The notes beneath the pieces were generated by a model. That model did not search any database and was not told where the DNA came from. It was given only the letters and a program-made list of their open reading frames with translations. A DNA stretch of 64,000 nucleotides from a virus. This document shows positions 1 through 64,000 of this stretch, in pieces; within the stretch, counting starts at the first letter, position 1, and every line of letters starts with the position of its first letter. The stretch covers positions 32,001 through 96,000 of IMG/VR virus record IMGVR_UViG_3300009514_000374. The stretch is one strand, 5' to 3'. Both the position numbers and the translations under genes were made by a program.

Positions 1-2
1 GT

Positions 3-884
3 GGTTTCAACGCGCCGTGGCTCACGAAAAACAAGAACCCGCGAGGTCAAGCATGGGCCGGGGGCTCGTTCAAGACAGCGGTGCGTATCACCGTTGAGAT
101 CCCCAACAGCGACCCCAAGCTCAAGCACTGGCCTGAGCTTGCAGCCGAAAAGAACGTCTCGGACTCGTGGTTCCTGGCGCTCGACAAGGCGGGTGGCGGT
201 GGCTCGGACGACTGGTACATCTACATGGGCTCGATCCCCGTGAGCCGGATCAAAGAGGTCGAGGTCAACGGAAAGACGGTGAAGGTCGGGAAAGCGGTGG
301 GCTTCCATGGATGGAAGATGTCACCAGAGTCGATGCGCTTGCCCGGCCCACAATTCACCGACAAGAAACCGATCCCGGCCGAGGACATCGAGGAAGCCGT
401 TGAGTATCTGGACGAGGTAAAGCCCGGTGTGCTCGTCGGCTACAGTCGCGGCGGTGCCATCACCATGCTCGCGCTACGCAAGCACCGGGGCGCCAAACCC
501 AAGGTGATCTACGTGGCGCCGGCTTGGCTCCGAGGGTGGGCTCATGCTCAGCCACCGCACACCCAAGGCGTGATCCTCCACGGGGACAAGGACAAGCACG
601 TTCCCCTGGAGCACTCCTGTGAGCTTGCCAAGGACACGGGGATGCCGCTTCGCGTCGTGGAGGACAGGAACCACATCACGATCCTCAAGGACAAGCTCAA
701 CCCGAATGCAGGCAAGCCCGTGCCGCGCTCGATGTTGGACGACTGTGTGAACAAGTTGCCTGATTGGGGCACGAGCGGCGTGGGCACCCCTGAGCAGGTG
801 AAGCAGCAACAGGAATTCGCAGACCGCCTTGGGATGGCGGTCAAAGTAGCCGCCCGCTATCTCAACGGGGGCTCTCGCCGGTAG
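3..884 (+). CDS. 5'-truncated fusion: possible ADP-ribosyltransferase-like domain + alpha/beta hydrolase + C-terminal KVAARYL tag
   Basis: Frame is open from nt 3 (GFNAPWLTKN...). Nucleophile elbow GYSRGG, HGDKD Asp and a later His (RNH) fit an alpha/beta hydrolase. WLT...WYIYMGSIP in the N-terminal part resembles ART-like folds (weak). Confidence 0.7.
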   Translation, partial: GFNAPWLTKNKNPRGQAWAGGSFKTAVRITVEIPNSDPKLKHWPELAAEKNVSDSWFLALDKAGGGGSDDWYIYMGSIPVSRIKEVEVNGKTVKVGKAVGFHGWKMSPESMRLPGPQFTDKKPIPAEDIEEAVEYLDEVKPGVLVGYSRGGAITMLALRKHRGAKPKVIYVAPAWLRGWAHAQPPHTQGVILHGDKDKHVPLEHSCELAKDTGMPLRVVEDRNHITILKDKLNPNAGKPVPRSMLDDCVNKLPDWGTSGVGTPEQVKQQQEFADRLGMAVKVAARYLNGGSRR

Positions 885-939
885 GTACCGATTGGCGGGT
901 CGATGGCGATACTCCGAACCTTCCCCGTGAACGCGGAGC

Positions 940-1431
940 GTGCGGGTGAAAGGCCCGCCCATCTCGGTACAGTGGTGCATGGGCATTGTGGCTCCCCGAA
1001 AGCCGTGGGCGAAAGGCGCTCACGGGAATTACTCGTGCTTCACCATCGAGGTAATGGTCGTCCGCGACGCCCAAGGCGACGTGTGGAGCCAACACGACTT
1101 ACAATCGGATCAGGATCGGGAGGTTGCTGGAGCGATGCCAAGCGGAGGCATCGAACAGGCGGCACATGCGCTATTGTGCGAGTCGATCAAGCGCGAGGCG
1201 CTGCTCGACATCCTGATCAAGATGTCCAACGATCCTGTATTCCGCGAGGAAATTCGGGACGAGAGCCCGGAAACGGTGAAACGCCTCTCGGATGGCGTAG
1301 TAAATGCTATCCTCGGGACATTCCAGCAAGCGGTGGTGAAATTGGGGCCGGAAGCGGCGCGAGGGGCGCTCGACCTAATTCGCCAGGAGATGAATGAGCA
1401 AGAAACGAAACCCGGACCCGACGATGTTTGA
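940..1431 (+). CDS. hypothetical protein
   Basis: ORF with genome-typical codon usage, no motif recognised. Confidence 0.6.
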   Translation: MRVKGPPISVQWCMGIVAPRKPWAKGAHGNYSCFTIEVMVVRDAQGDVWSQHDLQSDQDREVAGAMPSGGIEQAAHALLCESIKREALLDILIKMSNDPVFREEIRDESPETVKRLSDGVVNAILGTFQQAVVKLGPEAARGALDLIRQEMNEQETKPGPDDV

Positions 1432-1630
1432 GCGGAACGCACAGGCCATGAAGCCCGTTCTGGAGCGTCGGCACGCCGCGAGCCAGCGAGCTATCCTACT
1501 GCGGCTCCAAGCCGCTCTGGAGGCCGGTGAGGACGTTGAGGCGGCTGTCACGGAGGCTGCGTCGGACGTGTACTGGCAAGGCGTGAAGGACGGGCTCGAT
1601 TTGACCCTCCCGAACCCCGACGCGGCCTGA
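1394..1630 (+). CDS. small hypothetical protein
   Basis: AGGAG upstream; overlaps the previous ORF end. Confidence 0.55.
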   Translation: MSKKRNPDPTMFERNAQAMKPVLERRHAASQRAILLRLQAALEAGEDVEAAVTEAASDVYWQGVKDGLDLTLPNPDAA

Positions 1631-1686
1631 TTCGCCCACGTTTTTCGGCCTATGCGCCCCCTAGGAATAGGGAGTCCTACGCGCGC

Positions 1687-2544
1687 GTGCCGATTGATTG
1701 GGATACTCAGCCCCTCGGGCAAATGACCGACGCTTCTTTGGCGGACAGGATTGGTGTGTCCTCTGGAGTGGTTCAGTACCAGCGCGCGAAACGCAAGATC
1801 CGACCTTTTCATCCGAATCGATCGATCAAAGGGATCCAATGGGACGACCAACCGCTAGGGCAGGTTAGCGATTCGGATCTTGCCCGCCAACTTGGAGTCG
1901 CCCCTGCCGTGGTGTGTAACGCCCGAAAAAGAAGAGGGATTGTAGCACTCACTCCCCGTTGTGCAGAGGTCGATTGGCGTACCCTTCCCCTCGGTGATTT
2001 TCCCGATCAAGCGATTGCGTCTTTGATCGGTGTGTCGCAGCCGACCGTCACCCGCCATCGTAATCGGCTTGGAATTGCTCCTTGTAAGCATCCGTTTCTG
2101 ACAAAAGAAGGGCGCGCTGCCAATTACCCCGAAGCCCTAATTGATCTGTACTGGCACGAGAGGAATATCGAGCACGAATTCCAGGTCCCGATCGGCCAGT
2201 ACATCGCTGATTGGGTTTTGGAAGGCAGACAAGTCGTAGAGTATGCTGGATTTTCGGCGAGCCCTCGATGGGGCAAGGCTTATCGGGCTCGTTTGCGTGA
2301 AAAGGTTGGCTTTTATACCTCAGAGGGGTGGGAGGTCCGTGTGATCTGGCCCCAAGATCTCAAAGAATACGATCTCGGTTTTCGACCCAAACCTTGTCGG
2401 GATCTGAGGTCCAATGGGGTTGTCTGGTCGGAGCAGCCTTTGGGGCAGATGCTTGACACCGCCCTGGCAAAACACCTTGGCGTGACTCAATCCACGGTTA
2501 CACGATGGCGGCAAAAGCTCGGCATCCCAAGATACCATGCGTAA
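1687..2544 (+). CDS. putative free-standing homing endonuclease: Vsr/DUF559-like nuclease with four HTH-like repeats
   Basis: Four W-x-x-x-PLG-x-x-x-D-x-x-(L/I)A-x-x-(L/I)GV repeats flank EFQVPIGQYIADW...VVEYAG...GWEVRVIW. Codon usage is more AT-rich than its neighbours. Confidence 0.6.
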   Translation: MPIDWDTQPLGQMTDASLADRIGVSSGVVQYQRAKRKIRPFHPNRSIKGIQWDDQPLGQVSDSDLARQLGVAPAVVCNARKRRGIVALTPRCAEVDWRTLPLGDFPDQAIASLIGVSQPTVTRHRNRLGIAPCKHPFLTKEGRAANYPEALIDLYWHERNIEHEFQVPIGQYIADWVLEGRQVVEYAGFSASPRWGKAYRARLREKVGFYTSEGWEVRVIWPQDLKEYDLGFRPKPCRDLRSNGVVWSEQPLGQMLDTALAKHLGVTQSTVTRWRQKLGIPRYHA

Positions 2545-3139
2545 AGCAGCTAAAGCCGATTTGGTGCCACAGAGGCAACCTTCCCAATTTTCGTGCATGA
2601 CAACATCCATGCAGATGTGTCTGCTCGCGCTCGGAATTCCTGCCGCAGAAGCGACGTATGAATTGGTCAACAAGGTCATGGGCGCCAAGCCGATGAATGG
2701 CGCGACGTGGGAGGATGCCGCCGCATGTGCTCAGCACTACGGGTGCCGTGCCACGTTGGTCGTACCCTCGACCATTCGTCAGATGAAGGAGTGGACTGAC
2801 GCCGGGACGCCCGTGATGATCGCGTGGAACCCCGAGGGCCGCGACTGGTCGCACGCCTCCGTCGTGTTCCACGTTGACGACGACCTCACCGTTCACGTCG
2901 CCGACCCGAATATCCCAGACCCCGACGAGACCGTGCGGGTCGTACCCAAAAGCGAATTCTATTCCAAGTGGTCCGAAAAATGGCCTCGCTACCTTGTGCG
3001 TCGCCCGGCGATGGCGATCGAGCGCGAGATCAGTGATGGCAAACAGGTCATGGCAAGCATGGCCCGTACCGCTTCGACCCGTTCCGTGGGGGCCACGATC
3101 GTAGCTGCCCGCTTCCGAGCCAGACAGGAGAAACCATGA
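2537..3139 (+). CDS. C39-like (papain-fold) cysteine peptidase with C-terminal IVAARF tag
   Basis: Q-x5-C (QPSQFSC), SHASVV His, VADP Asp. Confidence 0.75.
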   Translation: MRKAAKADLVPQRQPSQFSCMTTSMQMCLLALGIPAAEATYELVNKVMGAKPMNGATWEDAAACAQHYGCRATLVVPSTIRQMKEWTDAGTPVMIAWNPEGRDWSHASVVFHVDDDLTVHVADPNIPDPDETVRVVPKSEFYSKWSEKWPRYLVRRPAMAIEREISDGKQVMASMARTASTRSVGATIVAARFRARQEKP

Positions 3140-4545
3140 GCCGTTCCCGCCTTACCGATCCTAGCCGCATCGAGAACAAGTGGGGTCAGACCCTTGGCAA
3201 GAAGGCCGCCAGGGCTCCCTCGGGACTCTACGGGTATCCCAAATCGATCCAAGCCTCGTGCGAGGCCAGCGTTCGCAAGCTGCGGAAGGCCGCACTCAAG
3301 ATCGTCAAGGCCGCGTACCAGAAGGACGCCAAGGTCGCCGATTTCCTTGAGGTCCACGCCAAGCGAAACAAGAGCGTCCCGGCCAAGGTGCTGCTCGCCA
3401 CGCTCAACGAGGCTCGTCCTGTGTTCGGCAAGTTTGGCGTCGAGGGTGGCAAGACAGCGGCCCGAGGACGGTACGGGCTCTATGGCTACCCGGCCCGCAC
3501 CGCCAGCCTCGGTGTCCAGGCGTGTGCCCAATTCCGTGAGGCGGCGGGGCACATCGCTTCGGATCTTCACCGACGCAAGGCGGCTAAGTACGAGCGCATC
3601 ACCGGGTTTCTCCAGTCACACTGGAAACAAGGCAAGTGCGGCTACTCCCGCTTGCTCCACGCGAGCTACCCCGATGCCTCGATGCGGCTTGCATCTGGCG
3701 CCGAGAAACAATCGGGCCGTAAGCAAGCTGGCCCTGGCGCTGGCGTGGATGTGATCCTCTCGGGCGATAAGCGAGGGTATCGCTTGCCTGACCGCATTGA
3801 CTACGACGGCGACCTCAAGGTCACAGAGAAGGGGAAAGTGACGGGAAAAGCAACCTGTACGAACCTTTACATCGCCTCGTACTACGACAGCGCCTTCATT
3901 CGTAACCCCGGCACGATCGAGGTTGACGATTTGGGGGATGCTTTCACCGACGAGATGGAATACGTGTTCGGCCCGGAGGGGAAGCAAGGTAAGGTCAAGC
4001 TCACCGCTCAGGTCAGTGGCGTGGAGAATGCCATGCTGAGCGGTGGGTACGTCCGCAGCAATGCCCCCTCGCATTTCGATGTCAAAGGCGTCTTGCTGGT
4101 CGAGGTTGAGGATGAAGGCGGCTACGTCGGATCCTTTGAGGTACCTTTCGACGGCACCATGAACACAACGCCTGCGTTCAAAGAGGCGTGGGAAAGCCTG
4201 GACGACCCGGATTGGGACGAGCGTGACGAGGACGGGAACTTCATCGAGGAAGGCCCCGAAAAGCGCTTTGCTTCGGGACCACCTACGACGGTTGCTGGCT
4301 GGCTCGGAGAATCCAAGACGGCGGGGTCCTACCTCACCGTCGTCCCGGCCCACGGACGCGACTACAGCAGCAAGGCGGCCGTGATGAAGGATTGGGCCGA
4401 CAACATGGATTTCCTCGTCATGGATATGTCGTCCCCTTGGGACGGCAAGCCGATCAACAAGCAGGATGCCGACAACGCTGGCAACTTGCGCGCGATCAAC
4501 ATCCGCTACAACAAGCTGCGCAAGGTCGTAGTGATCAACCTCTAG
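3136..4545 (+). CDS. multidomain protein: two GLYGYP repeats, an acidic domain and a C-terminal small phage-type domain
   Basis: Internal repeats SGLYGYP and YGLYGYP; C-terminal VPAHGRDY...DF...INIRY module; KKAA/KTAA/KQA/KTA junctions. Confidence 0.7.
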   Translation: MSRSRLTDPSRIENKWGQTLGKKAARAPSGLYGYPKSIQASCEASVRKLRKAALKIVKAAYQKDAKVADFLEVHAKRNKSVPAKVLLATLNEARPVFGKFGVEGGKTAARGRYGLYGYPARTASLGVQACAQFREAAGHIASDLHRRKAAKYERITGFLQSHWKQGKCGYSRLLHASYPDASMRLASGAEKQSGRKQAGPGAGVDVILSGDKRGYRLPDRIDYDGDLKVTEKGKVTGKATCTNLYIASYYDSAFIRNPGTIEVDDLGDAFTDEMEYVFGPEGKQGKVKLTAQVSGVENAMLSGGYVRSNAPSHFDVKGVLLVEVEDEGGYVGSFEVPFDGTMNTTPAFKEAWESLDDPDWDERDEDGNFIEEGPEKRFASGPPTTVAGWLGESKTAGSYLTVVPAHGRDYSSKAAVMKDWADNMDFLVMDMSSPWDGKPINKQDADNAGNLRAINIRYNKLRKVVVINL

Positions 4546-4549
4546 TCCG

Positions 4550-5137
4550 ATGTCAATTTCTCTCCGCGAAGGCGTCCAAGCGGACGTAGAACTGATGAAA
4601 GGCGGGGACCGCTTCCCGGTCGCCGCAGGTCCAATTCTACGCAGCACGGGTTGGCGCGGGGGCCTTTGGGTTCGTTACGTTCCACCCACGGGCGCCGATG
4701 ATTTCGTGGTCGAGGCAAGTGACGGCATCGACGGCACGGGGTTCTTGTTGTTCCCGAGCGAGAACTACAGCACGCCAGGCGGTTTCGCCTCCGGCGTGGC
4801 ACAAACTACCAACGAGCAAAATTGGACCTCGTACCAATTCACGACTGAGCCTGCGGTCGCCACGAACGTCGTGACGATGGTGAACGGAGGCACCCGAGTC
4901 CTGTTCCGCGTGTTTGAGACGGTGAGCCTGACGGGCGCTGGCGTCCGCTCGGGTCCACCGATCACGTACAGCCTCAACGACCCGCTCAAAATCAGCGAGA
5001 ATGGCTTGCTGTGCAACGACCCCGACGCAGCCTTGCTGGCCGCAACCGGGGGCGTGGTGACTCTCGTCGTGGGGTTCTGTTGCTCGGTGCCGTCACCCCG
5101 CAACGACAACCGACTCGGGCTCGACCTCAAATTCTAG
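4550..5137 (+). CDS. putative virion structural (head decoration-like) protein
   Basis: Beta-rich, Gly/Thr/Val-rich 195-aa ORF; the function is inferred. Confidence 0.45.
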   Translation: MSISLREGVQADVELMKGGDRFPVAAGPILRSTGWRGGLWVRYVPPTGADDFVVEASDGIDGTGFLLFPSENYSTPGGFASGVAQTTNEQNWTSYQFTTEPAVATNVVTMVNGGTRVLFRVFETVSLTGAGVRSGPPITYSLNDPLKISENGLLCNDPDAALLAATGGVVTLVVGFCCSVPSPRNDNRLGLDLKF

Positions 5138-5139
5138 CC

Positions 5140-5454
5140 ATGTCCGACGCAAGTGCCAAACGAATCGCCGCTGCGTACCGGAGGACCAAACCCACCCCTC
5201 CGGGGTTTCGGCATGGGTACGTTGCTACGGTGACCGTCGAGCTATACGCTACCTCGGAAGCGCAAGCTCGGCGTCAACTAGATCGGTTTCTGGCCGGTGG
5301 CGACAAAACCGTGGCGCGGCATGTGATCGACACCCTTCACACGGGCTCGATCGGCGGTCGGAACCCCCCGGAGCCACGATGGACCCCTTCCGAGTGGGAG
5401 GGGTGGGATCCATGGGAGGGGTACGGCGACAAGCAGGCGGCCCCCGACGATTGA
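5140..5454 (+). CDS. hypothetical protein with N-terminal KRIAAAY tag
   Basis: ATG at 5140, 2 nt after the previous stop. Confidence 0.6.
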   Translation: MSDASAKRIAAAYRRTKPTPPGFRHGYVATVTVELYATSEAQARRQLDRFLAGGDKTVARHVIDTLHTGSIGGRNPPEPRWTPSEWEGWDPWEGYGDKQAAPDD

Positions 5455-5460
5455 CGAGTG

Positions 5461-5664
5461 GTGGGAGCGAGCCATGACCACGGGCATCCCATACCGGAAG
5501 CCGTTTGACCCACCCCCGCCGCACCGAGAGGCCGTATCACAGCGACGCCCCCGGCCTGCCCACCGACCGCGACTGATGCTGGTCGCGCTGCTCGTGTTCG
5601 CGGCGCCGGGGTTCGCTATGTCCGCCGCAGCCACGTCATGTGGGAGCGAGCCATGACCACGGGC
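5461..5664 (+). repeat. perfect 25-bp direct repeat (5461-5485 and 5640-5664) flanking a small ORF
   Basis: gtgggagcgagccatgaccacgggc occurs twice. Confidence 0.95.
5474..5656 (+). CDS. 60-aa putative membrane peptide
   Basis: GGGAG RBS; hydrophobic LMLVALLVFAAPGFAMSAAA after a basic, Pro-rich N-terminus. Confidence 0.5.
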   Translation: MTTGIPYRKPFDPPPPHREAVSQRRPRPAHRPRLMLVALLVFAAPGFAMSAAATSCGSEP

Positions 5665-6770
5665 TAGCGGTCGAAAGCCTCGTCCAGACGGCCGCGACCA
5701 GCCTCGCGCTCACGCTGGATGATATTCTTGGCCGTCCGCAGCAAGCTCGCGGCCTGGTTGCGGGTGATCTTCATGTGCTCGCTGATCTCCCGCACGGTCA
5801 TTTCCAGCACGATCCGGTTGTAGAGCACTTGCTTGTACTGCTCGGCGTTTTGCGGAGCACGGCGACGCAAGATGTCCTCGACGGCCGCGAAACCAGCATC
5901 GAAGGCGAGCTTCTGCTCGACCATCGAGACGGTCGTTTCATCCTCAACCGCTTCCATGGGGACAGTCGCACCCTCGTTCAGCCCATCGCTGTTCGCCGCC
6001 CAAGTGAAATTGGGGTTCTCGTGCGCCTTGGAAGGCTGCGTGGAACGAACGGTGAGTGGTTTACGGACGCGGTATTCCTTGACCTCTTTGGGCGTGAGCG
6101 CGCCGTGGATGGCGCGGCAAACAGGGTTGCGGGAGGCGTCCCGCGTGTCCGTCCGGCCCTGGTTGTGGGCGTAGCCCTTGACCTTGGCAAAGCTGATCTT
6201 GTCCCCGGTGAGCAAAGCCTCGCGCAACGAGTCACGCTTGATCATGTTCAACAAGAATTGCTGGACGTGATCCTCTACCTGCCCGAGTACCTGCGACCGA
6301 CGCATCTTTCCGCCGAGCCACACGCGGAGTTGATCGATCAAGGGTTGGCCTTGCTTCTCGATCCACTTGGCCGTGAGGTTCACGTTGGGGTCGTCGGTCA
6401 GATCGACAACCTTCATGCGAGTACGCTGACGACGGCGCGTGGGAGTTTCGTTCACGACGGAAGGCAAACCGTCGTACACGAGATTCTTGGCGTGTTCCGT
6501 GCCAGCGATGGTGAGAGCCCAACCGTCGTCGCTGCTACCATCGACGTTGATCCTGCCGATTAGCTTGGGCTGGCGAAGCGCCTGTAGGACGATGCCGTGT
6601 AGTTCCGAGTCGGAACCCAAGACGCCCGCGAGATGGATGACCCGATCGATGATCGAGCGTTCCGACACCACGTTGTAGGGTCGGAAATCGGAAAGTTCGC
6701 CAATAGCGAGTATGGCATGATCCGAAAATTGTTCGGCATACCAGTGCGGTTTGGATGCAGCGCGATTCAT
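5664..6770 (-). CDS. RNA polymerase sigma-70 (ECF-like) factor with N-terminal extension
   Basis: Region-2-like VEDHVQQFLLNM...YAHNQGRTD; region-4 HTH VLEMTVREISEHMKITRNQAASLLRTAK; GGAGGA RBS. Confidence 0.7.
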   Translation of the reverse strand: MNRAASKPHWYAEQFSDHAILAIGELSDFRPYNVVSERSIIDRVIHLAGVLGSDSELHGIVLQALRQPKLIGRINVDGSSDDGWALTIAGTEHAKNLVYDGLPSVVNETPTRRRQRTRMKVVDLTDDPNVNLTAKWIEKQGQPLIDQLRVWLGGKMRRSQVLGQVEDHVQQFLLNMIKRDSLREALLTGDKISFAKVKGYAHNQGRTDTRDASRNPVCRAIHGALTPKEVKEYRVRKPLTVRSTQPSKAHENPNFTWAANSDGLNEGATVPMEAVEDETTVSMVEQKLAFDAGFAAVEDILRRRAPQNAEQYKQVLYNRIVLEMTVREISEHMKITRNQAASLLRTAKNIIQREREAGRGRLDEAFDR

Positions 6771-6872
6771 GTTGTCCTCCCGCTCGGTCTTGGGAGGGAC
6801 CGAGCTTTGTCAGTTGGCGTCGCCAAAGTGACTAGGGCTCGCAGTGAGCACGGGGTCGGCGGCGACGACCTC

Positions 6873-6902
6873 TTGATACCCCCGCGCGGCGCCCGCTGTC
6901 AA
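6873..6902 (-). promoter_or_regulatory. sigma70-type promoter for the minus-strand sigma gene
   Basis: TTGACA-N18-TATCAA on the minus strand. Confidence 0.6.
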
Positions 6903-7044
6903 GAAAACAGCGGATCCGTAGGTCCACAAGTCCAAGCTGGAAAGAGCCGAGAAATTCTGCGCATTTGGGCGGCGGTTTTCCACCCTTTCCCCAAGCTCCG
7001 GCCGCGAGGAATTTGGGGGCGATCTCCTTGCTCGGTGGCTGGAA

Positions 7045-7056
7045 TACTCGGGCTAT
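7045..7056 (+). promoter_or_regulatory. candidate late promoter TA-N6-CTAT
   Basis: TACTCGGGCTAT 20 nt before ATG 7077; the motif recurs at 5 other operon heads. Confidence 0.5.
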
Positions 7057-7076
7057 AGCTACCCCTGTGCGAGAGC

Positions 7077-8372
7077 ATGAGCGCCTACCTCACAAGCCTT
7101 TTTCGCCGGGCCTCCAAGACCCCTGTGACGGAGCCCTCCCACCTACGGGTGGCAGGACGCTACCTACGGGCCTATCTGAGCCCGAAAACAGACCTCTTGG
7201 CCCGCGTCCAGATGCTTGAGGGTGCGGCAGACGTGCCCCGAGGGGCTTGGACACGGCGGCTCGTACCGGCCGAGGCCAAGGACTATTTCGGGGAGGGCCT
7301 GGCCCCGGAGTGGACGCTTCGATCCGATTCAGGGCTCGCCAATGCAGCCGTCGAGGCAGTCAAAAAGAACATCGGTGAGCACGGCACTCCGGGTGTGATC
7401 CGATCCAAGCTCCGCGATATGTCGGCCGACGAGATGGTGAATTCGTTTATTGGGGGGTTGTGGCCTTGGCCCGCCCCCTCGTACTACGAGTGCCTCCAGT
7501 GTGGCAAGCGGTCCAAGAAGGACATTTCTAAGTGCCCCAAGTGCGGGGGAGAGGTTGAGCCGAGGGGTGCTGAGCACTCGATTATGAAGGCACCGCCCTT
7601 CTACGCCATCGGACAGAAGATGGACGAGCCGACCATCGAGGGTTTGCGTGACGGCTCGATCAAACCTGACCGCTTCACCCCCATTGTGTACTCGTGGGTG
7701 CAGCAACGTGCTCGTGACGAGCTACGCAAGTGGATGCGCGCTGTGGGCCGGGGCAGGGGACATGAGACTGAGTGGCTCCCCTCGGGAACCTCGCGCTTTG
7801 ACGTGATGGAAACCGACGCTGAACCCACCAGCGTTCTGTCTCGGATTCTCGGGATGAAGCACAACCCCAAGGCGAAGCGCCTGCGCAAGCTCTTGCGGGC
7901 CATCTCGGACGAGAACCCCCGCCGCGCCGATGCCGAGGTATTCAAGGAATTCCTGTCGATCATCGAGGGGATGTCGGCCGGGGAAACCTCCGTGGAATTC
8001 GGCCGGGTGGATGAACGCGGTATCCCGCGTGGGATTTCTGGAGTCATCGCCGAGCGCATGGGCAAGTCCCGGCAATTTGCTGGTCAGGCTCTCAAGCGGT
8101 CCTTTGAATTCTTGGCCGAGCGAGCCCAACGCAAACCGCAGCTAAAGCGTCTGTGGGAGGAAATCAGGGATGCCGAATTTGGAGCCGGGGAAATGGGTCG
8201 TTCCGCTTCGGCTACCGAGGAATTCCTGGCGGACCTCCAAGCATGTGGCGACGAGGTAATGGCTGCGTGCGACGCTGACGAGCACGAGGCTGATCGCACC
8301 GTCACTGTTGGACCTCTGGAGCTTACGATCGGGAAATTCCCCGGAGCGGGGTCGGGTGCCTACAGCAAGTAA
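7077..8372 (+). CDS. divergent sigma-factor-like protein with zinc ribbon and N-terminal RVAGRY tag
   Basis: CLQC...CPKC zinc ribbon; region-2-like FTPIVYSWVQQRARDELRK; HTH IAERMGKSRQFAGQALKR. Confidence 0.55.
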   Translation: MSAYLTSLFRRASKTPVTEPSHLRVAGRYLRAYLSPKTDLLARVQMLEGAADVPRGAWTRRLVPAEAKDYFGEGLAPEWTLRSDSGLANAAVEAVKKNIGEHGTPGVIRSKLRDMSADEMVNSFIGGLWPWPAPSYYECLQCGKRSKKDISKCPKCGGEVEPRGAEHSIMKAPPFYAIGQKMDEPTIEGLRDGSIKPDRFTPIVYSWVQQRARDELRKWMRAVGRGRGHETEWLPSGTSRFDVMETDAEPTSVLSRILGMKHNPKAKRLRKLLRAISDENPRRADAEVFKEFLSIIEGMSAGETSVEFGRVDERGIPRGISGVIAERMGKSRQFAGQALKRSFEFLAERAQRKPQLKRLWEEIRDAEFGAGEMGRSASATEEFLADLQACGDEVMAACDADEHEADRTVTVGPLELTIGKFPGAGSGAYSK

Positions 8373-8769
8373 ACCTTCGGCGCTTCGGGTTGCTCGGCTT
8401 TTCACAGCCCGTGCTGCCGAGGGCGACTGCTACGAGGCCGCCGCGAATTACATCGTGGAGCGCGGCCTTGGGCTATGGGGCGGCAAGGGCAAGCCCAAAT
8501 CAGGCTTGATTCTCGTCCATGGCGAGGTAGCGGGCCAAGGTCCGTTGGAGGGTGTCAATTTTGGGCACGCGTGGGTGCTCGACGGCAACACCGTGATCGA
8601 CAACTCCAATGGTCGGAACCTGCGGATGCCGAAATCCGCTTACTACGCGCTCGGCAAGATTGACGAGATCAACAATTTCCACGAGTACGATGTCGAGACG
8701 GCCCGACACATGCTGCTTCGGTTCAAGACCTACGGGCCGTGGGATCTGGAAACCTCGACAGGTCTGTGA
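8356..8769 (+). CDS. transglutaminase/papain-like Cys-His-Asp protein with RVARLF tag
   Basis: GDCYEAA, GHAWV, VID; GTG at 8356 with GGAG upstream. Confidence 0.65.
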   Translation: MPTASKPSALRVARLFTARAAEGDCYEAAANYIVERGLGLWGGKGKPKSGLILVHGEVAGQGPLEGVNFGHAWVLDGNTVIDNSNGRNLRMPKSAYYALGKIDEINNFHEYDVETARHMLLRFKTYGPWDLETSTGL

Positions 8770-9551
8770 TGCCGAAGATTCTTTTCACTGGACCCTCGCG
8801 TAAGCGGAAGCGGATCAAGCGGAAGCTGATCGAGGAAATGGAGCACCCGGAACTGCGGGTCGCGTCTCGATACCTCCAAGCGCGTGGGATGTACGACGAG
8901 GCGGAGCGGGAGCTTCGCAAGAAAGACCCGGATGGCTTCTGCATGGCGTTGCCGGGGACGGTCGTGTTTCAGCACTTGAATCTGAGCCCGCGCGGCAAGG
9001 TGATGAAGTGGTTTTCGATCCACGATCCCCCAACAGCCAGCGCCAAGGTCGTTGGGCACATCGCGGGGCTCGTGCAGACGAATGCCACGTTTGTCGTCGG
9101 GGAAGCCGGCTACAAGCAGGTGTCCGTGCTCGACAAGCCCAAGTTTGTGTTCGCCGGGGCGGTCGGAAAGCTCGTCGCCGTGGACGGTGCCGGCGGGGAT
9201 GAATTCGGAACCGTGCCCTCACGGGACCAGGAATGGATCCGATACAACCCCAAAAAGCGCGACGAAGGTCTGATCGCCCGATGGTTCTGCCGCCAGAATC
9301 CTGAGACTGGCGAATGGGACATCCCCGTGATCAAGGCACGTCGCGTGGTCGCACGAGGGCACAGGATCTACGCGAGCGGCATCACGGACATGCCCCGCAA
9401 ACACTACGAGCCGCTGCTTGAGCAGTTGGGGCTTGGCGCCTACCAGGCGGCCTCGATCAAACTGGCACACGAGGACAGCGAGCACGGGCCGCACATCCTC
9501 GCCATTCACCGAGAAGCCTTGCGTGCTCTCGATGGGGAACCAAACACATGA
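8769..9551 (+). CDS. hypothetical phage protein with RVASRY tag and degenerate IKLAH tag
   Basis: TGATG coupling; central domain with a YNP motif of phage-hypothetical type. Confidence 0.7.
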   Translation: MPKILFTGPSRKRKRIKRKLIEEMEHPELRVASRYLQARGMYDEAERELRKKDPDGFCMALPGTVVFQHLNLSPRGKVMKWFSIHDPPTASAKVVGHIAGLVQTNATFVVGEAGYKQVSVLDKPKFVFAGAVGKLVAVDGAGGDEFGTVPSRDQEWIRYNPKKRDEGLIARWFCRQNPETGEWDIPVIKARRVVARGHRIYASGITDMPRKHYEPLLEQLGLGAYQAASIKLAHEDSEHGPHILAIHREALRALDGEPNT

Positions 9552-10600
9552 GTCTCCGCAACAAAGCGATTAAGCTCGCCTACGAAAACCCCGAACTACG
9601 TGATGCGATCCTGCCGATCGTCACGGCCAAGGAGCACGCGACTGAGGACGCCCGCCGCAAGTACCTCCAAGAGCACCCCAAGGCTGATCCGGCGAAGCAC
9701 ACGATCAGGACCAAAAAGCCTCGCAAGAAAAAGGGGCCGTCTGAGAAGGACAAGGAAATCCTCAAGATCTTGGACGAGCACGACAAGGAGCAAGCCTTGC
9801 TCGCAGAAAAAGCCATCGCCGAAAGGGTGAAGGCTGAGCAGGCCAAATCGGACGAACGAGCCAAGGCTCGTGCGGAACGAGCCAAGGGGAAGGCGCCTCC
9901 GCATTTGGAGGGGCTGTCAAAGCACCTCCAAGACGCCGTGGGCAAGATGCCTACCAAGGGCATGGACAAGGAAGAAGCCTACAGCCACCCGAAGATCAAG
10001 GCGATGGCAAAGGCGCTGATGAAGCTCCCACGCGGAACCGTCGCTCGTATGTACGAGCAGCTACAAACTCGGATGCTTGAGCTTGGGCAGCCTGAGAAGC
10101 GCGGAGAACCGGGACGTGATGACGCCTTGAATCAGATTCATGCCGCGTGGCGTGCAACCAACGATGCCCTGTTCACGATGGGAGACGCACACAAGGAACG
10201 CGAAAAGGGCGAGGGCATGGGCAAATACCTTCCACGCGCTGAGTTGAAAAAGCGCCGCAAGGTTGAGCTAGATCTCGACCCCTTGAAAGACCTCCAGGGG
10301 CACAAGAAATCCGATCCGGTCTACAAGGTGCTCAAGGAGTACCGGAACGACGGAAAATACGTTCGGCTCAAGACGTTGGAGAAGGCGATCACGCATCTCG
10401 ACAAGATGCTCGACAACCCGGCTCACGACGGCGACGAGGACAAGATCGAGAAGGCCAAGAAGCTGCTTGAAAGGATCAATCGCGGAGGCCCCGAGTCTCG
10501 TCCGTCGAAAAAGGGCAGCCTTCGCAGCGGTCTGATCCGTCTGGCCCACGCTCGCCCTGACCTCCGTGATCGGCTGCTGCCTCTGCTCGCAAAGGACTAG
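9548..10600 (+). CDS. basic protein carrying LIRLAH-type tags at both termini
   Basis: MSLRNKAIKLAYENPELRDAILPI at the N-terminus and SLRSGLIRLAHARPDLRDRLLPLL at the C-terminus. Confidence 0.8.
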   Translation: MSLRNKAIKLAYENPELRDAILPIVTAKEHATEDARRKYLQEHPKADPAKHTIRTKKPRKKKGPSEKDKEILKILDEHDKEQALLAEKAIAERVKAEQAKSDERAKARAERAKGKAPPHLEGLSKHLQDAVGKMPTKGMDKEEAYSHPKIKAMAKALMKLPRGTVARMYEQLQTRMLELGQPEKRGEPGRDDALNQIHAAWRATNDALFTMGDAHKEREKGEGMGKYLPRAELKKRRKVELDLDPLKDLQGHKKSDPVYKVLKEYRNDGKYVRLKTLEKAITHLDKMLDNPAHDGDEDKIEKAKKLLERINRGGPESRPSKKGSLRSGLIRLAHARPDLRDRLLPLLAKD

Positions 10601-10603
10601 TTT

Positions 10604-12988
10604 GTGCCGACGATGCGAAAGATGGCCGCCCGTGTTGCGCGGCGGCACTTTCGCCGCGTAGCGGGCATCTTTGAGGCGCCTCCAAAGCTCGTCAAGGACG
10701 TAACCGAGCAGGTCACGCAGGTCTACGCGGAGCACATTTGGGCGAAGGCTGAGTATGAGATCCAAGAGCGCAACTCGGCCTATCATTGGGGTCAAAAACA
10801 GATCCGTGCGGCGATCAAGCAAGGGGAGGCCGAGGCGAAGGTCTTTTTGCAGGAAAACGACGCACAAGTGTTTATCGACGCCGGGTGGCACGAGATCGAT
10901 GAAAACAACGGCGAGTACACCACCCTTGCAGTGACCGCTGTCCCCATCGTTGAACGCGAGCAGAGTGGTCGCACAACGATCAAATGGGCTGCGGTTTGGG
11001 TGACGGGAAGGCGGACCTTCGGAGAACCTACGCCAGAAATCCCCGAGATGCCGGAGTACCCGAAGCTGCGGGACGAAGATTACGTTTACTACCCGTACCG
11101 AAGCGAGTATTCGACCGACGAAGAGTACGAACGAGCCCTTGCTGAACACCCCGGAAAAGTAAAAAGGTACGAGGAAAAGCAGAAGGCCCAAGAAGCGTGG
11201 CATGACCTCAAGGCACAGAACGATTGGGAATTCGAGCTTACGAGCTATGGCGGCTGGCAAGAGTTTGATACGCCAACTGCGGCCATCGTCGCGGCCAGGA
11301 ACAGTCCTATCAGGGGCGACAGCGAGGATTACAACACGGGCAGTCTGACTCAATCGGATATGTCGGCGGCAAAGGTCTTTGCGGAGATGGTCAAGGTAAC
11401 GCACGCGCGAGCACAGCGATACCTCAAGCGCGCTCGTGAGGCCATGAAGGACAAGCGAGCCGATGAAGCCTGGATGCAACGGATCGTGGATCTTAACCTC
11501 ACGATCAACGAGGCGAAAAAGTACGCCTCCATGCCCGATCGTAAATCTTGGACGATCGAACGCACGATCAAAGTAGACCTGACTGGTTGGAAATACGTCG
11601 ATGAAAAGCTCGGCGAATTGGAGAGCGAGTACGTCGAGGCTGCCGCGCACAACGAACGCGAATTGGAGGCGCTTGATCGTGACGTTCGTGCTCTGCGGGA
11701 AGATCAGATAACGAGAGTCTTTGAGTTCAAAAACGGGCCTCGCCGTAAACCGTGGAGGTTCCGAGTGGAGCGTGTATCGAAGGGCTACATGGAGGCTGAC
11801 AGGCGAAGGGGAGTTTACCTGATCTCGCACAACTACCACGGCTCTTGGACTACTGATGACTCCGCGACTCTTTCGCCCGAGAGGGTGCTCCGCGACATAC
11901 ACCGTGAGGTTCCAGCGCCCCTTTTGGACGAGGCCGCCAAACTACGCGAGTACAAACGTGGCAAGGTCTTGGCGGGGCAATCGATCAAGCTACGCATAGA
12001 CTTTGAAGGGCACCGCCGAGGTTGGGGAGGGTGGTGGAGCCCGCAGTCGAGGGAGATGAAGATCTTTTTCTATGACGAGAAGATCAAGCTCGACCCGGCC
12101 TCCTTCAAAGAAGCGATCTGGGAAATTCGGCGAATTTCTCGGCACGAGTCCCAACACGCTGGACAGACCATGCTCAATCATTGGCTTGAGCTTCACGTTT
12201 CCGGCTACAAGCCGGGTCTCCCGTCGCGTTCAACGTGGACCCCAAGCGTTGATCCGTGGGGGGCGGTTCGTCGTGAACGAGGAAAGCCAATCGTAGACCC
12301 GGAGACCGTTTACGAGGAATTCGGCAAAGACGAGGATTGGGAACAGGTCCACCATCACCACCGCGAGGTTGAGTTCTACACGAACCTTGCCGATGACATT
12401 GACAGGTTTGAGGCTACGCTGCGCAAAGTACCCAAGCCCTATTGGCCTGCTTATGCCCGCGTCGTTGTTGGCCTTGCTGAACCACAGCCCTTGAAGGATG
12501 AAATCGCCGAGCGTTACGGCTCCCAAAAATATCGTTTCCTGCAAGGCCCGACCACGGCTATGCCGGAGATGAACCGTGACTCGTTGGGCTGGCGCTTTCG
12601 CAGGTTCAAGCAAAAGAACAAGCCGAAATGGCGCAAGGCGGTCAAGGAATTCTACAACGAGCTTCGCAGGCGGGGGTATCGACTCCAAGGCGGCATCGTC
12701 CCCATGTCTCTCGACTACGTGAAGATCGAGGACGCGCTCAAAGAATGGCGTGATCGGTTCTATGACAAGACCGGCGTCTGGTATACGTGGCGTGACGTGC
12801 CCGGCGTGAATCTGCCCCCGAAAAAGCGTGTCGAGCAGGGGTGGATTTACGGGATGTTCGATGTGACCAATTTCGATCCTGACGAGTTGCACAGAGGCAA
12901 ACACGTCACACCTGACTCACCGAAGCCGGGGCGACAGCGGATCCGCGTCTTGGTTGGACCTACGGGCAAGGTCCAGAAGATCCGATAG
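10604..12988 (+). CDS. large protein with zincin-like HExxH metallopeptidase motif and N-terminal RVARRH tag
   Basis: RHESQHAGQ plus a downstream HREVEF candidate third ligand. Confidence 0.65.
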   Translation: MPTMRKMAARVARRHFRRVAGIFEAPPKLVKDVTEQVTQVYAEHIWAKAEYEIQERNSAYHWGQKQIRAAIKQGEAEAKVFLQENDAQVFIDAGWHEIDENNGEYTTLAVTAVPIVEREQSGRTTIKWAAVWVTGRRTFGEPTPEIPEMPEYPKLRDEDYVYYPYRSEYSTDEEYERALAEHPGKVKRYEEKQKAQEAWHDLKAQNDWEFELTSYGGWQEFDTPTAAIVAARNSPIRGDSEDYNTGSLTQSDMSAAKVFAEMVKVTHARAQRYLKRAREAMKDKRADEAWMQRIVDLNLTINEAKKYASMPDRKSWTIERTIKVDLTGWKYVDEKLGELESEYVEAAAHNERELEALDRDVRALREDQITRVFEFKNGPRRKPWRFRVERVSKGYMEADRRRGVYLISHNYHGSWTTDDSATLSPERVLRDIHREVPAPLLDEAAKLREYKRGKVLAGQSIKLRIDFEGHRRGWGGWWSPQSREMKIFFYDEKIKLDPASFKEAIWEIRRISRHESQHAGQTMLNHWLELHVSGYKPGLPSRSTWTPSVDPWGAVRRERGKPIVDPETVYEEFGKDEDWEQVHHHHREVEFYTNLADDIDRFEATLRKVPKPYWPAYARVVVGLAEPQPLKDEIAERYGSQKYRFLQGPTTAMPEMNRDSLGWRFRRFKQKNKPKWRKAVKEFYNELRRRGYRLQGGIVPMSLDYVKIEDALKEWRDRFYDKTGVWYTWRDVPGVNLPPKKRVEQGWIYGMFDVTNFDPDELHRGKHVTPDSPKPGRQRIRVLVGPTGKVQKIR

Positions 12989-13036
12989 GTTTCGATCCGA
13001 TCTCGCGCGGCGTAATTGGTACGGAGGCCCGTACCG

Positions 13037-13345
13037 ATGTCCAGCGCATACAACGCACTTTCCGTCCTGACCAAGAGCCCCGTGACTCGCGCGTTCTTGG
13101 AGGCCAACGACCCCAAGGCGCTCGCACAGGCGGACGCTGCCTTGGCTGAGATGGACGCTGAGCGAGACGCCCTGGACGCCCACCTGGACGCCACGGACCC
13201 CGCACGAGCCGAGCACGAGGCGTACATCGCCGATCTGGAGCGGGTCGCCAACCAGGACGCCGAGGATTACATCGAGCAGCTTCACGCGGAGGCCCTGGAG
13301 GCCGACCTGTGGGGCTCGCGGGAGTGGGACAACGCCAACGGCTGA
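13037..13345 (+). CDS. acidic hypothetical protein
   Basis: GGAGG RBS, ATG 13037. Confidence 0.65.
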   Translation: MSSAYNALSVLTKSPVTRAFLEANDPKALAQADAALAEMDAERDALDAHLDATDPARAEHEAYIADLERVANQDAEDYIEQLHAEALEADLWGSREWDNANG

Positions 13346-13391
13346 GTTTCGCTTAGTGCGCGTCTAGCGTTCTAGGTCTGGAGGCAACGAA

Positions 13392-14477
13392 ATGGGACAT
13401 TTCAGCTACATCTGCAAGCACTGTGACCGTCCGATTCTCGACTCGCAGTCCACCTGGCGCGGGCTCAACGAGTGGATGGCGACGACCGTCGTTCTGATGG
13501 CATCCGGCAGCCGCGTCGTCGGCGAGTACGACGGCTACGGTCGTGTCGGCCGTATAGACGCCAACGAGCAGGCCGACGCCGACGAGGGCGTGTGGACGCA
13601 CAAGGCGTGTTGGGAGCAGGCTGGCAAGCCCGAGCACGAGGCGTACACCGGCCCGAGTGTTGGCTGCCAGCACAGCGGGTACGACGAGAAGGATCTCAGG
13701 CCCGAGCCAGGCAAGCCTTTCGACCAGGCCGCATGGGACGCGGCGTTGCAGGAGCGCGCCGACAAGATCCGAGCCGACCTTGTGCGCAAGGCGTGCGAGA
13801 TGGTGAACGACGGGCACTACAACAACGCGGACAGCGTTCGCCGAACCGAGAAGCCCTGGACCCGTCGCTTCCACGTCTACCATTTCGACGGGCAGTACCA
13901 GATCGACCCGAAGAACCCGGAGCCCGCAGGTTGGGTCTGGTATGACGAGTCGCCTGAGATGGGTGGCTACGCCGATGTTCCAGCGATGCGCGACGACCCC
14001 AAGCATGGGCCTCAGATCCAGTCAGGGGGCACCTGCGAAACCGAGGCGGAAGCCGAGGCCGCGTGCAAGGCCCGGTGGGATGCCTGGATGCAGAGCGACG
14101 AGCTTGCTCAGATGAAGCGCGAGCGTGCGGCCACCTTGCGCAAAAGGAGCCTGGAGCGCGCCAAGGAGTTGCTGATCGAGGGCGAGGATCGCTACGAGGT
14201 GACCGACTACGGCCCCGCTCCGGCACGCTTGGAGGCGCTGCTTGACGAAAAGGAGAAGCTCACCGCCGCCATCGACACCCTGAACGGCGCGCAAGTGGCT
14301 CGCCTCGGTGAGATCAACGACGAGATCGCCAACACCCCGCGTTGGGGTGTCTACGATCGCGCGGATTTCCGTGGCGAGGACGGCGACGAGGACGACCGCT
14401 ACGTCCTCACGGGCGCGACCGAAGACGATGCCAAGGCCCACGCTGCCGATCTGAACCGCATCTGGCGCGGGGCGTGA
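13392..14477 (+). CDS. hypothetical protein with N-terminal CxxC
   Basis: GGAGG RBS; MGHFSYICKHC...HKAC possible Zn site. Confidence 0.7.
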   Translation: MGHFSYICKHCDRPILDSQSTWRGLNEWMATTVVLMASGSRVVGEYDGYGRVGRIDANEQADADEGVWTHKACWEQAGKPEHEAYTGPSVGCQHSGYDEKDLRPEPGKPFDQAAWDAALQERADKIRADLVRKACEMVNDGHYNNADSVRRTEKPWTRRFHVYHFDGQYQIDPKNPEPAGWVWYDESPEMGGYADVPAMRDDPKHGPQIQSGGTCETEAEAEAACKARWDAWMQSDELAQMKRERAATLRKRSLERAKELLIEGEDRYEVTDYGPAPARLEALLDEKEKLTAAIDTLNGAQVARLGEINDEIANTPRWGVYDRADFRGEDGDEDDRYVLTGATEDDAKAHAADLNRIWRGA

Positions 14478-14530
14478 AACGGCGATGTTCCACGGGGAAC
14501 GTCTCGACTCGGCTTGAATGATCCTCACCT

Positions 14531-15208
14531 ATGTCCTTGTTCGCACGAGAGTTTTGGAGGCGCCGCCGCTGGCGGCTCACGAGCCGGTTTCCCTGGCTCG
14601 TGCGGCCGTGGTCGAGCTACAACGGTCGGTACGAGATCGAGCGGGCCGGGAGGGAGTACAGGCTGTGGGATCGCACCGAGCGGGGCCGATGCTTGTGCTC
14701 GGGCTCGTTCGATGCGTGTGCGGCTGCGGCCGAGGCCGATTCGCCGGGGCTGGTGATCTCACCGGACTACCTCGTGTACGACCGGGGGCGCTACGTGTGG
14801 GACAAGGGCAGGAGCAACGTGGCGTGGGCCATCGCGCTCGGGATGCTCAAGATGGTCCTGAGCAGGCCAGAGGTCCATCGTCTCGTGCTTCTCGTGGGTT
14901 TGCCGGGCTCGGGCAAGACGACGTGGCTCGCCGCTCAGGCGGAGTCTGGAGCCGTCTACCTGGACGCCACGAATCTCAGGCGGACCTACCGGACCAAGCT
15001 CGTGAAGCTCGCCCACAAGGCAGGCAAGCCGACCGAGGCCGTCGTGTTCTCCACGCCCTTGGCGGTGTGCGCGGAGCGCAACGCGCTCAGGCCCGTAGAC
15101 AGGCGCATCCCCGACGAGGCCATGGAGAGACTGGCTGGACAGTGGGAGCCCATCGAGGCTGATGAAGCCCTCTCAGGGGTCGTGACGGTCCCCTACGCGG
15201 AAATTTGA
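14531..15208 (+). CDS. polynucleotide-kinase-like (AAA_33-type) P-loop protein
   Basis: GLPGSGKT, DATN, CAERN...IP. Confidence 0.65.
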   Translation: MSLFAREFWRRRRWRLTSRFPWLVRPWSSYNGRYEIERAGREYRLWDRTERGRCLCSGSFDACAAAAEADSPGLVISPDYLVYDRGRYVWDKGRSNVAWAIALGMLKMVLSRPEVHRLVLLVGLPGSGKTTWLAAQAESGAVYLDATNLRRTYRTKLVKLAHKAGKPTEAVVFSTPLAVCAERNALRPVDRRIPDEAMERLAGQWEPIEADEALSGVVTVPYAEI

Positions 15209-15560
15209 CGCCCTTCCGGGCCAGGTGTAGTCCTCTTGGTCCCCGGTGGGGCGAGTATGTAGGAACGGAAAGCCGAAGCCGGTCACCACAACAAACCAAT
15301 TAGGAGATCCTTAGTAAAAGGATCCTACCTATCACTCACAATCACAATCACTCTGAAAATCACGATCCTCGACCTGATCTTCTACACCTTCATTGTCATC
15401 TATACGGTCCTACTCGTGAAACTCTTGGGAGGCCGGACTCGATCCGACTGTACCCACCCCCTACAACTTGTCGTCTAGCCCCTTGCGGGCTCCGGTTGCT
15501 GGACGGCCAACCGTGAACAACTGAAACCACGCCTGATTGCTGGAATTTCCAGGGATCTGG

Positions 15561-15572
15561 TAGGGCTCCTAT
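15561..15572 (+). promoter_or_regulatory. candidate late promoter TA-N6-CTAT
   Basis: TAGGGCTCCTAT 15 nt before ATG 15588. Confidence 0.5.
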
Positions 15573-15587
15573 CGCCTGCCTTTAGCG

Positions 15588-16793
15588 ATGGGCTCCCGAC
15601 GATCAGGGTTCGGGGCTAACCGAACCCCTGAGCAAGCCAAGACAGAATTGGCGATCCCCTGCTTCCTCTGCTTGTTGGGAGCGGCTAAGGCTGATTTTGC
15701 CCTGAGTACCATCACCGGCCCTGCACGGGTCGTCACGATTAGGAGAACTGCACTCACCACACGCGCCCTGAGTATCCGGGGACGGCAAGACCTCAATGCT
15801 TTCAAGAAGGTAACGATCAATCGGTTCCAGTGGGACGAGGCTGTACGGCCTGTTCTACAGCAGGAGCAATTCGATCTTCGCTCGCCGATCAACCGCGCCC
15901 TGATGGATCAGGGTTCGGCGAATCAGATCATCGAGTGGATCGGATTGGCCTTGGAGCAGTCGTTCATCGACGCCGGGTACGGACCCACGGCGAGCTTTCC
16001 TGATCCTACCCTGCCATTCGTTCCTACGGACCTGGCGGATTTGGATCTGTGGCTCGATGCCTCGGACTCCGCAACGCTCGTTCTCGATGGAGGGTCCGGG
16101 GTAGAGCGGTGGCTCAACAAGACAACCAACACATTCCATGCCAGCCAGCACGTTCTTGCGGAGCAGCCGACCCTGACAGCGGCGGGCCTCAACGGGCTCG
16201 ACGTGATCGATTTCGATGGGACGGCCGACCATCTCACGTTGCCGCTTCCGGCCGTCAACGACTGGACCCTGTTCGTCGTGGGTAAGTACCTGTTCTCCGG
16301 TCTTTCGGATCGGGGTTCTTGGCTCTCAGCCGCAGGCTTCGATGGCTCGTTCGGCGGTATCGACGCCCGTGTGTTTCAGAACGCGGCAATCACCACTGCG
16401 GGCTTGCTCTACTCGACCGTCGCAGGAGAGGATCGAATCGGAACGTCAGCCCTTGCTGACGATACGTGGGCAATTCTTGAGTACGACGAGAAACTGGATC
16501 ACTCCGGCACGGTTCGCGCGGGTTGGAACGTCGGTTTCGGCGGCAACGATCTGGAAACCATCTACAACGGGAGCACCTTGAACGACGGTTGGGATCCCAC
16601 GCGCCAGCTATTCGGGGAGAGTCCGCCCATCTTGGCGAGCATTGGGCGTTACCTCGGGTCGATCAACGGCGCCACAGACGGCCCCGCCTACCTTCACGGC
16701 TCCGTCGCGGAGCTACTGCTCTACACGCGGGTATTGTCTGAGGACGAGCGCGCCAGCGTGCGTGCGTACCTGCGAGGAAAGTGGGCGCTATGA
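15588..16793 (+). CDS. virion protein with LamG/concanavalin-A-like domain
   Basis: LWLDASD...W...QPT...GLNG...IDFDG and G.VAELLLY.R.LS..ER..V..YL..KW. Confidence 0.75.
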   Translation: MGSRRSGFGANRTPEQAKTELAIPCFLCLLGAAKADFALSTITGPARVVTIRRTALTTRALSIRGRQDLNAFKKVTINRFQWDEAVRPVLQQEQFDLRSPINRALMDQGSANQIIEWIGLALEQSFIDAGYGPTASFPDPTLPFVPTDLADLDLWLDASDSATLVLDGGSGVERWLNKTTNTFHASQHVLAEQPTLTAAGLNGLDVIDFDGTADHLTLPLPAVNDWTLFVVGKYLFSGLSDRGSWLSAAGFDGSFGGIDARVFQNAAITTAGLLYSTVAGEDRIGTSALADDTWAILEYDEKLDHSGTVRAGWNVGFGGNDLETIYNGSTLNDGWDPTRQLFGESPPILASIGRYLGSINGATDGPAYLHGSVAELLLYTRVLSEDERASVRAYLRGKWAL

Positions 16794-16993
16794 CCGACGA
16801 GCAAAAAGAGACTCCCCAAAAGGCCGCCGATCCCAAGGATGACCCCGATGTCGTGTGGATGTCCTGTCGCGCGTCCGAGAAATGCCCCGGCAACTACGCC
16901 AAGATCTCGCGCAAGTGGAAAGGCGACAGCGGCGGCGCTGCGGTGCGCTACACCTGCACGACCTGCAAGCGTCCCTTCCACGTTAATTTCTGA
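16790..16993 (+). CDS. small zinc-ribbon protein
   Basis: C-x5-C ... CTTC; ATGA coupling. Confidence 0.65.
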   Translation: MTDEQKETPQKAADPKDDPDVVWMSCRASEKCPGNYAKISRKWKGDSGGAAVRYTCTTCKRPFHVNF

Positions 16994-17016
16994 CCGCGCT
17001 GGCGTAACGGTCAGAC

Positions 17017-17676
17017 GTGGGAGAGACGCCTTACACGTCCGCGCTTTTGTTCCACGGACCCGGAGCACGCGAAGCTGCGGTCGCCGAGCAACACAACCTC
17101 GGCCGTCCGATCTCGGAGCCCATTGGGGACGAGGGGATCAAGATTGACGATGCGCGTCGGATAATCGACCTGATGGAGATGGCGCCGGTTGGAGATCAAC
17201 CAGGCGTCCTCGTGTTTGGTCCGATCGATCGCGCGCAGCAATCGGCATCCGATGTGTTGCTCAAGGTGGTCGAGGAATTCCATTCGGACGGGGTGCGCCC
17301 GGTTATCTGGGCAACTGACCTCGGCAGCGTCTCCAACACGATCCGTTCTCGATGCTTGCACCGCTGGTGCCCATACGCCGAGCATCCGATCGATGACTCG
17401 GCGGCCCGATCGGCGGCTTCCGTGATCATTAGCGCTGTCTTGCATGGGGATCGGGCGGGCGTGATCAGTGAAACCAAGGATTTCCTCGACGCCTTGCCCG
17501 ACGCAAAGGTTGCGATGTTCGACCTGCTTGCTGGCATCGCCAAGGTGCTTGCGGAACAACCCGACGAATTGAATGGGCCGCGCTACGAGCTTTGGATGCG
17601 AGCCCGCAAGCTGCTGAGCTACAGACACATTTCTCGCCTGGAGTTGACGGCTCGGCTCGTGGAGGCGATCGAGTGA
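17017..17676 (+). CDS. holB: DNA polymerase III delta' subunit-like clamp loader
   Basis: ALLFHGPG, IKIDDAR, LLKVVEE, IRSRC. Confidence 0.75.
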   Translation: MGETPYTSALLFHGPGAREAAVAEQHNLGRPISEPIGDEGIKIDDARRIIDLMEMAPVGDQPGVLVFGPIDRAQQSASDVLLKVVEEFHSDGVRPVIWATDLGSVSNTIRSRCLHRWCPYAEHPIDDSAARSAASVIISAVLHGDRAGVISETKDFLDALPDAKVAMFDLLAGIAKVLAEQPDELNGPRYELWMRARKLLSYRHISRLELTARLVEAIE

Positions 17677-18668
17677 GCAAATGGCGAAACCCGCCTCCGG
17701 TGACGATCATCGCGGGCACGCAGGATTATCTGCGCAGGAAAGAGCTAGCGGCGGCAAAGGCGGCTGCGGATCAAAGCGGCAGGCGCGTTGAAACGATCGA
17801 CGGAGCGGATCGGGAAGGGCTGCTCAACACCCTGTCGGCCGGTGGCGTGCTGTTTCAGGACAAAGTGCTGCTCGTGATCCGAAACCCTGACAAGCTCGAC
17901 CCCAAGCACATCGTCCCGCACGGGAACGGGACCGACAACGATGTGGCCCTGCTCCTGTACTACGAGGGAGAGATCAAGAAGCGGGGTGCCGTGGCGCGCA
18001 TCTCCGAGCGCATCCCCGACAAATTCTCGATTGATTTCAAAGGGCCAAAGGCGTGGGAGGCCGACGAGTACGCTCAGAAATTCGTCGCCAAAGAAGCCAA
18101 GCGGCTCAAGCTCACGATGCCCGAGACGTTGGCCGCCAATCTCGTGACCATCTGCGGCACGGACCTCGGAGTTTTGGCCTTTGAGATGCAGAAGGTTGCT
18201 GCGCTCGTGCGCTACGAAGGGGAAACGGAGGTCAAAGCCGCGCATCTCCGGCAAACGGTTGCGTCGATCTCGGAGGCCGGCACGATGCCTGTGGTCGAGT
18301 ACCTGGCGCGGCGAAACGCGCCGCGACTCATGCGCGCCCTCGCTTCGATGCGCCGGACCCACGCGAGTGATCCGACGATGAAGGGAATTGCGTTCGTCGG
18401 AAGAAATGTTCTCCAGTGGCTCCAAGCCGCGTCCCTAATTTCTCAGGGAAATTCGGAAGGCGAAATTTCGGCCGGTTTGGGAATTCACCCGTACATCTAC
18501 AAAACTAAAATTGCCCCAACGGCGAAAAAGTGGGGCGAGAAAAATTTGGCGGCCCTACTTTCTTCGCTCGCAGACATTGAAAGAGGGGTTCGGTCTGGTC
18601 ACGTAAATCCTTGGGTGGAATTTGAGTGCGCCCTTTTGAGGGCGTGCAAGCGAGACGGCCGTGGGTAG
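17673..18668 (+). CDS. holA: DNA polymerase III delta subunit
   Basis: G...YL, LF, GTDL..L..E.QK, LGIHPY, D..VRSG. Confidence 0.75.
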   Translation: MSKWRNPPPVTIIAGTQDYLRRKELAAAKAAADQSGRRVETIDGADREGLLNTLSAGGVLFQDKVLLVIRNPDKLDPKHIVPHGNGTDNDVALLLYYEGEIKKRGAVARISERIPDKFSIDFKGPKAWEADEYAQKFVAKEAKRLKLTMPETLAANLVTICGTDLGVLAFEMQKVAALVRYEGETEVKAAHLRQTVASISEAGTMPVVEYLARRNAPRLMRALASMRRTHASDPTMKGIAFVGRNVLQWLQAASLISQGNSEGEISAGLGIHPYIYKTKIAPTAKKWGEKNLAALLSSLADIERGVRSGHVNPWVEFECALLRACKRDGRG

Positions 18669-18685
18669 AGTCCACTCCCCGTCGA

Positions 18686-18697
18686 TAGGCGGCCTAT
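18686..18697 (+). promoter_or_regulatory. TA-N6-CTAT motif (near-palindromic) upstream of the RNR gene
   Basis: ATAGGCGGCCTAT. Confidence 0.4.
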
Positions 18698-18786
18698 ACC
18701 CACGCCTACCATGGCGGCCATCGAGCATCGCTCGACTGCTTCCCCGTCACAACCTGCAACCGTGAAAGACTCGGCCGAGGCTTCCG

Positions 18787-21447
18787 ATGTATCAACCGTC
18801 CGTAGAGGGTTTCAGCGCGAAGGGTTCCCTCCCTTCCACCAGCACCAACCTCCATCCCGAGAAGCCGAAGCTGGCCGCCGTTGACCCTCCGACGTATTCG
18901 TTCGATGAAGCCTCCGAGGCGAGCCTCGCGTATTTCGGTGGTGATCCGTTGGCGGCGAACGTGTGGGTGACCAAGTATGCCTTGCAAGACAAGCAAGGCC
19001 GGTACCTGGAGCGCACACCGACCGATATGCACCATCGCCTCGCCCGTGAATTCGCACGCATCGAGGCTAAGTATCCGAACCCCATGAGCGAGGCGGAGAT
19101 TTTCGATCTACTCGATCGGTTTCGCTACATCGTGCCGCAAGGCTCGCCCATGAGCGGGATCGGAAACACCAACAAGATCCAGTCCATCTCCAATTGCTTT
19201 GTGATCTCGGCGCCGCACGACAGCTACGGCGGCATCCTATGGACCGACCAGGAGCAGGTTCAGATTATGAAGCGCCGTGGCGGCGTGGGAATGGACATCT
19301 CGACCATTCGTCCGCAGGGGCTCCCTACCGCTAACGCCGCGAACACGACCGATGGGATCGGCGTTTTCATGGAGCGGTTTTCCAATTCGTGCCGCGAGGT
19401 TGCACAGGGAGGTCGTCGCGGAGCCCTGATGCTCACGCTGGACGTTCACCACCCCGACATCCGAACCTTCATCACGATCAAAAAGGACAAGATGCGCGTC
19501 ACGGGAGCGAACATCTCTCTGCGCCTGTCCGACGAATTCATGGAGGCGGTCAAAGAGGGTAAGCAAGTTCAGCTTCGCTACCCCGTCGATGCGGCTCCCG
19601 GCGAGTATGACGTGGAGCGGTGGGTCGATGCGAACGAGCTTTGGACCGAAATCATTGAGTCCGCTCACCAGTGCGCCGAGCCCGGCCTTCTGTTTTGGGA
19701 CAACGCCAAAAAGAACACACCCTCGGACCTCTACTCGGCCGAGGGTTTTGGATCGACCAGCACGAATCCGTGCGGTGAGATCATCCTGAGCCCCAACGAT
19801 TCCTGTCGTCTGATGGTCGTTAACCTGTCGAGTTTCGTGCAGGACTCCTTCGGCGAGTCTCCGACATTCGATTGGGCCACCTACGGCGCAGTCGTCCGCA
19901 AAGCCCAACGGCTCATGGACGACATGATCGATCTGGAGATCGAGCAGGTGGACAAGATCCTCGCCAAGATCGCCGACGACCCAGAGCCCGACGAGGTAAA
20001 GCACATCGAGCGTCGCTTGTGGCTCAAGATCCGAGACGCCGCCGAGCGCGGTCGCAGGACGGGTCTCGGCGTAACTGCCGTGGGCGACGCCTGCGCGCAG
20101 ATGAATTTGGTCTACGGGTCAGACGACTCGATCGAATTCATCGAGGACTGTTACCGACACCTTGCCAAGAACAGCTACCAGTCCTCGATCGAGATGGCTG
20201 CTGAGCGCGGCGCCTTCCCCGTGTTTGACATCGCCCGTGAGGCCGACCACCCGTTTCTGGCTCGGGTGTTTGACGAGCTTGACGAAGGCACCCGTGCCGC
20301 CTATCGGCAGTACGGGCGTCGAAACATCGCCAACACGACTACGGCGCCATGCGGTTCCGTGTCGATCCTGACACAGACAACCAGTGGCATTGAGCCTGCC
20401 TACCTGCTCCAATACACCCGTCGCAAGAAGGTCAATCCGAACGACGAGAACGCTCAGGTCGATTTCGTTGACGATCTTGGGGACGAGTGGACGCATTTTC
20501 CTGTGCTTCATCACCAGTTTGCTGAGTGGTGCAAGGTGACGGGCCGTGACGTGGACGAGGTACTCGGCAAGCTCACTCGGACGAAAAAGGTCAACGGCAA
20601 AGATACGCCCGATCCTGATCTCTCAGACGTGGAGCAGAGCCCCTACTGGAAAGCCACGAGCAACGATGTCGATTGGGTTCAAAAGGTGACGCTCCAAGGG
20701 GCGGCACAGCGTTGGATCTGCCACGCCATCTCCAACACGACGAACCTCCCGGCTGACATCGACGTGGAGACGGTCAAGCAGGTCTACGAGAAGGGTCACG
20801 AGGTCGGCTGCAAGGGTGTGACGATCTACGTGCAGGGCTCACGCGACGGCGTGCTCGTGTCTGAGGAAGCCAAGCCCGAGGAATTCGACTACAACAAAGC
20901 ACCGAAGCGCCCCGACAAGCTGGCTTGCGACATTCACCGTTCTCGCGTCAAGGGTGACGACGGCGAGTACGTCGAGTGGATGATTTTCGTGGGTCTGATG
21001 AACGGCAAGCCGTTTGAGGTATTCGGAGGCATCCAGCCCGCCAAGCTCCGCATCCCCAAGAAGGTCAAATCCGGGTGGATTGTGAAGCGGTCGTTCAAGG
21101 ACGGCGGCAAATACGATCTGCACTTTGGCGACGAGGATGACCCGATGGTGATCGAGGATCTACCGGAGACCTTCGACAACCCGACGCAAGGCTCGTTCAC
21201 CCGGATCCTGAGCTACGGGCTTCGCCATGGCGGAGCGCCGCAGTACGCCCACGAGCAGCTTCTCCGTGAGCGAGACAGCGATATGTTCCACTTTGCGAAG
21301 GTGCTCGGTCGCGTGCTCAAGAACTACATCGAGGACGGGACCAAGGCGAGCACGCGGATCTGCAAAGGGTGTGGCGCCGAGGACAGCTTGATCTACCAAG
21401 AGGGCTGTCCAAAGTGCTCCGTCTGCGGCGCGCAAAAGTGCGGCTAG
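18787..21447 (+). CDS. nrdJ: adenosylcobalamin-dependent (class II) ribonucleotide reductase with C-terminal TSCPD/Zn-ribbon region
   Basis: SNCFV, RRGA, TNPCGEI, SC, RRTGLG, KGVTIY, terminal CxxC...CxxC...CG; no nrdB in the window. Confidence 0.9.
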   Translation: MYQPSVEGFSAKGSLPSTSTNLHPEKPKLAAVDPPTYSFDEASEASLAYFGGDPLAANVWVTKYALQDKQGRYLERTPTDMHHRLAREFARIEAKYPNPMSEAEIFDLLDRFRYIVPQGSPMSGIGNTNKIQSISNCFVISAPHDSYGGILWTDQEQVQIMKRRGGVGMDISTIRPQGLPTANAANTTDGIGVFMERFSNSCREVAQGGRRGALMLTLDVHHPDIRTFITIKKDKMRVTGANISLRLSDEFMEAVKEGKQVQLRYPVDAAPGEYDVERWVDANELWTEIIESAHQCAEPGLLFWDNAKKNTPSDLYSAEGFGSTSTNPCGEIILSPNDSCRLMVVNLSSFVQDSFGESPTFDWATYGAVVRKAQRLMDDMIDLEIEQVDKILAKIADDPEPDEVKHIERRLWLKIRDAAERGRRTGLGVTAVGDACAQMNLVYGSDDSIEFIEDCYRHLAKNSYQSSIEMAAERGAFPVFDIAREADHPFLARVFDELDEGTRAAYRQYGRRNIANTTTAPCGSVSILTQTTSGIEPAYLLQYTRRKKVNPNDENAQVDFVDDLGDEWTHFPVLHHQFAEWCKVTGRDVDEVLGKLTRTKKVNGKDTPDPDLSDVEQSPYWKATSNDVDWVQKVTLQGAAQRWICHAISNTTNLPADIDVETVKQVYEKGHEVGCKGVTIYVQGSRDGVLVSEEAKPEEFDYNKAPKRPDKLACDIHRSRVKGDDGEYVEWMIFVGLMNGKPFEVFGGIQPAKLRIPKKVKSGWIVKRSFKDGGKYDLHFGDEDDPMVIEDLPETFDNPTQGSFTRILSYGLRHGGAPQYAHEQLLRERDSDMFHFAKVLGRVLKNYIEDGTKASTRICKGCGAEDSLIYQEGCPKCSVCGAQKCG

Positions 21448-21463
21448 GCGGTAGGGTAGTCGC

Positions 21464-21997
21464 ATGGCCGACTACCCTGTGAAATGGAAGCACGGCGACC
21501 CTCCTACCAAGGCGCTCGTTCGATCTGAGGCCCCTTCGATCCGTGACTACATGGATCAGGGGGTTGCTGGCGACACGACGATCGCTCGGATTATCGGGCA
21601 GTTGTACCGGGCCACGCTGGACGGGAAGATCAGTTGGTTCCGTGACGCCGAGTATTTCGCCGTCACCTACTTTCCGATGCTCGCCGTGACGTTCCGGCTC
21701 CAGGTGTCGGGGTCCATTTCGTCTTTCGGGAATGTGATCGCATCCACTCCGAGCGGGAAGGGCACGGATCCAACACGGGCGCAGCATCTCACCATCGCCT
21801 TCATGGACAACAAGGAGTACAAGTGCCTCCCGGCGAGCTACCCGACGCTCCACCAGCTTACTGAGCTTGTGTGGAGCACGTTTGAGCGCCCCTATGTCCG
21901 TGACCGCAACGAGCGTCTGGAATGGCTCGACAAGGCGCTCAGGGTGTTCCTGCCGCACGTTGTTTCGTCCAGCGTCGAGCCCGAAGATCAGACGTAG
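21464..21997 (+). CDS. hypothetical protein
   Basis: ORF; TAGGGT 6 nt upstream. Confidence 0.65.
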   Translation: MADYPVKWKHGDPPTKALVRSEAPSIRDYMDQGVAGDTTIARIIGQLYRATLDGKISWFRDAEYFAVTYFPMLAVTFRLQVSGSISSFGNVIASTPSGKGTDPTRAQHLTIAFMDNKEYKCLPASYPTLHQLTELVWSTFERPYVRDRNERLEWLDKALRVFLPHVVSSSVEPEDQT

Positions 21998-22140
21998 AGA
22001 TCGATCTTGAAATCGACGTTGGGATCGTGCTCGGGCTTTGGCTCAGCAGGCTTCTTGACCGGCACCGGCTGCCGCACCAGCGGCAGGGGCAGAACGGGCT
22101 GCTCCTGCTTGCGTGGCGGGGGGTGGCGGAAGATCACCAT
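21988..22140 (-). CDS. 50-aa Pro-rich peptide (not in the ORF track), probably leaderless
   Basis: MVIFRHPPPRKQEQPVLPLP...VDFKIDLYV; promoter directly upstream. Confidence 0.5.
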   Translation of the reverse strand: MVIFRHPPPRKQEQPVLPLPLVRQPVPVKKPAEPKPEHDPNVDFKIDLYV

Positions 22141-22146
22141 AAGCTA

Positions 22147-22174
22147 AGCGTAGGTCGTGCGTCGAGCGCGTCAA
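22147..22174 (-). promoter_or_regulatory. sigma70-type promoter
   Basis: TTGACG-N16-TACGCT, 6 nt before ATG 22140. Confidence 0.55.
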
Positions 22175-22176
22175 CC

Positions 22177-22443
22177 TTAGCGGTCGTCGTTGGGATCGCG
22201 GCCCTCGGCGATGGCGATCCAGTAGTCGTTGGGGACATCCTCACCGTTGATCACTTCGCCGCCCCACTGGAGCAGCAGGTCCATTTCCACGGCGTCTCCG
22301 CCGTGATAGTCGTGGTTTGGGTCTTGGGCCGCCGCGACCATCGCCTCACCGGCCGCTTCGTACACGGCCTCCATGCAGGCGATACGATCTTGCTCGGCTT
22401 CGTAGCGATTGAGGGCGGCCAGGTTTCCGTCGAGGGCTTTCAT
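22177..22443 (-). CDS. acidic hypothetical protein
   Basis: ORF with typical codon usage. Confidence 0.6.
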   Translation of the reverse strand: MKALDGNLAALNRYEAEQDRIACMEAVYEAAGEAMVAAAQDPNHDYHGGDAVEMDLLLQWGGEVINGEDVPNDYWIAIAEGRDPNDDR

Positions 22444-22531
22444 GTACCGTTAACGACGCGACCGCGCACAACGAAACCTGCGAGGTCGCGGCATTTCGGC
22501 CACGACCTCGCAGGATGTCTTGGAACTCGGC

Positions 22532-22858
22532 TTACGCCAGGATCTCAACGCCGTCTTGGTCGCCGCCGATAAGGCCAGGCGTGCCGTTGAGCGGCGGGAA
22601 AAACAGCGTGTCGTCGGCAAAGTCGCGCTCGGCCCCACCCGCGATTCGGCGCGTCGGGCGGATCACGTAGCGGTCGCAATCCCAACCTTCGCGGGAGACG
22701 CCTTCGACCACGCCCTCGATGAAGCACGCTCGCTCGCCCTCCAGGTCGCGGTTGTACGGAGCAAAATCGAAGGATCGGACGCGAGCGCCGACCTCGATGA
22801 CGTTGCCGTGGCGGTCGTGGGTGATGGGCAGGTCGTTCAGGATTTCGGGCTGGTTCAC
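22532..22858 (-). CDS. hypothetical protein (SH3-like beta-rich)
   Basis: GGAGG RBS before GTG 22858; DRHGNVIEVGARV. Confidence 0.6.
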   Translation of the reverse strand: MNQPEILNDLPITHDRHGNVIEVGARVRSFDFAPYNRDLEGERACFIEGVVEGVSREGWDCDRYVIRPTRRIAGGAERDFADDTLFFPPLNGTPGLIGGDQDGVEILA

Positions 22859-22928
22859 GGTTCGTTTCCTCCACACTCTTAACGACACGACGGCGTTCCG
22901 CGAAACCCTCCGGGGGGTACTGTAATTC

Positions 22929-23453
22929 GTGGACGAGAAGCCCACTGTGATGCTCCTAGAGGGCGTTTTCTACGAGGGTGACGACGGAACCCTGATGGTG
23001 GCCGATCACAAGCTCGGGGCCGTGAGCGTGGACGACGCGCTTACACCGCTGATTGGGCGCAAGGTGGTCCTGGTCGTTCACCACAAGCCCCCTGAGCCTG
23101 CCGACGAGGGAAGGTGGGCTGGTGGGGCCTGCATGTACGAACCCTCTGGTGAGTGTCCCTGCGGCCATCACGAGCGAAAAGGTTGGCTCTACACCTACCA
23201 CCACGCGGGTACTTTGGATTGGGACGGATCGAAATGGGCCGTCACAACTGACCAGGGGAGACAAGAGCCGTGGCTCGCGTCACTTGTCGGACATCGATCG
23301 CAGATCGTGATTTCCGCACTCCCCGACGTTGAGAAGCTGAAAGAGGATCTGAACCTCGGCGAACAGCCGACGAAGATCGAGGATCTTGAGGAACGAATTA
23401 CCAAACTGCGTGACCTGTTCGTGGCAGTCGATGAAATGAAGGACAAGCTGTAG
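22929..23453 (+). CDS. hypothetical protein with Cys/His cluster
   Basis: C...CPCGH; abuts recD. Confidence 0.65.
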   Translation: MDEKPTVMLLEGVFYEGDDGTLMVADHKLGAVSVDDALTPLIGRKVVLVVHHKPPEPADEGRWAGGACMYEPSGECPCGHHERKGWLYTYHHAGTLDWDGSKWAVTTDQGRQEPWLASLVGHRSQIVISALPDVEKLKEDLNLGEQPTKIEDLEERITKLRDLFVAVDEMKDKL

Positions 23454-25832
23454 GTGGCCGAGCATTTTTCAGGGCGGGTTACGTCCGTTGTTTTCGCTAA
23501 CGAGGCGCAGTCGTTCTACGTGCTCCGCGTCAAGTTGGATGCGGCCGACGACGGCGGTTGGATCGACACGAGCAGATTCGTGGCGAGCACGGTTGTCGTG
23601 AAAGGGACGATTCCTGGCCTCACGATGGACAGCGGCTCCTGGTTCGGCTTTGAGGGTAAGTGGATCACGCACCCGGAGTACGGGAGGCAACTGGAGATTG
23701 TGCGAGCCCCCGTGCTCAACGGCCCGTGGACTCCCGAGAATGCGATCAAGATCCTTAGCTCGCATGGCATTGGGCAATTCACCTGTCAACGGATCGCGGA
23801 CCATTTCGGTGACGGTCTGATCGAGGCGTTGTCTGACGATGCCAAGCTGGCCGAGGTCAACGGGCTCACTGAATTCGACGCGCTCCACATCTCGTCACGA
23901 TGGCGGGCTGTGCGAGCAATGTTCCAGACGCTCACGTTCCTGTCGGATCTGAAACTGCCCAAGACCAAGGTGGATCAGGTGTGGGCGAAATTCGGAGACG
24001 ATGCTGAACAGATCCTCGCCGAAAACCCTTGGCGACTCACCGAGATTGACGGGATCACGTTCAAGCAGGCGGACGAGGTTGCCAAGAAGATGGGGCTCGA
24101 CCTCAACAGCCCTTACCGGCTCAAGGGAGCCATGCTCGCCTCGGTCAAGACGCAGCGCGGCATGGGTCATCTCTACATGACCTCGGGGGAGGTCTTGGCG
24201 ACGACGCAGCAGTTGGTCTACGACGCGACCGTTCAGGATGTCGCCGTGGCGATCAAAGAGTGCCATCTGGAGGGCTCGCTCGTGCTCGACCGTGAAACCC
24301 GGCCGGGGACGACTGCGATCTACGAGCCTTGGCTGCACCGGGTCGAGGTCGAGTCAGCGATTGAGCTTGCCGAGCGGCACGAGACCGCCCGGTTGACCGA
24401 GGACCAGATTCTTTCGTACACGAAAATGCTCGGGAGCGTGGGCAAGAAAACCATGGAGGTCGCGGAGGCCCATCCTTCCGACATCGAGGTCGTGGCCCAA
24501 TCCGCCATCGCGGAATGGTCGAGCACGTCGAAGCTCACGTTGTCCGCGTCCCAAATGAAGGGCGGGGTGAACGCCCTGATCCACCCCGTTTCGATCATCA
24601 CCGGCTTGCCGGGCACGGGTAAGACGACCCTGCTCAAGACCGTCGTGAAGGTGCTCCAAGATGCGGAGGTTCCTTTCCTGCTTGTCGCCCCAACCGGGAT
24701 CGCCGCCAAGCGTGTGATGTCCGTGACGGGCGCGGAGGCGTCCACGATCCATCGAGCGTTCCAAGCAAGCGGGATGGATATGGACGATGATCGTGAGGCT
24801 ACCTATGCAGGGATCGTGGGGCATTCGGCCGATGACGTTGGGGCAGATGGCTCTGACGAGGTGTGGGGGTACTCGTCCCACAACCCCCACCCGGCCGAGG
24901 TGGTGATCGTGGACGAGTCCTCGATGGTCGATCAGCACGTTCTGTACCGGCTGCTCTCCTGCACGTCGAAAAAGTGCCGACTCGTGTTCGTAGGCGATGC
25001 GGCGCAGTTGCCTTCCGTGGGGCCGGGGAACGTGCTCCGTGATCTGATCGAGTGCGGGGAGTTTCCCGTCACCGATCTGCGTGAGATTTTCCGTCAAGAG
25101 GATACGAGCGACATCGTGACGGCCGCCCATGCAATTCATGCGGGTGTGGTCCCCGAGGTCGGCAAGAAGGGGTCTGATTTCACCCTGATCGAGATGCGAA
25201 ACGACGCGGACATTCTCGCGGCCATTCTGAAAGCTGTGAGCAAGCTGTATGCTGCTCATGCGAATTTTCAGGTGCTTTCACCCCGCCACGCCGGGACGCT
25301 CGGGGTTACGAACCTGAACAGTCGAATTCGTGAGGTGCTAAATCCCAAATCGCCGGGTGTGCAGGAGATGCGTCTCGGATCAGAAACGATCCGAGAGGGC
25401 GATCGGGTGATGGTGGTCAAGAACAACTACCGCTATGACATTTTCAACGGCGACGTGGGGAAAGTGATGAACCTTGATCGGAAAGAGAAAGAGGTTTCGG
25501 TCAAGATTCACGGGCCGCCGAGCGTAACTGTCCGTCTGCCGTTCAAAGAGGCGCCGTCACACCTTCGCCTGGCCTACACCATGACGGTCCACAAAAGCCA
25601 GGGGCAGGAGTACGACACGATCCTTTTGCCTTGGGTCACGTCGTTTTCCCGACAGCTACAACGAAACCTGATCTACACGGGCATCACCCGTGCCCGGAAA
25701 AAGGTGGTGCTGTTCGGCCAAACCCGTGCGCTCGCCAAGGCCATCGCCAATAACAAGGTGGATGCTCGCAACACCCTGTTCCCAGACCGTCTTGGAGCGC
25801 TGATAGGAGCCCATGGGGAGCCCTCGGAGTAG
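23454..25832 (+). CDS. recD2: RecD2/TraA-like SF1B helicase
   Basis: N-terminal OB/HhH region, GLPGTGKT, APTGIAA, DESSM, GDAAQLPSVG, TVHKSQG, YTGITRA. Confidence 0.92.
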   Translation: MAEHFSGRVTSVVFANEAQSFYVLRVKLDAADDGGWIDTSRFVASTVVVKGTIPGLTMDSGSWFGFEGKWITHPEYGRQLEIVRAPVLNGPWTPENAIKILSSHGIGQFTCQRIADHFGDGLIEALSDDAKLAEVNGLTEFDALHISSRWRAVRAMFQTLTFLSDLKLPKTKVDQVWAKFGDDAEQILAENPWRLTEIDGITFKQADEVAKKMGLDLNSPYRLKGAMLASVKTQRGMGHLYMTSGEVLATTQQLVYDATVQDVAVAIKECHLEGSLVLDRETRPGTTAIYEPWLHRVEVESAIELAERHETARLTEDQILSYTKMLGSVGKKTMEVAEAHPSDIEVVAQSAIAEWSSTSKLTLSASQMKGGVNALIHPVSIITGLPGTGKTTLLKTVVKVLQDAEVPFLLVAPTGIAAKRVMSVTGAEASTIHRAFQASGMDMDDDREATYAGIVGHSADDVGADGSDEVWGYSSHNPHPAEVVIVDESSMVDQHVLYRLLSCTSKKCRLVFVGDAAQLPSVGPGNVLRDLIECGEFPVTDLREIFRQEDTSDIVTAAHAIHAGVVPEVGKKGSDFTLIEMRNDADILAAILKAVSKLYAAHANFQVLSPRHAGTLGVTNLNSRIREVLNPKSPGVQEMRLGSETIREGDRVMVVKNNYRYDIFNGDVGKVMNLDRKEKEVSVKIHGPPSVTVRLPFKEAPSHLRLAYTMTVHKSQGQEYDTILLPWVTSFSRQLQRNLIYTGITRARKKVVLFGQTRALAKAIANNKVDARNTLFPDRLGALIGAHGEPSE

Positions 25833-25895
25833 GCGGAAAAAACTCGTGACGAGGACGCTCACTCTGCCTCGGGTCGGAGTAGGAGTTAGAGAGCG

Positions 25896-26267
25896 ATGAC
25901 CAAGGACGAGATCAAACAACGCCTGGCCTCGATCGAATCGAAGATTCGGGTGACGAAAGTTGTGGCTACCCGTTCGGTCAAGGGGAAGGGGGGCGATGTT
26001 TTCGCTGGTTTTTCTGCCGGGTGGGAGTCGGTTCAGGACGACAGCGCCATGGTGGTCGAGGACAGCGACGTGACGAGCCAGGGCATGACCTTGGACGAGG
26101 CACGGATCGCTCACCTGATCGTTGCGCAAGCTGCCGACATCGCAGCCCACGAACAAGCCCTGGCGACGGGTAGCATCTCGACTGAATTTTTCAGGGACCG
26201 CGTGCGAGGACTCCAAACAAACTACGCGAAACTGATCGCACACGCGATGGGAGTTCCCCATGGCTGA
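25896..26267 (+). CDS. hypothetical protein
   Basis: AGGAG upstream; lies within the replication operon. Confidence 0.7.
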   Translation: MTKDEIKQRLASIESKIRVTKVVATRSVKGKGGDVFAGFSAGWESVQDDSAMVVEDSDVTSQGMTLDEARIAHLIVAQAADIAAHEQALATGSISTEFFRDRVRGLQTNYAKLIAHAMGVPHG

Positions 26268-27069
26268 TCTGAACCCGCAAGCGCCTATCGTGGACGAGGC
26301 TCGGATCAAGCGGGTCTACGACGAGTTGAAAAGGCTCAACATGGATCTGGACCCGGATCCCTTGGAGCTTGGTCCGAAACGGATGAACAACAAGCTCGCC
26401 AAGGTCCGTAACATGATCAAGCGGTGCGTGGACATCGAGCTACAGGTTGCAGAGGATCTGCACTGGTTCAAACGCACCCTCAATCGCCAACAGGGCCACT
26501 ACGAGCTTGAATTCCAAGACTTGATCGCCAACGACCCCCATGTTCGTGCGGGTCGGAACATCCAAGACCGTGAGGCCGTGGCGAAGGTCCGCCTGTCTGA
26601 GCGGTACAAGGCGATTCGCCATTTGGAGGAAAGCGTTAGTGACCTGGAGGCGATGCTTGTCGTGGTGCGGACCAAGGCGAAGGATCTGCGGGACACACAG
26701 AGCCGCCTCAAGGACCAATTTAAGATCTGTGAGCACGAGCTTGGTCTCGGGTCCAGGTGGGGCAAGCACAAGCCCACCGTGTTCGATGACGAGCCTCGTG
26801 CGACGGCTGCGGATGCCCACGACATCGACAGCCTGCTCAACGAGGTCGATGCCGCAGTGCCGGAGACACCCAACCACGGCATCGAGCAGAATGTCGAGGC
26901 TGCGGCCGAGGCGCTGCCGGGAACGGCCTCTAGCGACGAGACTGACTCGTTTCTTGACTCGCTCAATGACCTCGGTAAATCCGAGGACGCGGCACAGGAA
27001 ACTCCTGTGCCGCTACACACACAGACAGATGGAGATGGAGTGATCGACAGCCTGCTCGATGACCTTTGA
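26260..27069 (+). CDS. coiled-coil protein with acidic tail (possible recombination mediator)
   Basis: Heptad-rich N-terminal half; tail VIDSLLDDL. Confidence 0.6.
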   Translation: MADLNPQAPIVDEARIKRVYDELKRLNMDLDPDPLELGPKRMNNKLAKVRNMIKRCVDIELQVAEDLHWFKRTLNRQQGHYELEFQDLIANDPHVRAGRNIQDREAVAKVRLSERYKAIRHLEESVSDLEAMLVVVRTKAKDLRDTQSRLKDQFKICEHELGLGSRWGKHKPTVFDDEPRATAADAHDIDSLLNEVDAAVPETPNHGIEQNVEAAAEALPGTASSDETDSFLDSLNDLGKSEDAAQETPVPLHTQTDGDGVIDSLLDDL

Positions 27070-27204
27070 GCAGGCCGGTATTGTCCGAAACCGCGCTGCA
27101 AACACGGAGCGCATAATCCCAAAAAGTGACTGCCCTAGTCCCGTCCTAGCCGACACGAACCCCGTGCAGTCATAGCAACACAGCAAAAAAGGAGCACATT
27201 CGTC

Positions 27205-27942
27205 ATGTCAGACGACAACTTTACCGAATTCAGTTTCGACCAAGGCGACGACGCCGTTCAGACGCGCGCCAAGAAATTCAAGGGCGAGGAAGGGCGGATC
27301 TACCGCTTGTCCTTCGTCTGGTTTGAGGGCCTGGACGACGGCGCCGACGCTCTGCTCAAGAGCATGTCTGCCGGGGACGACGAAAAGGACCCGGCCCCGA
27401 AATTCATCGGGGCCAAGCGCCACTACAAGCCTGGCGCGGGCTACTTTCTCCACAAGGGGCCGGAGTACAGCAAGATCGCTGGCGGCCCCCCCAAGATGCA
27501 GGTGGCGACGATCATCGTGTCCTGGCCTTGCGATTCCAAAGGCAACGTCACGTCCATTGACCAGCCTCCTGCGGTCATGCCGTGGATCTTTTCGGCGGAC
27601 AAGTACGATGCGATCAAGGGCAACCACGGGCAGTTCCCTTTCGGGAAGCATGACCTGATCGCCAAATGCACGCGCGCTCAGTTTCAGAATTTCACGTTCA
27701 CGCCCGCGAAGAACAACGCGGTGCGGAAGCTGATCGAAAGCGGCAAGGCGCCCGCGATCATCGACCATATCATCGACTCCGCGATCGAGATCAAGGGTAA
27801 TATCAAGAACGAGATTGCCCGTGATCTCACCATTGATCAGATCCGCGAGAAGCTCGGGGAGGAAGGCTCGTCCCCGGTTGGCGACGTGGCCCCGGCGACG
27901 AACGCGGACATCGACAACGCCCTGGACGGGATCCTCGACTAG
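27205..27942 (+). CDS. probable phage single-stranded DNA-binding protein
   Basis: Aromatic/beta-rich core, acidic tail ADIDNALDGILD, position before ruvC-recA, AAGGAG RBS. Confidence 0.65.
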   Translation: MSDDNFTEFSFDQGDDAVQTRAKKFKGEEGRIYRLSFVWFEGLDDGADALLKSMSAGDDEKDPAPKFIGAKRHYKPGAGYFLHKGPEYSKIAGGPPKMQVATIIVSWPCDSKGNVTSIDQPPAVMPWIFSADKYDAIKGNHGQFPFGKHDLIAKCTRAQFQNFTFTPAKNNAVRKLIESGKAPAIIDHIIDSAIEIKGNIKNEIARDLTIDQIREKLGEEGSSPVGDVAPATNADIDNALDGILD

Positions 27943-27963
27943 CCCCTCTCGGTGGGAGGGGTC

Positions 27964-28611
27964 GTGATCGTTCTCGGTCTGGACCCCTCCCTCACCAACT
28001 TTGGTTGGTGCCTCCACGACACGAACGGCAAAGACAATGCCGCAGTTGTGGATAGGGGGCGCTGGAAAACCCCCGCGAAGATGGAATTCATCGACCGCTA
28101 CATGCAGATGCGGTCGTGGCTCCAAGAGAAGATCAAGGAGTCGAAGCCCGATTTCATGGGCATCGAGTATCCGGTTTTCAACGATCTGTGGTCTGAGGGA
28201 ATGTACGGTCTGTTTCTATACTCGTGTGAGGCGATCAAATCGCAGGGTCAGGACGTGGTGTTCTTTTCGCCCGGCCAGATCAAGGCCCACGCACGACATT
28301 TCATCGCCCGCCCGAAGGGGTGGAAGATGGGCAAGCCCGATATGGTCGAGGCATCCAAAAAGGCCGCTGGCGGTGGGCGGTGGAACCACAACGAGGCTGA
28401 TGCCTTTTGGGTCGCCCGCACGGCAGGTCGGTTTTGGGAATTCCAATTGGGAAACTTGGAGGTTGACGACCTCACCCCTCTTGAGCGCAAACAGTTTACT
28501 GAGATTCACACGTACAAACGAGGAAAGCGTGCCGGAGAAACCGTGAAGCGCGGGATCGTACACCGCGAGGACGAACGGTTTTTCAGGTGGTCGAGGTCCA
28601 ACGATGGCTAA
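27964..28611 (+). CDS. ruvC: RuvC-like Holliday junction resolvase
   Basis: LGLDPS, IE, K, NEADA; alternative start 27952. Confidence 0.8.
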   Translation: MIVLGLDPSLTNFGWCLHDTNGKDNAAVVDRGRWKTPAKMEFIDRYMQMRSWLQEKIKESKPDFMGIEYPVFNDLWSEGMYGLFLYSCEAIKSQGQDVVFFSPGQIKAHARHFIARPKGWKMGKPDMVEASKKAAGGGRWNHNEADAFWVARTAGRFWEFQLGNLEVDDLTPLERKQFTEIHTYKRGKRAGETVKRGIVHREDERFFRWSRSNDG

Positions 28612-29821
28612 GAAAAAGACGACAAAAAAGGCCCCGGCCAAGCAAAAGACCACGAGTACCAAGACGAGTGGTAGCCCGTTGCTGGCTGCTCAAGCGGTGC
28701 TCGACAAGGCCCTGCCGGACAAGGATTGGAGGACCGACCTGGACCCCGCCTCGTTGCGTCAGAGTCTCCCTCACCTTCCCACGGGCAGTCTTACGGTGGA
28801 CTACCTGATCGGAGGCAAGCCTAACGATTTCGGGGTCGCCCCGTGTCCAGGGATGCCGCGTGGTCGGATCATGCAGCTTTACGGGCACGAGGGTTCGGGC
28901 AAGACCACCCTGGCGCTCACGTTGGCTGCGACCACCTGCGACAACGGGGGCACCGTCTGCTTCATTGATTGGGAGAACGAGATTGTCCCGTACTACGCGA
29001 AGGCGCTCGGTGTTCCGATCGAGGACAAGACCAAGTTCACGCTTGCCGTTCCTGAAACGCTGGAGCAGGGCATCGTGATCGCGTACACGATGGCGAAGCA
29101 CGGCGTCGATCTGATCGTGTTCGACTCGGTGGGCGCAGGCATCCCCAAGAAGCAGTTGGAGGGCAAGCTGGAGGAAATGGCCGACCTTGGCCGCATTGGG
29201 CTCAACGCGGCCATCTGGTCGAACACCCTGCCCAAGCTGAAATCCGTCGCCATGCGCACGGGCACCTCGATCATCGGCATCTCGCAGCTACGCGAGAACA
29301 TCAACACGTCGGGCTACGGCGAAACCTCCAACGCGCAGGGAGGCAAGGCGTGGCGCTTTTACTCGGCCCTACGAGTCAAGCTCGCGCGGATCAAGACCGA
29401 AAAGGCAACGCACACCAATTCTCTGACCAACAAGAAAGAGGACAAGGTGGTCGGGGCGGTGATCAAGGTCAAGCTCGACAAGTGCAAGGTGTCGCCGCAA
29501 CAGGGCAACGAAGAGGTCATGTACATCCGTCAGGGCGAGGGTATTGACGACTACCGCACGATCATCGAGGTGGGTATCGCCTATGGCATCGTCAAGAAGG
29601 GCGGCGCCTGGATCGAGTGGGCTTCGCCGGATGGAGCGCACCATGTCAAGCGGCAGGGCATGGATCGGTTCCGCAAGACCATGCTGGAAACGGAAGGGGC
29701 CTTTCAAGCCCTGTACGGTCAGATCCTCCCTTACCTCGGTGCGACGACGACTCCGATCGAGGACGACGACGAGGACGAGCCACCGGGCATTGACGCCGAC
29801 ATTGAGGATCTGCTGGCGTGA
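28604..29821 (+). CDS. recA: RecA recombinase
   Basis: GHEGSGKT, FIDWE, VFDSV, SQLR, GGKAWRFYS. Confidence 0.93.
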   Translation: MAKKKTTKKAPAKQKTTSTKTSGSPLLAAQAVLDKALPDKDWRTDLDPASLRQSLPHLPTGSLTVDYLIGGKPNDFGVAPCPGMPRGRIMQLYGHEGSGKTTLALTLAATTCDNGGTVCFIDWENEIVPYYAKALGVPIEDKTKFTLAVPETLEQGIVIAYTMAKHGVDLIVFDSVGAGIPKKQLEGKLEEMADLGRIGLNAAIWSNTLPKLKSVAMRTGTSIIGISQLRENINTSGYGETSNAQGGKAWRFYSALRVKLARIKTEKATHTNSLTNKKEDKVVGAVIKVKLDKCKVSPQQGNEEVMYIRQGEGIDDYRTIIEVGIAYGIVKKGGAWIEWASPDGAHHVKRQGMDRFRKTMLETEGAFQALYGQILPYLGATTTPIEDDDEDEPPGIDADIEDLLA

Positions 29822-30921
29822 TCAGGGTTCACGTCAAGAATTTCCAGAGCATCGCAGATGCCACGGTCGAGATTGACGGGTTCACCGTCATTACCGGCAC
29901 GAACAACACTGGCAAATCTGCGCTCATGCGGGCAATTCATGGCGTGTTCACGAACCCGGCTCCGGGGTCCATCGTCCGTACCGGCGCGGATTTCTGCTCG
30001 GTCAAACTTGAGTTCCCTGATGGGAATACGGTCAAGTGGGAGAAGGGCCACAAGGGGGTCAACCGCTACTGGCTCAACGACAGGTTCTTCGACAAGGTGG
30101 GCGCGGGCGTCCCTGACGAGATCCAAAAGCTCGGCTACTCGGCCATCGAGGTTGGAGGCAACCGCCTGTGGCCGCAGTTTGCCAAGCAAAAGAAGGGAGA
30201 CGTGTTCCTGCTCGACCTCCCCGGCTCGGCGGTTGCCGATGCGGTGGCGAACGTCGAGCGGATCCGTGTCCTGAACCATGCCTTGAAAGCCTGCGAATCG
30301 GAGCGGCGCACGGTCAACGGCGACCTCAAGCTGCGGCGCAAGGACGGCGAGAAGCTGGACGCGGCGGTTGAGAAATTCGAGGGGCTGGACGATGCAGTGG
30401 CTCTGCTCGATGGCTTGGCGGAGCAACGGGAGAAGGCCGAGAAGATGGTCAAGCTCCAAAAGCTGCTCTCCGGGTTGCAGGCGCAGATCGCCAAGGCCAC
30501 GGCGGGCATCGAGAAGCTGGACGGGTTCGACATCGCTAAGGGCACCTTGCCCGGTCAGGGCGTGCTGGACGAGATCAAGACCGTTCGCGCCGACCGTAAA
30601 GCCCTCACGGCGCTCAAGGGACGCCTGGAGACACGGAGAGAGCGAGTTGAGCACTGGCAAGGCGCTGCCGAGGTCGCCACCTCGGCCTCTCCAGGGGACG
30701 ACCAGACGGTTGTGCAGGCCAACAAGATCCGACAAGGGCGGAAGGTGCTGGTACGTCTGCAAAAAGGGATCGCCGATGGTCGCGCTGGTGTCGAGCGGGA
30801 GGAAAAACTGCTCGCTCAAAAGAAGGACGAGTTGAAACAAGCGGAGGCAGCCGTCGTGTTGATCCTCGGAGACTACGAGGACTGTCCGACCTGCGGAACG
30901 ACGCTACACGGAGCAGCATGA
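29818..30921 (+). CDS. SbcC/Rad50-like ATPase, N-terminal half ending at the zinc hook
   Basis: KNFQS, Walker A GTNNTGKS, Q-loop, coiled coil, terminal CPTCG; no Walker B. Confidence 0.8.
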   Translation: MIRVHVKNFQSIADATVEIDGFTVITGTNNTGKSALMRAIHGVFTNPAPGSIVRTGADFCSVKLEFPDGNTVKWEKGHKGVNRYWLNDRFFDKVGAGVPDEIQKLGYSAIEVGGNRLWPQFAKQKKGDVFLLDLPGSAVADAVANVERIRVLNHALKACESERRTVNGDLKLRRKDGEKLDAAVEKFEGLDDAVALLDGLAEQREKAEKMVKLQKLLSGLQAQIAKATAGIEKLDGFDIAKGTLPGQGVLDEIKTVRADRKALTALKGRLETRRERVEHWQGAAEVATSASPGDDQTVVQANKIRQGRKVLVRLQKGIADGRAGVEREEKLLAQKKDELKQAEAAVVLILGDYEDCPTCGTTLHGAA

Positions 30922-31280
30922 AGATCAAACTCAAAGCAGGAGACTACGACGCCACCCTCGACATCGGTGTGATGGAGGTTGAGCTTGTGGGGGCCTACAA
31001 CGGCGTCGGGATCCAAACGGACCAGGGCCACTTTGGCATCGCTCAGCGAGACTCCGGCATCGAGGTCTTGCTCGACGGTAAGACGGTGTTTGCCAGCCAC
31101 GACGATGTGGGCAAGCTCAGGACGCTTAATCAGGCCATCCTCGATTTCCGCGACGAGGTTCACGATGACAGTGACCCCGAGTGGGTCGTGGATCGGCTCA
31201 ACAGTTTGCGTGATCTGATCCCTGGCTGGATCAAGGCGGCGGATACGCCGACCGATATTGTCACCGAGGGTGGGGGATGA
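30918..31280 (+). CDS. hypothetical protein
   Basis: ATGA coupling at both ends. Confidence 0.65.
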   Translation: MKIKLKAGDYDATLDIGVMEVELVGAYNGVGIQTDQGHFGIAQRDSGIEVLLDGKTVFASHDDVGKLRTLNQAILDFRDEVHDDSDPEWVVDRLNSLRDLIPGWIKAADTPTDIVTEGGG

Positions 31281-32266
31281 TCCGATTCATCACGAGAACC
31301 GACGTTCACATTTCCGATCACACGCCCAAATCGCGGACGGATGATTGGACGGAGACTGTCGTGGGCAAGCTGCGGGAGGTTGGGCGCATCGCTCACCAGA
31401 CCAAGGCCACTGCGGTTCTCGACAACGGCGATTTCTTTGACGTGAAGGCGCCGACTCGGAACAGCCACTCGCTGACACGCGAGGTTGCTGATCTCCACAA
31501 CGAGTATCCCTGCTCCGTTTACGCGAACGTGGGCAACCACGATTGTACGCGACAGGACTACAGGTATCTGCCACAGCAGCCGCTCGGGGTGCTGTTTGCG
31601 ACCGGCGTGTTCAAGCGTTGCTACGACGAGCACGAACACGTTTTCATGGACGATGACGGGCTCACCGTGCGGGTCGTGGGCATCCCCTTCCACGGGGTCA
31701 AATACGACCTGGAGCGGTTCAAAATCGAGAAGGGCAAAGAGGACTACCTGCTCGTCATGGCGCACGTCCTGGCCTCCCCGACCGGGGGCTCGATGTTCGG
31801 GAACGAGGATGTGATCCGGTACACGGACCTGCTTGACCTGGCGCCGGATGTGGACGTGTGGCTGTTCGGCCATTGGCACAAGGACCAGGGCATCACGGAG
31901 GTCGCGGACGGGAAATGGATCATCAATATCGGCAGCCTCACCCGAGGCAGCCTCGCGTGGGACGACGTGGAACGGATCCCCGGCGTTGGGATCGTGACCT
32001 TCACGCGCGAAGGGATCGAGATCGAGAAACGCGACCTGAGCATCCGGCCGCACGCCGAGGTATTCGACATCGACGGCCGAGTGCGCGAGGAATCTCGTGC
32101 TGCGACCATGGACTATTTCGTGGACTCCATCGCCAAGACGCTGGCGGAAACCGATACCTCGGAATCTCTGCTCGACAAAGTGGACGCGATGAAAGACCTC
32201 CCGCAAAAGGTCAAGGATCGGGCCATCGAATTCATTGAGAAGGCCGAGGGCGCTTCGGCCCGGTAG
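31277..32266 (+). CDS. sbcD: SbcD/Mre11-like metallophosphoesterase nuclease
   Basis: DVH, GDFFD, GNHD, H, GHWH, GSL. Confidence 0.85.
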   Translation: MIRFITRTDVHISDHTPKSRTDDWTETVVGKLREVGRIAHQTKATAVLDNGDFFDVKAPTRNSHSLTREVADLHNEYPCSVYANVGNHDCTRQDYRYLPQQPLGVLFATGVFKRCYDEHEHVFMDDDGLTVRVVGIPFHGVKYDLERFKIEKGKEDYLLVMAHVLASPTGGSMFGNEDVIRYTDLLDLAPDVDVWLFGHWHKDQGITEVADGKWIINIGSLTRGSLAWDDVERIPGVGIVTFTREGIEIEKRDLSIRPHAEVFDIDGRVREESRAATMDYFVDSIAKTLAETDTSESLLDKVDAMKDLPQKVKDRAIEFIEKAEGASAR

Positions 32267-32274
32267 AGTGCGCT

Positions 32275-33237
32275 ATGGCCTGGAAACCAAGGCCGTACTC
32301 CCTTTGGTGGACCCATCTCAAGGAGTACGAGGAATGCCCGCTGAAATTCCTGTGGAGTCGAGGGTGGGCAGGGATCGACGTGGGAGGCGGCGTGGGCCGC
32401 AAAAAGCCCAAGACGACCCCTCGATCGAGACACCACGCGGTCATGGGAATCGCCATCCAGGCGGCGGTTGAGGATCTCTACAACGAGGAATTGTGGCGGC
32501 ACGATGGCTTGCCTCGTCGGCTCAGCCAGATCGCTAGGATTGCGCTCAAGAAGGAGCTTTCCGACACAAAGCGCAATTGGATCGATTGGAAATTCGCCGG
32601 TATGGGCGAAGCGGATATGGAGGAAATCGTCGTCAACGGGGTACTCGGCTACCTAAAGACGATGAAGGCCCACCGACTGCTCGGCCCCTACGCGCGGGCG
32701 GAGAAAAAGCTGTCCGGCTGGATCGACAAGTACAACGAGGTCGCGGGCATCGCCGATACGATCATCCGGCGCGAGGATACGGGCATCACGATCCTCGACG
32801 GCAAGAACAGCAAGACCAAGCTGGAGTACGTCGATCCCGATCAGCTTCGCTACTACGCGCTGTGTTTCTTTTTGGCCTACGACAAGATGCCCGATCGGTT
32901 GGCATTTGTCTGGTACCGCTACCCCTACGACAAGGAAACTGGAGAGCAGGGGCTCGATTGGGTGGAGTTTACCGAGCGTGACCTCCAGGGCCTCGCCGCA
33001 CGCGCCCGCGATGCGCGCAAGGGCATGAACAAGGAGATGTTCTCGGCCACGCCATCGACTAAGGCGTGCCAATACTGCGACTACAAGGACGTGTGTCCCG
33101 AGCGCGTGGCGATCGACACGGCCAACGCGGAGAAACGCAAGGACAAGCTGCCCATCGTGGGTCACGCGGATGGTTTTGTGGAATTCGACCTGCACAGCGA
33201 CGGTCAAACCGTCCCAGACAAGGGTAAGGGGGAGTAA
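32275..33237 (+). CDS. PD-(D/E)XK nuclease, AddB/Cas4-like with 4-Cys Fe-S motif
   Basis: ECP, GIAD, LDGK, QLRYY, CQYCDYKDVC. Confidence 0.8.
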   Translation: MAWKPRPYSLWWTHLKEYEECPLKFLWSRGWAGIDVGGGVGRKKPKTTPRSRHHAVMGIAIQAAVEDLYNEELWRHDGLPRRLSQIARIALKKELSDTKRNWIDWKFAGMGEADMEEIVVNGVLGYLKTMKAHRLLGPYARAEKKLSGWIDKYNEVAGIADTIIRREDTGITILDGKNSKTKLEYVDPDQLRYYALCFFLAYDKMPDRLAFVWYRYPYDKETGEQGLDWVEFTERDLQGLAARARDARKGMNKEMFSATPSTKACQYCDYKDVCPERVAIDTANAEKRKDKLPIVGHADGFVEFDLHSDGQTVPDKGKGE

Positions 33238-33239
33238 CC

Positions 33240-33533
33240 ATGCCCACGACCGACACGGATAGCCGCTTGGAAGCAGCGGTAAAGGATCGCAACACTCTGG
33301 TTGCCGAGATCCAACGGATCGAAGGGCGGTTGGAAGCTGCCCAAAGCCAGCTTGACCAGGCGGAAGCCGAGTGCCGAGAAAAAGGGATCGAACCCGATCA
33401 GCTTGACTCGGCGCTCTCACGTTTGGACGAGCGTTACACCAAGTTGGTGGACGGGTTGGAGGCAGAAATCGCAGACGCACGAGCAGCCCTTGCTCCGTAC
33501 ATGGGAGACACCGATGAAGATCGAGATAGCTAA
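33240..33533 (+). CDS. small coiled-coil protein
   Basis: Continuous heptad pattern. Confidence 0.7.
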   Translation: MPTTDTDSRLEAAVKDRNTLVAEIQRIEGRLEAAQSQLDQAEAECREKGIEPDQLDSALSRLDERYTKLVDGLEAEIADARAALAPYMGDTDEDRDS

Positions 33534-34665
33534 GAGTGATTTGGAAGCCGCGTTGCAGGTCGTGTCTATCGGCACGTCCGGCACAGGATCCGACCTGTCC
33601 ACCCATTTCCTGTTCCGGCATGAGCCGGACGATGAAGGGGATCGTGTAAGCGTCCTGGCTTACAACGGGCGCCTTGGGGCGAGCATCCCGATCGTCTGCA
33701 AAGTCGATGTGGCCGAGGATGGCCCGACCGCCTTCACCGTCGAGAATTGGCGTCTGCGGCAGTGGCTCGCAGCGGCGGCCGACACCGCGCTCACGTTGGA
33801 GTACGACGATGGCGTGGTCAAGGCGACGGCGCTCAAGGGCAGCGTCAAGTTTCGATCCCTCGATCCAGGGACGTTCCCGTATTGGGACGAGTCCTTGTCG
33901 AAGGCCAAGAAGATCGTAGACATCGACGCGGCCCGGCTCCATGCGGCGCTCTCCCACGCCAAGCTGTTTATCTCGGACAAGGACACGACCAAACCGCACC
34001 TGGCCGTGACCGAGATCCAAAACGGCTCGCTCCGCGCGACGGACCAGGCCGCGCTCACGTTGATCACCATCGCCGAGCTTGCTGAATCCAACATGCGGAT
34101 TCACGGCAAGGATCTGCAACAAGTGCTCTCGTATCTGAGCCTGGCCTCGGAGGAAACGGTCGAGATTCTGGAGCATGACCGCACCCTGTTTCTCAAGCGG
34201 AGTGACGAGGGTGTGCTCTCCGTGGGCCGTCCCCACAACGAATTCCCGCCGATCAAGGTGGACAAGGATTCGGACGATATGCACTGGTGGGTCGTCTCGA
34301 CCTCCGAGTTGGACAGTGCGATCAAGCAGCTTGCTTCCGCCGCCGCCCGCGAGGATGTGCGGCTTACGATCGATTTCGATCCCGAGGCGTCGCAAGTGCT
34401 CTTGTCCATGACCTCGGCTTCGGGCTCGACTGACATCCTCCAGGTGGAGTGCCCTGAGCACGGGAGCCGTGACGATGCCGAGAACCCGTTGCCCGAGGGA
34501 GGGTTCTCGCTCAAGTACCCCTACCTCCAACGGCTCTTGTCGCAGTACAAGGAGAAGACGATCCGTTTCGGGCTCAACCCGCAGAAAAAGGGCGGTTGGA
34601 TCCGTTTCCGCGACGACCGTGACGGCGACGACTACCTCACTTTGCTCGTCTGGCTGATGGCCTGA
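33514..34665 (+). CDS. dnaN: DNA polymerase III beta sliding clamp
   Basis: 383 aa; MKIEI.K.DL..AL, FP, ATD, FP, F...YL three-domain pattern; GGGAG RBS. Confidence 0.8.
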   Translation: MKIEIAKSDLEAALQVVSIGTSGTGSDLSTHFLFRHEPDDEGDRVSVLAYNGRLGASIPIVCKVDVAEDGPTAFTVENWRLRQWLAAAADTALTLEYDDGVVKATALKGSVKFRSLDPGTFPYWDESLSKAKKIVDIDAARLHAALSHAKLFISDKDTTKPHLAVTEIQNGSLRATDQAALTLITIAELAESNMRIHGKDLQQVLSYLSLASEETVEILEHDRTLFLKRSDEGVLSVGRPHNEFPPIKVDKDSDDMHWWVVSTSELDSAIKQLASAAAREDVRLTIDFDPEASQVLLSMTSASGSTDILQVECPEHGSRDDAENPLPEGGFSLKYPYLQRLLSQYKEKTIRFGLNPQKKGGWIRFRDDRDGDDYLTLLVWLMA

Positions 34666-35303
34666 TGCTCGCACCGATTCCCGACATCGCTGATCTCAGG
34701 TCTGCGGCCGACAAGGCCATCGGGTTTCGTGATGCCTTGACCAAGCAGCGTGACGACAACACGAAAGAGATCAAGCGACTGGAGAACGAGGACGCGACTT
34801 TGCGATTGGTCGCGTCCTTGATCCGTTCTCTTGCAGACGCCGAGGTAAAAGAGGGCATCGACGCGGTGACCAAACTCCAGACGGAGGGGCTGCAAGAAAT
34901 CTTCTATGACCAGGATCTTCGGATGGAGGCCGAGATCACAGAGCAGCGAGGTAAGGTCGCCGTCAACCTGCTCACCGTGGATACGAAAGCGGAAGGCATC
35001 GAGATCAAGGACGATCCGTTGGAGTCGATGGGTGGGGCAGTGGCGACGGTGGAATCGGTGCTCTTGCGGGTGATCGTTGTGTTGCGCCGAAATATGCGCC
35101 CGATGCTTCTGCTGGACGAAACCCTTGGGGCCGTCGCCAAGGGTTACATCGAGCGCGTGGCCGGGTTTCTCACGACGCTGTGTCAGCGCCTCGACATGGA
35201 CATCCTTGCCGTAACCCACGACCCGTTGTTGATCGACGCCGCCCAAAAGGCGTATGTGATCGAGCCCACCCCACGCGGGGTGGTATTCAAGGAGCGGCGA
35301 TGA
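34665..35303 (+). CDS. SbcC/Rad50-like ATPase, C-terminal half
   Basis: Signature SMGGA, Walker B LLLDE, H-switch VTHD; no Walker A. Confidence 0.8.
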   Translation: MLAPIPDIADLRSAADKAIGFRDALTKQRDDNTKEIKRLENEDATLRLVASLIRSLADAEVKEGIDAVTKLQTEGLQEIFYDQDLRMEAEITEQRGKVAVNLLTVDTKAEGIEIKDDPLESMGGAVATVESVLLRVIVVLRRNMRPMLLLDETLGAVAKGYIERVAGFLTTLCQRLDMDILAVTHDPLLIDAAQKAYVIEPTPRGVVFKERR

Positions 35304-35818
35304 AACGGCGAGGCGCGATCAAGCACAAACTAAAGCAGGTGATCTTTCGTCACCGCTCCAAATACGTCGAGGAAGGGCTCAAGCGTCGTCCGGCCAACTG
35401 TTCGTACAACGCCCCGATTCAGGTTTACGACCCCTCGACCACGAACAAGGCGGTTCTCCGGGTTTGCCTGTACGACGTATCGAATCGCCGTCGCTGGAAC
35501 AACGCGACGTGCGACGAGTCCCTCGGTGGTCTGGAGCAGTGCCGCAAGTGCCCGATGTTCAAGGCACGGAACGAGGCCGATGACCTCAAGGCCGAGTTTG
35601 CTACCATGCTCGGCATCGACGGCACGGAGGTAGACATCGGCTGGATCGCCAAGCAGTACCCTGACGTGGCTGCGCTCATGTGGGTGCTCGGCTCCGAGCC
35701 GCAGAGCGACGAGCCTCCGCCTCCGGTTGAGGACAAGCGCGAGAACATCCTGACGTTCTTTGGTTCGACGGAGATGACCGAGGACGAGATTCCCGAGGAA
35801 CCTCTGGCAGACGAATGA
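35300..35818 (+). CDS. hypothetical Cys-containing protein
   Basis: ATGA coupling; several Cys including CxxC. Confidence 0.65.
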   Translation: MKRRGAIKHKLKQVIFRHRSKYVEEGLKRRPANCSYNAPIQVYDPSTTNKAVLRVCLYDVSNRRRWNNATCDESLGGLEQCRKCPMFKARNEADDLKAEFATMLGIDGTEVDIGWIAKQYPDVAALMWVLGSEPQSDEPPPPVEDKRENILTFFGSTEMTEDEIPEEPLADE

Positions 35819-36384
35819 CCGATCTGCTTGACGTTTTGAATTTCGACTACGCGGTTCGTGGGCCGCGTGGCGCCCCTCCGCGCATGTTGGAATTCCCCGT
35901 GTCTCCAGACGCCGCTCCGTTCCTTGTGTCGTCTACGAGGGCGGTCTTGTGGGTGAGCCGGTCCTCGACCCAACGGACTGTCCGAGCCGCTGTGCGACCG
36001 TCGAGTGGCTTCTACCGTGAGGTCGTGGACGAGATCACCGGGGCGGGCCGAGAGAACAAGTGGGGAAACGTCCAGCCGTTCACGACGGAAGGTGTCGAGG
36101 CGTGCGTGGCCTATCTTCGCTCGTTCGGCTTGGAGGATGTGCAGGCCCTCGGTAACCCGGATGTGTGGCCCGAGCACTTCGATCCGAAATTCAAAGACAA
36201 TATGCCGCTGGTTCATGCGGACTGGCTGCCGGAAAACAGCGTGGTCTTTGTGCCCAAGGATCGCAGTTTCCTTGGCTTCATGGGGACGGTTGGCCCTGGT
36301 CGCATCGTAGCGGTCGTGCATAACCCGACTCGTGGCTTTGCCATCGCTCAAAACGAGCCGGGCGAGCACAACGGGGCTGAATGA
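35815..36384 (+). CDS. hypothetical protein
   Basis: Coupled ORF. Confidence 0.65.
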   Translation: MTDLLDVLNFDYAVRGPRGAPPRMLEFPVSPDAAPFLVSSTRAVLWVSRSSTQRTVRAAVRPSSGFYREVVDEITGAGRENKWGNVQPFTTEGVEACVAYLRSFGLEDVQALGNPDVWPEHFDPKFKDNMPLVHADWLPENSVVFVPKDRSFLGFMGTVGPGRIVAVVHNPTRGFAIAQNEPGEHNGAE

Positions 36385-37055
36385 GAGAGTGGGCGACCAA
36401 AGCCCTGTTGGGCATGGAGCTTTCGGCGAACGATCGAGGCTACCTGCTCGGCCGTGGTGCGCGCCCTGATCTACTGGCGGGCATGGGCGTATGTACGTGG
36501 AGCCCACCCGACGATCCTGCGCCCGACGAGGCGTTCCGCGAGAAATACGGTGATCACGGTCGCTTCTTTGAGGATCGGATCATCTTCCCGCTGTGGAGCC
36601 CACGCGGCCAGCTTCTCGGGTGGGACAGTCGCCATGCGGATCGGAAAGACCTGAGCCGCTATATCATCCCCAAGTTTCAGTACCAGACGGTTTGGATTGG
36701 GATGCCGGTGGCGATGCCCCGGATCTGGGAAGGCAAGACGGTCTGGATCTGTGAGGGGATTTTCGATCTGTTCGCGCTTGACCAGGCGTGTCCCACGAGC
36801 CCGGTCTTGGCGTGTGGCACGGCCAACCTGCACAGGGGCCACACGGAGTTTCTGAGACGTTTTGCCACGTCGGTACGAATGGTCCTCGACCGTGACCCCG
36901 CAGGGCGTAGAGGCACGGAGAAGGCGCTCAGCTACCTCAGTCGTGTCGGGGTAGAGTGCAGAGACTTTCCCTACGGGCCGGGCAAAGACCCCGGCGAGAT
37001 CTGGGATAACCACGGCTTTGAGGGCGTGAGACACGCCTTTCCCCTCGCTGTTTAG
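36381..37055 (+). CDS. dnaG: DnaG-type primase catalytic core (TOPRIM) lacking a zinc-binding domain
   Basis: YL..RG, RIIFP, CEGIFD, GTA, LDRDPAG, KDPGE. Confidence 0.8.
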   Translation: MREWATKALLGMELSANDRGYLLGRGARPDLLAGMGVCTWSPPDDPAPDEAFREKYGDHGRFFEDRIIFPLWSPRGQLLGWDSRHADRKDLSRYIIPKFQYQTVWIGMPVAMPRIWEGKTVWICEGIFDLFALDQACPTSPVLACGTANLHRGHTEFLRRFATSVRMVLDRDPAGRRGTEKALSYLSRVGVECRDFPYGPGKDPGEIWDNHGFEGVRHAFPLAV

Positions 37056-37066
37056 GAGCACCCGAA

Positions 37067-37552
37067 ATGGACATCTGGAAAGCTGGACCCGACGTACAGA
37101 AAATGCTGCTTGATCTGATCAAGAAGCACCACCCGCGACTCCTACTCGTGCAAGACGAGATTGCGGTCGTGTTCAAGGAAAAGGCATCGACGCCCGGCGG
37201 CGTGACGGTGTTTGGCAAGAGCAGCAAGGCACCCCCTTTGCTCGGCGCGCTGACGCAAACCGACTGGAAATTCGTGATCACTCTCGCGGCTGACCAGTGG
37301 GAGCACAGCCTTTCCGAGACACAGCGCATGGCGTTGCTCGACCATCACCTGTGCTCGATGATCGTGGAGGAGGATGGGGATCAGGGCACGATCAAGTGCT
37401 CGATCAAGCCACCCGAGGGTTGGTACCGGGAGGAAATCGAGCGATGGGGATTCTGGCGTCCGTCGTGTGACCCTGACGCCCCGACGCCCGTGGAGCAGAT
37501 GTTCGGCGTGGAGAAGGACGAGGACGACGATGGCGACGGCGACGGAGACTGA
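37067..37552 (+). CDS. phage metallopeptidase-like protein (degenerate motif)
   Basis: W..LS..QR.ALLDHHLC resembles ALxDHELxH families but lacks the Glu and second His. Confidence 0.55.
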   Translation: MDIWKAGPDVQKMLLDLIKKHHPRLLLVQDEIAVVFKEKASTPGGVTVFGKSSKAPPLLGALTQTDWKFVITLAADQWEHSLSETQRMALLDHHLCSMIVEEDGDQGTIKCSIKPPEGWYREEIERWGFWRPSCDPDAPTPVEQMFGVEKDEDDDGDGDGD

Positions 37553-37817
37553 CAAGGAATGGTTCAGGCTCGCACCACCTGCTGTCCAGGCGGTGTGGCG
37601 TGAGTACGAGCGGGCGACTCAGAAATTTGGGACGTTCAATTCGACTCACGAGGGCTACGCCGTGATCAAAGAGGAATTGGACGAGCTTTGGGACGACATC
37701 AAAGCGAATGCCGACGTGGGGCCGATGGCGGGGGAGGCGACCCAAGTGGCGGCGATGGGGATCCGGTTTCTCATGGACTGCTGCGACGCGGGCGAGTGGC
37801 GCGGCGAAGGCTCATAG
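37530..37817 (+). CDS. MazG-like all-alpha NTP pyrophosphohydrolase
   Basis: HEGYAVIKEELDELW...EATQVAAM. Confidence 0.65.
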   Translation: MATATETDKEWFRLAPPAVQAVWREYERATQKFGTFNSTHEGYAVIKEELDELWDDIKANADVGPMAGEATQVAAMGIRFLMDCCDAGEWRGEGS

Positions 37818-37871
37818 GCGGCCTACCGGCATTCTCTCGGCTATACTGTCCTCGTAGGTGGAGGACAGAAG

Positions 37872-38306
37872 ATGCCAAGCGGTGACCATTGGAACGGCCT
37901 GAACGTGTTGGACCCTTATGGGGTTCACTCGTACTCGGGTGTGATTGACAGTACGAATTTGTGGCGACAGCCCGACACCGGAGATGGTGAGGTTTTGTGG
38001 GTGCCTTTTGACCCTGAGTACATGATCCAAAGCAGCATGGGGGTCTACGGGCAAGATGCTTGCGGTGACACAAGTACGCAGCCGATCGCTGCCGACCTCG
38101 TACAGTTTCCCGAGGGCAAGTGCCCCATGTGTGGCGAGCAAGGCCACGACATCAATGCCAAGGACTGCAAAAATCCCCTCGTGTCGATCAGGTCGGAGTT
38201 CTACGGCTGCCGACGCTGCTACGACGCCAAATACACCGGCCTAGCGAACCGCTACCTCTACGATATGTGCCGCCTGATGGGCTTGGAATTTGACTGGCTG
38301 GCGTAA
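37872..38306 (+). CDS. hypothetical zinc-finger protein
   Basis: CPMC...CRRC; GGAGG RBS. Confidence 0.6.
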   Translation: MPSGDHWNGLNVLDPYGVHSYSGVIDSTNLWRQPDTGDGEVLWVPFDPEYMIQSSMGVYGQDACGDTSTQPIAADLVQFPEGKCPMCGEQGHDINAKDCKNPLVSIRSEFYGCRRCYDAKYTGLANRYLYDMCRLMGLEFDWLA

Positions 38307-38315
38307 AGTACCCTC

Positions 38316-39734
38316 GTGAGCCTCGACACCAAGTATCGCCCTCTTACCTACGACGACGTACTCGGCCAAGAAGGCACGATCAAGGTCTGCCGAGAATTCG
38401 TAAAGACCGGAGCGGGCTTCCAACAATCCTATCTGTTCGGCGGCCCTTGGGGTTCAGGCAAGACGACGCTCGGCCGTATCCTCGCCCGCGCGCTCTTGTG
38501 TGAGAACCCCAAGGATGGCAACCCCTGCGACGAGTGCCACTCGTGCAAGGCCATCTTGGAAACCGGCACCGTCGAGGCGTTCGTAGAGGTCGATGCCGCG
38601 ACGAACAGCGGCAAGGCCGACGTAGCGAAGATCGTTGAGGACATCGAATTCGGGACGTTCTCCGGCAATCGTCGGATCTATTTGTGGGACGAGTGCCATG
38701 AGCTTTCCCGCTCGGCGATGGACGCGATGCTCCTGCCATTGGAGGAATGTGTTTCAGGGTCGCAGAACAAGAAGCTGATCTGTATTTTCTGCACCACGGA
38801 GCCCGAGAAGATGCGACCCGCGATCCTGTCGCGTTGCGCCCCGGCCTTTCTGATCCGGCCCGTCGAGCCCGAGGTCATCGCCAAGCGGCTCGCCCACATT
38901 TGCACACAAGAAGGGATCTCCTACGAGGACGAAAGCGTGCTTGCGCTTATCGCGGAGGCTACGGAGTGCCACATCAGGGACGCCCTCAAGGCTGTCGAGG
39001 GTATCGCCATGCTCGGAGGGGTGACCCGCGAGAACGTGGTGAGCTACCTTCACATGGACGCCAACGCGCTCTATCTGGATGTGCTCGCGGCGATCGGCCG
39101 CGACCTCCCGGCAGCCATGGAGTCGGCTGAAAATTTGCTGGCGAAGGTTTCACCTTCCACCGCGTACTCTGAAATTTCCAACCTGGCAATTTTGGGGTAT
39201 CGGGTCGGAAATTTGAAAGTAGGAAATCCGCCTTCGTTTGTAGATCGAGAACGGCTGATCGATGTCGCAAACAATCACGGCGAGTTTATGGTCGAAATTG
39301 CATCGCGCTTGGCGAGCCATCCGAGTCGCGCGTCGGCTTCGATGTTCCTTTGCGACCTTGCGGTTCTGCACCAATTGAAGACAGGTACAGTGTCCTCGGT
39401 AATTCGCACTGCGACGCCACTTGCGGTACAACCTCCGGTGTTGGATCCGGCGCCGGTTTCGGAACCGGCGCCAGTGAAAGGGGATGCCTCAAGCGGATCT
39501 TCGGATCGCCCGGTAGAAGATCCGGGTAGTGTGGGGTCGGAGCCGTATCTAACCTCGACGGGTGTTTGGATTGAACCTCACGGACAACGAAGCCAGAGTG
39601 TACGACGAGACACAGGTAGCGGACCCCCCGCTCTTTCCGTTGAGCAATTCTCCGAGAGCCTTGATCGCCACCTCCAAGAGCACGAACACGAGCATGGTCG
39701 ATCTTCGGGATGGAACAACGTGGGTAGCACTTGA
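38316..39734 (+). CDS. dnaX: DNA polymerase III gamma/tau subunit
   Basis: KYRP, GPWGSGKT, Zn module, EVDAA, DECH, LEE, TTEP, ILSRC. Confidence 0.92.
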   Translation: MSLDTKYRPLTYDDVLGQEGTIKVCREFVKTGAGFQQSYLFGGPWGSGKTTLGRILARALLCENPKDGNPCDECHSCKAILETGTVEAFVEVDAATNSGKADVAKIVEDIEFGTFSGNRRIYLWDECHELSRSAMDAMLLPLEECVSGSQNKKLICIFCTTEPEKMRPAILSRCAPAFLIRPVEPEVIAKRLAHICTQEGISYEDESVLALIAEATECHIRDALKAVEGIAMLGGVTRENVVSYLHMDANALYLDVLAAIGRDLPAAMESAENLLAKVSPSTAYSEISNLAILGYRVGNLKVGNPPSFVDRERLIDVANNHGEFMVEIASRLASHPSRASASMFLCDLAVLHQLKTGTVSSVIRTATPLAVQPPVLDPAPVSEPAPVKGDASSGSSDRPVEDPGSVGSEPYLTSTGVWIEPHGQRSQSVRRDTGSGPPALSVEQFSESLDRHLQEHEHEHGRSSGWNNVGST

Positions 39735-40248
39735 GCTAACCCGACAAGGAGAACAGAAGGTCGAGGACGGCACGCTGGCGACGGAGCTACGGAGCATCCT
39801 GAGCGTAGACCCTGATTGGCCGATCTTCATCCCGGCGCGCGTTTACCATCGAGGGGGCCGTCGAATTACGGTGCATCTGATGGAGGGTTACGCCTTTGTC
39901 GCTTCCGGGCTCAACGAGGTTGACTACTTTCGGCTGGAGGCCGACAACAACAAATTCGTTTCCAGAATAATGACCGCCAGCAGCCCTGGCGGTCTACGTG
40001 TTTTGAAAACCATCCCTGACCGCCAGATCCAAACGCTGCGCCGTCAGCTTGTCGAGGAAATCTCGTCGGACATTGTGACCGGACTCCAGGTCCGTGTAGC
40101 CGAGGGTAAGTACAAAGGGCTCGATGGGCTTGTGCTTGGAGTTGACGACGAATACGCTTTCGTCAAGATTGAGCTTCGGTCATTGAAAATCGTCGCTAAG
40201 ATCCCTAGGATCCTGCTCGTCGGGGACGACGAATCCTTCGCAAACTAG
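39694..40248 (+). CDS. nusG: NusG-family transcription factor (NGN + KOW)
   Basis: IFIP, LMEGYAFV, G..V.V..GKYKG.DG.V KOW. Confidence 0.75.
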   Translation: MVDLRDGTTWVALELTRQGEQKVEDGTLATELRSILSVDPDWPIFIPARVYHRGGRRITVHLMEGYAFVASGLNEVDYFRLEADNNKFVSRIMTASSPGGLRVLKTIPDRQIQTLRRQLVEEISSDIVTGLQVRVAEGKYKGLDGLVLGVDDEYAFVKIELRSLKIVAKIPRILLVGDDESFAN

Positions 40249-40860
40249 ATGGCTACCCGTTGGACAGACTGCCGGACCATCGACCCGGTTGAGTTAGAGA
40301 CTCGGTTCTCCACCGAGGACTCGATCGCGTTTATCAGGGACATCGTGAACGACGAGCCGAGCGAGGAATCGCTCAGGTCGCTGGAACGGATCCGCGAGAT
40401 CATGGAGCACTTGCCCAAGCGCGAGGCTGATTTCGTTGACCTGTACTTTTTCCGGCATCTCAAGCAGACCGACATCGCGGGCATTTTCCGGGTGAGTCAG
40501 CCGACCGTCTGCTACCGGCTCAAGCGTGCGACCCTTCGCATCCAATTCATGCTGTCGCTCCCCGACCTGACGCTTGATCAGATCCGCGATGCGATGTGCG
40601 GGTTCCTGTCGGATCCGCTCGATGTGGAGATCATGGTGCTCATGTACACGACCACCTGCCAGTCCGAGGTCGCTAAGCGGCTCGGTGTAACGCAGGGGCT
40701 CGTGAGGCACCGTTTCATGCGGGCCACGCAGCGGATGCTGAAAAACGAGGCGATGGAGGTCTACGCGACCGTGTTCGATGCGATCTCCAAGAACCTGAAC
40801 ATTCTCCGTGAGGTCCAGCGGCCAGCGTGGGATGCGCAGGTCGCTTGCGTCGTGGACTAG
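40249..40860 (+). CDS. protein with two tandem sigma70 region-4 HTH domains
   Basis: LPKRE..V.LYF...KQTDIA.IF.VSQPTV..RL.RA and QSEVAKRLGVTQGLV..R. Confidence 0.75.
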   Translation: MATRWTDCRTIDPVELETRFSTEDSIAFIRDIVNDEPSEESLRSLERIREIMEHLPKREADFVDLYFFRHLKQTDIAGIFRVSQPTVCYRLKRATLRIQFMLSLPDLTLDQIRDAMCGFLSDPLDVEIMVLMYTTTCQSEVAKRLGVTQGLVRHRFMRATQRMLKNEAMEVYATVFDAISKNLNILREVQRPAWDAQVACVVD

Positions 40861-40989
40861 GTTTCGGAGCCCGGCCCGCCGTCGTAAGGGTCACGTCCAG
40901 CGGGATGACCCTTGTTTAGTCAGCTTGGGGGAGAGCGCCGACCGGCAACGGCGGCTGGCTCACTAACAGGTGAGTGCCCGCGAGGACCA

Positions 40990-41030
40990 CGAAAGCCCCC
41001 TGATTGACTACCAGGGGGCTTTCGCGTTTG
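40990..41030 (+). terminator. intrinsic terminator closing the replication operon
   Basis: 13-bp stem cgaaagccccctg/cagggggctttcg followed by cgtttg. Confidence 0.75.
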
Positions 41031-41035
41031 CGCGG

Positions 41036-41047
41036 TAGCCGTCCTAT
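41036..41047 (+). promoter_or_regulatory. candidate late promoter TA-N6-CTAT
   Basis: TAGCCGTCCTAT just after the terminator, 27 nt before ATG 41075. Confidence 0.55.
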
Positions 41048-41074
41048 CCTGCTGATCGGTAGGAGACTTTGCCG

Positions 41075-41842
41075 ATGAAAAAACTGGCCGCCACTGCACT
41101 GGTTGTCGGGCTTGCGCTGCCCGCTACTGCCTGCAAACCCAAGAAGGGCACTGCCCACCCGGAGGACTACTACCCGTTGATCCTCGTTGCCCTGGAGAGC
41201 GGAAAAACCGCTGCCATGATTGGGCGCAACGAGGCGATCAGCAAGGAGAATTTCGCGGGCTGCGTCACGTCTGAGGTTCTGATCTCGGCGACAGGGGCTT
41301 CGATGGAAGCCCTGTCCGGCAAGCTCGGAGGGACGGTCGTGATCCCCGGCATCGACGTGGACCTGTCTGAGTGTATGCCCTTCAATCCCAAGGATCCGAA
41401 GGGCAACGACGACGTGGGCGTGATCGTGGAGCAGGCCGTTGGCGTCGCTCTCGGGCTCGGAGCCCACTATGCGACCAAGCTGGAGGCCACGGACTGCAAG
41501 AAATCCAAGGCGGCGATGGGTGCCATCGCGTACCTCCAGAGCCTCGTGGGACCTGTTGCGGCTGAGATCGCCGAACCCGATGGGGTGTTCACGGTGCCTT
41601 CGCTCACCATCGATCTTGGCGAGTGCGGCGGCGGGGAGCCTCCGGCCGACGACGGATCCGATTCGACTGAGGACGCTCCGGCGGACGCTCCGGCGGACGC
41701 TCCGGCTGAGCCCCCGGCCGAGGACAAGACCGAAGCTCCCGCCGAGGACAAACCCGCCGAGGACAAACCAGCCGAACCGGCTGCGGAAGGTGACTCGACC
41801 GAGGAAGCCAAGCCCGCCGAGGGCGAAGGCGACGGCGGCTAG
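41075..41842 (+). CDS. lipoprotein with acidic Pro/Ala/Glu/Asp tail
   Basis: MKK + hydrophobic stretch + ATAC lipobox; AGGAG RBS. Confidence 0.8.
   Translation: MKKLAATALVVGLALPATACKPKKGTAHPEDYYPLILVALESGKTAAMIGRNEAISKENFAGCVTSEVLISATGASMEALSGKLGGTVVIPGIDVDLSECMPFNPKDPKGNDDVGVIVEQAVGVALGLGAHYATKLEATDCKKSKAAMGAIAYLQSLVGPVAAEIAEPDGVFTVPSLTIDLGECGGGEPPADDGSDSTEDAPADAPADAPAEPPAEDKTEAPAEDKPAEDKPAEPAAEGDSTEEAKPAEGEGDGG
41671..41706 (+). repeat. 3 x 12-bp tandem repeat (DAPA)
   Basis: ggacgctccggc x3. Confidence 0.9.
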
Positions 41843-41857
41843 AACGCGCGTCACGCG

Positions 41858-41902
41858 ACAAAGGGCCAGATCTCGCTTCTAGCGGGGTCTGGCCTTTGTT
41901 TT
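41858..41902 (+). terminator. intrinsic terminator
   Basis: Long stem acaaagggccagatctcgct/agcggggtctggcctttgt followed by a T-run. Confidence 0.8.
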
Positions 41903-41913
41903 GGGCTGTTCGC

Positions 41914-41925
41914 TATTCCGGCTAT
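41914..41925 (+). promoter_or_regulatory. candidate late promoter TA-N6-CTAT
   Basis: TATTCCGGCTAT after the terminator, 25 nt before ATG 41951. Confidence 0.55.
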
Positions 41926-41950
41926 GCCCTGCCCCGATTGAGGCTTACCT

Positions 41951-42259
41951 ATGCCGTCGAAGCCCTCAGAACGCCGCGTGATCATGGCGAAAAAGGTTGC
42001 CGCCGATTGGCTGGCTAACAACGCCTCGGCCGAATACCGTTTCCGTGTCTACCACAACGCGGACGCGGGGGTATTCGTGAACCTGCTTCGGGGCTTCCGT
42101 GACAACCGGGTAAAGCTCGCGGGCGTAGATCCGATTCCTGACCTTGGGCTCAAGAACGAGGTCAGTGGCTTCACCATTTGGTCGTCGGACTGGTCGGCAC
42201 TCCAATCACTCAAGACCTTCTTGGAAAAGAGGGGCATGGATACGTCGTGGATTTGGTGA
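41951..42259 (+). CDS. hypothetical protein with KKVAADW tag
   Basis: First ORF of the late operon. Confidence 0.65.
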   Translation: MPSKPSERRVIMAKKVAADWLANNASAEYRFRVYHNADAGVFVNLLRGFRDNRVKLAGVDPIPDLGLKNEVSGFTIWSSDWSALQSLKTFLEKRGMDTSWIW

Positions 42260-42262
42260 CCG

Positions 42263-42691
42263 ATGGCCTTGACTCTGATCGAATCCGCGTTCACCTACCG
42301 CTCCGAATTTGGAGGGGAGATCTGGCAATTCACTGTCGTCAACAACCAGAACGCAACGCAAGGTATCCGCGAGATCATCGGACCCTTCGGGCTCGTCCGT
42401 GACACGCAGACGCAGATCCCCGGCTTCGTTCTTGACGACCAATCAACTGCCATCGGGCAGGTGGAGAATCTCTTGGCACAAACATCAGCGGTAAACGGCA
42501 TCCTGACCTTCGCGGGTGAAACGTCCAAGACAGTTACGTTCTCCACCCCCATGGTCAACACGAACTACAGGGTGATCCTCAGTGTCGGGGATTTCGTGCC
42601 CTTCCGAATCCAATTCAAGAGCCTCACGCAGTTTGTGGTCGAGGCGGGCATCACCTTCACCGGCACAGTCGGCTTCGACGTGTTCGTATAG
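42263..42691 (+). CDS. virion structural protein (fibre-tip-like C-terminus)
   Basis: VTFSTPM..TNY.V beta-sandwich pattern shared with the end of 43456-45108. Confidence 0.55.
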   Translation: MALTLIESAFTYRSEFGGEIWQFTVVNNQNATQGIREIIGPFGLVRDTQTQIPGFVLDDQSTAIGQVENLLAQTSAVNGILTFAGETSKTVTFSTPMVNTNYRVILSVGDFVPFRIQFKSLTQFVVEAGITFTGTVGFDVFV

Positions 42692-42699
42692 GAGACACC

Positions 42700-43446
42700 A
42701 TGAGCCTACGCAACGATTTGATCCGACTCGCCCACGTTGACCCCGAGATCCGTGAGGCCGTCATGCCCATGCTCAGCAAGCAGGCTTTCGACACCGACCA
42801 GGAGCGGCTGCTCGACGCGATCGTTCTAGCTGCGGAGAACGAGGGCCGGTTCTACGACAAACGCGATGCCAAGGGGGCGGTGGACGCCGCGTGGAAAACC
42901 CATCGCAAGGCGACCATCGAAGATTTCGACCACGATTTCAACGCGATCAAAAAAGAGGCCATCAAACAGGTCCGTAAATCGTGGGGGCGTAAGCCCAAGA
43001 AGGCCACTCTCCATTCCAAGCTCGTCCGCCTTGCCCACGCGCAGCCCGAGCTACGCGACGTTCTGATGCCACTGCTCGTTGCGCCGACTCTCACGTTCGG
43101 CAAGGCTGCGGCGGAGCAACGGCCACGCCCCTACGCGGACGAGGATTCGGTGGTTGAGCGGTTGCACGCGGAGCTTTACAAGCTCGCAGAGCAACATCGC
43201 CTTGGTAACGGCCGAGCCCCGGATGGCACGGGAGCCCTGGAGTACCAGATCCGGTTCCTGCGAGCGTCTTCGCACCGTTCGCTTCCCTGGATCTACGACC
43301 ACATTATCCACACGGCCAACTCTGCGATGGCGCAGTCCCCTGTGTTGGAGCCGGTCGCCAAAAAGGTGATCAAAGAAGCCGAAGCTCGGGCGAAGGAATG
43401 GGCCGAGCGCGACCTCGCCCGCCGAACAAAGCGGACGCACGCATAG
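42700..43446 (+). CDS. protein with two LIRLAH-type tags
   Basis: MSLRNDLIRLAHVDPEIREAVMPML and TLHSKLVRLAHAQPELRDVLMPLL. Confidence 0.8.
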   Translation: MSLRNDLIRLAHVDPEIREAVMPMLSKQAFDTDQERLLDAIVLAAENEGRFYDKRDAKGAVDAAWKTHRKATIEDFDHDFNAIKKEAIKQVRKSWGRKPKKATLHSKLVRLAHAQPELRDVLMPLLVAPTLTFGKAAAEQRPRPYADEDSVVERLHAELYKLAEQHRLGNGRAPDGTGALEYQIRFLRASSHRSLPWIYDHIIHTANSAMAQSPVLEPVAKKVIKEAEARAKEWAERDLARRTKRTHA

Positions 43447-43455
43447 AGGTAACAG

Positions 43456-45108
43456 ATGGCGCAACCACCATACCAAGTAGACGCCCTAGAGATCGTTGGC
43501 GATAGCGGCCTCGGGTCGCGCCTGATCGAGTCGGGTGCGACGGATGGGACGTTGCGTTTCACCGATACCAAGGTCACCTCCCTTGCGCTGTACGAGCTTA
43601 CCGGGCTCCAGCAAATTGGCGGCGTCATTGTTCTCGGCAAGAGCGGTTCGGGTCGAACCAAGGACGTGGAAGGTAACGAGATCGACACCTTCCAAAAGGC
43701 GTTCGATGCTGTCCCCACGTCGGCAAGCGCAACGAGCCCTTGGGTCGTGCTTGCGATGTCTGGCGTCTACACCGAGGACGTGTTGCTGGAGAAGGATGGC
43801 GTCGAGGTCTTGGGCTTCGGCAACGTCGTCCTGACCAACGCTACGCCGGGTGCCCATACGCTCACGATCGTGGAAGGCCCCTTCTCGGTCCCCAAGCGGG
43901 TTCGTTTCCGTGGGGTTCGCATCGAGAACACGAGCGCTACCGAGGCGTGTGTGCGTCTCACGTCGGCCCTGTTCGCTACAGGCACGGTGACGGTTGCCAC
44001 GGTCCCGTTCGTCGGAGACACGTTCACCGTCTCGGCTACGACGCTCACGGCGGTTGCCAACGGGACGACCCCGGTGGTCGGCGAGTTTGAGCTTGGGACG
44101 GACACGGCCTCTACGGCTGTGAACCTGGCGGCTGCACTCAACGACCCGTTGAATGGCCTGACGACGACCATTCAGGCGTTCGTAGTGGGCAGCGTCGTGA
44201 CGCTCAAGGCGTTCACGCCGGGGCTTGTGGGGAACGCGATTACCATAGCGACCTCTGTGCCCATCGTTCTCGTCCTGTCGGGAGCTTCCCTGGCGGGTGG
44301 GCTCGATTCGGCAGCGGGCTCGACCCTGGCCGATGATCGGATCGATTTCGACGGTTGCGACCTCGTGGCGTCTGGCGTGACCGGGTTCCAGATGATCGCT
44401 GAGTCGGTCAACAACATCTCCATCGTCGGTGGGAATTCAGCCGGGTCAAGTTCCGGCTCGGCCATTCGGGTCCGTGAGTGTGCGAGCTTTGAGGCCAAGG
44501 ATGTCGAGAACCTGGAGATCCTTGACCTGCGGTACGACACCGTGGGCGGAGGGCCGATCCCGAGCGTTGCCACGTCGAGCTACGTGCTGGACGAGCTTTC
44601 GGCCGGCGGCACCCTGACCGGCGCTTTCGACGGTGGCGTGGGCAGCCTGACCATCACAGGGGGCACCTATGCGGGCACCTTGACCTGTACGACTACGGGC
44701 GGAGAGGCTCTTGTAACGACGGGAGGCGCGAGCTTTGGGGCTGTGACCCTGGCGGGCTCCGGCCCCGCGAGCCTCAACCACGTCGCCTGTCCTGGCGTGC
44801 TGACGGTTGGAGGCACGGTTGCTGCCGTGTCGAGGAATTCGGCATGGGGTAGCTTTTTGGGCGCCGGGACGCTCGACATCGACGTGTTTCAGATGTCCGT
44901 GCCGTTTGTGGCCGTCGCTTCGGTGCCTGTTGTGTTCCCGGTGGCACAGCCCGACACGGCCTATCACGTCTACCTCGATTCTGGCCTTGGGGCAGCCGCA
45001 GCTATCACCGATGTGCCGGGAACGTCAGCACGGACGACAGCCGGCTTCTCGCTTGATTTCGGTGCGGCCCAAACAACGACGGTGGGCGTCACCGTGCGGA
45101 GGATCTAA
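43456..45108 (+). CDS. virion fibre/structural protein (beta-helix-like)
   Basis: Gly/Thr/Ala/Val-rich; FQKA.D...GVYTE start; TA.NLAAALN module. Confidence 0.65.
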   Translation: MAQPPYQVDALEIVGDSGLGSRLIESGATDGTLRFTDTKVTSLALYELTGLQQIGGVIVLGKSGSGRTKDVEGNEIDTFQKAFDAVPTSASATSPWVVLAMSGVYTEDVLLEKDGVEVLGFGNVVLTNATPGAHTLTIVEGPFSVPKRVRFRGVRIENTSATEACVRLTSALFATGTVTVATVPFVGDTFTVSATTLTAVANGTTPVVGEFELGTDTASTAVNLAAALNDPLNGLTTTIQAFVVGSVVTLKAFTPGLVGNAITIATSVPIVLVLSGASLAGGLDSAAGSTLADDRIDFDGCDLVASGVTGFQMIAESVNNISIVGGNSAGSSSGSAIRVRECASFEAKDVENLEILDLRYDTVGGGPIPSVATSSYVLDELSAGGTLTGAFDGGVGSLTITGGTYAGTLTCTTTGGEALVTTGGASFGAVTLAGSGPASLNHVACPGVLTVGGTVAAVSRNSAWGSFLGAGTLDIDVFQMSVPFVAVASVPVVFPVAQPDTAYHVYLDSGLGAAAAITDVPGTSARTTAGFSLDFGAAQTTTVGVTVRRI

Positions 45109-45683
45109 TGAGCGGACAAGACGATTTCTGGAGCGACCTGAGCCTGAGCCCCTTCACGGGGCCAACCTCGATGGATCACCATCTGTCGGAGGATACGATC
45201 GGTGGCCCTAAGTTCTCCTCGCTGCAAGACCTGACCGACCGAGGACGGGATGCGAATGGGCTGGACCTTGGGGTTCCCGCTGGCACGCGCGTTGTGGCCG
45301 TCACGAACATCGGTTCGGTCCTGACACACCCCGATCTCCCCGAGCCTGACGTGGAGGGCACGGTCGTCACGGTGCGCACGGCTCAGGGCGACCTGACCAG
45401 TCTCAACGACGAGGTTTTCGTCAAGTGGGACGACGGTAAGCTCCGCGCCATCCACAGACATTTCCTGCGTCGTGCAAAGACGAGTCGCAAGCGCGCGTCG
45501 GCGTTTTGCGTTCGCGCCAGCGGCATCGGAGACATCAGCCAGTTTTTCACTCGTGCGAACGATGGGAAGGCGAACGACCTCGTTCACAAGAGCACGAAAG
45601 ACCTGTGGAGCTTTGAGCAGAGCGACGACGGGATCGTGATTTCTCGTCTGTTCGATGACACCGGGGAACCCTTGAAAGGCTAG
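45108..45683 (+). CDS. hypothetical virion-associated protein
   Basis: SH3-like GTRV...GTV...VFVKWDDG, then a KRA junction. Confidence 0.65.
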   Translation: MSGQDDFWSDLSLSPFTGPTSMDHHLSEDTIGGPKFSSLQDLTDRGRDANGLDLGVPAGTRVVAVTNIGSVLTHPDLPEPDVEGTVVTVRTAQGDLTSLNDEVFVKWDDGKLRAIHRHFLRRAKTSRKRASAFCVRASGIGDISQFFTRANDGKANDLVHKSTKDLWSFEQSDDGIVISRLFDDTGEPLKG

Positions 45684-45685
45684 CC

Positions 45686-46951
45686 GTGAACATCGGCAAT
45701 CCACTTAGCTGGTCCCTTGAGGGGATGAATGCCCGCAACTTGCGGCCGGGGGATCCTCGTATCTCGTGGATGTACTACGACGACGACAATTGGGAGTTTG
45801 AGGCGCACGCGGAACGAAACGAGCGCGAAGATCGTCGTCTGATCGGGTTCCACCTATTCGTGCGGCCAAAGGGTGCTGATCTTGACGAGCGGAAACGGAT
45901 CAAATTCGATCTCCCCAACGAGCGCACTGTGGCGCGTACCGCTGAACAGTGGCTTCGCCAACACGGGCGCACTGCTAAGGCGCCCAAGGTACCAAAGCCA
46001 ACCAAGAGGCTGACACCCAAGGCCCCTCCGAAAGCCAAGCCCGCCAAGGCGCCCAAGGCCCCGAAGCCCAAGAAGGCGCCTTCTCCCGTGCAAAAAGCTG
46101 TGCGCACGGTTCAAAAGGGCGTTCGGCAGTTTGAACGGGGGCGGTCTAAATCACCAGCGGCGAAGGGGATCCGCACCCTCACACAGCTTGGGGAGCGTGC
46201 GCACGGTTTGCTGATGCAGCACAAGGGAGACACGGATCTCTCTATAGGAAACCCCCGTACAGGAGCGCCAATGACGCAAATCGATCCATCTCGGCTCGCC
46301 GAACGCCATGAATGGCGGGAATTGGCGCGTGAAGCGGAGCCTTTGCTCTCCGAAGCCAAGGCGATTCTCAAGGCCGAGGGTCGAATCAAGGCCGCGAATC
46401 GGATCAAACTCGCTGGCGAGGTCATTTTCAAAAAGGATCGCGGAGGCGACAAGGACCAGTGGGCCTACGCCGACGTGGCCCCGTCCGAGCGCATGGTGCC
46501 CGGCGATTTCAATTTCTCGCCCAAGAACGCCAAGCCGCTCGCCAAAGTGCTTCGCGCGAGCCTGGCCGCGCTCGGGCATGTTCTGTCGGCGTACCACACC
46601 TTCGCCAAGATCAAGAGTGCGCGGGTAAGCCCTGACGGTAACCTCGGCGGCAAGGGCTACATCCAGAAAATCGCCGACATGCGGCGACAGTACATGAATG
46701 TCGTGGAAGCGTTGTCGGCTCTGACCGACACGATCTACGACGAGGTTCACGCCCCACATTGGGCTGCGGTTTCTCGCCAAGAGGACCCGCAGGACGCGGC
46801 TCAGGTGAAGGAGATGCTCGGCGACGCCGAGGAAATCCGTGAGGATCCCGAAGGGTGGGCCAAGGATCAGATCAAAGACGAATTCGGTGACGACCAAGGT
46901 GCAAAGAAAACTGCGTCCTTGGAAGCCGCCTATTGGGAAGGTGTCGTATGA
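45686..46951 (+). CDS. multidomain hypothetical protein with Lys/Pro/Ala linker
   Basis: KAPK repeats; internal AGGAG-ATG at 46271. Confidence 0.65.
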   Translation: MNIGNPLSWSLEGMNARNLRPGDPRISWMYYDDDNWEFEAHAERNEREDRRLIGFHLFVRPKGADLDERKRIKFDLPNERTVARTAEQWLRQHGRTAKAPKVPKPTKRLTPKAPPKAKPAKAPKAPKPKKAPSPVQKAVRTVQKGVRQFERGRSKSPAAKGIRTLTQLGERAHGLLMQHKGDTDLSIGNPRTGAPMTQIDPSRLAERHEWRELAREAEPLLSEAKAILKAEGRIKAANRIKLAGEVIFKKDRGGDKDQWAYADVAPSERMVPGDFNFSPKNAKPLAKVLRASLAALGHVLSAYHTFAKIKSARVSPDGNLGGKGYIQKIADMRRQYMNVVEALSALTDTIYDEVHAPHWAAVSRQEDPQDAAQVKEMLGDAEEIREDPEGWAKDQIKDEFGDDQGAKKTASLEAAYWEGVV

Positions 46952-48894
46952 CCGCCAAGCTGCCGACCGACGAGAACACCCCGGACATGGGGTCCAGCTT
47001 TCTTCTGGACACCTTCGATTTCGCCGATGAAATGAACGAGGGCGTTCTCGACGGAGCCGCGCAGCCGGAAGCCTACGGGCTCTCGGGACTCCCTGACGGT
47101 GTGGTGACGAGCGAGGGACACGAGGACCTTGACGTTCCCGATTTCTTGCAAGACACCGAGGAAGGAATGGACCTCGGAGAGCTTGGGATGCTTGCCAGTG
47201 TTTCTGGGCTCCCCCAAGACGAGGACTCTGAGGATCGAGCCCATCAGGACAATGTATCCAACGTGGTCGATTTCTCCTGGCTGGAGGACACCCATCAGGA
47301 TCCCGGCCGTCTCCCCAACCTCAACACGACAACCGTGATCCCCGAGCTTGTTGAGGCATGGGGCACGCGCACCGATGGGATTGAGCGTGTTCCGATGCAG
47401 GAGCACTCGGCAAGCGTCGAGCCCAAAAAGGCTTCCAACGCGGACCTCCGCCGGGTGCTGGCTCGTGCGATGCGTCGTTCGGCCTATGGCGACAACATGG
47501 ACGAGATCAAGGTGGAGATCGTCCGTGACCTCGGCCACGAGGCGAAGCGTGTTGCCAAGGCAGTGAAGGCCATGGAGGCTGAGCACGGCCTGGTCGGCAA
47601 CGTCTACATCCGTGCGACTGCGTTCCCTGGTATCGACCAGGCCAAGTGGGCCAAGCACGTCAAGGCCAAGTGCCCAAATGCCCGTTACCTGATTGCGTGT
47701 GGCTCGTGCGATGCGTGCAAGGGCGGGTGCCCCAAGGACTGTGCCTGCAATCGTTCGCTCGGCCTCAAGGCGGTCGCCAGCGTTCCGTGGGACAAGGCTT
47801 ACGACCACTACGCCCCGCAGTTGGAGATCACGGGTCGGCTCGATCGCATGGCGACCGTGATGGACAAGCGCCTGTCACTCCGCCAAGCGTTCCTGTCTCC
47901 AACCCGAGATACCAGCGCGAAGATCTACGACGAGCGGCCGATCCACAAGACCCCGGTTGAGCGCGTCACGATGGCCGAGGCCAAGGCCGAGTTCGCTGCT
48001 GCGCAACCGGAGGCCCGAGAGGTCGTTCGCCAAGCTGAGCGAGCCCACGCGGCCAAGGTCAAGAAGGTCCAAGCCAAGCTCGGCCAGTGGGTCAAGGCCA
48101 GTCTGCTTTCGGCGGACGAGGCCAAGAAGCTGCTCACCGCTTCCGCGAAGCAGCCCGAGGCGGTTCTGAAAGCTGCGAGCCGTGTCATCACTGCCCGTAA
48201 GAAGCAGGCGTCTTACCAAGGCGACGGCAAGCACTACGACCCCCGCGTGTCGGCGAAGGCCGCCTTCGCTGAGCTTCGGGAGGCCGCACAAGCGCCCGAG
48301 GATCCGGCCTTCCCCAAGCTGGCTGGCGAAACGCTCCACGAGGCCCAAAAGATGATCCGGTACGCCCGTCAGGCGATGTCGGAAGGCTTCATGGGCAAGG
48401 ATCTGAAAGACCTGCTCGCGGGTCGGTTCAGCAAGAAGCTCCGCAAGGCTGCCAAGGAGCAGCTTGTCCAGATCCGCAAGCAACACGAGGGCCTGTCGGG
48501 TGTCGCGTATGTGGACACGGCGGCCTACGCCTCCAAGACGGGAGCGACGGGTTGTGAGCAGGGCGCGGCGAAGCACCGCGCCAACGCCATCCCAACCGCC
48601 CTGGAGATGGATCGGTGTGCCTCGTGCGTGTACCGCAACCAGGACAACCGCTGCCAAAAGTACAACAAGCCGCTCGTCGCTTCCGCTCCCGTGAAGGACG
48701 AGAAAAAGTACCAAGCGGAGCAGATTCGTTTGGCGGACGCGCCCGACCAAGAGGTCACGGCGTCGATGTTCAGCCCGAGTGAATTCGATCTGACCAACAA
48801 CAACTTGGAGGATTTCTCCATCCAAGATGCGCCTGCGCTGGACGACCTCGCCGAGTACACGTTCGGGGGCACGATCATGCACGACGAGGGGTAA
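46948..48894 (+). CDS. protein with two Cys-rich repeats and acidic ends
   Basis: EHGLVGNVYI...Cys cluster and HEGLSGVAYV...Cys cluster. Confidence 0.7.
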   Translation: MTAKLPTDENTPDMGSSFLLDTFDFADEMNEGVLDGAAQPEAYGLSGLPDGVVTSEGHEDLDVPDFLQDTEEGMDLGELGMLASVSGLPQDEDSEDRAHQDNVSNVVDFSWLEDTHQDPGRLPNLNTTTVIPELVEAWGTRTDGIERVPMQEHSASVEPKKASNADLRRVLARAMRRSAYGDNMDEIKVEIVRDLGHEAKRVAKAVKAMEAEHGLVGNVYIRATAFPGIDQAKWAKHVKAKCPNARYLIACGSCDACKGGCPKDCACNRSLGLKAVASVPWDKAYDHYAPQLEITGRLDRMATVMDKRLSLRQAFLSPTRDTSAKIYDERPIHKTPVERVTMAEAKAEFAAAQPEAREVVRQAERAHAAKVKKVQAKLGQWVKASLLSADEAKKLLTASAKQPEAVLKAASRVITARKKQASYQGDGKHYDPRVSAKAAFAELREAAQAPEDPAFPKLAGETLHEAQKMIRYARQAMSEGFMGKDLKDLLAGRFSKKLRKAAKEQLVQIRKQHEGLSGVAYVDTAAYASKTGATGCEQGAAKHRANAIPTALEMDRCASCVYRNQDNRCQKYNKPLVASAPVKDEKKYQAEQIRLADAPDQEVTASMFSPSEFDLTNNNLEDFSIQDAPALDDLAEYTFGGTIMHDEG

Positions 48895-48897
48895 ACC

Positions 48898-49227
48898 GTG
48901 TCTCTACGCAAGAAACTGATTCGACTCGCTCACCAGAAACCTGAGCTTCGCCCTCACTTGCTGCCGCTGCTCAAGACGGCGATGTACGGCAAGGCGTGGA
49001 TCACGAATTTCAACCGGGCCACGAACATGCTGTGGGTCGGCGTGCAGGGCTACGACGGCATGGTTCGGATGTCGATCAGTGGATCGGGCATGGTCACGTC
49101 GCATGGGCGCCATCCCTCACAGGTGTCTCACAAAGCGCACCAGATCGTTTCCAAGTTTCGGAATGAAGGATTCCCTCGCATTCCACCGCACGGCCACTGG
49201 CCGCCCGAGGTGAAGCCGGACAAATGA
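48898..49227 (+). CDS. LIRLAH-tagged small protein
   Basis: MSLRKKLIRLAHQKPELRPHLLPLLKTA + ~80-aa domain. Confidence 0.75.
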   Translation: MSLRKKLIRLAHQKPELRPHLLPLLKTAMYGKAWITNFNRATNMLWVGVQGYDGMVRMSISGSGMVTSHGRHPSQVSHKAHQIVSKFRNEGFPRIPPHGHWPPEVKPDK

Positions 49228-50519
49228 CCAAGCAGGCATATTGGGAAGGGGTAGACCCCCTTCCCGGCGGCAACATGGACGAGGGCGACATCCACACTTG
49301 TCGGTCCCTGCTTGTCGATGTGCTCGCGTGCCTACGTGCTCAGTCGTGGAACTACCAGACGGCTCACTGGCAGACGGCCGGTGTGCCTGCCTACGGCAAC
49401 CACCTGCTCTTTGAGCGCCTCTACAAATCGGTTCAAGACGAGATCGATACGCTTGCGGAGAAGCTCGTTGGCTACTTTGGCCTCCATGCTGTTGACCCAT
49501 GCGACGTGATGGACAGGGCTCACAAGCTCGTCAAGCAGTGGAAGGCGTATTCGACCTGCCATGTCGAGCGTGGGCTCCACGCCGAGGAACATTTCCAATC
49601 GGGCGTGTCCAATGCGTACCACCAGATCAAGCAGAAGGGGCGCATGACCCTCGGGCTTGACGATTTTCTGATGGCGGCTGCGAACAACCACGAGTCGCAC
49701 ACGTACCTGCTCCAGCAGCTTCTCGTGGACATAAACAAGCTCAACGACGCCTACAAGGAGATGGGCGAGGCTCCGTACAAGGACATGACTCCGCCGTACA
49801 AGACGGCCACGCTGGAGGACGGCGTGGACTGGAGTGCGTGGAAGGGCCTCGATGGCAAGTGGAACATCGAGGGCGATGTGACCGCCGCTGAGTTGGAGCG
49901 CGTTGAGGGATTGATCAAGGCCGACCTTTCCGAAAAGTGCGGCACGCCGCACGGCGGGTGGGGTGGTGAGATGTCCTCGATGGAAAAATCGTGGGGAGGC
50001 TTCTCGTCCTTTCGTCCGGTGCGCCGTGGAGAGCGCGAGGATCAGATCCCTGGCGGTCTTGGCGACAAGGCCAAGACGGACGATTTTGATATTGAGCAAG
50101 TGCTGAAAGGAGTCGATGTCGAGCTTGAGCACACGACCGACCCTGACATCGCCCTGGAGATCGCACTTGATCATCTCACCGAGCACGACGACTACTACAC
50201 GCGACTGGAGAAGGTAGAGAAGCACGCGGCCATTGGTGACCGTGCTGCACCCTCTGTCGAATACTTGTTCCGCGACGATCCCAAGCGCTACGAGTTGACG
50301 GAATTCGTCAAATCGAAAGCCGTGACCAACCTCGACAATGACCCGGCGACACCGCCAACGCCCGTAGAGATCAAGGACGAGCCCGGAGGTAAGGCTCTCT
50401 CTACTTTGCATCGGTACGTGGTCGATACCGAGGAACCCGCTGCTAAGGATGCAGAGGGCATCGAGGAACACCCACCCCTGTCCGATTTCAAGGACTGGAC
50501 GACCGTGAGAGAGAAATAA
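49224..50519 (+). CDS. Dps/ferritin-like domain fused to a DUF5661-like domain
   Basis: AHW..AG.....H.LFE.LY......D.LAE Dps motif; G.DVELEH...IALDHL.E..DYY.RL. Confidence 0.7.
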   Translation: MTKQAYWEGVDPLPGGNMDEGDIHTCRSLLVDVLACLRAQSWNYQTAHWQTAGVPAYGNHLLFERLYKSVQDEIDTLAEKLVGYFGLHAVDPCDVMDRAHKLVKQWKAYSTCHVERGLHAEEHFQSGVSNAYHQIKQKGRMTLGLDDFLMAAANNHESHTYLLQQLLVDINKLNDAYKEMGEAPYKDMTPPYKTATLEDGVDWSAWKGLDGKWNIEGDVTAAELERVEGLIKADLSEKCGTPHGGWGGEMSSMEKSWGGFSSFRPVRRGEREDQIPGGLGDKAKTDDFDIEQVLKGVDVELEHTTDPDIALEIALDHLTEHDDYYTRLEKVEKHAAIGDRAAPSVEYLFRDDPKRYELTEFVKSKAVTNLDNDPATPPTPVEIKDEPGGKALSTLHRYVVDTEEPAAKDAEGIEEHPPLSDFKDWTTVREK

Positions 50520-51098
50520 ATGTCCGTTGAAAAGCTATTTCCAAGCATCCATGCTCGCGGTGGCGCACAGCCCCCTTTCACGATCCTCGTCGCCAACCTG
50601 ACCTCGCCGGGCGACCCGAGTGTGGGTCGCAACCCCGTGCGGGCTCGTAACGGGTTCCGGCAGCAGAACACAACCCCTGTGGGCCATGCTCCGCATGGCA
50701 CGGTGGTTGGAGCGCGTACCGGGACACTGCTCGGCGGCGCCTTCACTCGTAGCGGGGGCACTGTCACGATCGCCAGCGACGATTTCACTGTCCCGGCCGA
50801 GGTACTGGTCGGCCCGTTCGTACTCGTGACTGACGAGGATTTCGATGCGGATGGCCTTGGGGTCAACGTCGTGGCAACCAATCTTGCGGCGGCCATTGAT
50901 GCCCTGCCTGGCTACAATGCCGTCGCGGCTCTCGCTGTCGTCACGGTGACGGGGCCGCTTGGCGCCAAGATCGATCCGATCGCACAGCGTTGGCAGTTCC
51001 GCACGTTTGGTGCGGTTGCCAACTTTACCACCATCACGCCTGACGGCGGGTTCCTGACGGGAGGGCTGCCCGAGCCGAGGGCGATGGAGATTCTGTGA
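50520..51098 (+). CDS. virion structural protein
   Basis: ATNLAAAID module like that in 43456-45108. Confidence 0.55.
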   Translation: MSVEKLFPSIHARGGAQPPFTILVANLTSPGDPSVGRNPVRARNGFRQQNTTPVGHAPHGTVVGARTGTLLGGAFTRSGGTVTIASDDFTVPAEVLVGPFVLVTDEDFDADGLGVNVVATNLAAAIDALPGYNAVAALAVVTVTGPLGAKIDPIAQRWQFRTFGAVANFTTITPDGGFLTGGLPEPRAMEIL

Positions 51099-51647
51099 AT
51101 GCTTCCGCCGTGGGTTCGACCTCCCGATGCTTCTTGGACGGAGAAGCAGGTAGCCAAGGCGATCCTTCGGCATCTCAGTCCCGATCTGCTGCACAAGGAT
51201 TGGGGGCCAGGCGGCAAGCACTACAAGCCAGGGCGGCACGAGCATTTCGGGTACTGCAACGTCGCCAGTCAAGCCTTCTACTGGCTGATGGGTGCCCGCG
51301 AGGCGGGCTACAAGGCCATGCGGGTGAAGCACGAGGGAGGCACCCATTGGTGGATCCAGTCTCCCAAAGGCAAGGTCTGGGATCTGACCAAAGAGCAATT
51401 CACGACCCCTGTGCCTTACGCCCAAGGGCGTGCGGCGGGGTTCCCCGGCCGAGGGTATTTCCCGACCCTCGCTGCCAAGAAACTGATTGAGAAGGCTCGG
51501 GCCGACCTGGAGAGACGAGGCAAAAAAGCTATGAAAGACCTACGCAAGAACCTGATCCGCCTCGCGCATTCCAAGCCCGAGCTTCGCGCTGATCTGCTTC
51601 CGTTGATCACGGCTGCCGACCCGACCAAATCAAAGATGGTGCGCTGA
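51099..51647 (+). CDS. papain/transglutaminase-like Cys-His-Asp protein with C-terminal LIRLAH tag
   Basis: GYC.VAS, THWW, WDLT..QF; MKDLRKNLIRLAHSKPELRADLLPLI. Confidence 0.65.
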   Translation: MLPPWVRPPDASWTEKQVAKAILRHLSPDLLHKDWGPGGKHYKPGRHEHFGYCNVASQAFYWLMGAREAGYKAMRVKHEGGTHWWIQSPKGKVWDLTKEQFTTPVPYAQGRAAGFPGRGYFPTLAAKKLIEKARADLERRGKKAMKDLRKNLIRLAHSKPELRADLLPLITAADPTKSKMVR

Positions 51648-52342
51648 TGGAAACGAAGAAACTAGAACGCGACGAGCTACTGCGCCTGATCCCGAATGGG
51701 GCTAAGCGTGTTGCGGTCGTGGATGAATTGGGCAAGGAAAAGTGGCGCAAGGTTGACGAGGTTTTGGACACGGACCTGATCCAATTCAAGGCCGGGAAGC
51801 CTCGCACGATGAAGCGCGACCCTGGTCGCAAGAAGGATCCGACCGCCGCACCGGCCGTGAGCGAGCACGTCGAGGGGTTGATCAAGGCCAAGTACAAGGC
51901 GTTGGACGAGGACCCGCTCACGACGGTCATCGGACGTGACCCCGAGTCGATCGACGTGCTTCACGAGGTCATGCGGGGCATCGCGCAAGAGTCTGCATCG
52001 CTGGAGTTTGAGCGCAAAGAGGCCGAGCGGAAGGGCGAGGACACGCGCCAGGTTTCCGTGAGCCGTCTGCAAGCCCTCAAGGCCGTGGGCGACACCTGGA
52101 TCAAGCGCGCCGAACAGCTACAGGCCAAGGGCGTGAACCTGAGCAGTCCTGAATTCAAGTTGCTGTTCGGATTCATCGTCCGCACGTTCCGTGAGGTCAT
52201 GGTCGATGCCGGCCTTCGACGTGAGAACATTGACCGGATCTTCTCCCTGCTTTCGCAACGCCTGGAGGACGAAACGTGGGAGGACGAGGCCCGTGCTGCG
52301 ATGCGCGGCCAAGCCCGACCTGATGGGGTAGTGGAGCACTAA
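51647..52342 (+). CDS. probable terminase small subunit
   Basis: Helical 231-aa ORF immediately upstream of terL (assigned by position only). Confidence 0.45.
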   Translation: METKKLERDELLRLIPNGAKRVAVVDELGKEKWRKVDEVLDTDLIQFKAGKPRTMKRDPGRKKDPTAAPAVSEHVEGLIKAKYKALDEDPLTTVIGRDPESIDVLHEVMRGIAQESASLEFERKEAERKGEDTRQVSVSRLQALKAVGDTWIKRAEQLQAKGVNLSSPEFKLLFGFIVRTFREVMVDAGLRRENIDRIFSLLSQRLEDETWEDEARAAMRGQARPDGVVEH

Positions 52343-52343
52343 G

Positions 52344-54380
52344 ATGGGCCTTGGGCTTGGGAACATTGTCCTCGATGAAGGGCGCGATGCTGACAGCACC
52401 GCCGAAATCGCGGACATTATCACCTTCATCGAATCGGATTGGGGACTCGGCCAAACGCTGTTCCCGGTTCAGAAGGTGATCCTCAAGGCCCACTACGGCA
52501 TCCCTTTGGACGACGTGCCCGAGGGTATGGACGAGGGGCAGCTTGAGCTACTGGAGCACCACAAGTTGCTCAAGCTCGCGCAGGTCGAGAACCCTCTCAT
52601 TGACCCTACGGCCAACGAGAAATACCTGATCCGCTACATCCTGCGGAAACACATCCACGTCACGGATTTCCGCAAGCATCCCATCCCTGACGTGGCCGAG
52701 TGGATGTCCGAAGCCGAGTACCTTCGCCATCTGTACGCGGAAGGTCGGTCGAACATCGCCGAGGTAATCGAGGGGCAGGAGCGCCGGGAGATGATCCTGA
52801 GCGTTGGCCGTCGCTCGGGTAAGACGACCATCTCAGCCTGCATCGCTGCCTACGAGACATACAAGCTGCTCTCCAAGGGCAACCCACAGCAGTTCTATGG
52901 TCTGCCGGATGGCAACACGATCCAGTTGATCTCGGTCGCTACGGACAAGGACCAGGCGGGTCTGCTCTACCGCGACGTTGCCAAGTATTTCGCGCAGTGT
53001 GAATTCTTCCGCACCTATCAAGCCAACGCCACGCAGTCCTTTGCTCGTTTCCAGACGCCCTCGGACATCGAGCGTCACGGCCGGTACGCGGACAATCCTA
53101 ACGCTTCGGCCGCCTCGATCAACGTCACCTTCCGGTCTTGTATCGCTAAGGGACTCCGTGGTGCTGGTAACATCGTGATCATTCTTGACGAGGTTGCCCA
53201 CTTTACGGACGGCGGGCAGTCCTCGGCCGACGAGGTGTACCAAGCGGTCAAGCCCTCGCTGGCTGCCTTCACTGAAAAGAACCCCTACAACAAGGCCGAG
53301 CCCATCGGACCCGTCGAAGGACGGATGATCCTGATCTCGTCGCCGCTTGGCCGTCAGGGCAAATTCTACGAGCAGTTCCAGATCGCCATGAGAGGCGGCA
53401 AGGCGTCGCAGACGATGCTCGCCATCGAGGCACCAACGTGGGAGGTCAACCCGACCATCCCGGCTGAGTTCTTTGAGTCGGAGTACGTGAAGGACACCAA
53501 CATGTTCTTTACGGAGTACGGCGGCAAGTTCTCCGACCGTACTCTCGGCTGGATCGAGGACGCCCGCGACCTGCTCAACTGCGTGGACCCCAACCTCAAG
53601 CCTCGGACCCGTGGCCTTCCCCGTGCGCCCTATTTCATCGGGCTCGACGTTGGCCTCGTGAACGACGGCACGGCGGTTGCCATCGGCCACATTGAGCAGG
53701 AGAAGATCGTTCTCGACTACATCGATCAGATCAAGGCGGGCGAGGGCGAGTACGCCAACTACGAGCGCCTGGAATTTGAGGACGTGTCAAAATGGATCCA
53801 CGACCTCTCGCGGAAATTCCTGATCGATGAAGGCATGTTCGACCAGTGGGCGGGTATTCCGTTGGAGCAGGCGTTGCTCAAGAAGGGCCTGAAACAGATC
53901 AAGGCCACGCACTTTACTCAGGTGCTCAACAGCCAGGTCTTTCGGAATTTCAAGGACATGCTGTTCGACAGCCGCCTCGTTCTGTACGACTACACGGACG
54001 AGCAACGCGAGAAGCTGCGTGACAAAGAGGGCAAGGCACCGGACCACATGCCCTACTTGACCGAGCTATTGACGCTCCAGGCTGACTACCGGAGCAAGTA
54101 CGTCGTGAACGTGTCCGCGCCGAACATCGCCGGGGCACACGACGACCTTTCCGACGCGCTTGTACGCATGGTTTGGCTCGCCAGCCAAAAGCTCTCCAAC
54201 CGGGCGTACATCGCTGGACGGGGCCGACAGACCGGGCCGAACCGGCATCGGATCTCGGCGGGCAAGCAGCGGAAACAGATCCTCGCCTCCAAGAAGGGGG
54301 GCAGCATGGAGCAGCGGCAGCTACGTCGTGTAGGCCGGCAAGGTTTCATGCCTGTTCGTGGTGGAAGGCTCAAGGGGTGA
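52344..54380 (+). CDS. terL: terminase large subunit
   Basis: Q motif, GRRSGKT, IILDE, ISSP, IGLDVG, FDQW, HDDLSDA. Confidence 0.92.
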   Translation: MGLGLGNIVLDEGRDADSTAEIADIITFIESDWGLGQTLFPVQKVILKAHYGIPLDDVPEGMDEGQLELLEHHKLLKLAQVENPLIDPTANEKYLIRYILRKHIHVTDFRKHPIPDVAEWMSEAEYLRHLYAEGRSNIAEVIEGQERREMILSVGRRSGKTTISACIAAYETYKLLSKGNPQQFYGLPDGNTIQLISVATDKDQAGLLYRDVAKYFAQCEFFRTYQANATQSFARFQTPSDIERHGRYADNPNASAASINVTFRSCIAKGLRGAGNIVIILDEVAHFTDGGQSSADEVYQAVKPSLAAFTEKNPYNKAEPIGPVEGRMILISSPLGRQGKFYEQFQIAMRGGKASQTMLAIEAPTWEVNPTIPAEFFESEYVKDTNMFFTEYGGKFSDRTLGWIEDARDLLNCVDPNLKPRTRGLPRAPYFIGLDVGLVNDGTAVAIGHIEQEKIVLDYIDQIKAGEGEYANYERLEFEDVSKWIHDLSRKFLIDEGMFDQWAGIPLEQALLKKGLKQIKATHFTQVLNSQVFRNFKDMLFDSRLVLYDYTDEQREKLRDKEGKAPDHMPYLTELLTLQADYRSKYVVNVSAPNIAGAHDDLSDALVRMVWLASQKLSNRAYIAGRGRQTGPNRHRISAGKQRKQILASKKGGSMEQRQLRRVGRQGFMPVRGGRLKG

Positions 54381-54381
54381 G

Positions 54382-54630
54382 ATGTCGAAAAGCATCCAAC
54401 CCGATGATCCAGTCCGGGCGGACTACCGAATGATCAAGACCTTGCTGGACGGCAAGAAGGTCCAGCATCTCCCCCACGAGTACGACCATGTTCTCAAGGT
54501 CTTTGGTCGGATGGGTGGTTCGTGGGAGGCAGTGTTTCGGGGGTCCGTTGCCCAGACCGCTCTCCTGAAACGAATCCTCAAGGTAGGGATCAAGAAGGGC
54601 TACATCTCCAAGGCTCCCAAGTGGGGGTAG
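54382..54630 (+). CDS. hypothetical protein
   Basis: ORF between terL and portal. Confidence 0.6.
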   Translation: MSKSIQPDDPVRADYRMIKTLLDGKKVQHLPHEYDHVLKVFGRMGGSWEAVFRGSVAQTALLKRILKVGIKKGYISKAPKWG

Positions 54631-54642
54631 AGTGCAGGGCCG

Positions 54643-54987
54643 ATGCCGAAAGGACCGCAGACCGAGGAACGTGCTGAGCGTCAGGCGAGGGACCAGGAGA
54701 TCCGTCTTGCCGCGCAGGCACGGGAAAACATCGAGATGCACAAAGCGGCTGACGCGCATCTCGACGTGGCTGCGGCGGCGCTACGCAACGCCCTAAGATC
54801 GCTCCAGAACGTCCGTGTGGCGCGTCGTACTGCGGAAGGCCAGGTGCTCAAACGCAAGCTCAGGGCCGTTGAGCAGGCTGCTGCGGCTCTCAAGCCCATC
54901 GGAAGGGATGCTGGCCGGGTTCGGGCGACCGGGCCGGACTATTCCGACCCCGATTTGTCTATGGGAGGGCCAGGGGTGAATGGCTAA
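54643..54987 (+). CDS. hypothetical helical protein
   Basis: ORF overlapping the portal start. Confidence 0.6.
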   Translation: MPKGPQTEERAERQARDQEIRLAAQARENIEMHKAADAHLDVAAAALRNALRSLQNVRVARRTAEGQVLKRKLRAVEQAAAALKPIGRDAGRVRATGPDYSDPDLSMGGPGVNG

Positions 54988-56980
54988 GAAACGCCAAAAG
55001 CGGCGTCGAAAGACCGCTCCACGGCGCTATATCGCCGGATCGGGGGACATCCCCAAGAACGAGGACGCCCAAACGGTTGCCAGCGTGCCGGACAAGCATA
55101 AGCGGCCTCAGTTGTCGGTTGGCAAGCCGCAGCCGATCGTCCTTGGGTCGATGCGATCCAAGGTGGCGAATATCGGCGCAGGCGGATCGGGTTTCGGGGG
55201 CGGTGGGATCGGAGGACCCGGATCGGGTAACACGGGTGCTTTCGGATCCGGGCTTGGTTCGGTTGGCGGCTCGGCGATCGGAAGCGGCGGGAATTTCTAC
55301 TCGCCCGAGCTTTCGACCGATTTCCTTGAGCTACCGCAGAGCCTAGACGAGCAGCGTAACTACTTTCGGTTTTTCTACCGCGCTGACCCGTTCGTCGGGC
55401 AGGCGATGGACATTCACCGCGAGCTTCCGCTGTCGAAGATCCGGCTTGGTCGCCCCGAGGCCAAGGACAAGGATCTTGCTCAGCAGTCGCTCGATTTCTG
55501 CAAGCGGTGGACGAAGATCGTTGGGCTGCTCCAACGGCTGTCGGAAGGGCTGCACGAGTACAACGTCATTGGCGAAACGCACTGGTTCATCGAGGACGAC
55601 AACCCCGATATGCCGGAGGACGTTCGATACGAGATCAAGAACATTCTCCACGAGGATGGCAACTTGGAGGAGACCAAGGAGCTTTGGCCGGACGCGGACG
55701 AGCGCGCCTCCGCGTGGATGAAAAAGAACTACAAGGGGTGGACGCAGGTTCGCATCCTTCCGCCTGAGCAGATTCACATGGACTCGTTCCCGATGTCGGA
55801 CGAGATCCTGGTATCGCTCATTCCCGACTCCAAGACTAAGAGTGTGATCGAGCAGGCCGACCAGGGTGACCAGCGTGCGGTCAAGGTCATGGAGTCGATG
55901 CCGCCTGACATCGTGATGGCGGTGCGGCACGGCGAGAACGTCCCGCTCAATACGGACCCAGACGCAGGGTCGTTCTACTACTACATGGCGAACAAGGTGA
56001 GCCAGTACGAGCCGCGAGGGCACTCTCGGCTTGAACGGTGTATCCGTACCCTCGTCTACAAGGACAAGCTGCGCCAGGCGCAGACCTCCATCTCGTCGCG
56101 GCACATGACGCCTATCCGGCTCGTGTACGCCGAGAACATGAACGAAGCGGACACCGAGGCGCTGCGTGATCAGATCGACCTCGCGCTCCAAGACCCCGAC
56201 TACTCGATCGTCACCAACTTTCAGGTGACGTGGGAGGAAATGACGCCGCAAGGGCGTCTGCTGGAGCTTTCGTCCGAGTACGACCTGATCAACCGGGAGC
56301 TTTATGCGGGTCTTGGAGTGACAGAGAGCCTGCTCTCAGGTGAGTCGAGCTACAGCGGCGATCGGATCAACCTGGAGGTGATCAACGTCCGCTACATGCT
56401 CGTCCGTGAGTTCCTACAGGATTTCGTGGAGAAGAACCTGTTTGAGCCGATGTGTCGGCGCATGGGGTTCATCGAGACGGACGATTGGGGCAACGATGTC
56501 GTCGTTTGCCCGAAGCTCTCGTTCACGAGGCTGGCCCTCCGCGACAACCAGGACGTGTACGACGCCCTGTTCAACCTCTACCAGAAGGGCTCGTTGCCGA
56601 TTAGCGTGATCTACGACCTGCTCAACGTGGATGGGGAGGGTGCGACCGAGGAATTGCAACGCGATTTCGCCACGTTCAAGGACCCCACCTACAACGAGGT
56701 ACTGCGTGGCCTGTACTCGCAGGCGGGGACCAAGCTCGGCGACCAGTCGAATTTCGTGGAGAAGCAGGCCGAATACCTCGGACTGGACTACAAAGAGGAA
56801 GCCGAGGGGATGCAGCGGTTCGGATCGCAACAGGCGCCCTCGCAGCCCCAAGGTCAGCCCGCCGGGATGGACGTGTTGGCTTCTCTCGTGGCTGAGCGGA
56901 TCGCCGGCCAGGTCGCCGATTTGGTCGCCGACAAGATCGTGGAAAAGCTACAAAAGCGGTCTCCTGAGAGCACCGAGTAG
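54980..56980 (+). CDS. portal protein
   Basis: FY..DP.V..A.D, RG.S.L, LYAGLGV...L.G...YS, size and position after terL. Confidence 0.8.
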   Translation: MAKKRQKRRRKTAPRRYIAGSGDIPKNEDAQTVASVPDKHKRPQLSVGKPQPIVLGSMRSKVANIGAGGSGFGGGGIGGPGSGNTGAFGSGLGSVGGSAIGSGGNFYSPELSTDFLELPQSLDEQRNYFRFFYRADPFVGQAMDIHRELPLSKIRLGRPEAKDKDLAQQSLDFCKRWTKIVGLLQRLSEGLHEYNVIGETHWFIEDDNPDMPEDVRYEIKNILHEDGNLEETKELWPDADERASAWMKKNYKGWTQVRILPPEQIHMDSFPMSDEILVSLIPDSKTKSVIEQADQGDQRAVKVMESMPPDIVMAVRHGENVPLNTDPDAGSFYYYMANKVSQYEPRGHSRLERCIRTLVYKDKLRQAQTSISSRHMTPIRLVYAENMNEADTEALRDQIDLALQDPDYSIVTNFQVTWEEMTPQGRLLELSSEYDLINRELYAGLGVTESLLSGESSYSGDRINLEVINVRYMLVREFLQDFVEKNLFEPMCRRMGFIETDDWGNDVVVCPKLSFTRLALRDNQDVYDALFNLYQKGSLPISVIYDLLNVDGEGATEELQRDFATFKDPTYNEVLRGLYSQAGTKLGDQSNFVEKQAEYLGLDYKEEAEGMQRFGSQQAPSQPQGQPAGMDVLASLVAERIAGQVADLVADKIVEKLQKRSPESTE

Positions 56981-56996
56981 TCCCTTCGTAATCCGC

Positions 56997-57008
56997 TATT
57001 CGGGCTAT
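56997..57008 (+). promoter_or_regulatory. candidate late promoter TA-N6-CTAT
   Basis: TATTCGGGCTAT 22 nt before ATG 57031. Confidence 0.5.
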
Positions 57009-57030
57009 GGGCGTGCCTCTAGCGAAGGCT

Positions 57031-60000
57031 ATGGCCCACAAGCCCACAAAGGCGCGGACAGCGTACACCGTCGAACCCACTGAGGGTGGCGTTGTGATCT
57101 GGCCCGAGAATCGGATCGAGCAGGCGTTTATCGACACGTTTGCCGCTCGGGTTGCGGGTCAGAGGCTTGGCGTGGCGAAGGGTCACAATATCGACCTGTC
57201 CGAAGATCCAATTCACCCGGACGAGGACGACGAGGACGAGTGGAAGGTGGACGAGGAACCGATGTCCATGGGGCATTCGGAGCTTCCCGGCGCCGAGGGC
57301 CGGACGGCGCGGGACTGGACCGCGCCAGGCAGAATCCTCGGCTTTAAGATCCGGTACGACGCCGAAAATGTAATGAGCCACCATCCCATCGTGATGGCCT
57401 TCGACGGGGAGACGGAGATTGGTTTCGTTGAGTTGGTCATGCTCGATGACCCTCCCTCTCATTGCGAGGACGAGTGGACTGAGGTTAGGGACGAGTTGGA
57501 ACGACGGGGTGCCCTTGGTGTCTACACCTACGCGGTAGTGGAGTCCTGGCTGGCGGACGAGTATCACCACAACCGTATCGGGGTGGGGATGTACGAGGCG
57601 GCGATGGCTGCTCTGTCAGACCCCCAGGAGCCAGTCATCCTGGTTGCGAGTCGGTGCAGAGGCGGCCCTACGAGCCATCAAGCGAGTCGTGTGTGGGAGT
57701 CCATGGCGCGTCGCTACGTGTCCTCGGGACAGGTTGTTTCGTCCGTTCCCAAGGCCAAAGCTCGGGTGGCGAATGTGGCTCGCCGCTTCATGGCGAAGGC
57801 GACGGGCACCCGTGCCGGCGACGGCTCCAGCGTGGGGTTGTTCATCCGCCTGCCGAAGCACCTGGCGACGCAATTCCCTGGCCTCGGAGAGAACGACTCG
57901 TCTCCAAGCCACGTCACGTTTCTCTACATCGGGGATTTCAAGGACAAGGACGAGCAGGCCCGGTTGGTCGTCACTCTGCGCGACATCCTTCGACGCTGGT
58001 GGCCCAAGTGTAAGGCAAGCCTCGGTGACCTGGAGTATTTCGACCACCCCGACAAGAACCGCCGCGTCCCGCATGTGTCCGTCGATTTCGACAAGGATCT
58101 GTCGGGGTTCAAGCAGCGGGTCATGCAGGAGCTTCGGGACGAGGGCTTTGAGGTCGGTGACAAGTTCCCCGAGTTCAAGCCACACGTCACGCTCGCGTAC
58201 ATGCCAGGCATGGACGGGGAGTGGGACAAGCCCGTGCCAGAAGGCTCGTGGGATGTCACTGAGATGGAGATATGGGGGATGCCCCGCGTACACACGATTC
58301 CAATTGGCAAAGCGTCGAGTCAACGAGTGGCTTCTTTGTGGCTTGAGGGGAGCACCCACGCGAAATCGGTTGCTTTGATGCGGTTCCTGTCCCGATTGGC
58401 TCAGCGTCTCGGGGTTGCCCGTCACACCTACGTCGTTGGCGGGGCCATTCGGAATTTCCTGATCGAGCAACCGATCAAGGACATCGACGTAGTGATCGAC
58501 TCGGTTGCTGCGGGCAAGGATTCCGAGTGGTTTGCCGAGCAGGTTGCGCGTGCCATTCCGGCGCCAACAAACCTGACGACGAACCAGTACGGCGTTGCCA
58601 TCCTGACCGTGAAGGGGGATTGGGATCTGGACGGCGAAAGCCTCAAGGGCGAGGTGATCGAAATCGCCAACGCTCGCAAGGAGAGCTACGGCGGTGCGGA
58701 GGGTAAGGGCTACAAACCACACATGGTTGAGCCGACAACCATTGACGAGGATGTCTACCGGCGCGAATTCACGTTCAACTGCATGGGAGGGGATACTCTG
58801 ATTCCCACCAAGCGGGGTATCCTTCGCATTGATGAGATCGCGTCTCGTGAGAACGGGGACCGGCAAGATATTCATTTGACAGTGGCGGGACAGGACGGTC
58901 CTTCGGAGGCTGTGGGATGGCAGTACAGCGGGTACGCGCCGACTCTGCGGGTGACCTCCGAGTGGGGACACACCTTCACCTGCACCCACCACCACCCCGT
59001 TCTGGTTCTGCGGGGGCATGACCATGAGTGGGTTCAGGCAGATCAGCTTGCAGAGGGCGACCTGCTTTGCGTGCCCGTGCGGCAGGTGTCGAGGCGAGAC
59101 CCTCTCGCTTTGGATTTGCCTGACCCGGTGCAGCCCAAGAGGGGCAGGCTCAAGGGTGCTCGGAAGCCTGAGATAATGACGCCGGAGTTGGCGTTTTTGA
59201 TCGGGTGTGTGGTGGCAGAGGGTTCCAACACCCACAAGCGGGTGTCTTTCAGTAACTCCGACCCCAATCTCATTTCCCGCTACGCCGAGTGCTTCCACGC
59301 CACTTTTGGATTTCTCCCCTCCCGTAATAAGGTGGTGAGCAAAGGCTCTGTCCGTGTCCTACGGGGGGTGGAATTTGTCGCCAACCATGACGGCTACGAC
59401 ATTTACGCCGACAGTAAAGCAGTGGTGGGCTGGTTGGAAGACCTCGGCTTGTACTGCGGAGGCTCCAAGGACGGGAAATCCGCTTCCCATCACAAGGTTG
59501 TTCCGTGGTCGATCCTACAAGCGGACGCGCGTAGCCAGTGGGCGTTTCTTGCGGCTTATCTTGAAGGGGACGGATCTATCCGGCCGGATACCGGGCGCAT
59601 CACATACTGTTCGGCCTCCCCGAAAGTGCGTCAACAGTTGCAGGTGCTCCTGGGAGCGCACGGCATCTTGAGCAAGGTGAAGGATAGGTTTGTCTACCTT
59701 AGCGCCGTGGATTCGGCTCTCTTGTGGGAGAAGGTTCGCCCGTGGATGGTTACCAAGGGGTTCGACTACACGCGAGACAGCAAGTCCCGTAACCGTTACG
59801 GAATTCCCGCAGATCACATCCGGGGGTTTCTTGCGGGCCGTAAACAAGCTCGTTCCGTGTACGCCACGGACGAGGGCGGGCTCCGGTCCCTTCCAGACGC
59901 TCACGAGCCTGTCCGTAAGGTTCAGCGGCTTCTACACGACGCCTACGCTCGGGGAGATTTCGACGGGCTCCTGTCGAGTCTCAAGATCATTAGCGGAGAC

Positions 60001-60888
60001 GAACACGCCAAGCTACAGCGGTTGTTTGACCTGGGCTACCAGTATGTCGAGGTTGCGTCAGTTGAAGATGCTGGAGATCAGGACGTATTCGACATTTCGA
60101 TGGGTGAGGGGGTAGAGCCCGCTTTTGTGGCGAACGGTGTGGTGGTTCACAACACGCTCATGTGGCGGTTGCTGGACCTGACCCACGGACCCGAGAAGGC
60201 CGAGGTAATCGACCTGACCGGCTGTGGTCGCCGGGATCTGGAGCAGGGCGTTCTCAAATGCCCGCGTGACCCCGACATCGTGTTCGCGGACGACGCGACT
60301 CGTATCCTTCGGGCGATCAAATTCACCGGCAAGTACGGATTCAAGATCCCGCCTGACCTGGCCGCCGCGATCAAGCGCAACGCTCCGAAGATGAAGCAGA
60401 TGCCCTACGAGGCGTTGAAAGACATCCTCGTGGATAACATCTTGCCCGAGCCGACCGCTCGCAAATCGCTCCAGCAGATGAAGGATCTCGGCATCCTCGA
60501 TGTGCTGCACGACATGATTCAGGAGCAGAAGCCGTTTGCTTCGGCCATCGCCAAGGTGCTCGGTCGGGAGCGTCGGGTTCAGGTTCTACTCGACTGGCTG
60601 CATCTTGGCCTGCCCGCCAAGACCCCGCTGCATTTCCTTGGGGCGCATGAGCGAGTCCGAGTCCGCGAGATCACGGTTCCGATGGACGAGGACAAGGCGA
60701 CTGATTGGATGCACCGGCTGATCAAGCCTCCGGTCAACAATAACGAGGTCATCGAAGCTCACTCGCTCGTTGGGCGGGACCGCGCGATGATCATGCCGCT
60801 TGCTCGCAAGCTGATTCTCGTAGACCCCGACCTCGCCTACGACGGCCGCGCCCTGACGCGCGAGGTGATTGAAAGGTGGGTGCGGTGA
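57031..60888 (+). CDS. polyprotein: GNAT-like + 2H phosphoesterase + CCA/poly(A)-type nucleotidyltransferase (intein-containing)
   Basis: GNAT-like ~57330-57745; HVTF/HVTL 2H motifs ~57830-58305; VGGAIRN, DID, EIA, RREFTFN|TL, DDATRILRA; alternative start 57007. Confidence 0.85.
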   Translation: MAHKPTKARTAYTVEPTEGGVVIWPENRIEQAFIDTFAARVAGQRLGVAKGHNIDLSEDPIHPDEDDEDEWKVDEEPMSMGHSELPGAEGRTARDWTAPGRILGFKIRYDAENVMSHHPIVMAFDGETEIGFVELVMLDDPPSHCEDEWTEVRDELERRGALGVYTYAVVESWLADEYHHNRIGVGMYEAAMAALSDPQEPVILVASRCRGGPTSHQASRVWESMARRYVSSGQVVSSVPKAKARVANVARRFMAKATGTRAGDGSSVGLFIRLPKHLATQFPGLGENDSSPSHVTFLYIGDFKDKDEQARLVVTLRDILRRWWPKCKASLGDLEYFDHPDKNRRVPHVSVDFDKDLSGFKQRVMQELRDEGFEVGDKFPEFKPHVTLAYMPGMDGEWDKPVPEGSWDVTEMEIWGMPRVHTIPIGKASSQRVASLWLEGSTHAKSVALMRFLSRLAQRLGVARHTYVVGGAIRNFLIEQPIKDIDVVIDSVAAGKDSEWFAEQVARAIPAPTNLTTNQYGVAILTVKGDWDLDGESLKGEVIEIANARKESYGGAEGKGYKPHMVEPTTIDEDVYRREFTFNCMGGDTLIPTKRGILRIDEIASRENGDRQDIHLTVAGQDGPSEAVGWQYSGYAPTLRVTSEWGHTFTCTHHHPVLVLRGHDHEWVQADQLAEGDLLCVPVRQVSRRDPLALDLPDPVQPKRGRLKGARKPEIMTPELAFLIGCVVAEGSNTHKRVSFSNSDPNLISRYAECFHATFGFLPSRNKVVSKGSVRVLRGVEFVANHDGYDIYADSKAVVGWLEDLGLYCGGSKDGKSASHHKVVPWSILQADARSQWAFLAAYLEGDGSIRPDTGRITYCSASPKVRQQLQVLLGAHGILSKVKDRFVYLSAVDSALLWEKVRPWMVTKGFDYTRDSKSRNRYGIPADHIRGFLAGRKQARSVYATDEGGLRSLPDAHEPVRKVQRLLHDAYARGDFDGLLSSLKIISGDEHAKLQRLFDLGYQYVEVASVEDAGDQDVFDISMGEGVEPAFVANGVVVHNTLMWRLLDLTHGPEKAEVIDLTGCGRRDLEQGVLKCPRDPDIVFADDATRILRAIKFTGKYGFKIPPDLAAAIKRNAPKMKQMPYEALKDILVDNILPEPTARKSLQQMKDLGILDVLHDMIQEQKPFASAIAKVLGRERRVQVLLDWLHLGLPAKTPLHFLGAHERVRVREITVPMDEDKATDWMHRLIKPPVNNNEVIEAHSLVGRDRAMIMPLARKLILVDPDLAYDGRALTREVIERWVR
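58780..60153 (+). mobile_element. 458-aa intein with LAGLIDADG homing endonuclease
   Basis: Starts CMGGDT; block B TCTHHHP; LIGCVVAEG and FLAAYLEGDG; block F VFDI; ends VVHN followed by Thr(+1). Confidence 0.92.
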
Positions 60889-61970
60889 AGCCATCGGCAA
60901 ACCGCGTCGCGTCGCTCCACCGCGCTGGCTATTTCAGCGTCGGCGACCTGATCTTGTTTGGAAAGTACAAGAACAAGAAGGGCAAGATCGTCGGGTTTGG
61001 CCGCACGGAAAAGAACGTGCCTACGGTCATTGTCGAACCCATCCCCAAGGGCCGCAAAAAGAACAAGGAGATCGGCCTGTTCAAGATCTGGCATGGCGTG
61101 CCTGAGAAGCGTGCGATGACGATGGAGGCTCGTGTAGCTCACCGCTATGCTTTTGAGCACCCAAGCGAGAAGGCTCGCCAGCAGTACCTCAAAGATCACC
61201 CCGGAGCCGATCCTAAGAAGCACCATGTCAAGGGGCCGTCGAAGCCGAGCAAGGTCAAGAGTCTCGTAGATCGGGCGCTCGCCAAGGTGAAGGGCGCGAA
61301 GGACCACATGGTCGCTGCGGTTCGTGCGGCCCCGGCCGAGGTTCACTCGTTCCTGTTCGACAAGGCCCATCGGAACAAGCGGACCAAGGAGCTTGCCGCG
61401 AAGCTCAAGGAGAACGCACCCAAGGCTAAGAAGGCTCTGTTCAGCGCCCTCAAGCGCGAGCTTTCGTCGTTCCCGAAAGCGGGGGCCATCCTCAAGCGGG
61501 TCGCAACGGGAGGCAAGCTCCAAAAGGGCGATGTCAAGACCCTCTATGGTGTCGGCGTCTACATCGCGGGCACTGTTCTTGGCGCGATGTCGGGAGGGGC
61601 TGCGGGCGCGGCTTTGTTTGGGGCCTCCAAGGCGCTCCTGCACAGCCTCAGTTTGCACGCTTCGATCAAGGCAGTCAGCCATCTCGCCGACGAGGGGTTC
61701 CTTGGCTACGAGGCGGTGGAGAGTGGCGCGATGGCGACGGGCCTGGCCGATGCGTTGCCGGTGAACACGAGTGACCTGCCTGGCTTGGGCAAGGTGTTTG
61801 ACGTGCTCAAAGAGGTGGTCACAGCAGCCGACGAGAAGGACGACGAATACCTGCGCAAGTTTGTTGAGGCCATGTACGACGACATTGTGAAGCAACTGGA
61901 GCAGGGCATCAGCGACGCTGACATTCGGGACGTTCTCGTTCACGGGGTTCAGCCAAAGGGGGCCGCATGA
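60885..61970 (+). CDS. tagged multidomain protein (SH3/KOW-like + hydrophobic Gly/Ala segment)
   Basis: RVASLH and RVAHRY tags; VGD.ILFGKYKNKKGKI; GVGVYIAGTVLGAMSGGAAGAALFG. Confidence 0.7.
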   Translation: MKPSANRVASLHRAGYFSVGDLILFGKYKNKKGKIVGFGRTEKNVPTVIVEPIPKGRKKNKEIGLFKIWHGVPEKRAMTMEARVAHRYAFEHPSEKARQQYLKDHPGADPKKHHVKGPSKPSKVKSLVDRALAKVKGAKDHMVAAVRAAPAEVHSFLFDKAHRNKRTKELAAKLKENAPKAKKALFSALKRELSSFPKAGAILKRVATGGKLQKGDVKTLYGVGVYIAGTVLGAMSGGAAGAALFGASKALLHSLSLHASIKAVSHLADEGFLGYEAVESGAMATGLADALPVNTSDLPGLGKVFDVLKEVVTAADEKDDEYLRKFVEAMYDDIVKQLEQGISDADIRDVLVHGVQPKGAA

Positions 61971-64000
61971 GCGCAGCACGCATCGCCGCCCTTCACATGG
62001 CGAAGGCCAGGTACAAGGACAAAAAGGTCGTCAAGGACTCGGACGGGAAGGATATGACCGTGTACGAGTACAGTGACCGCCAGGTTTCCAAGCGGAACAA
62101 CGACAAGGCCGATCGTGTGCAGAAGCTCCGGTCCCTTCGATCCGATCTCGTGAAGCGGGTCAAGAAGGACTACAAGGCCAAGGATCTCAAGACGCGGCTC
62201 ACGGCGTTGGCCGTGGGTTTGATCGACCATACCTACGAGCGTGTTGGCAACGACGAGAGTGCGGGCGAAGGCCACTTTGGCGTGACCGGCTGGCTCGTCA
62301 AGCATGTCTCGTTCTCGGGCGGCAAGGCGACGATCCGGTACGTCGGTAAGAGTGCAGTCAAGCAGACCAAGGTCGTGACTGATCCGGGGGCGGTCAAGCT
62401 GCTCAAAGAAGCGGTCAAGGGCAAGAGCCCCGGCGATCAGATCTTCACCTGCGACGACGCGGGCGAGAAGGTGTGCGTGACCTCGGCCGAGGTCAATGCC
62501 TACCTGCCGGAAGGGATCACGGCAAAGGATCTACGAGGGCTTCACGCGAACGAGGAAATGCTCGTCAAGCTCAAGGCGCAGCGTAAGGGTCCGCTCCCGA
62601 GTGACAAGAAAAAGCGCGAAAAGAAGCTCAAGGACGAATTCAAGCGGGCGCTGGAGGAAACGGCCAAGGTGGTCGGCCACGAGCCGAGCACGCTCCGTAG
62701 CCAGTACCTCGTCCCTGCGATGGAGGACGCCTACATGAAGGACGGCACGGTGATCGACAAGCTCAACGAAAAACGCTCGTCGCTGGAGGCCGCGTGGGAT
62801 CACTTGGCGACCAAGACGGACGAGGAAAAGAAGGACGAGGACGCTGATAAGAACGTCCGCAAGGACCCGAAAAAGAAGCCTCCGCGCTACGACCTCCGTG
62901 ACAACAAGATTCACGATCCTGATCTCAATGGGGATCCCGACATGAAGGACGAGGCCAAGGCCGACAAGGACCCTGATCTCTCCCTCAACTACAAGCGAGT
63001 TGCGCGACGGTTCTTTGCGCGCAAGACCTCACCTACGGAATCCGGCGCCAAGGCGCTGTGGGAGCGGCACAAGCAAAAGAGCCCCGGCACCAAGCTCAAT
63101 TGGCAGGATTTCTTTGAGCGCAAGGACAAGGGCACCATCCAAGAGGTTCGGGACGCGATCAAGCCCAAGGACAAGCCCAAAGACGAGCCCGCGAAGCCCA
63201 AGAAGCCCAAGGCCCCGGAGGACGAGGGCGAGGCTAAGGAGAAGCCCGAGGACGAGGACAAGGCCAAGAAGAAGCCCGCCGAAGGCGAGGCGCCCACTGA
63301 GGATCCGCAGGCTGAGCAAGCCGCCAAGGAGAAGGAGCACAAGGAGCGTGTTCAGAGTGCCGTGACCGATTCGGCGCAGGCATACGACTCCGTGTTCGGC
63401 GGAGGCCGTGTCCAGGTTCCCCGCGAGGTAAGCCGATACCTTCCCCAAGCCCTCTCCAACATGACGCCGGAGCAGGTCGAGAGTTTCAACCAGGCCACGC
63501 AACAGCGCGCTCAGGCGATGCAGAACGAGGGTTTGCGTGGTGAAAATGTGGTCGAACGGGCTGAACGGACGCTGGATGACTACAGCGACGAGCAGATCGA
63601 GAACATCTCTGATCCAGCACGGCTGGCACAGGTAGTTGCTGATCTTACGTTCTCCGAGCACGTCCTGTCCCTCGACAAGAAGCGGCAAAAAGGCGTGAAG
63701 CGGGCGCTTAGCAAAGCGTTCGACCAGATCGAGAAGCAGTTGCAAAAGGAAACCAAGGACGGGCGGTACCGCCTGCCTTCGGAAATTCGACGCACGATCT
63801 CAGACCAGATGGGGAGCTTGGAGCCCGATCAGATCCAACAGTTCGTCCAGGGCGTGACGGAAAACCTGGCGGACAATGCGACCAAGTACGACGACAGCGA
63901 TGAATCTGTCGAGCGCGCCCAAGGTGATCTTGAGGAATTCTCCGAGCTAATCGAGGGAGTTTCGGATCCGAATGTGATGGCGCAAGAGGTCGCTTCGCAG
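61967..64000 (+). CDS. topoisomerase IB catalytic domain fused to a long C-terminal region (3'-truncated; missing from the ORF track)
   Basis: ATG 61967, open to the window end; RVGN, GK, KDLR, GH, catalytic Tyr (SQYL, codon 62705-62707). Confidence 0.85.
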   Translation, partial: MSAARIAALHMAKARYKDKKVVKDSDGKDMTVYEYSDRQVSKRNNDKADRVQKLRSLRSDLVKRVKKDYKAKDLKTRLTALAVGLIDHTYERVGNDESAGEGHFGVTGWLVKHVSFSGGKATIRYVGKSAVKQTKVVTDPGAVKLLKEAVKGKSPGDQIFTCDDAGEKVCVTSAEVNAYLPEGITAKDLRGLHANEEMLVKLKAQRKGPLPSDKKKREKKLKDEFKRALEETAKVVGHEPSTLRSQYLVPAMEDAYMKDGTVIDKLNEKRSSLEAAWDHLATKTDEEKKDEDADKNVRKDPKKKPPRYDLRDNKIHDPDLNGDPDMKDEAKADKDPDLSLNYKRVARRFFARKTSPTESGAKALWERHKQKSPGTKLNWQDFFERKDKGTIQEVRDAIKPKDKPKDEPAKPKKPKAPEDEGEAKEKPEDEDKAKKKPAEGEAPTEDPQAEQAAKEKEHKERVQSAVTDSAQAYDSVFGGGRVQVPREVSRYLPQALSNMTPEQVESFNQATQQRAQAMQNEGLRGENVVERAERTLDDYSDEQIENISDPARLAQVVADLTFSEHVLSLDKKRQKGVKRALSKAFDQIEKQLQKETKDGRYRLPSEIRRTISDQMGSLEPDQIQQFVQGVTENLADNATKYDDSDESVERAQGDLEEFSELIEGVSDPNVMAQEVASQ

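Follow-up and report, generated by a model that had tools for sequence, protein, structure and literature searches.

Several described systems resemble parts of the protein presented here. The "Swiss Army Knife" RNA-repair proteins reportedly follow a modular plan for the repair of RNA ends, and the HD domain of E. coli Cca, a class II CCA-type transferase fused to a phosphoesterase, is said to act on ends that are 2',3'-cyclic or phosphorylated. Stand-alone tRNA nucleotidyltransferases of the same superfamily, such as those of Bacillus phage G (gp522), Aeromonas phage CC2 and cluster C mycobacteriophages, are predicted to maintain or repair tRNAs in phages rich in them, and the RNA-repair parts list of jumbo phages includes both CCA-adding and 2H enzymes (PMC7824862). 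The polyvalent proteins of phages and conjugative elements (Iyer et al. 2017, PMC5512222) carry several unrelated catalytic domains per polypeptide, among them 2H, GNAT, InPase and ART-PolyVal domains, in heavily shuffled architectures encoded among the virion genes of portal-terminase phages; phage members whose 2H domain lies close to the portal or is fused with it are predicted to be virion cargo, their packaging and injection being predictions of that study. In the same survey Pol-beta nucleotidyltransferases appeared only as minimal versions in proteins of conjugative elements, and 2H domains were never seen together with RNA ligases.

Here we describe P0001, encoded in the window analysed (64,000 nucleotides), part of a 141-kb fragment that represents ~30% of the genome of a huge, uncultivated phage. 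Among the known polyvalent phage proteins P0001 represents a new mosaic: it joins at least two unrelated catalytic domains, its relatives are shuffled and its gene lies among virion genes. It departs from the surveyed examples in that the conserved core of its family is a full class II tRNA nucleotidyltransferase, which relatives join to RNA ligase, HAD_SAK_1, PAP2 or topoisomerase IB, in that its modules are bordered by an RVA-type tag, and in that no metallopeptidase domain was seen in it. The modular logic of RNA-end repair is shared with the Swiss Army Knife proteins, and one relative (P0058) unites the transferase with HAD_SAK_1 (42.5 bits) and 2H, whereas P0001 itself is without HAD_SAK_1, RNA ligase and RtcB and has instead a head locus, tags and an intein. 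Unlike in E. coli Cca, the phosphoesterase is an N-terminal 2H rather than a C-terminal HD domain, and a score of 37.6 bits with NF008137 (cut-off 451) places P0001 outside that equivalog. The stand-alone phage enzymes align with the transferase part only, at no more than 34% identity, and neither a 2H fusion nor a head-locus position was found in deposited phage records. We read P0001, with a probability of about one half, as a polyvalent enzyme that mends and rebuilds the 3' ends of tRNAs and is probably loaded into the capsid.

Gene, genomic setting and domain layout

The features of the locus, numbered from the first letter of the window, are as follows.

54980..56980, + strand: portal protein (context), phrog_16240, 1.2e-26
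57007..60888, + strand, stop codon counted: whole gene of the 1293-aa polyvalent protein P0001, a single open frame (table 11)
57007..57336, + strand: N-terminal leader, aa 1-110, containing an acidic stretch and the tag-like FAARVAGQR (aa 45-53), conserved in the nearest relatives
57346..57756, + strand: divergent GNAT-fold module, aa ~114-250, from PF00583 matches in its family and the AF2 fold
57763..57789, + strand: inter-domain tag 1, RVANVARRF, aa 253-261, from the motif and a counterpart in L008
57832..58311, + strand: LigT-type 2H phosphoesterase, aa ~276-435, from PF13563, two HxT motifs and the fold
57910-57918 and 58183-58191, + strand: the HxT motifs of the 2H domain (both HVT), aa 302-304 and aa 393-395
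58324..58344, + strand: inter-domain tag 2, RVASLWL, aa 440-446, kept after 2H in homologs
58372..58779, + strand: nucleotidyltransferase N-extein, aa 456-591 (PF01743), with GGAIRN, DID, a third carboxylate in EIANAR, and RREFTFN
58780..60153, + strand: intein with LAGLIDADG homing endonuclease, aa 592-1049, 458 aa (PF14890, PF14528)
60154..60885, + strand: nucleotidyltransferase C-extein, aa 1050-1293, with the motif C region GCGRRDL, motif D DDATRILRAIKF and the RNA-binding neck, body and tail
60876..61970, + strand: unk364, a 364-aa protein with no family assigned, overlapping its neighbours by 13 nt and 4 nt
61967..64000, + strand, onward to genome position 97935: TopoIB giant, 1322 aa, with an N-terminal topoisomerase IB catalytic core (PF01028, 81 bits)

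A preliminary description of this DNA had placed an open reading frame at 57031-60888, directly after a portal gene, and had read in it three enzyme domains separated by tags. The frame is real and open, no internal stop codon being present in 57007..60888 on the plus strand under table 11, but its start needs revision: position 57031 corresponds to Met9, and the upstream Met1 at 57007 is favoured because residues 1-9 (MG..LAKAMA) are kept in the closest relative, L008. The placement after the portal was borne out by the phrog_16240 match of the upstream ORF, and Pfam, structure and homologs upheld all three domain assignments, in the order leader, GNAT-fold module, LigT-type 2H phosphoesterase and intein-split class II nucleotidyltransferase. 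The genes run TerL (the ORF preceding the portal), portal, P0001, unk364, TopoIB giant, head maturation protease and major head protein, an order that is kept in ~20 of 39 related loci. A family search with unk364, which bears the tag EARVAHRY, returned 0 matches; its counterpart in relatives is an internal segment of fused giants, and the topoisomerase IB protein is itself fused to the 2H-transferase protein in L010, L018, L027 and L028.

The leader (aa 1-110) matched no family and is kept only in the nearest relatives (L008/L009, 48%; P0136, 59% over aa 1-96). The module that follows adopts the fold of the GNAT superfamily, with an AF2 model at pLDDT 91.8 whose leading Foldseek matches are all GNAT, at modest TM scores of 0.35-0.47. 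Within its family of 56 relatives PF00583 was matched by 16 of 26 members, and a Pfam search with the P0001 copy at E <= 0.1 gave 0 matches. The acetyl-CoA loop R/Q-x-x-G-x-G/A is absent from this copy, which is degenerate at the site, reading H-H-N-R-I-G (H-x-x-R-x-G) where relatives read R-G-K-G-V-G. Since the module is missing from the closest relative, it is an independent passenger, a separate and exchangeable part of P0001.

The intein-split nucleotidyltransferase

The transferase core is retained in >115 metagenomic relatives, in which the N-extein is 58-86% identical. PF01743 (PolyA_pol head) scores 43.7 bits against P0001 (cut-off 23) over aa 474-593, where the match is cut by the intein; the intein-less relative P0008 covers model positions 1-126 of 126. 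The C-extein yielded partial matches to TIGR01942, TIGR02692 and PRK13299 over aa 1061-1181, and PF12627 fell slightly short against it (20.6 bits, cut-off 22). Over motifs A-D the transferase aligns with the A. aeolicus A-adding enzyme and bacterial CCA enzymes in the PDB, the best sequence matches there being tRNA A-adding and CCA-adding enzymes. GGAIRN, DID, RREFTFN and DDATR stand where the class II superfamily has GGxVRD, DxD, RRDxTxN and EDxxR; the catalytic DxD is retained, as are the templating D and R in motif D, and an FGT-like YGVAILTV is present.

Variant motifs (RRE, DDATR) and the absence of an HD domain, which is normal outside proteobacterial CCA enzymes, had been described correctly. 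The suggestion that specificity may therefore be unusual was not supported: the variants are family-wide (GGxxRN in 101/116, RRE in 109/113 and DDxxR in 72/73 relatives) and conservative (D to N, D to E, E to D), with RRD occurring in some relatives, and thus give no sign of a special specificity in the P0001 copy. When P0001 and its intein-less or stand-alone relatives were compared with the NCBIfam equivalogs TIGR02692, PRK13299, PRK10885, TIGR01942 and PRK11623, scores reached 64-104 bits against cut-offs of 290-702, and CCA and PcnB models tied, so that the scores separate neither CCA, A-only nor poly(A) specificity.

The intein interrupts the transferase within motif B, between RREFTFN and the following T, and scores above the cut-offs of both PF14890 (42.9 bits, cut-off 35.8) and PF14528 (50.9 bits, cut-off 22.5). 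Its splicing residues are intact (C1, T-x-x-H at aa 658-664, terminal HN and the +1 residue T1050), and two LAGLIDADG motifs mark the endonuclease (aa 728-740 and aa 847-857). The insertion is exact and in frame relative to intein-less alleles, which read RREFTFNTLMWRL, and an intein occupies the identical site in at least 11 homologs. Self-splicing would restore a tRNA nucleotidyltransferase of ~380 aa, a length in agreement with the 378-410 aa of stand-alone relatives, and from its sequence we predict that the spliced product is a complete class II (CCA/poly(A)-family) enzyme.

The 2H domain, its partners and the tags

The second catalytic module is of the LigT-like 2H type. PF13563 scores 29.0 bits (cut-off 27), both HVT motifs are invariant across 15 homologs, and the AF2 model (pLDDT 85) has as its best fold matches D. 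radiodurans CPDase (5h7e), E. coli LigT, 1vdx and 1iuh, with Foldseek E-values of 3e-6 to 8e-5 and TM scores of 0.5-0.63 for 5h7e, 4qak and 1iuh. LigT/ThpR and the D. radiodurans CPDase, bacterial RNA 2',3'-cyclic phosphodiesterases, share this fold with two HxT motifs, but identity to LigT/CPDase is only 15-18%, the P0001 domain sits inside a polyprotein, and its 27.6 bits with the equivalog TIGR02258 lie below the cut-off of 65.7. A possible likeness to Acb1, raised earlier, was not borne out by structure comparison: LigT/CPDase came out on top and no Acb1 structure was among the best 50 PDB fold matches. The Acb1 model PF23474 gave no match to P0001 and only 16.6 bits (cut-off 27) in one relative, P0012.

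Relatives of P0001 combine the transferase core with 2H, HAD, PAP2, pyrophosphatase, RNA ligase, topoisomerase IB, ART and Fic domains in shuffled arrangements, often in giants of 2,000-2,500 aa placed after the portal; the HAD domain is of the Swiss-Army-Knife RNA-repair type (HAD_SAK_1). The pairing of 2H with the transferase proposed in the preliminary description is partly upheld. Both domains occur in 63/120 long relatives, a count biased by a search seeded with both, and in 16/20 portal-linked loci found by the transferase head alone, yet transferase copies located elsewhere than beside a portal lack a 2H gene within 10 kb. On the tree the portal-linked copies are intermingled with the others, so the pairing is not obligatory. 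LigT-type enzymes yield a 2'-phosphate, and the earlier suggestion that another phosphatase might be required is consistent with relatives that add HAD_SAK_1 or PAP2. In the 141-kb record (~30% of the genome) searches for PF10307 (HAD_SAK_1), PF09414 and PF01139 found none, and neither that record nor P0001 revealed a phosphatase, RNA ligase or RtcB; the Swiss Army Knife combination of the transferase with a HAD_SAK phosphatase and/or RNA ligase is thus absent from this record.

Tags do separate the domains, RVANVARRF and RVASLWL standing at the borders. At the position of the first, L008 reads VSRRFMAKATG; most of 15 homologs keep the second where their 2H domain ends. RVA tags at termini and domain borders are common to about a dozen unrelated proteins of the P0001 phage, and the motif [RK][VI]A.[RL][FYWH] occurs 13 times in the phage ORFs against 0.98 +/- 0.98 in shuffled proteins (~13-fold).

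The freedom of this shuffling, in which 2H stands on either side of the transferase and also with Fic, ART, SOD and C39 domains, speaks for an alternative that we consider unlikely, namely that the modules are independent counter-defence effectors merely sharing one delivery vehicle. The 2H domain would then degrade cyclic or 2'-5'-linked immune signals, as do Acb1 and viral 2',5'-phosphodiesterases, the GNAT module would modify a host protein, and the transferase would be unrelated. Such a role was proposed for polyvalent 2H domains by Iyer et al. 2017 (PMC5512222); absence of the GNAT module from the closest relative fits it, as do the viral 2',5'-phosphodiesterases (4ye2, 5af2), phage phosphodiesterase 9q2y and poxvirus cGAMP phosphodiesterase further down the 2H fold list. 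Against it, the best 2H folds are RNA-end CPDases and LigT rather than Acb1, whose Pfam model stays below its cut-off in the relative P0012; 2H directly adjoins the transferase in many relatives; and HAD_SAK_1, PAP2, RNA ligase and pyrophosphatase partners make a coherent end-healing set.

Proposed role in tRNA 3'-end repair

The most likely task of the 2H-transferase pair is predicted to be the healing and rebuilding of tRNA 3' ends. The 2H domain would open the 2',3'-cyclic phosphate ends made by metal-independent host RNases, and the transferase would restore the missing C, C and A on host tRNAs and on the phage's own tRNAs, of which at least 20 are encoded. In function the pair would parallel E. 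coli's HD-plus-CCA "addition/repair" enzyme, 2H taking the place of HD. Cas12a3 immunity cuts tRNA CCA tails (PMC12851939); Cas12a3 is a RuvC nuclease, and its cuts would not leave cyclic ends. Capsid loading is suggested by the position between portal and prohead protease, by RVA tags on about a dozen unrelated proteins and by fused relatives of 2,000-2,500 aa. A place among the head genes fits virion cargo, which P0001 may be, judging from its gene position and tags. The prohead protease might cleave it at the tags, and its entry together with the DNA would put repair in place ahead of phage gene expression.

Somewhat less probable than the counter-defence alternative is that P0001 is an unpackaged, late-made cytoplasmic housekeeping enzyme that finishes or preserves the CCA ends of phage tRNAs, its portal position and tags having another meaning. 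Large phages commonly have stand-alone tRNA nucleotidyltransferases (e.g. Bacillus phage G gp522), close transferase relatives of ~390 aa stand alone at a distance from head genes, and 3 of 20 phage tRNA genes are without an encoded CCA; the other 17 have it encoded, so that the transferase is not required for maturation of those tRNAs. Such a role sits poorly with a portal-to-prohead protease position kept in ~20 loci, with giants that fuse the transferase gene to topoisomerase IB and other non-tRNA enzymes, and with terminal and junction tags common to unrelated proteins. That the transferase is instead a tailing enzyme (a poly(A) polymerase or another non-CCA adder) acting as a host-shutoff weapon that targets host RNAs for degradation or prevents the charging of tRNA, is very improbable: the pcnB subfamily is nominally the best NCBIfam match (70-91 bits), changes shared across the family in motifs A, B and D could shift specificity and tRNA-end-extending nucleotidyltransferase toxins exist (MenT), but CCA models score equally and all lie far below their cut-offs, the motif changes are conservative, tRNA A-adding and CCA-adding enzymes lead the PDB sequence matches, GRRF, reportedly the signature of proteobacterial poly(A) polymerases, is absent on inspection of the sequence, and the partner domains are end-healing enzymes.

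There is also a broader conjecture, of which we remain doubtful: that the capsids of huge phages are loaded in advance with a kit for repairing tRNA tails, that RVA-type peptides act as cargo-address and protease-cut signals, and that the kit neutralises immunity that clips tRNA 3' ends. If the conjecture is true, 2H and CCA-type enzymes, topoisomerase IB and other cargo would enter the cell with the phage DNA, and the kit would counter, for example, HEPN tRNases or Cas12a3-like nucleases ahead of all phage gene expression.

A polyprotein gene between the portal and the head protease

The window comprises bases 32001-96000 of a 141,007-bp source contig from IMG/VR (~60% G+C), which CheckV rates as ~30% complete and which is therefore a piece of a huge phage. 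Here we describe a gene for a 1293-aa polyprotein, a single ORF without internal stops in the standard bacterial code (table 11), that joins a leader, a GNAT module, a 2H phosphoesterase and an intein-split nucleotidyltransferase. An alternative genetic code was rejected, since the frame is open in table 11 and reading TAG as Q makes no difference; with the frame already open, the "tags" said to separate the domains were likewise rejected as TAG codons. The start previously placed at 57031 proved to be in frame, at Met9, but the upstream Met1 (57007) is favoured as the true start because the closest relative retains MG..LAKAMA. We consider the gene a real feature; its function and delivery are predictions.

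Gene order around the polyprotein gene (window coordinates unless stated otherwise)
52344-54380: TerL
54980-56980: portal (phrog_16240, 1.2e-26)
57007-60888 (+): polyprotein, 1293 aa
60876-61970: unk364, a family-less 364-aa ORF overlapping its neighbours by 13 nt and 4 nt
61967-64000, on to genome 97935 (L005:1967-5935): topoisomerase IB protein, 1322 aa (PF01028, 81 bits)
Genome 98501-99955, downstream of the topoisomerase IB protein: head maturation (prohead) protease (phrog_18299, 1.9e-10)
Between head maturation protease and major head protein: 430-aa ORF
After the 430-aa ORF: major head protein (phrog_2522, 2e-49)

In this order the polyprotein gene lies after the portal and before the prohead protease, the usual home of minor or internal head proteins. 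The topoisomerase IB core, of the eukaryote/poxvirus type, occupies the first ~250 aa of its 1322-aa protein, in which the remaining ~1000 aa have no family match and RVA tags (short motifs at domain borders) lie at aa 5 and aa 344. Elsewhere in the region, window 49224-50519 encodes a 431-aa protein whose N-terminus is ferritin-like/DUF5856 and which also contains DUF5661, a domain also joined to the transferase in many relatives. Directly after the major head protein lies an 830-aa protein (genome 103119-105611; L005:11119-13611) combining an HTH, a free-standing LAGLIDADG_2 endonuclease and an N6/N4 DNA methylase segment; here a homing endonuclease or intein may have inserted itself into a methylase gene.

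Modules, tags and intein

The class II nucleotidyltransferase is formed by residues 456-591 and 1050-1293, with a PolyA_pol head domain at 43.7 bits and a PolyA_pol_RNAbd match at 20.6 bits, slightly below the cut-off of 22. It carries the motifs GGAIRN, DID, a third carboxylate in EIANAR, RREFTFN, GCGRRDL and DDATRILRAIKF, and among PDB sequences it is matched best by the A. aeolicus A-adding enzyme and by bacterial CCA enzymes, with an alignment that runs across motifs A-D. The three motif variants turn out to be family-wide (GGxxRN in 101/116, RRE in 109/113 and DDxxR in 72/73, with RRD instead of RRE in a few relatives) and mark a clade; they are no peculiarity of this copy. Assignment to CCA or poly(A) addition through NCBIfam failed, as the CCA and PcnB models tie far under their cut-offs for the polyprotein and for intein-less and stand-alone relatives; given this tie, we only infer a CCA specificity. 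The GRRF signature of proteobacterial poly(A) polymerases is missing, and motifs A and B are separated by a loop as long as in A-adding and CCA-adding enzymes.

The 2H domain (residues ~276-435) matches PF13563 at 29.0 bits against a cut-off of 27, and its two HxT motifs (aa 302-304 and 393-395) are kept unchanged by all 15 homologs compared. A phmmer search of PDB sequences gave a chance match only, and structural kin were then found by fold search with a model of pLDDT 85, the nearest being D. radiodurans CPDase (5h7e), E. coli LigT, P. horikoshii 1vdx and T. thermophilus 1iuh (E 3e-6 to 8e-5, TM 0.5-0.63). Further down the list come viral 2',5'-phosphodiesterases, a phage phosphodiesterase and a poxvirus cGAMP phosphodiesterase. 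LigT/CPDase folds lead this comparison, Acb1 has no entry among the top 50 fold matches, and its Pfam model reaches only 16.6 bits, in one relative.

Towards the N-terminus, the leader (residues 1-110) is conserved in the nearest relatives only; a search for one shared by every post-portal polyprotein found none, their N-termini varying by locus. The first 278 aa match nothing in PDB sequences or the ESM Atlas, and residues ~114-250 have no Pfam match in this copy. The GNAT-like family was detected only by exhaustive profile-free HMMER search, and not in searches of PDB sequences or the ESM Atlas; it has 56 relatives, many of them stand-alone at 140-170 aa. PF00583 is matched by 16/26 aligned members (best E 9e-8), a profile of members matched only GNAT enzymes in the PDB, and an AF2 model of the module (pLDDT 91.8) retrieved GNAT folds only, at modest TM scores of 0.35-0.47 (ICL2 acetyl-CoA domain, aminoglycoside acetyltransferases, TacT and TmcA). 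The CoA-loop motif reads H-x-x-R-x-G instead of the usual R/Q-x-x-G-x-G, which, judging from sequence, makes the activity of this copy uncertain. Absent from the closest relatives (L008 and L009) and present in only 7/120 related polyproteins, at other places in the protein, the GNAT module is an exchangeable passenger. Its family is poorly covered by Pfam; the alignment (A1, window 57346-57756) contains two nearly invariant cysteines and the signature C-x-GG-x-TS...A-x-RVW-x-SL, and many stand-alone members start or finish with RVA-type tags.

The description of domains separated by tags held up: RVANVARRF (aa 253) and RVASLWL (aa 440) fall precisely between modules, and most homologs keep the latter where their 2H domain ends. 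Across 150 contig ORFs the motif [RK][VI]A.[RL][FYWH] occurs 13 times, compared with 0.98 +/- 0.98 in 500 shuffles of the proteins (maximum 5). Most copies lie within 40 residues of the N-terminus, at the C-terminus or between domains, and they sit in unrelated proteins (e.g. genome 3036, 12148, 39077, 40739, 42604, 93967 and 136103). The motif is a candidate cargo-address or protease-site signal, and the tags, together with the adjoining prohead protease, offer a testable model of how huge phages load cargo.

The intein, which includes a LAGLIDADG endonuclease (PF14890, 42.9 bits; PF14528, 50.9 bits), spans residues 592-1049 (window 58780-60153) and bears C1, TxxH, two LAGLIDADG motifs with acidic residues, a terminal HN and a +1 Thr; its third-codon-position G+C of 0.68 is lower than that of the exteins (0.75-0.79). 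Intein-less alleles in four relatives (L008, L010, L018 and L019) read ...RREFTFNTL(M/L)WRL..., the predicted spliced product, to which L010 is identical across the junction. An intein at motif B occurs in 15/120 relatives, with the same insertion site in 11/11 whose junction motifs are readable, and marks a new, recurrent insertion site within a tRNA-processing enzyme. Among deposited phages, the closest inteins come from the TerL of Xanthomonas phages (31% identity); equivalence to the mycobacteriophage "NT" inteins (PMC5050341) was rejected, no mycobacteriophage matching either intein or site. Separately, TerL genes of relatives carry an intein (L002, 1095 aa; L002:3321-6608), and the portal ORFs of some relatives are ~1100 aa rather than ~600 (L023:3102-6569; L027:2260-5532), which suggests that they contain inteins or fused cargo.

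Relatives and their architectures

A word-seeded search with polyprotein residues 1-600 returned 171 long proteins, among the best 120 of which the transferase head is 54-80% identical in 116 and 2H is present, on either side, in 63, a fraction biased upward by the 2H and transferase words used. Over the family of >115 members the head is 58-86% identical, and partner domains include HAD_SAK_1, PAP2, InPase (PF18823), RNA ligase, topoisomerase IB, DUF5661, ART-PolyVal, Fic, C39 peptidase, Fe-SOD and GNAT. An unbiased IMG/VR scan that used only the transferase head found 37 loci, on contigs as long as 497 kb. With two further loci added, the order TerL, portal, 0-5 ORFs, transferase protein and TopoIB protein was seen in ~20/39, and 16 of these ~20 portal-linked loci have 2H. 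At four loci (L010, L018, L027 and L028) the 2H, transferase, unk364-like and TopoIB segments form one ORF of 2094-2531 aa, a giant that the present phage divides into three overlapping ORFs; pieces of unk364 recur inside the fused giants of L018, L019, L027 and L028. The transferase of the remaining loci is mostly stand-alone (378-410 aa), with no portal or 2H detectable within 10 kb. In a maximum-likelihood tree of 28 transferase domains (midpoint root only; duplicates and rows with a tail match <150 aa left out), portal-linked and other copies interleave, and well-supported branches force at least three switches. The family's highly varied architectures amount to a natural experiment on the combinations of enzymes that serve phages.

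No near-identical DNA was found in deposited phages, and tblastn of the whole polyprotein against phages gave intein matches only. Deposited genomes match the transferase part alone, at up to 34% identity (Bacillus phage G gp522, Aeromonas phage CC2, Cellulophaga phages, a cluster C mycobacteriophage and huge uncultured phages), and this type of fusion is absent from all of them. By TerL, the nearest deposited genome is the 485-kb uncultured huge phage LR745208.1 (55% identical; Tunturiibacter phage Tunturi_5, 28%), where a TopoIB-like gene follows the portal and the portal region has no transferase.

A possible role in tRNA 3'-end repair

The most economical mechanism is one in which 2H would first heal the tRNA 3' end and the transferase would then rebuild CCA, a parallel to the E. 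coli HD-CCA repair enzyme. LigT-type enzymes leave a 2'-phosphate, and for this reason a phosphatase step may come from elsewhere. The cyclic ends opened by 2H would arise from metal-independent RNases only. Outside the window, the contig carries a cluster of 20 tRNA genes (genome 258-11502; L006) for Asn, Glu, Arg, Ser (x4), Gly (x3), Ala (x3), Trp, Cys and Gln (x3), with the 3' CCA encoded by 17/20. The 141-kb contig has a single 2H domain and a single class II transferase, and no RNA ligase, RtcB or HAD_SAK_1.

The polyprotein fits the polyvalent-protein class of Iyer et al. 2017, phage proteins, including 2H near or fused to portal/MuF, that are predicted to be packaged and injected and may undergo processing into units (PMC5512222). 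It differs from those proteins in that the core conserved among these head-locus polyproteins is a full class II tRNA nucleotidyltransferase, coupled with end-healing domains and topoisomerase IB, and in its RVA tags and recurrent intein. CCA-adding enzymes and 2H phosphoesterases have also been listed among jumbo-phage RNA-repair parts (Iyer et al. 2021, PMC7824862).

If the repair reading is true, mending tRNA 3' ends would be a counter-defence delivered by the virion, beyond an early-gene function. The timeliness of this reading comes from the recent description of immune nucleases that attack tRNA CCA tails (PMC12851939); nucleases that clip tRNA 3' tails include Cas12a3 and, as cited in that paper, a HEPN tRNase. 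If it is wrong, the polyprotein would still provide a clean example of a polyvalent protein in huge phages.
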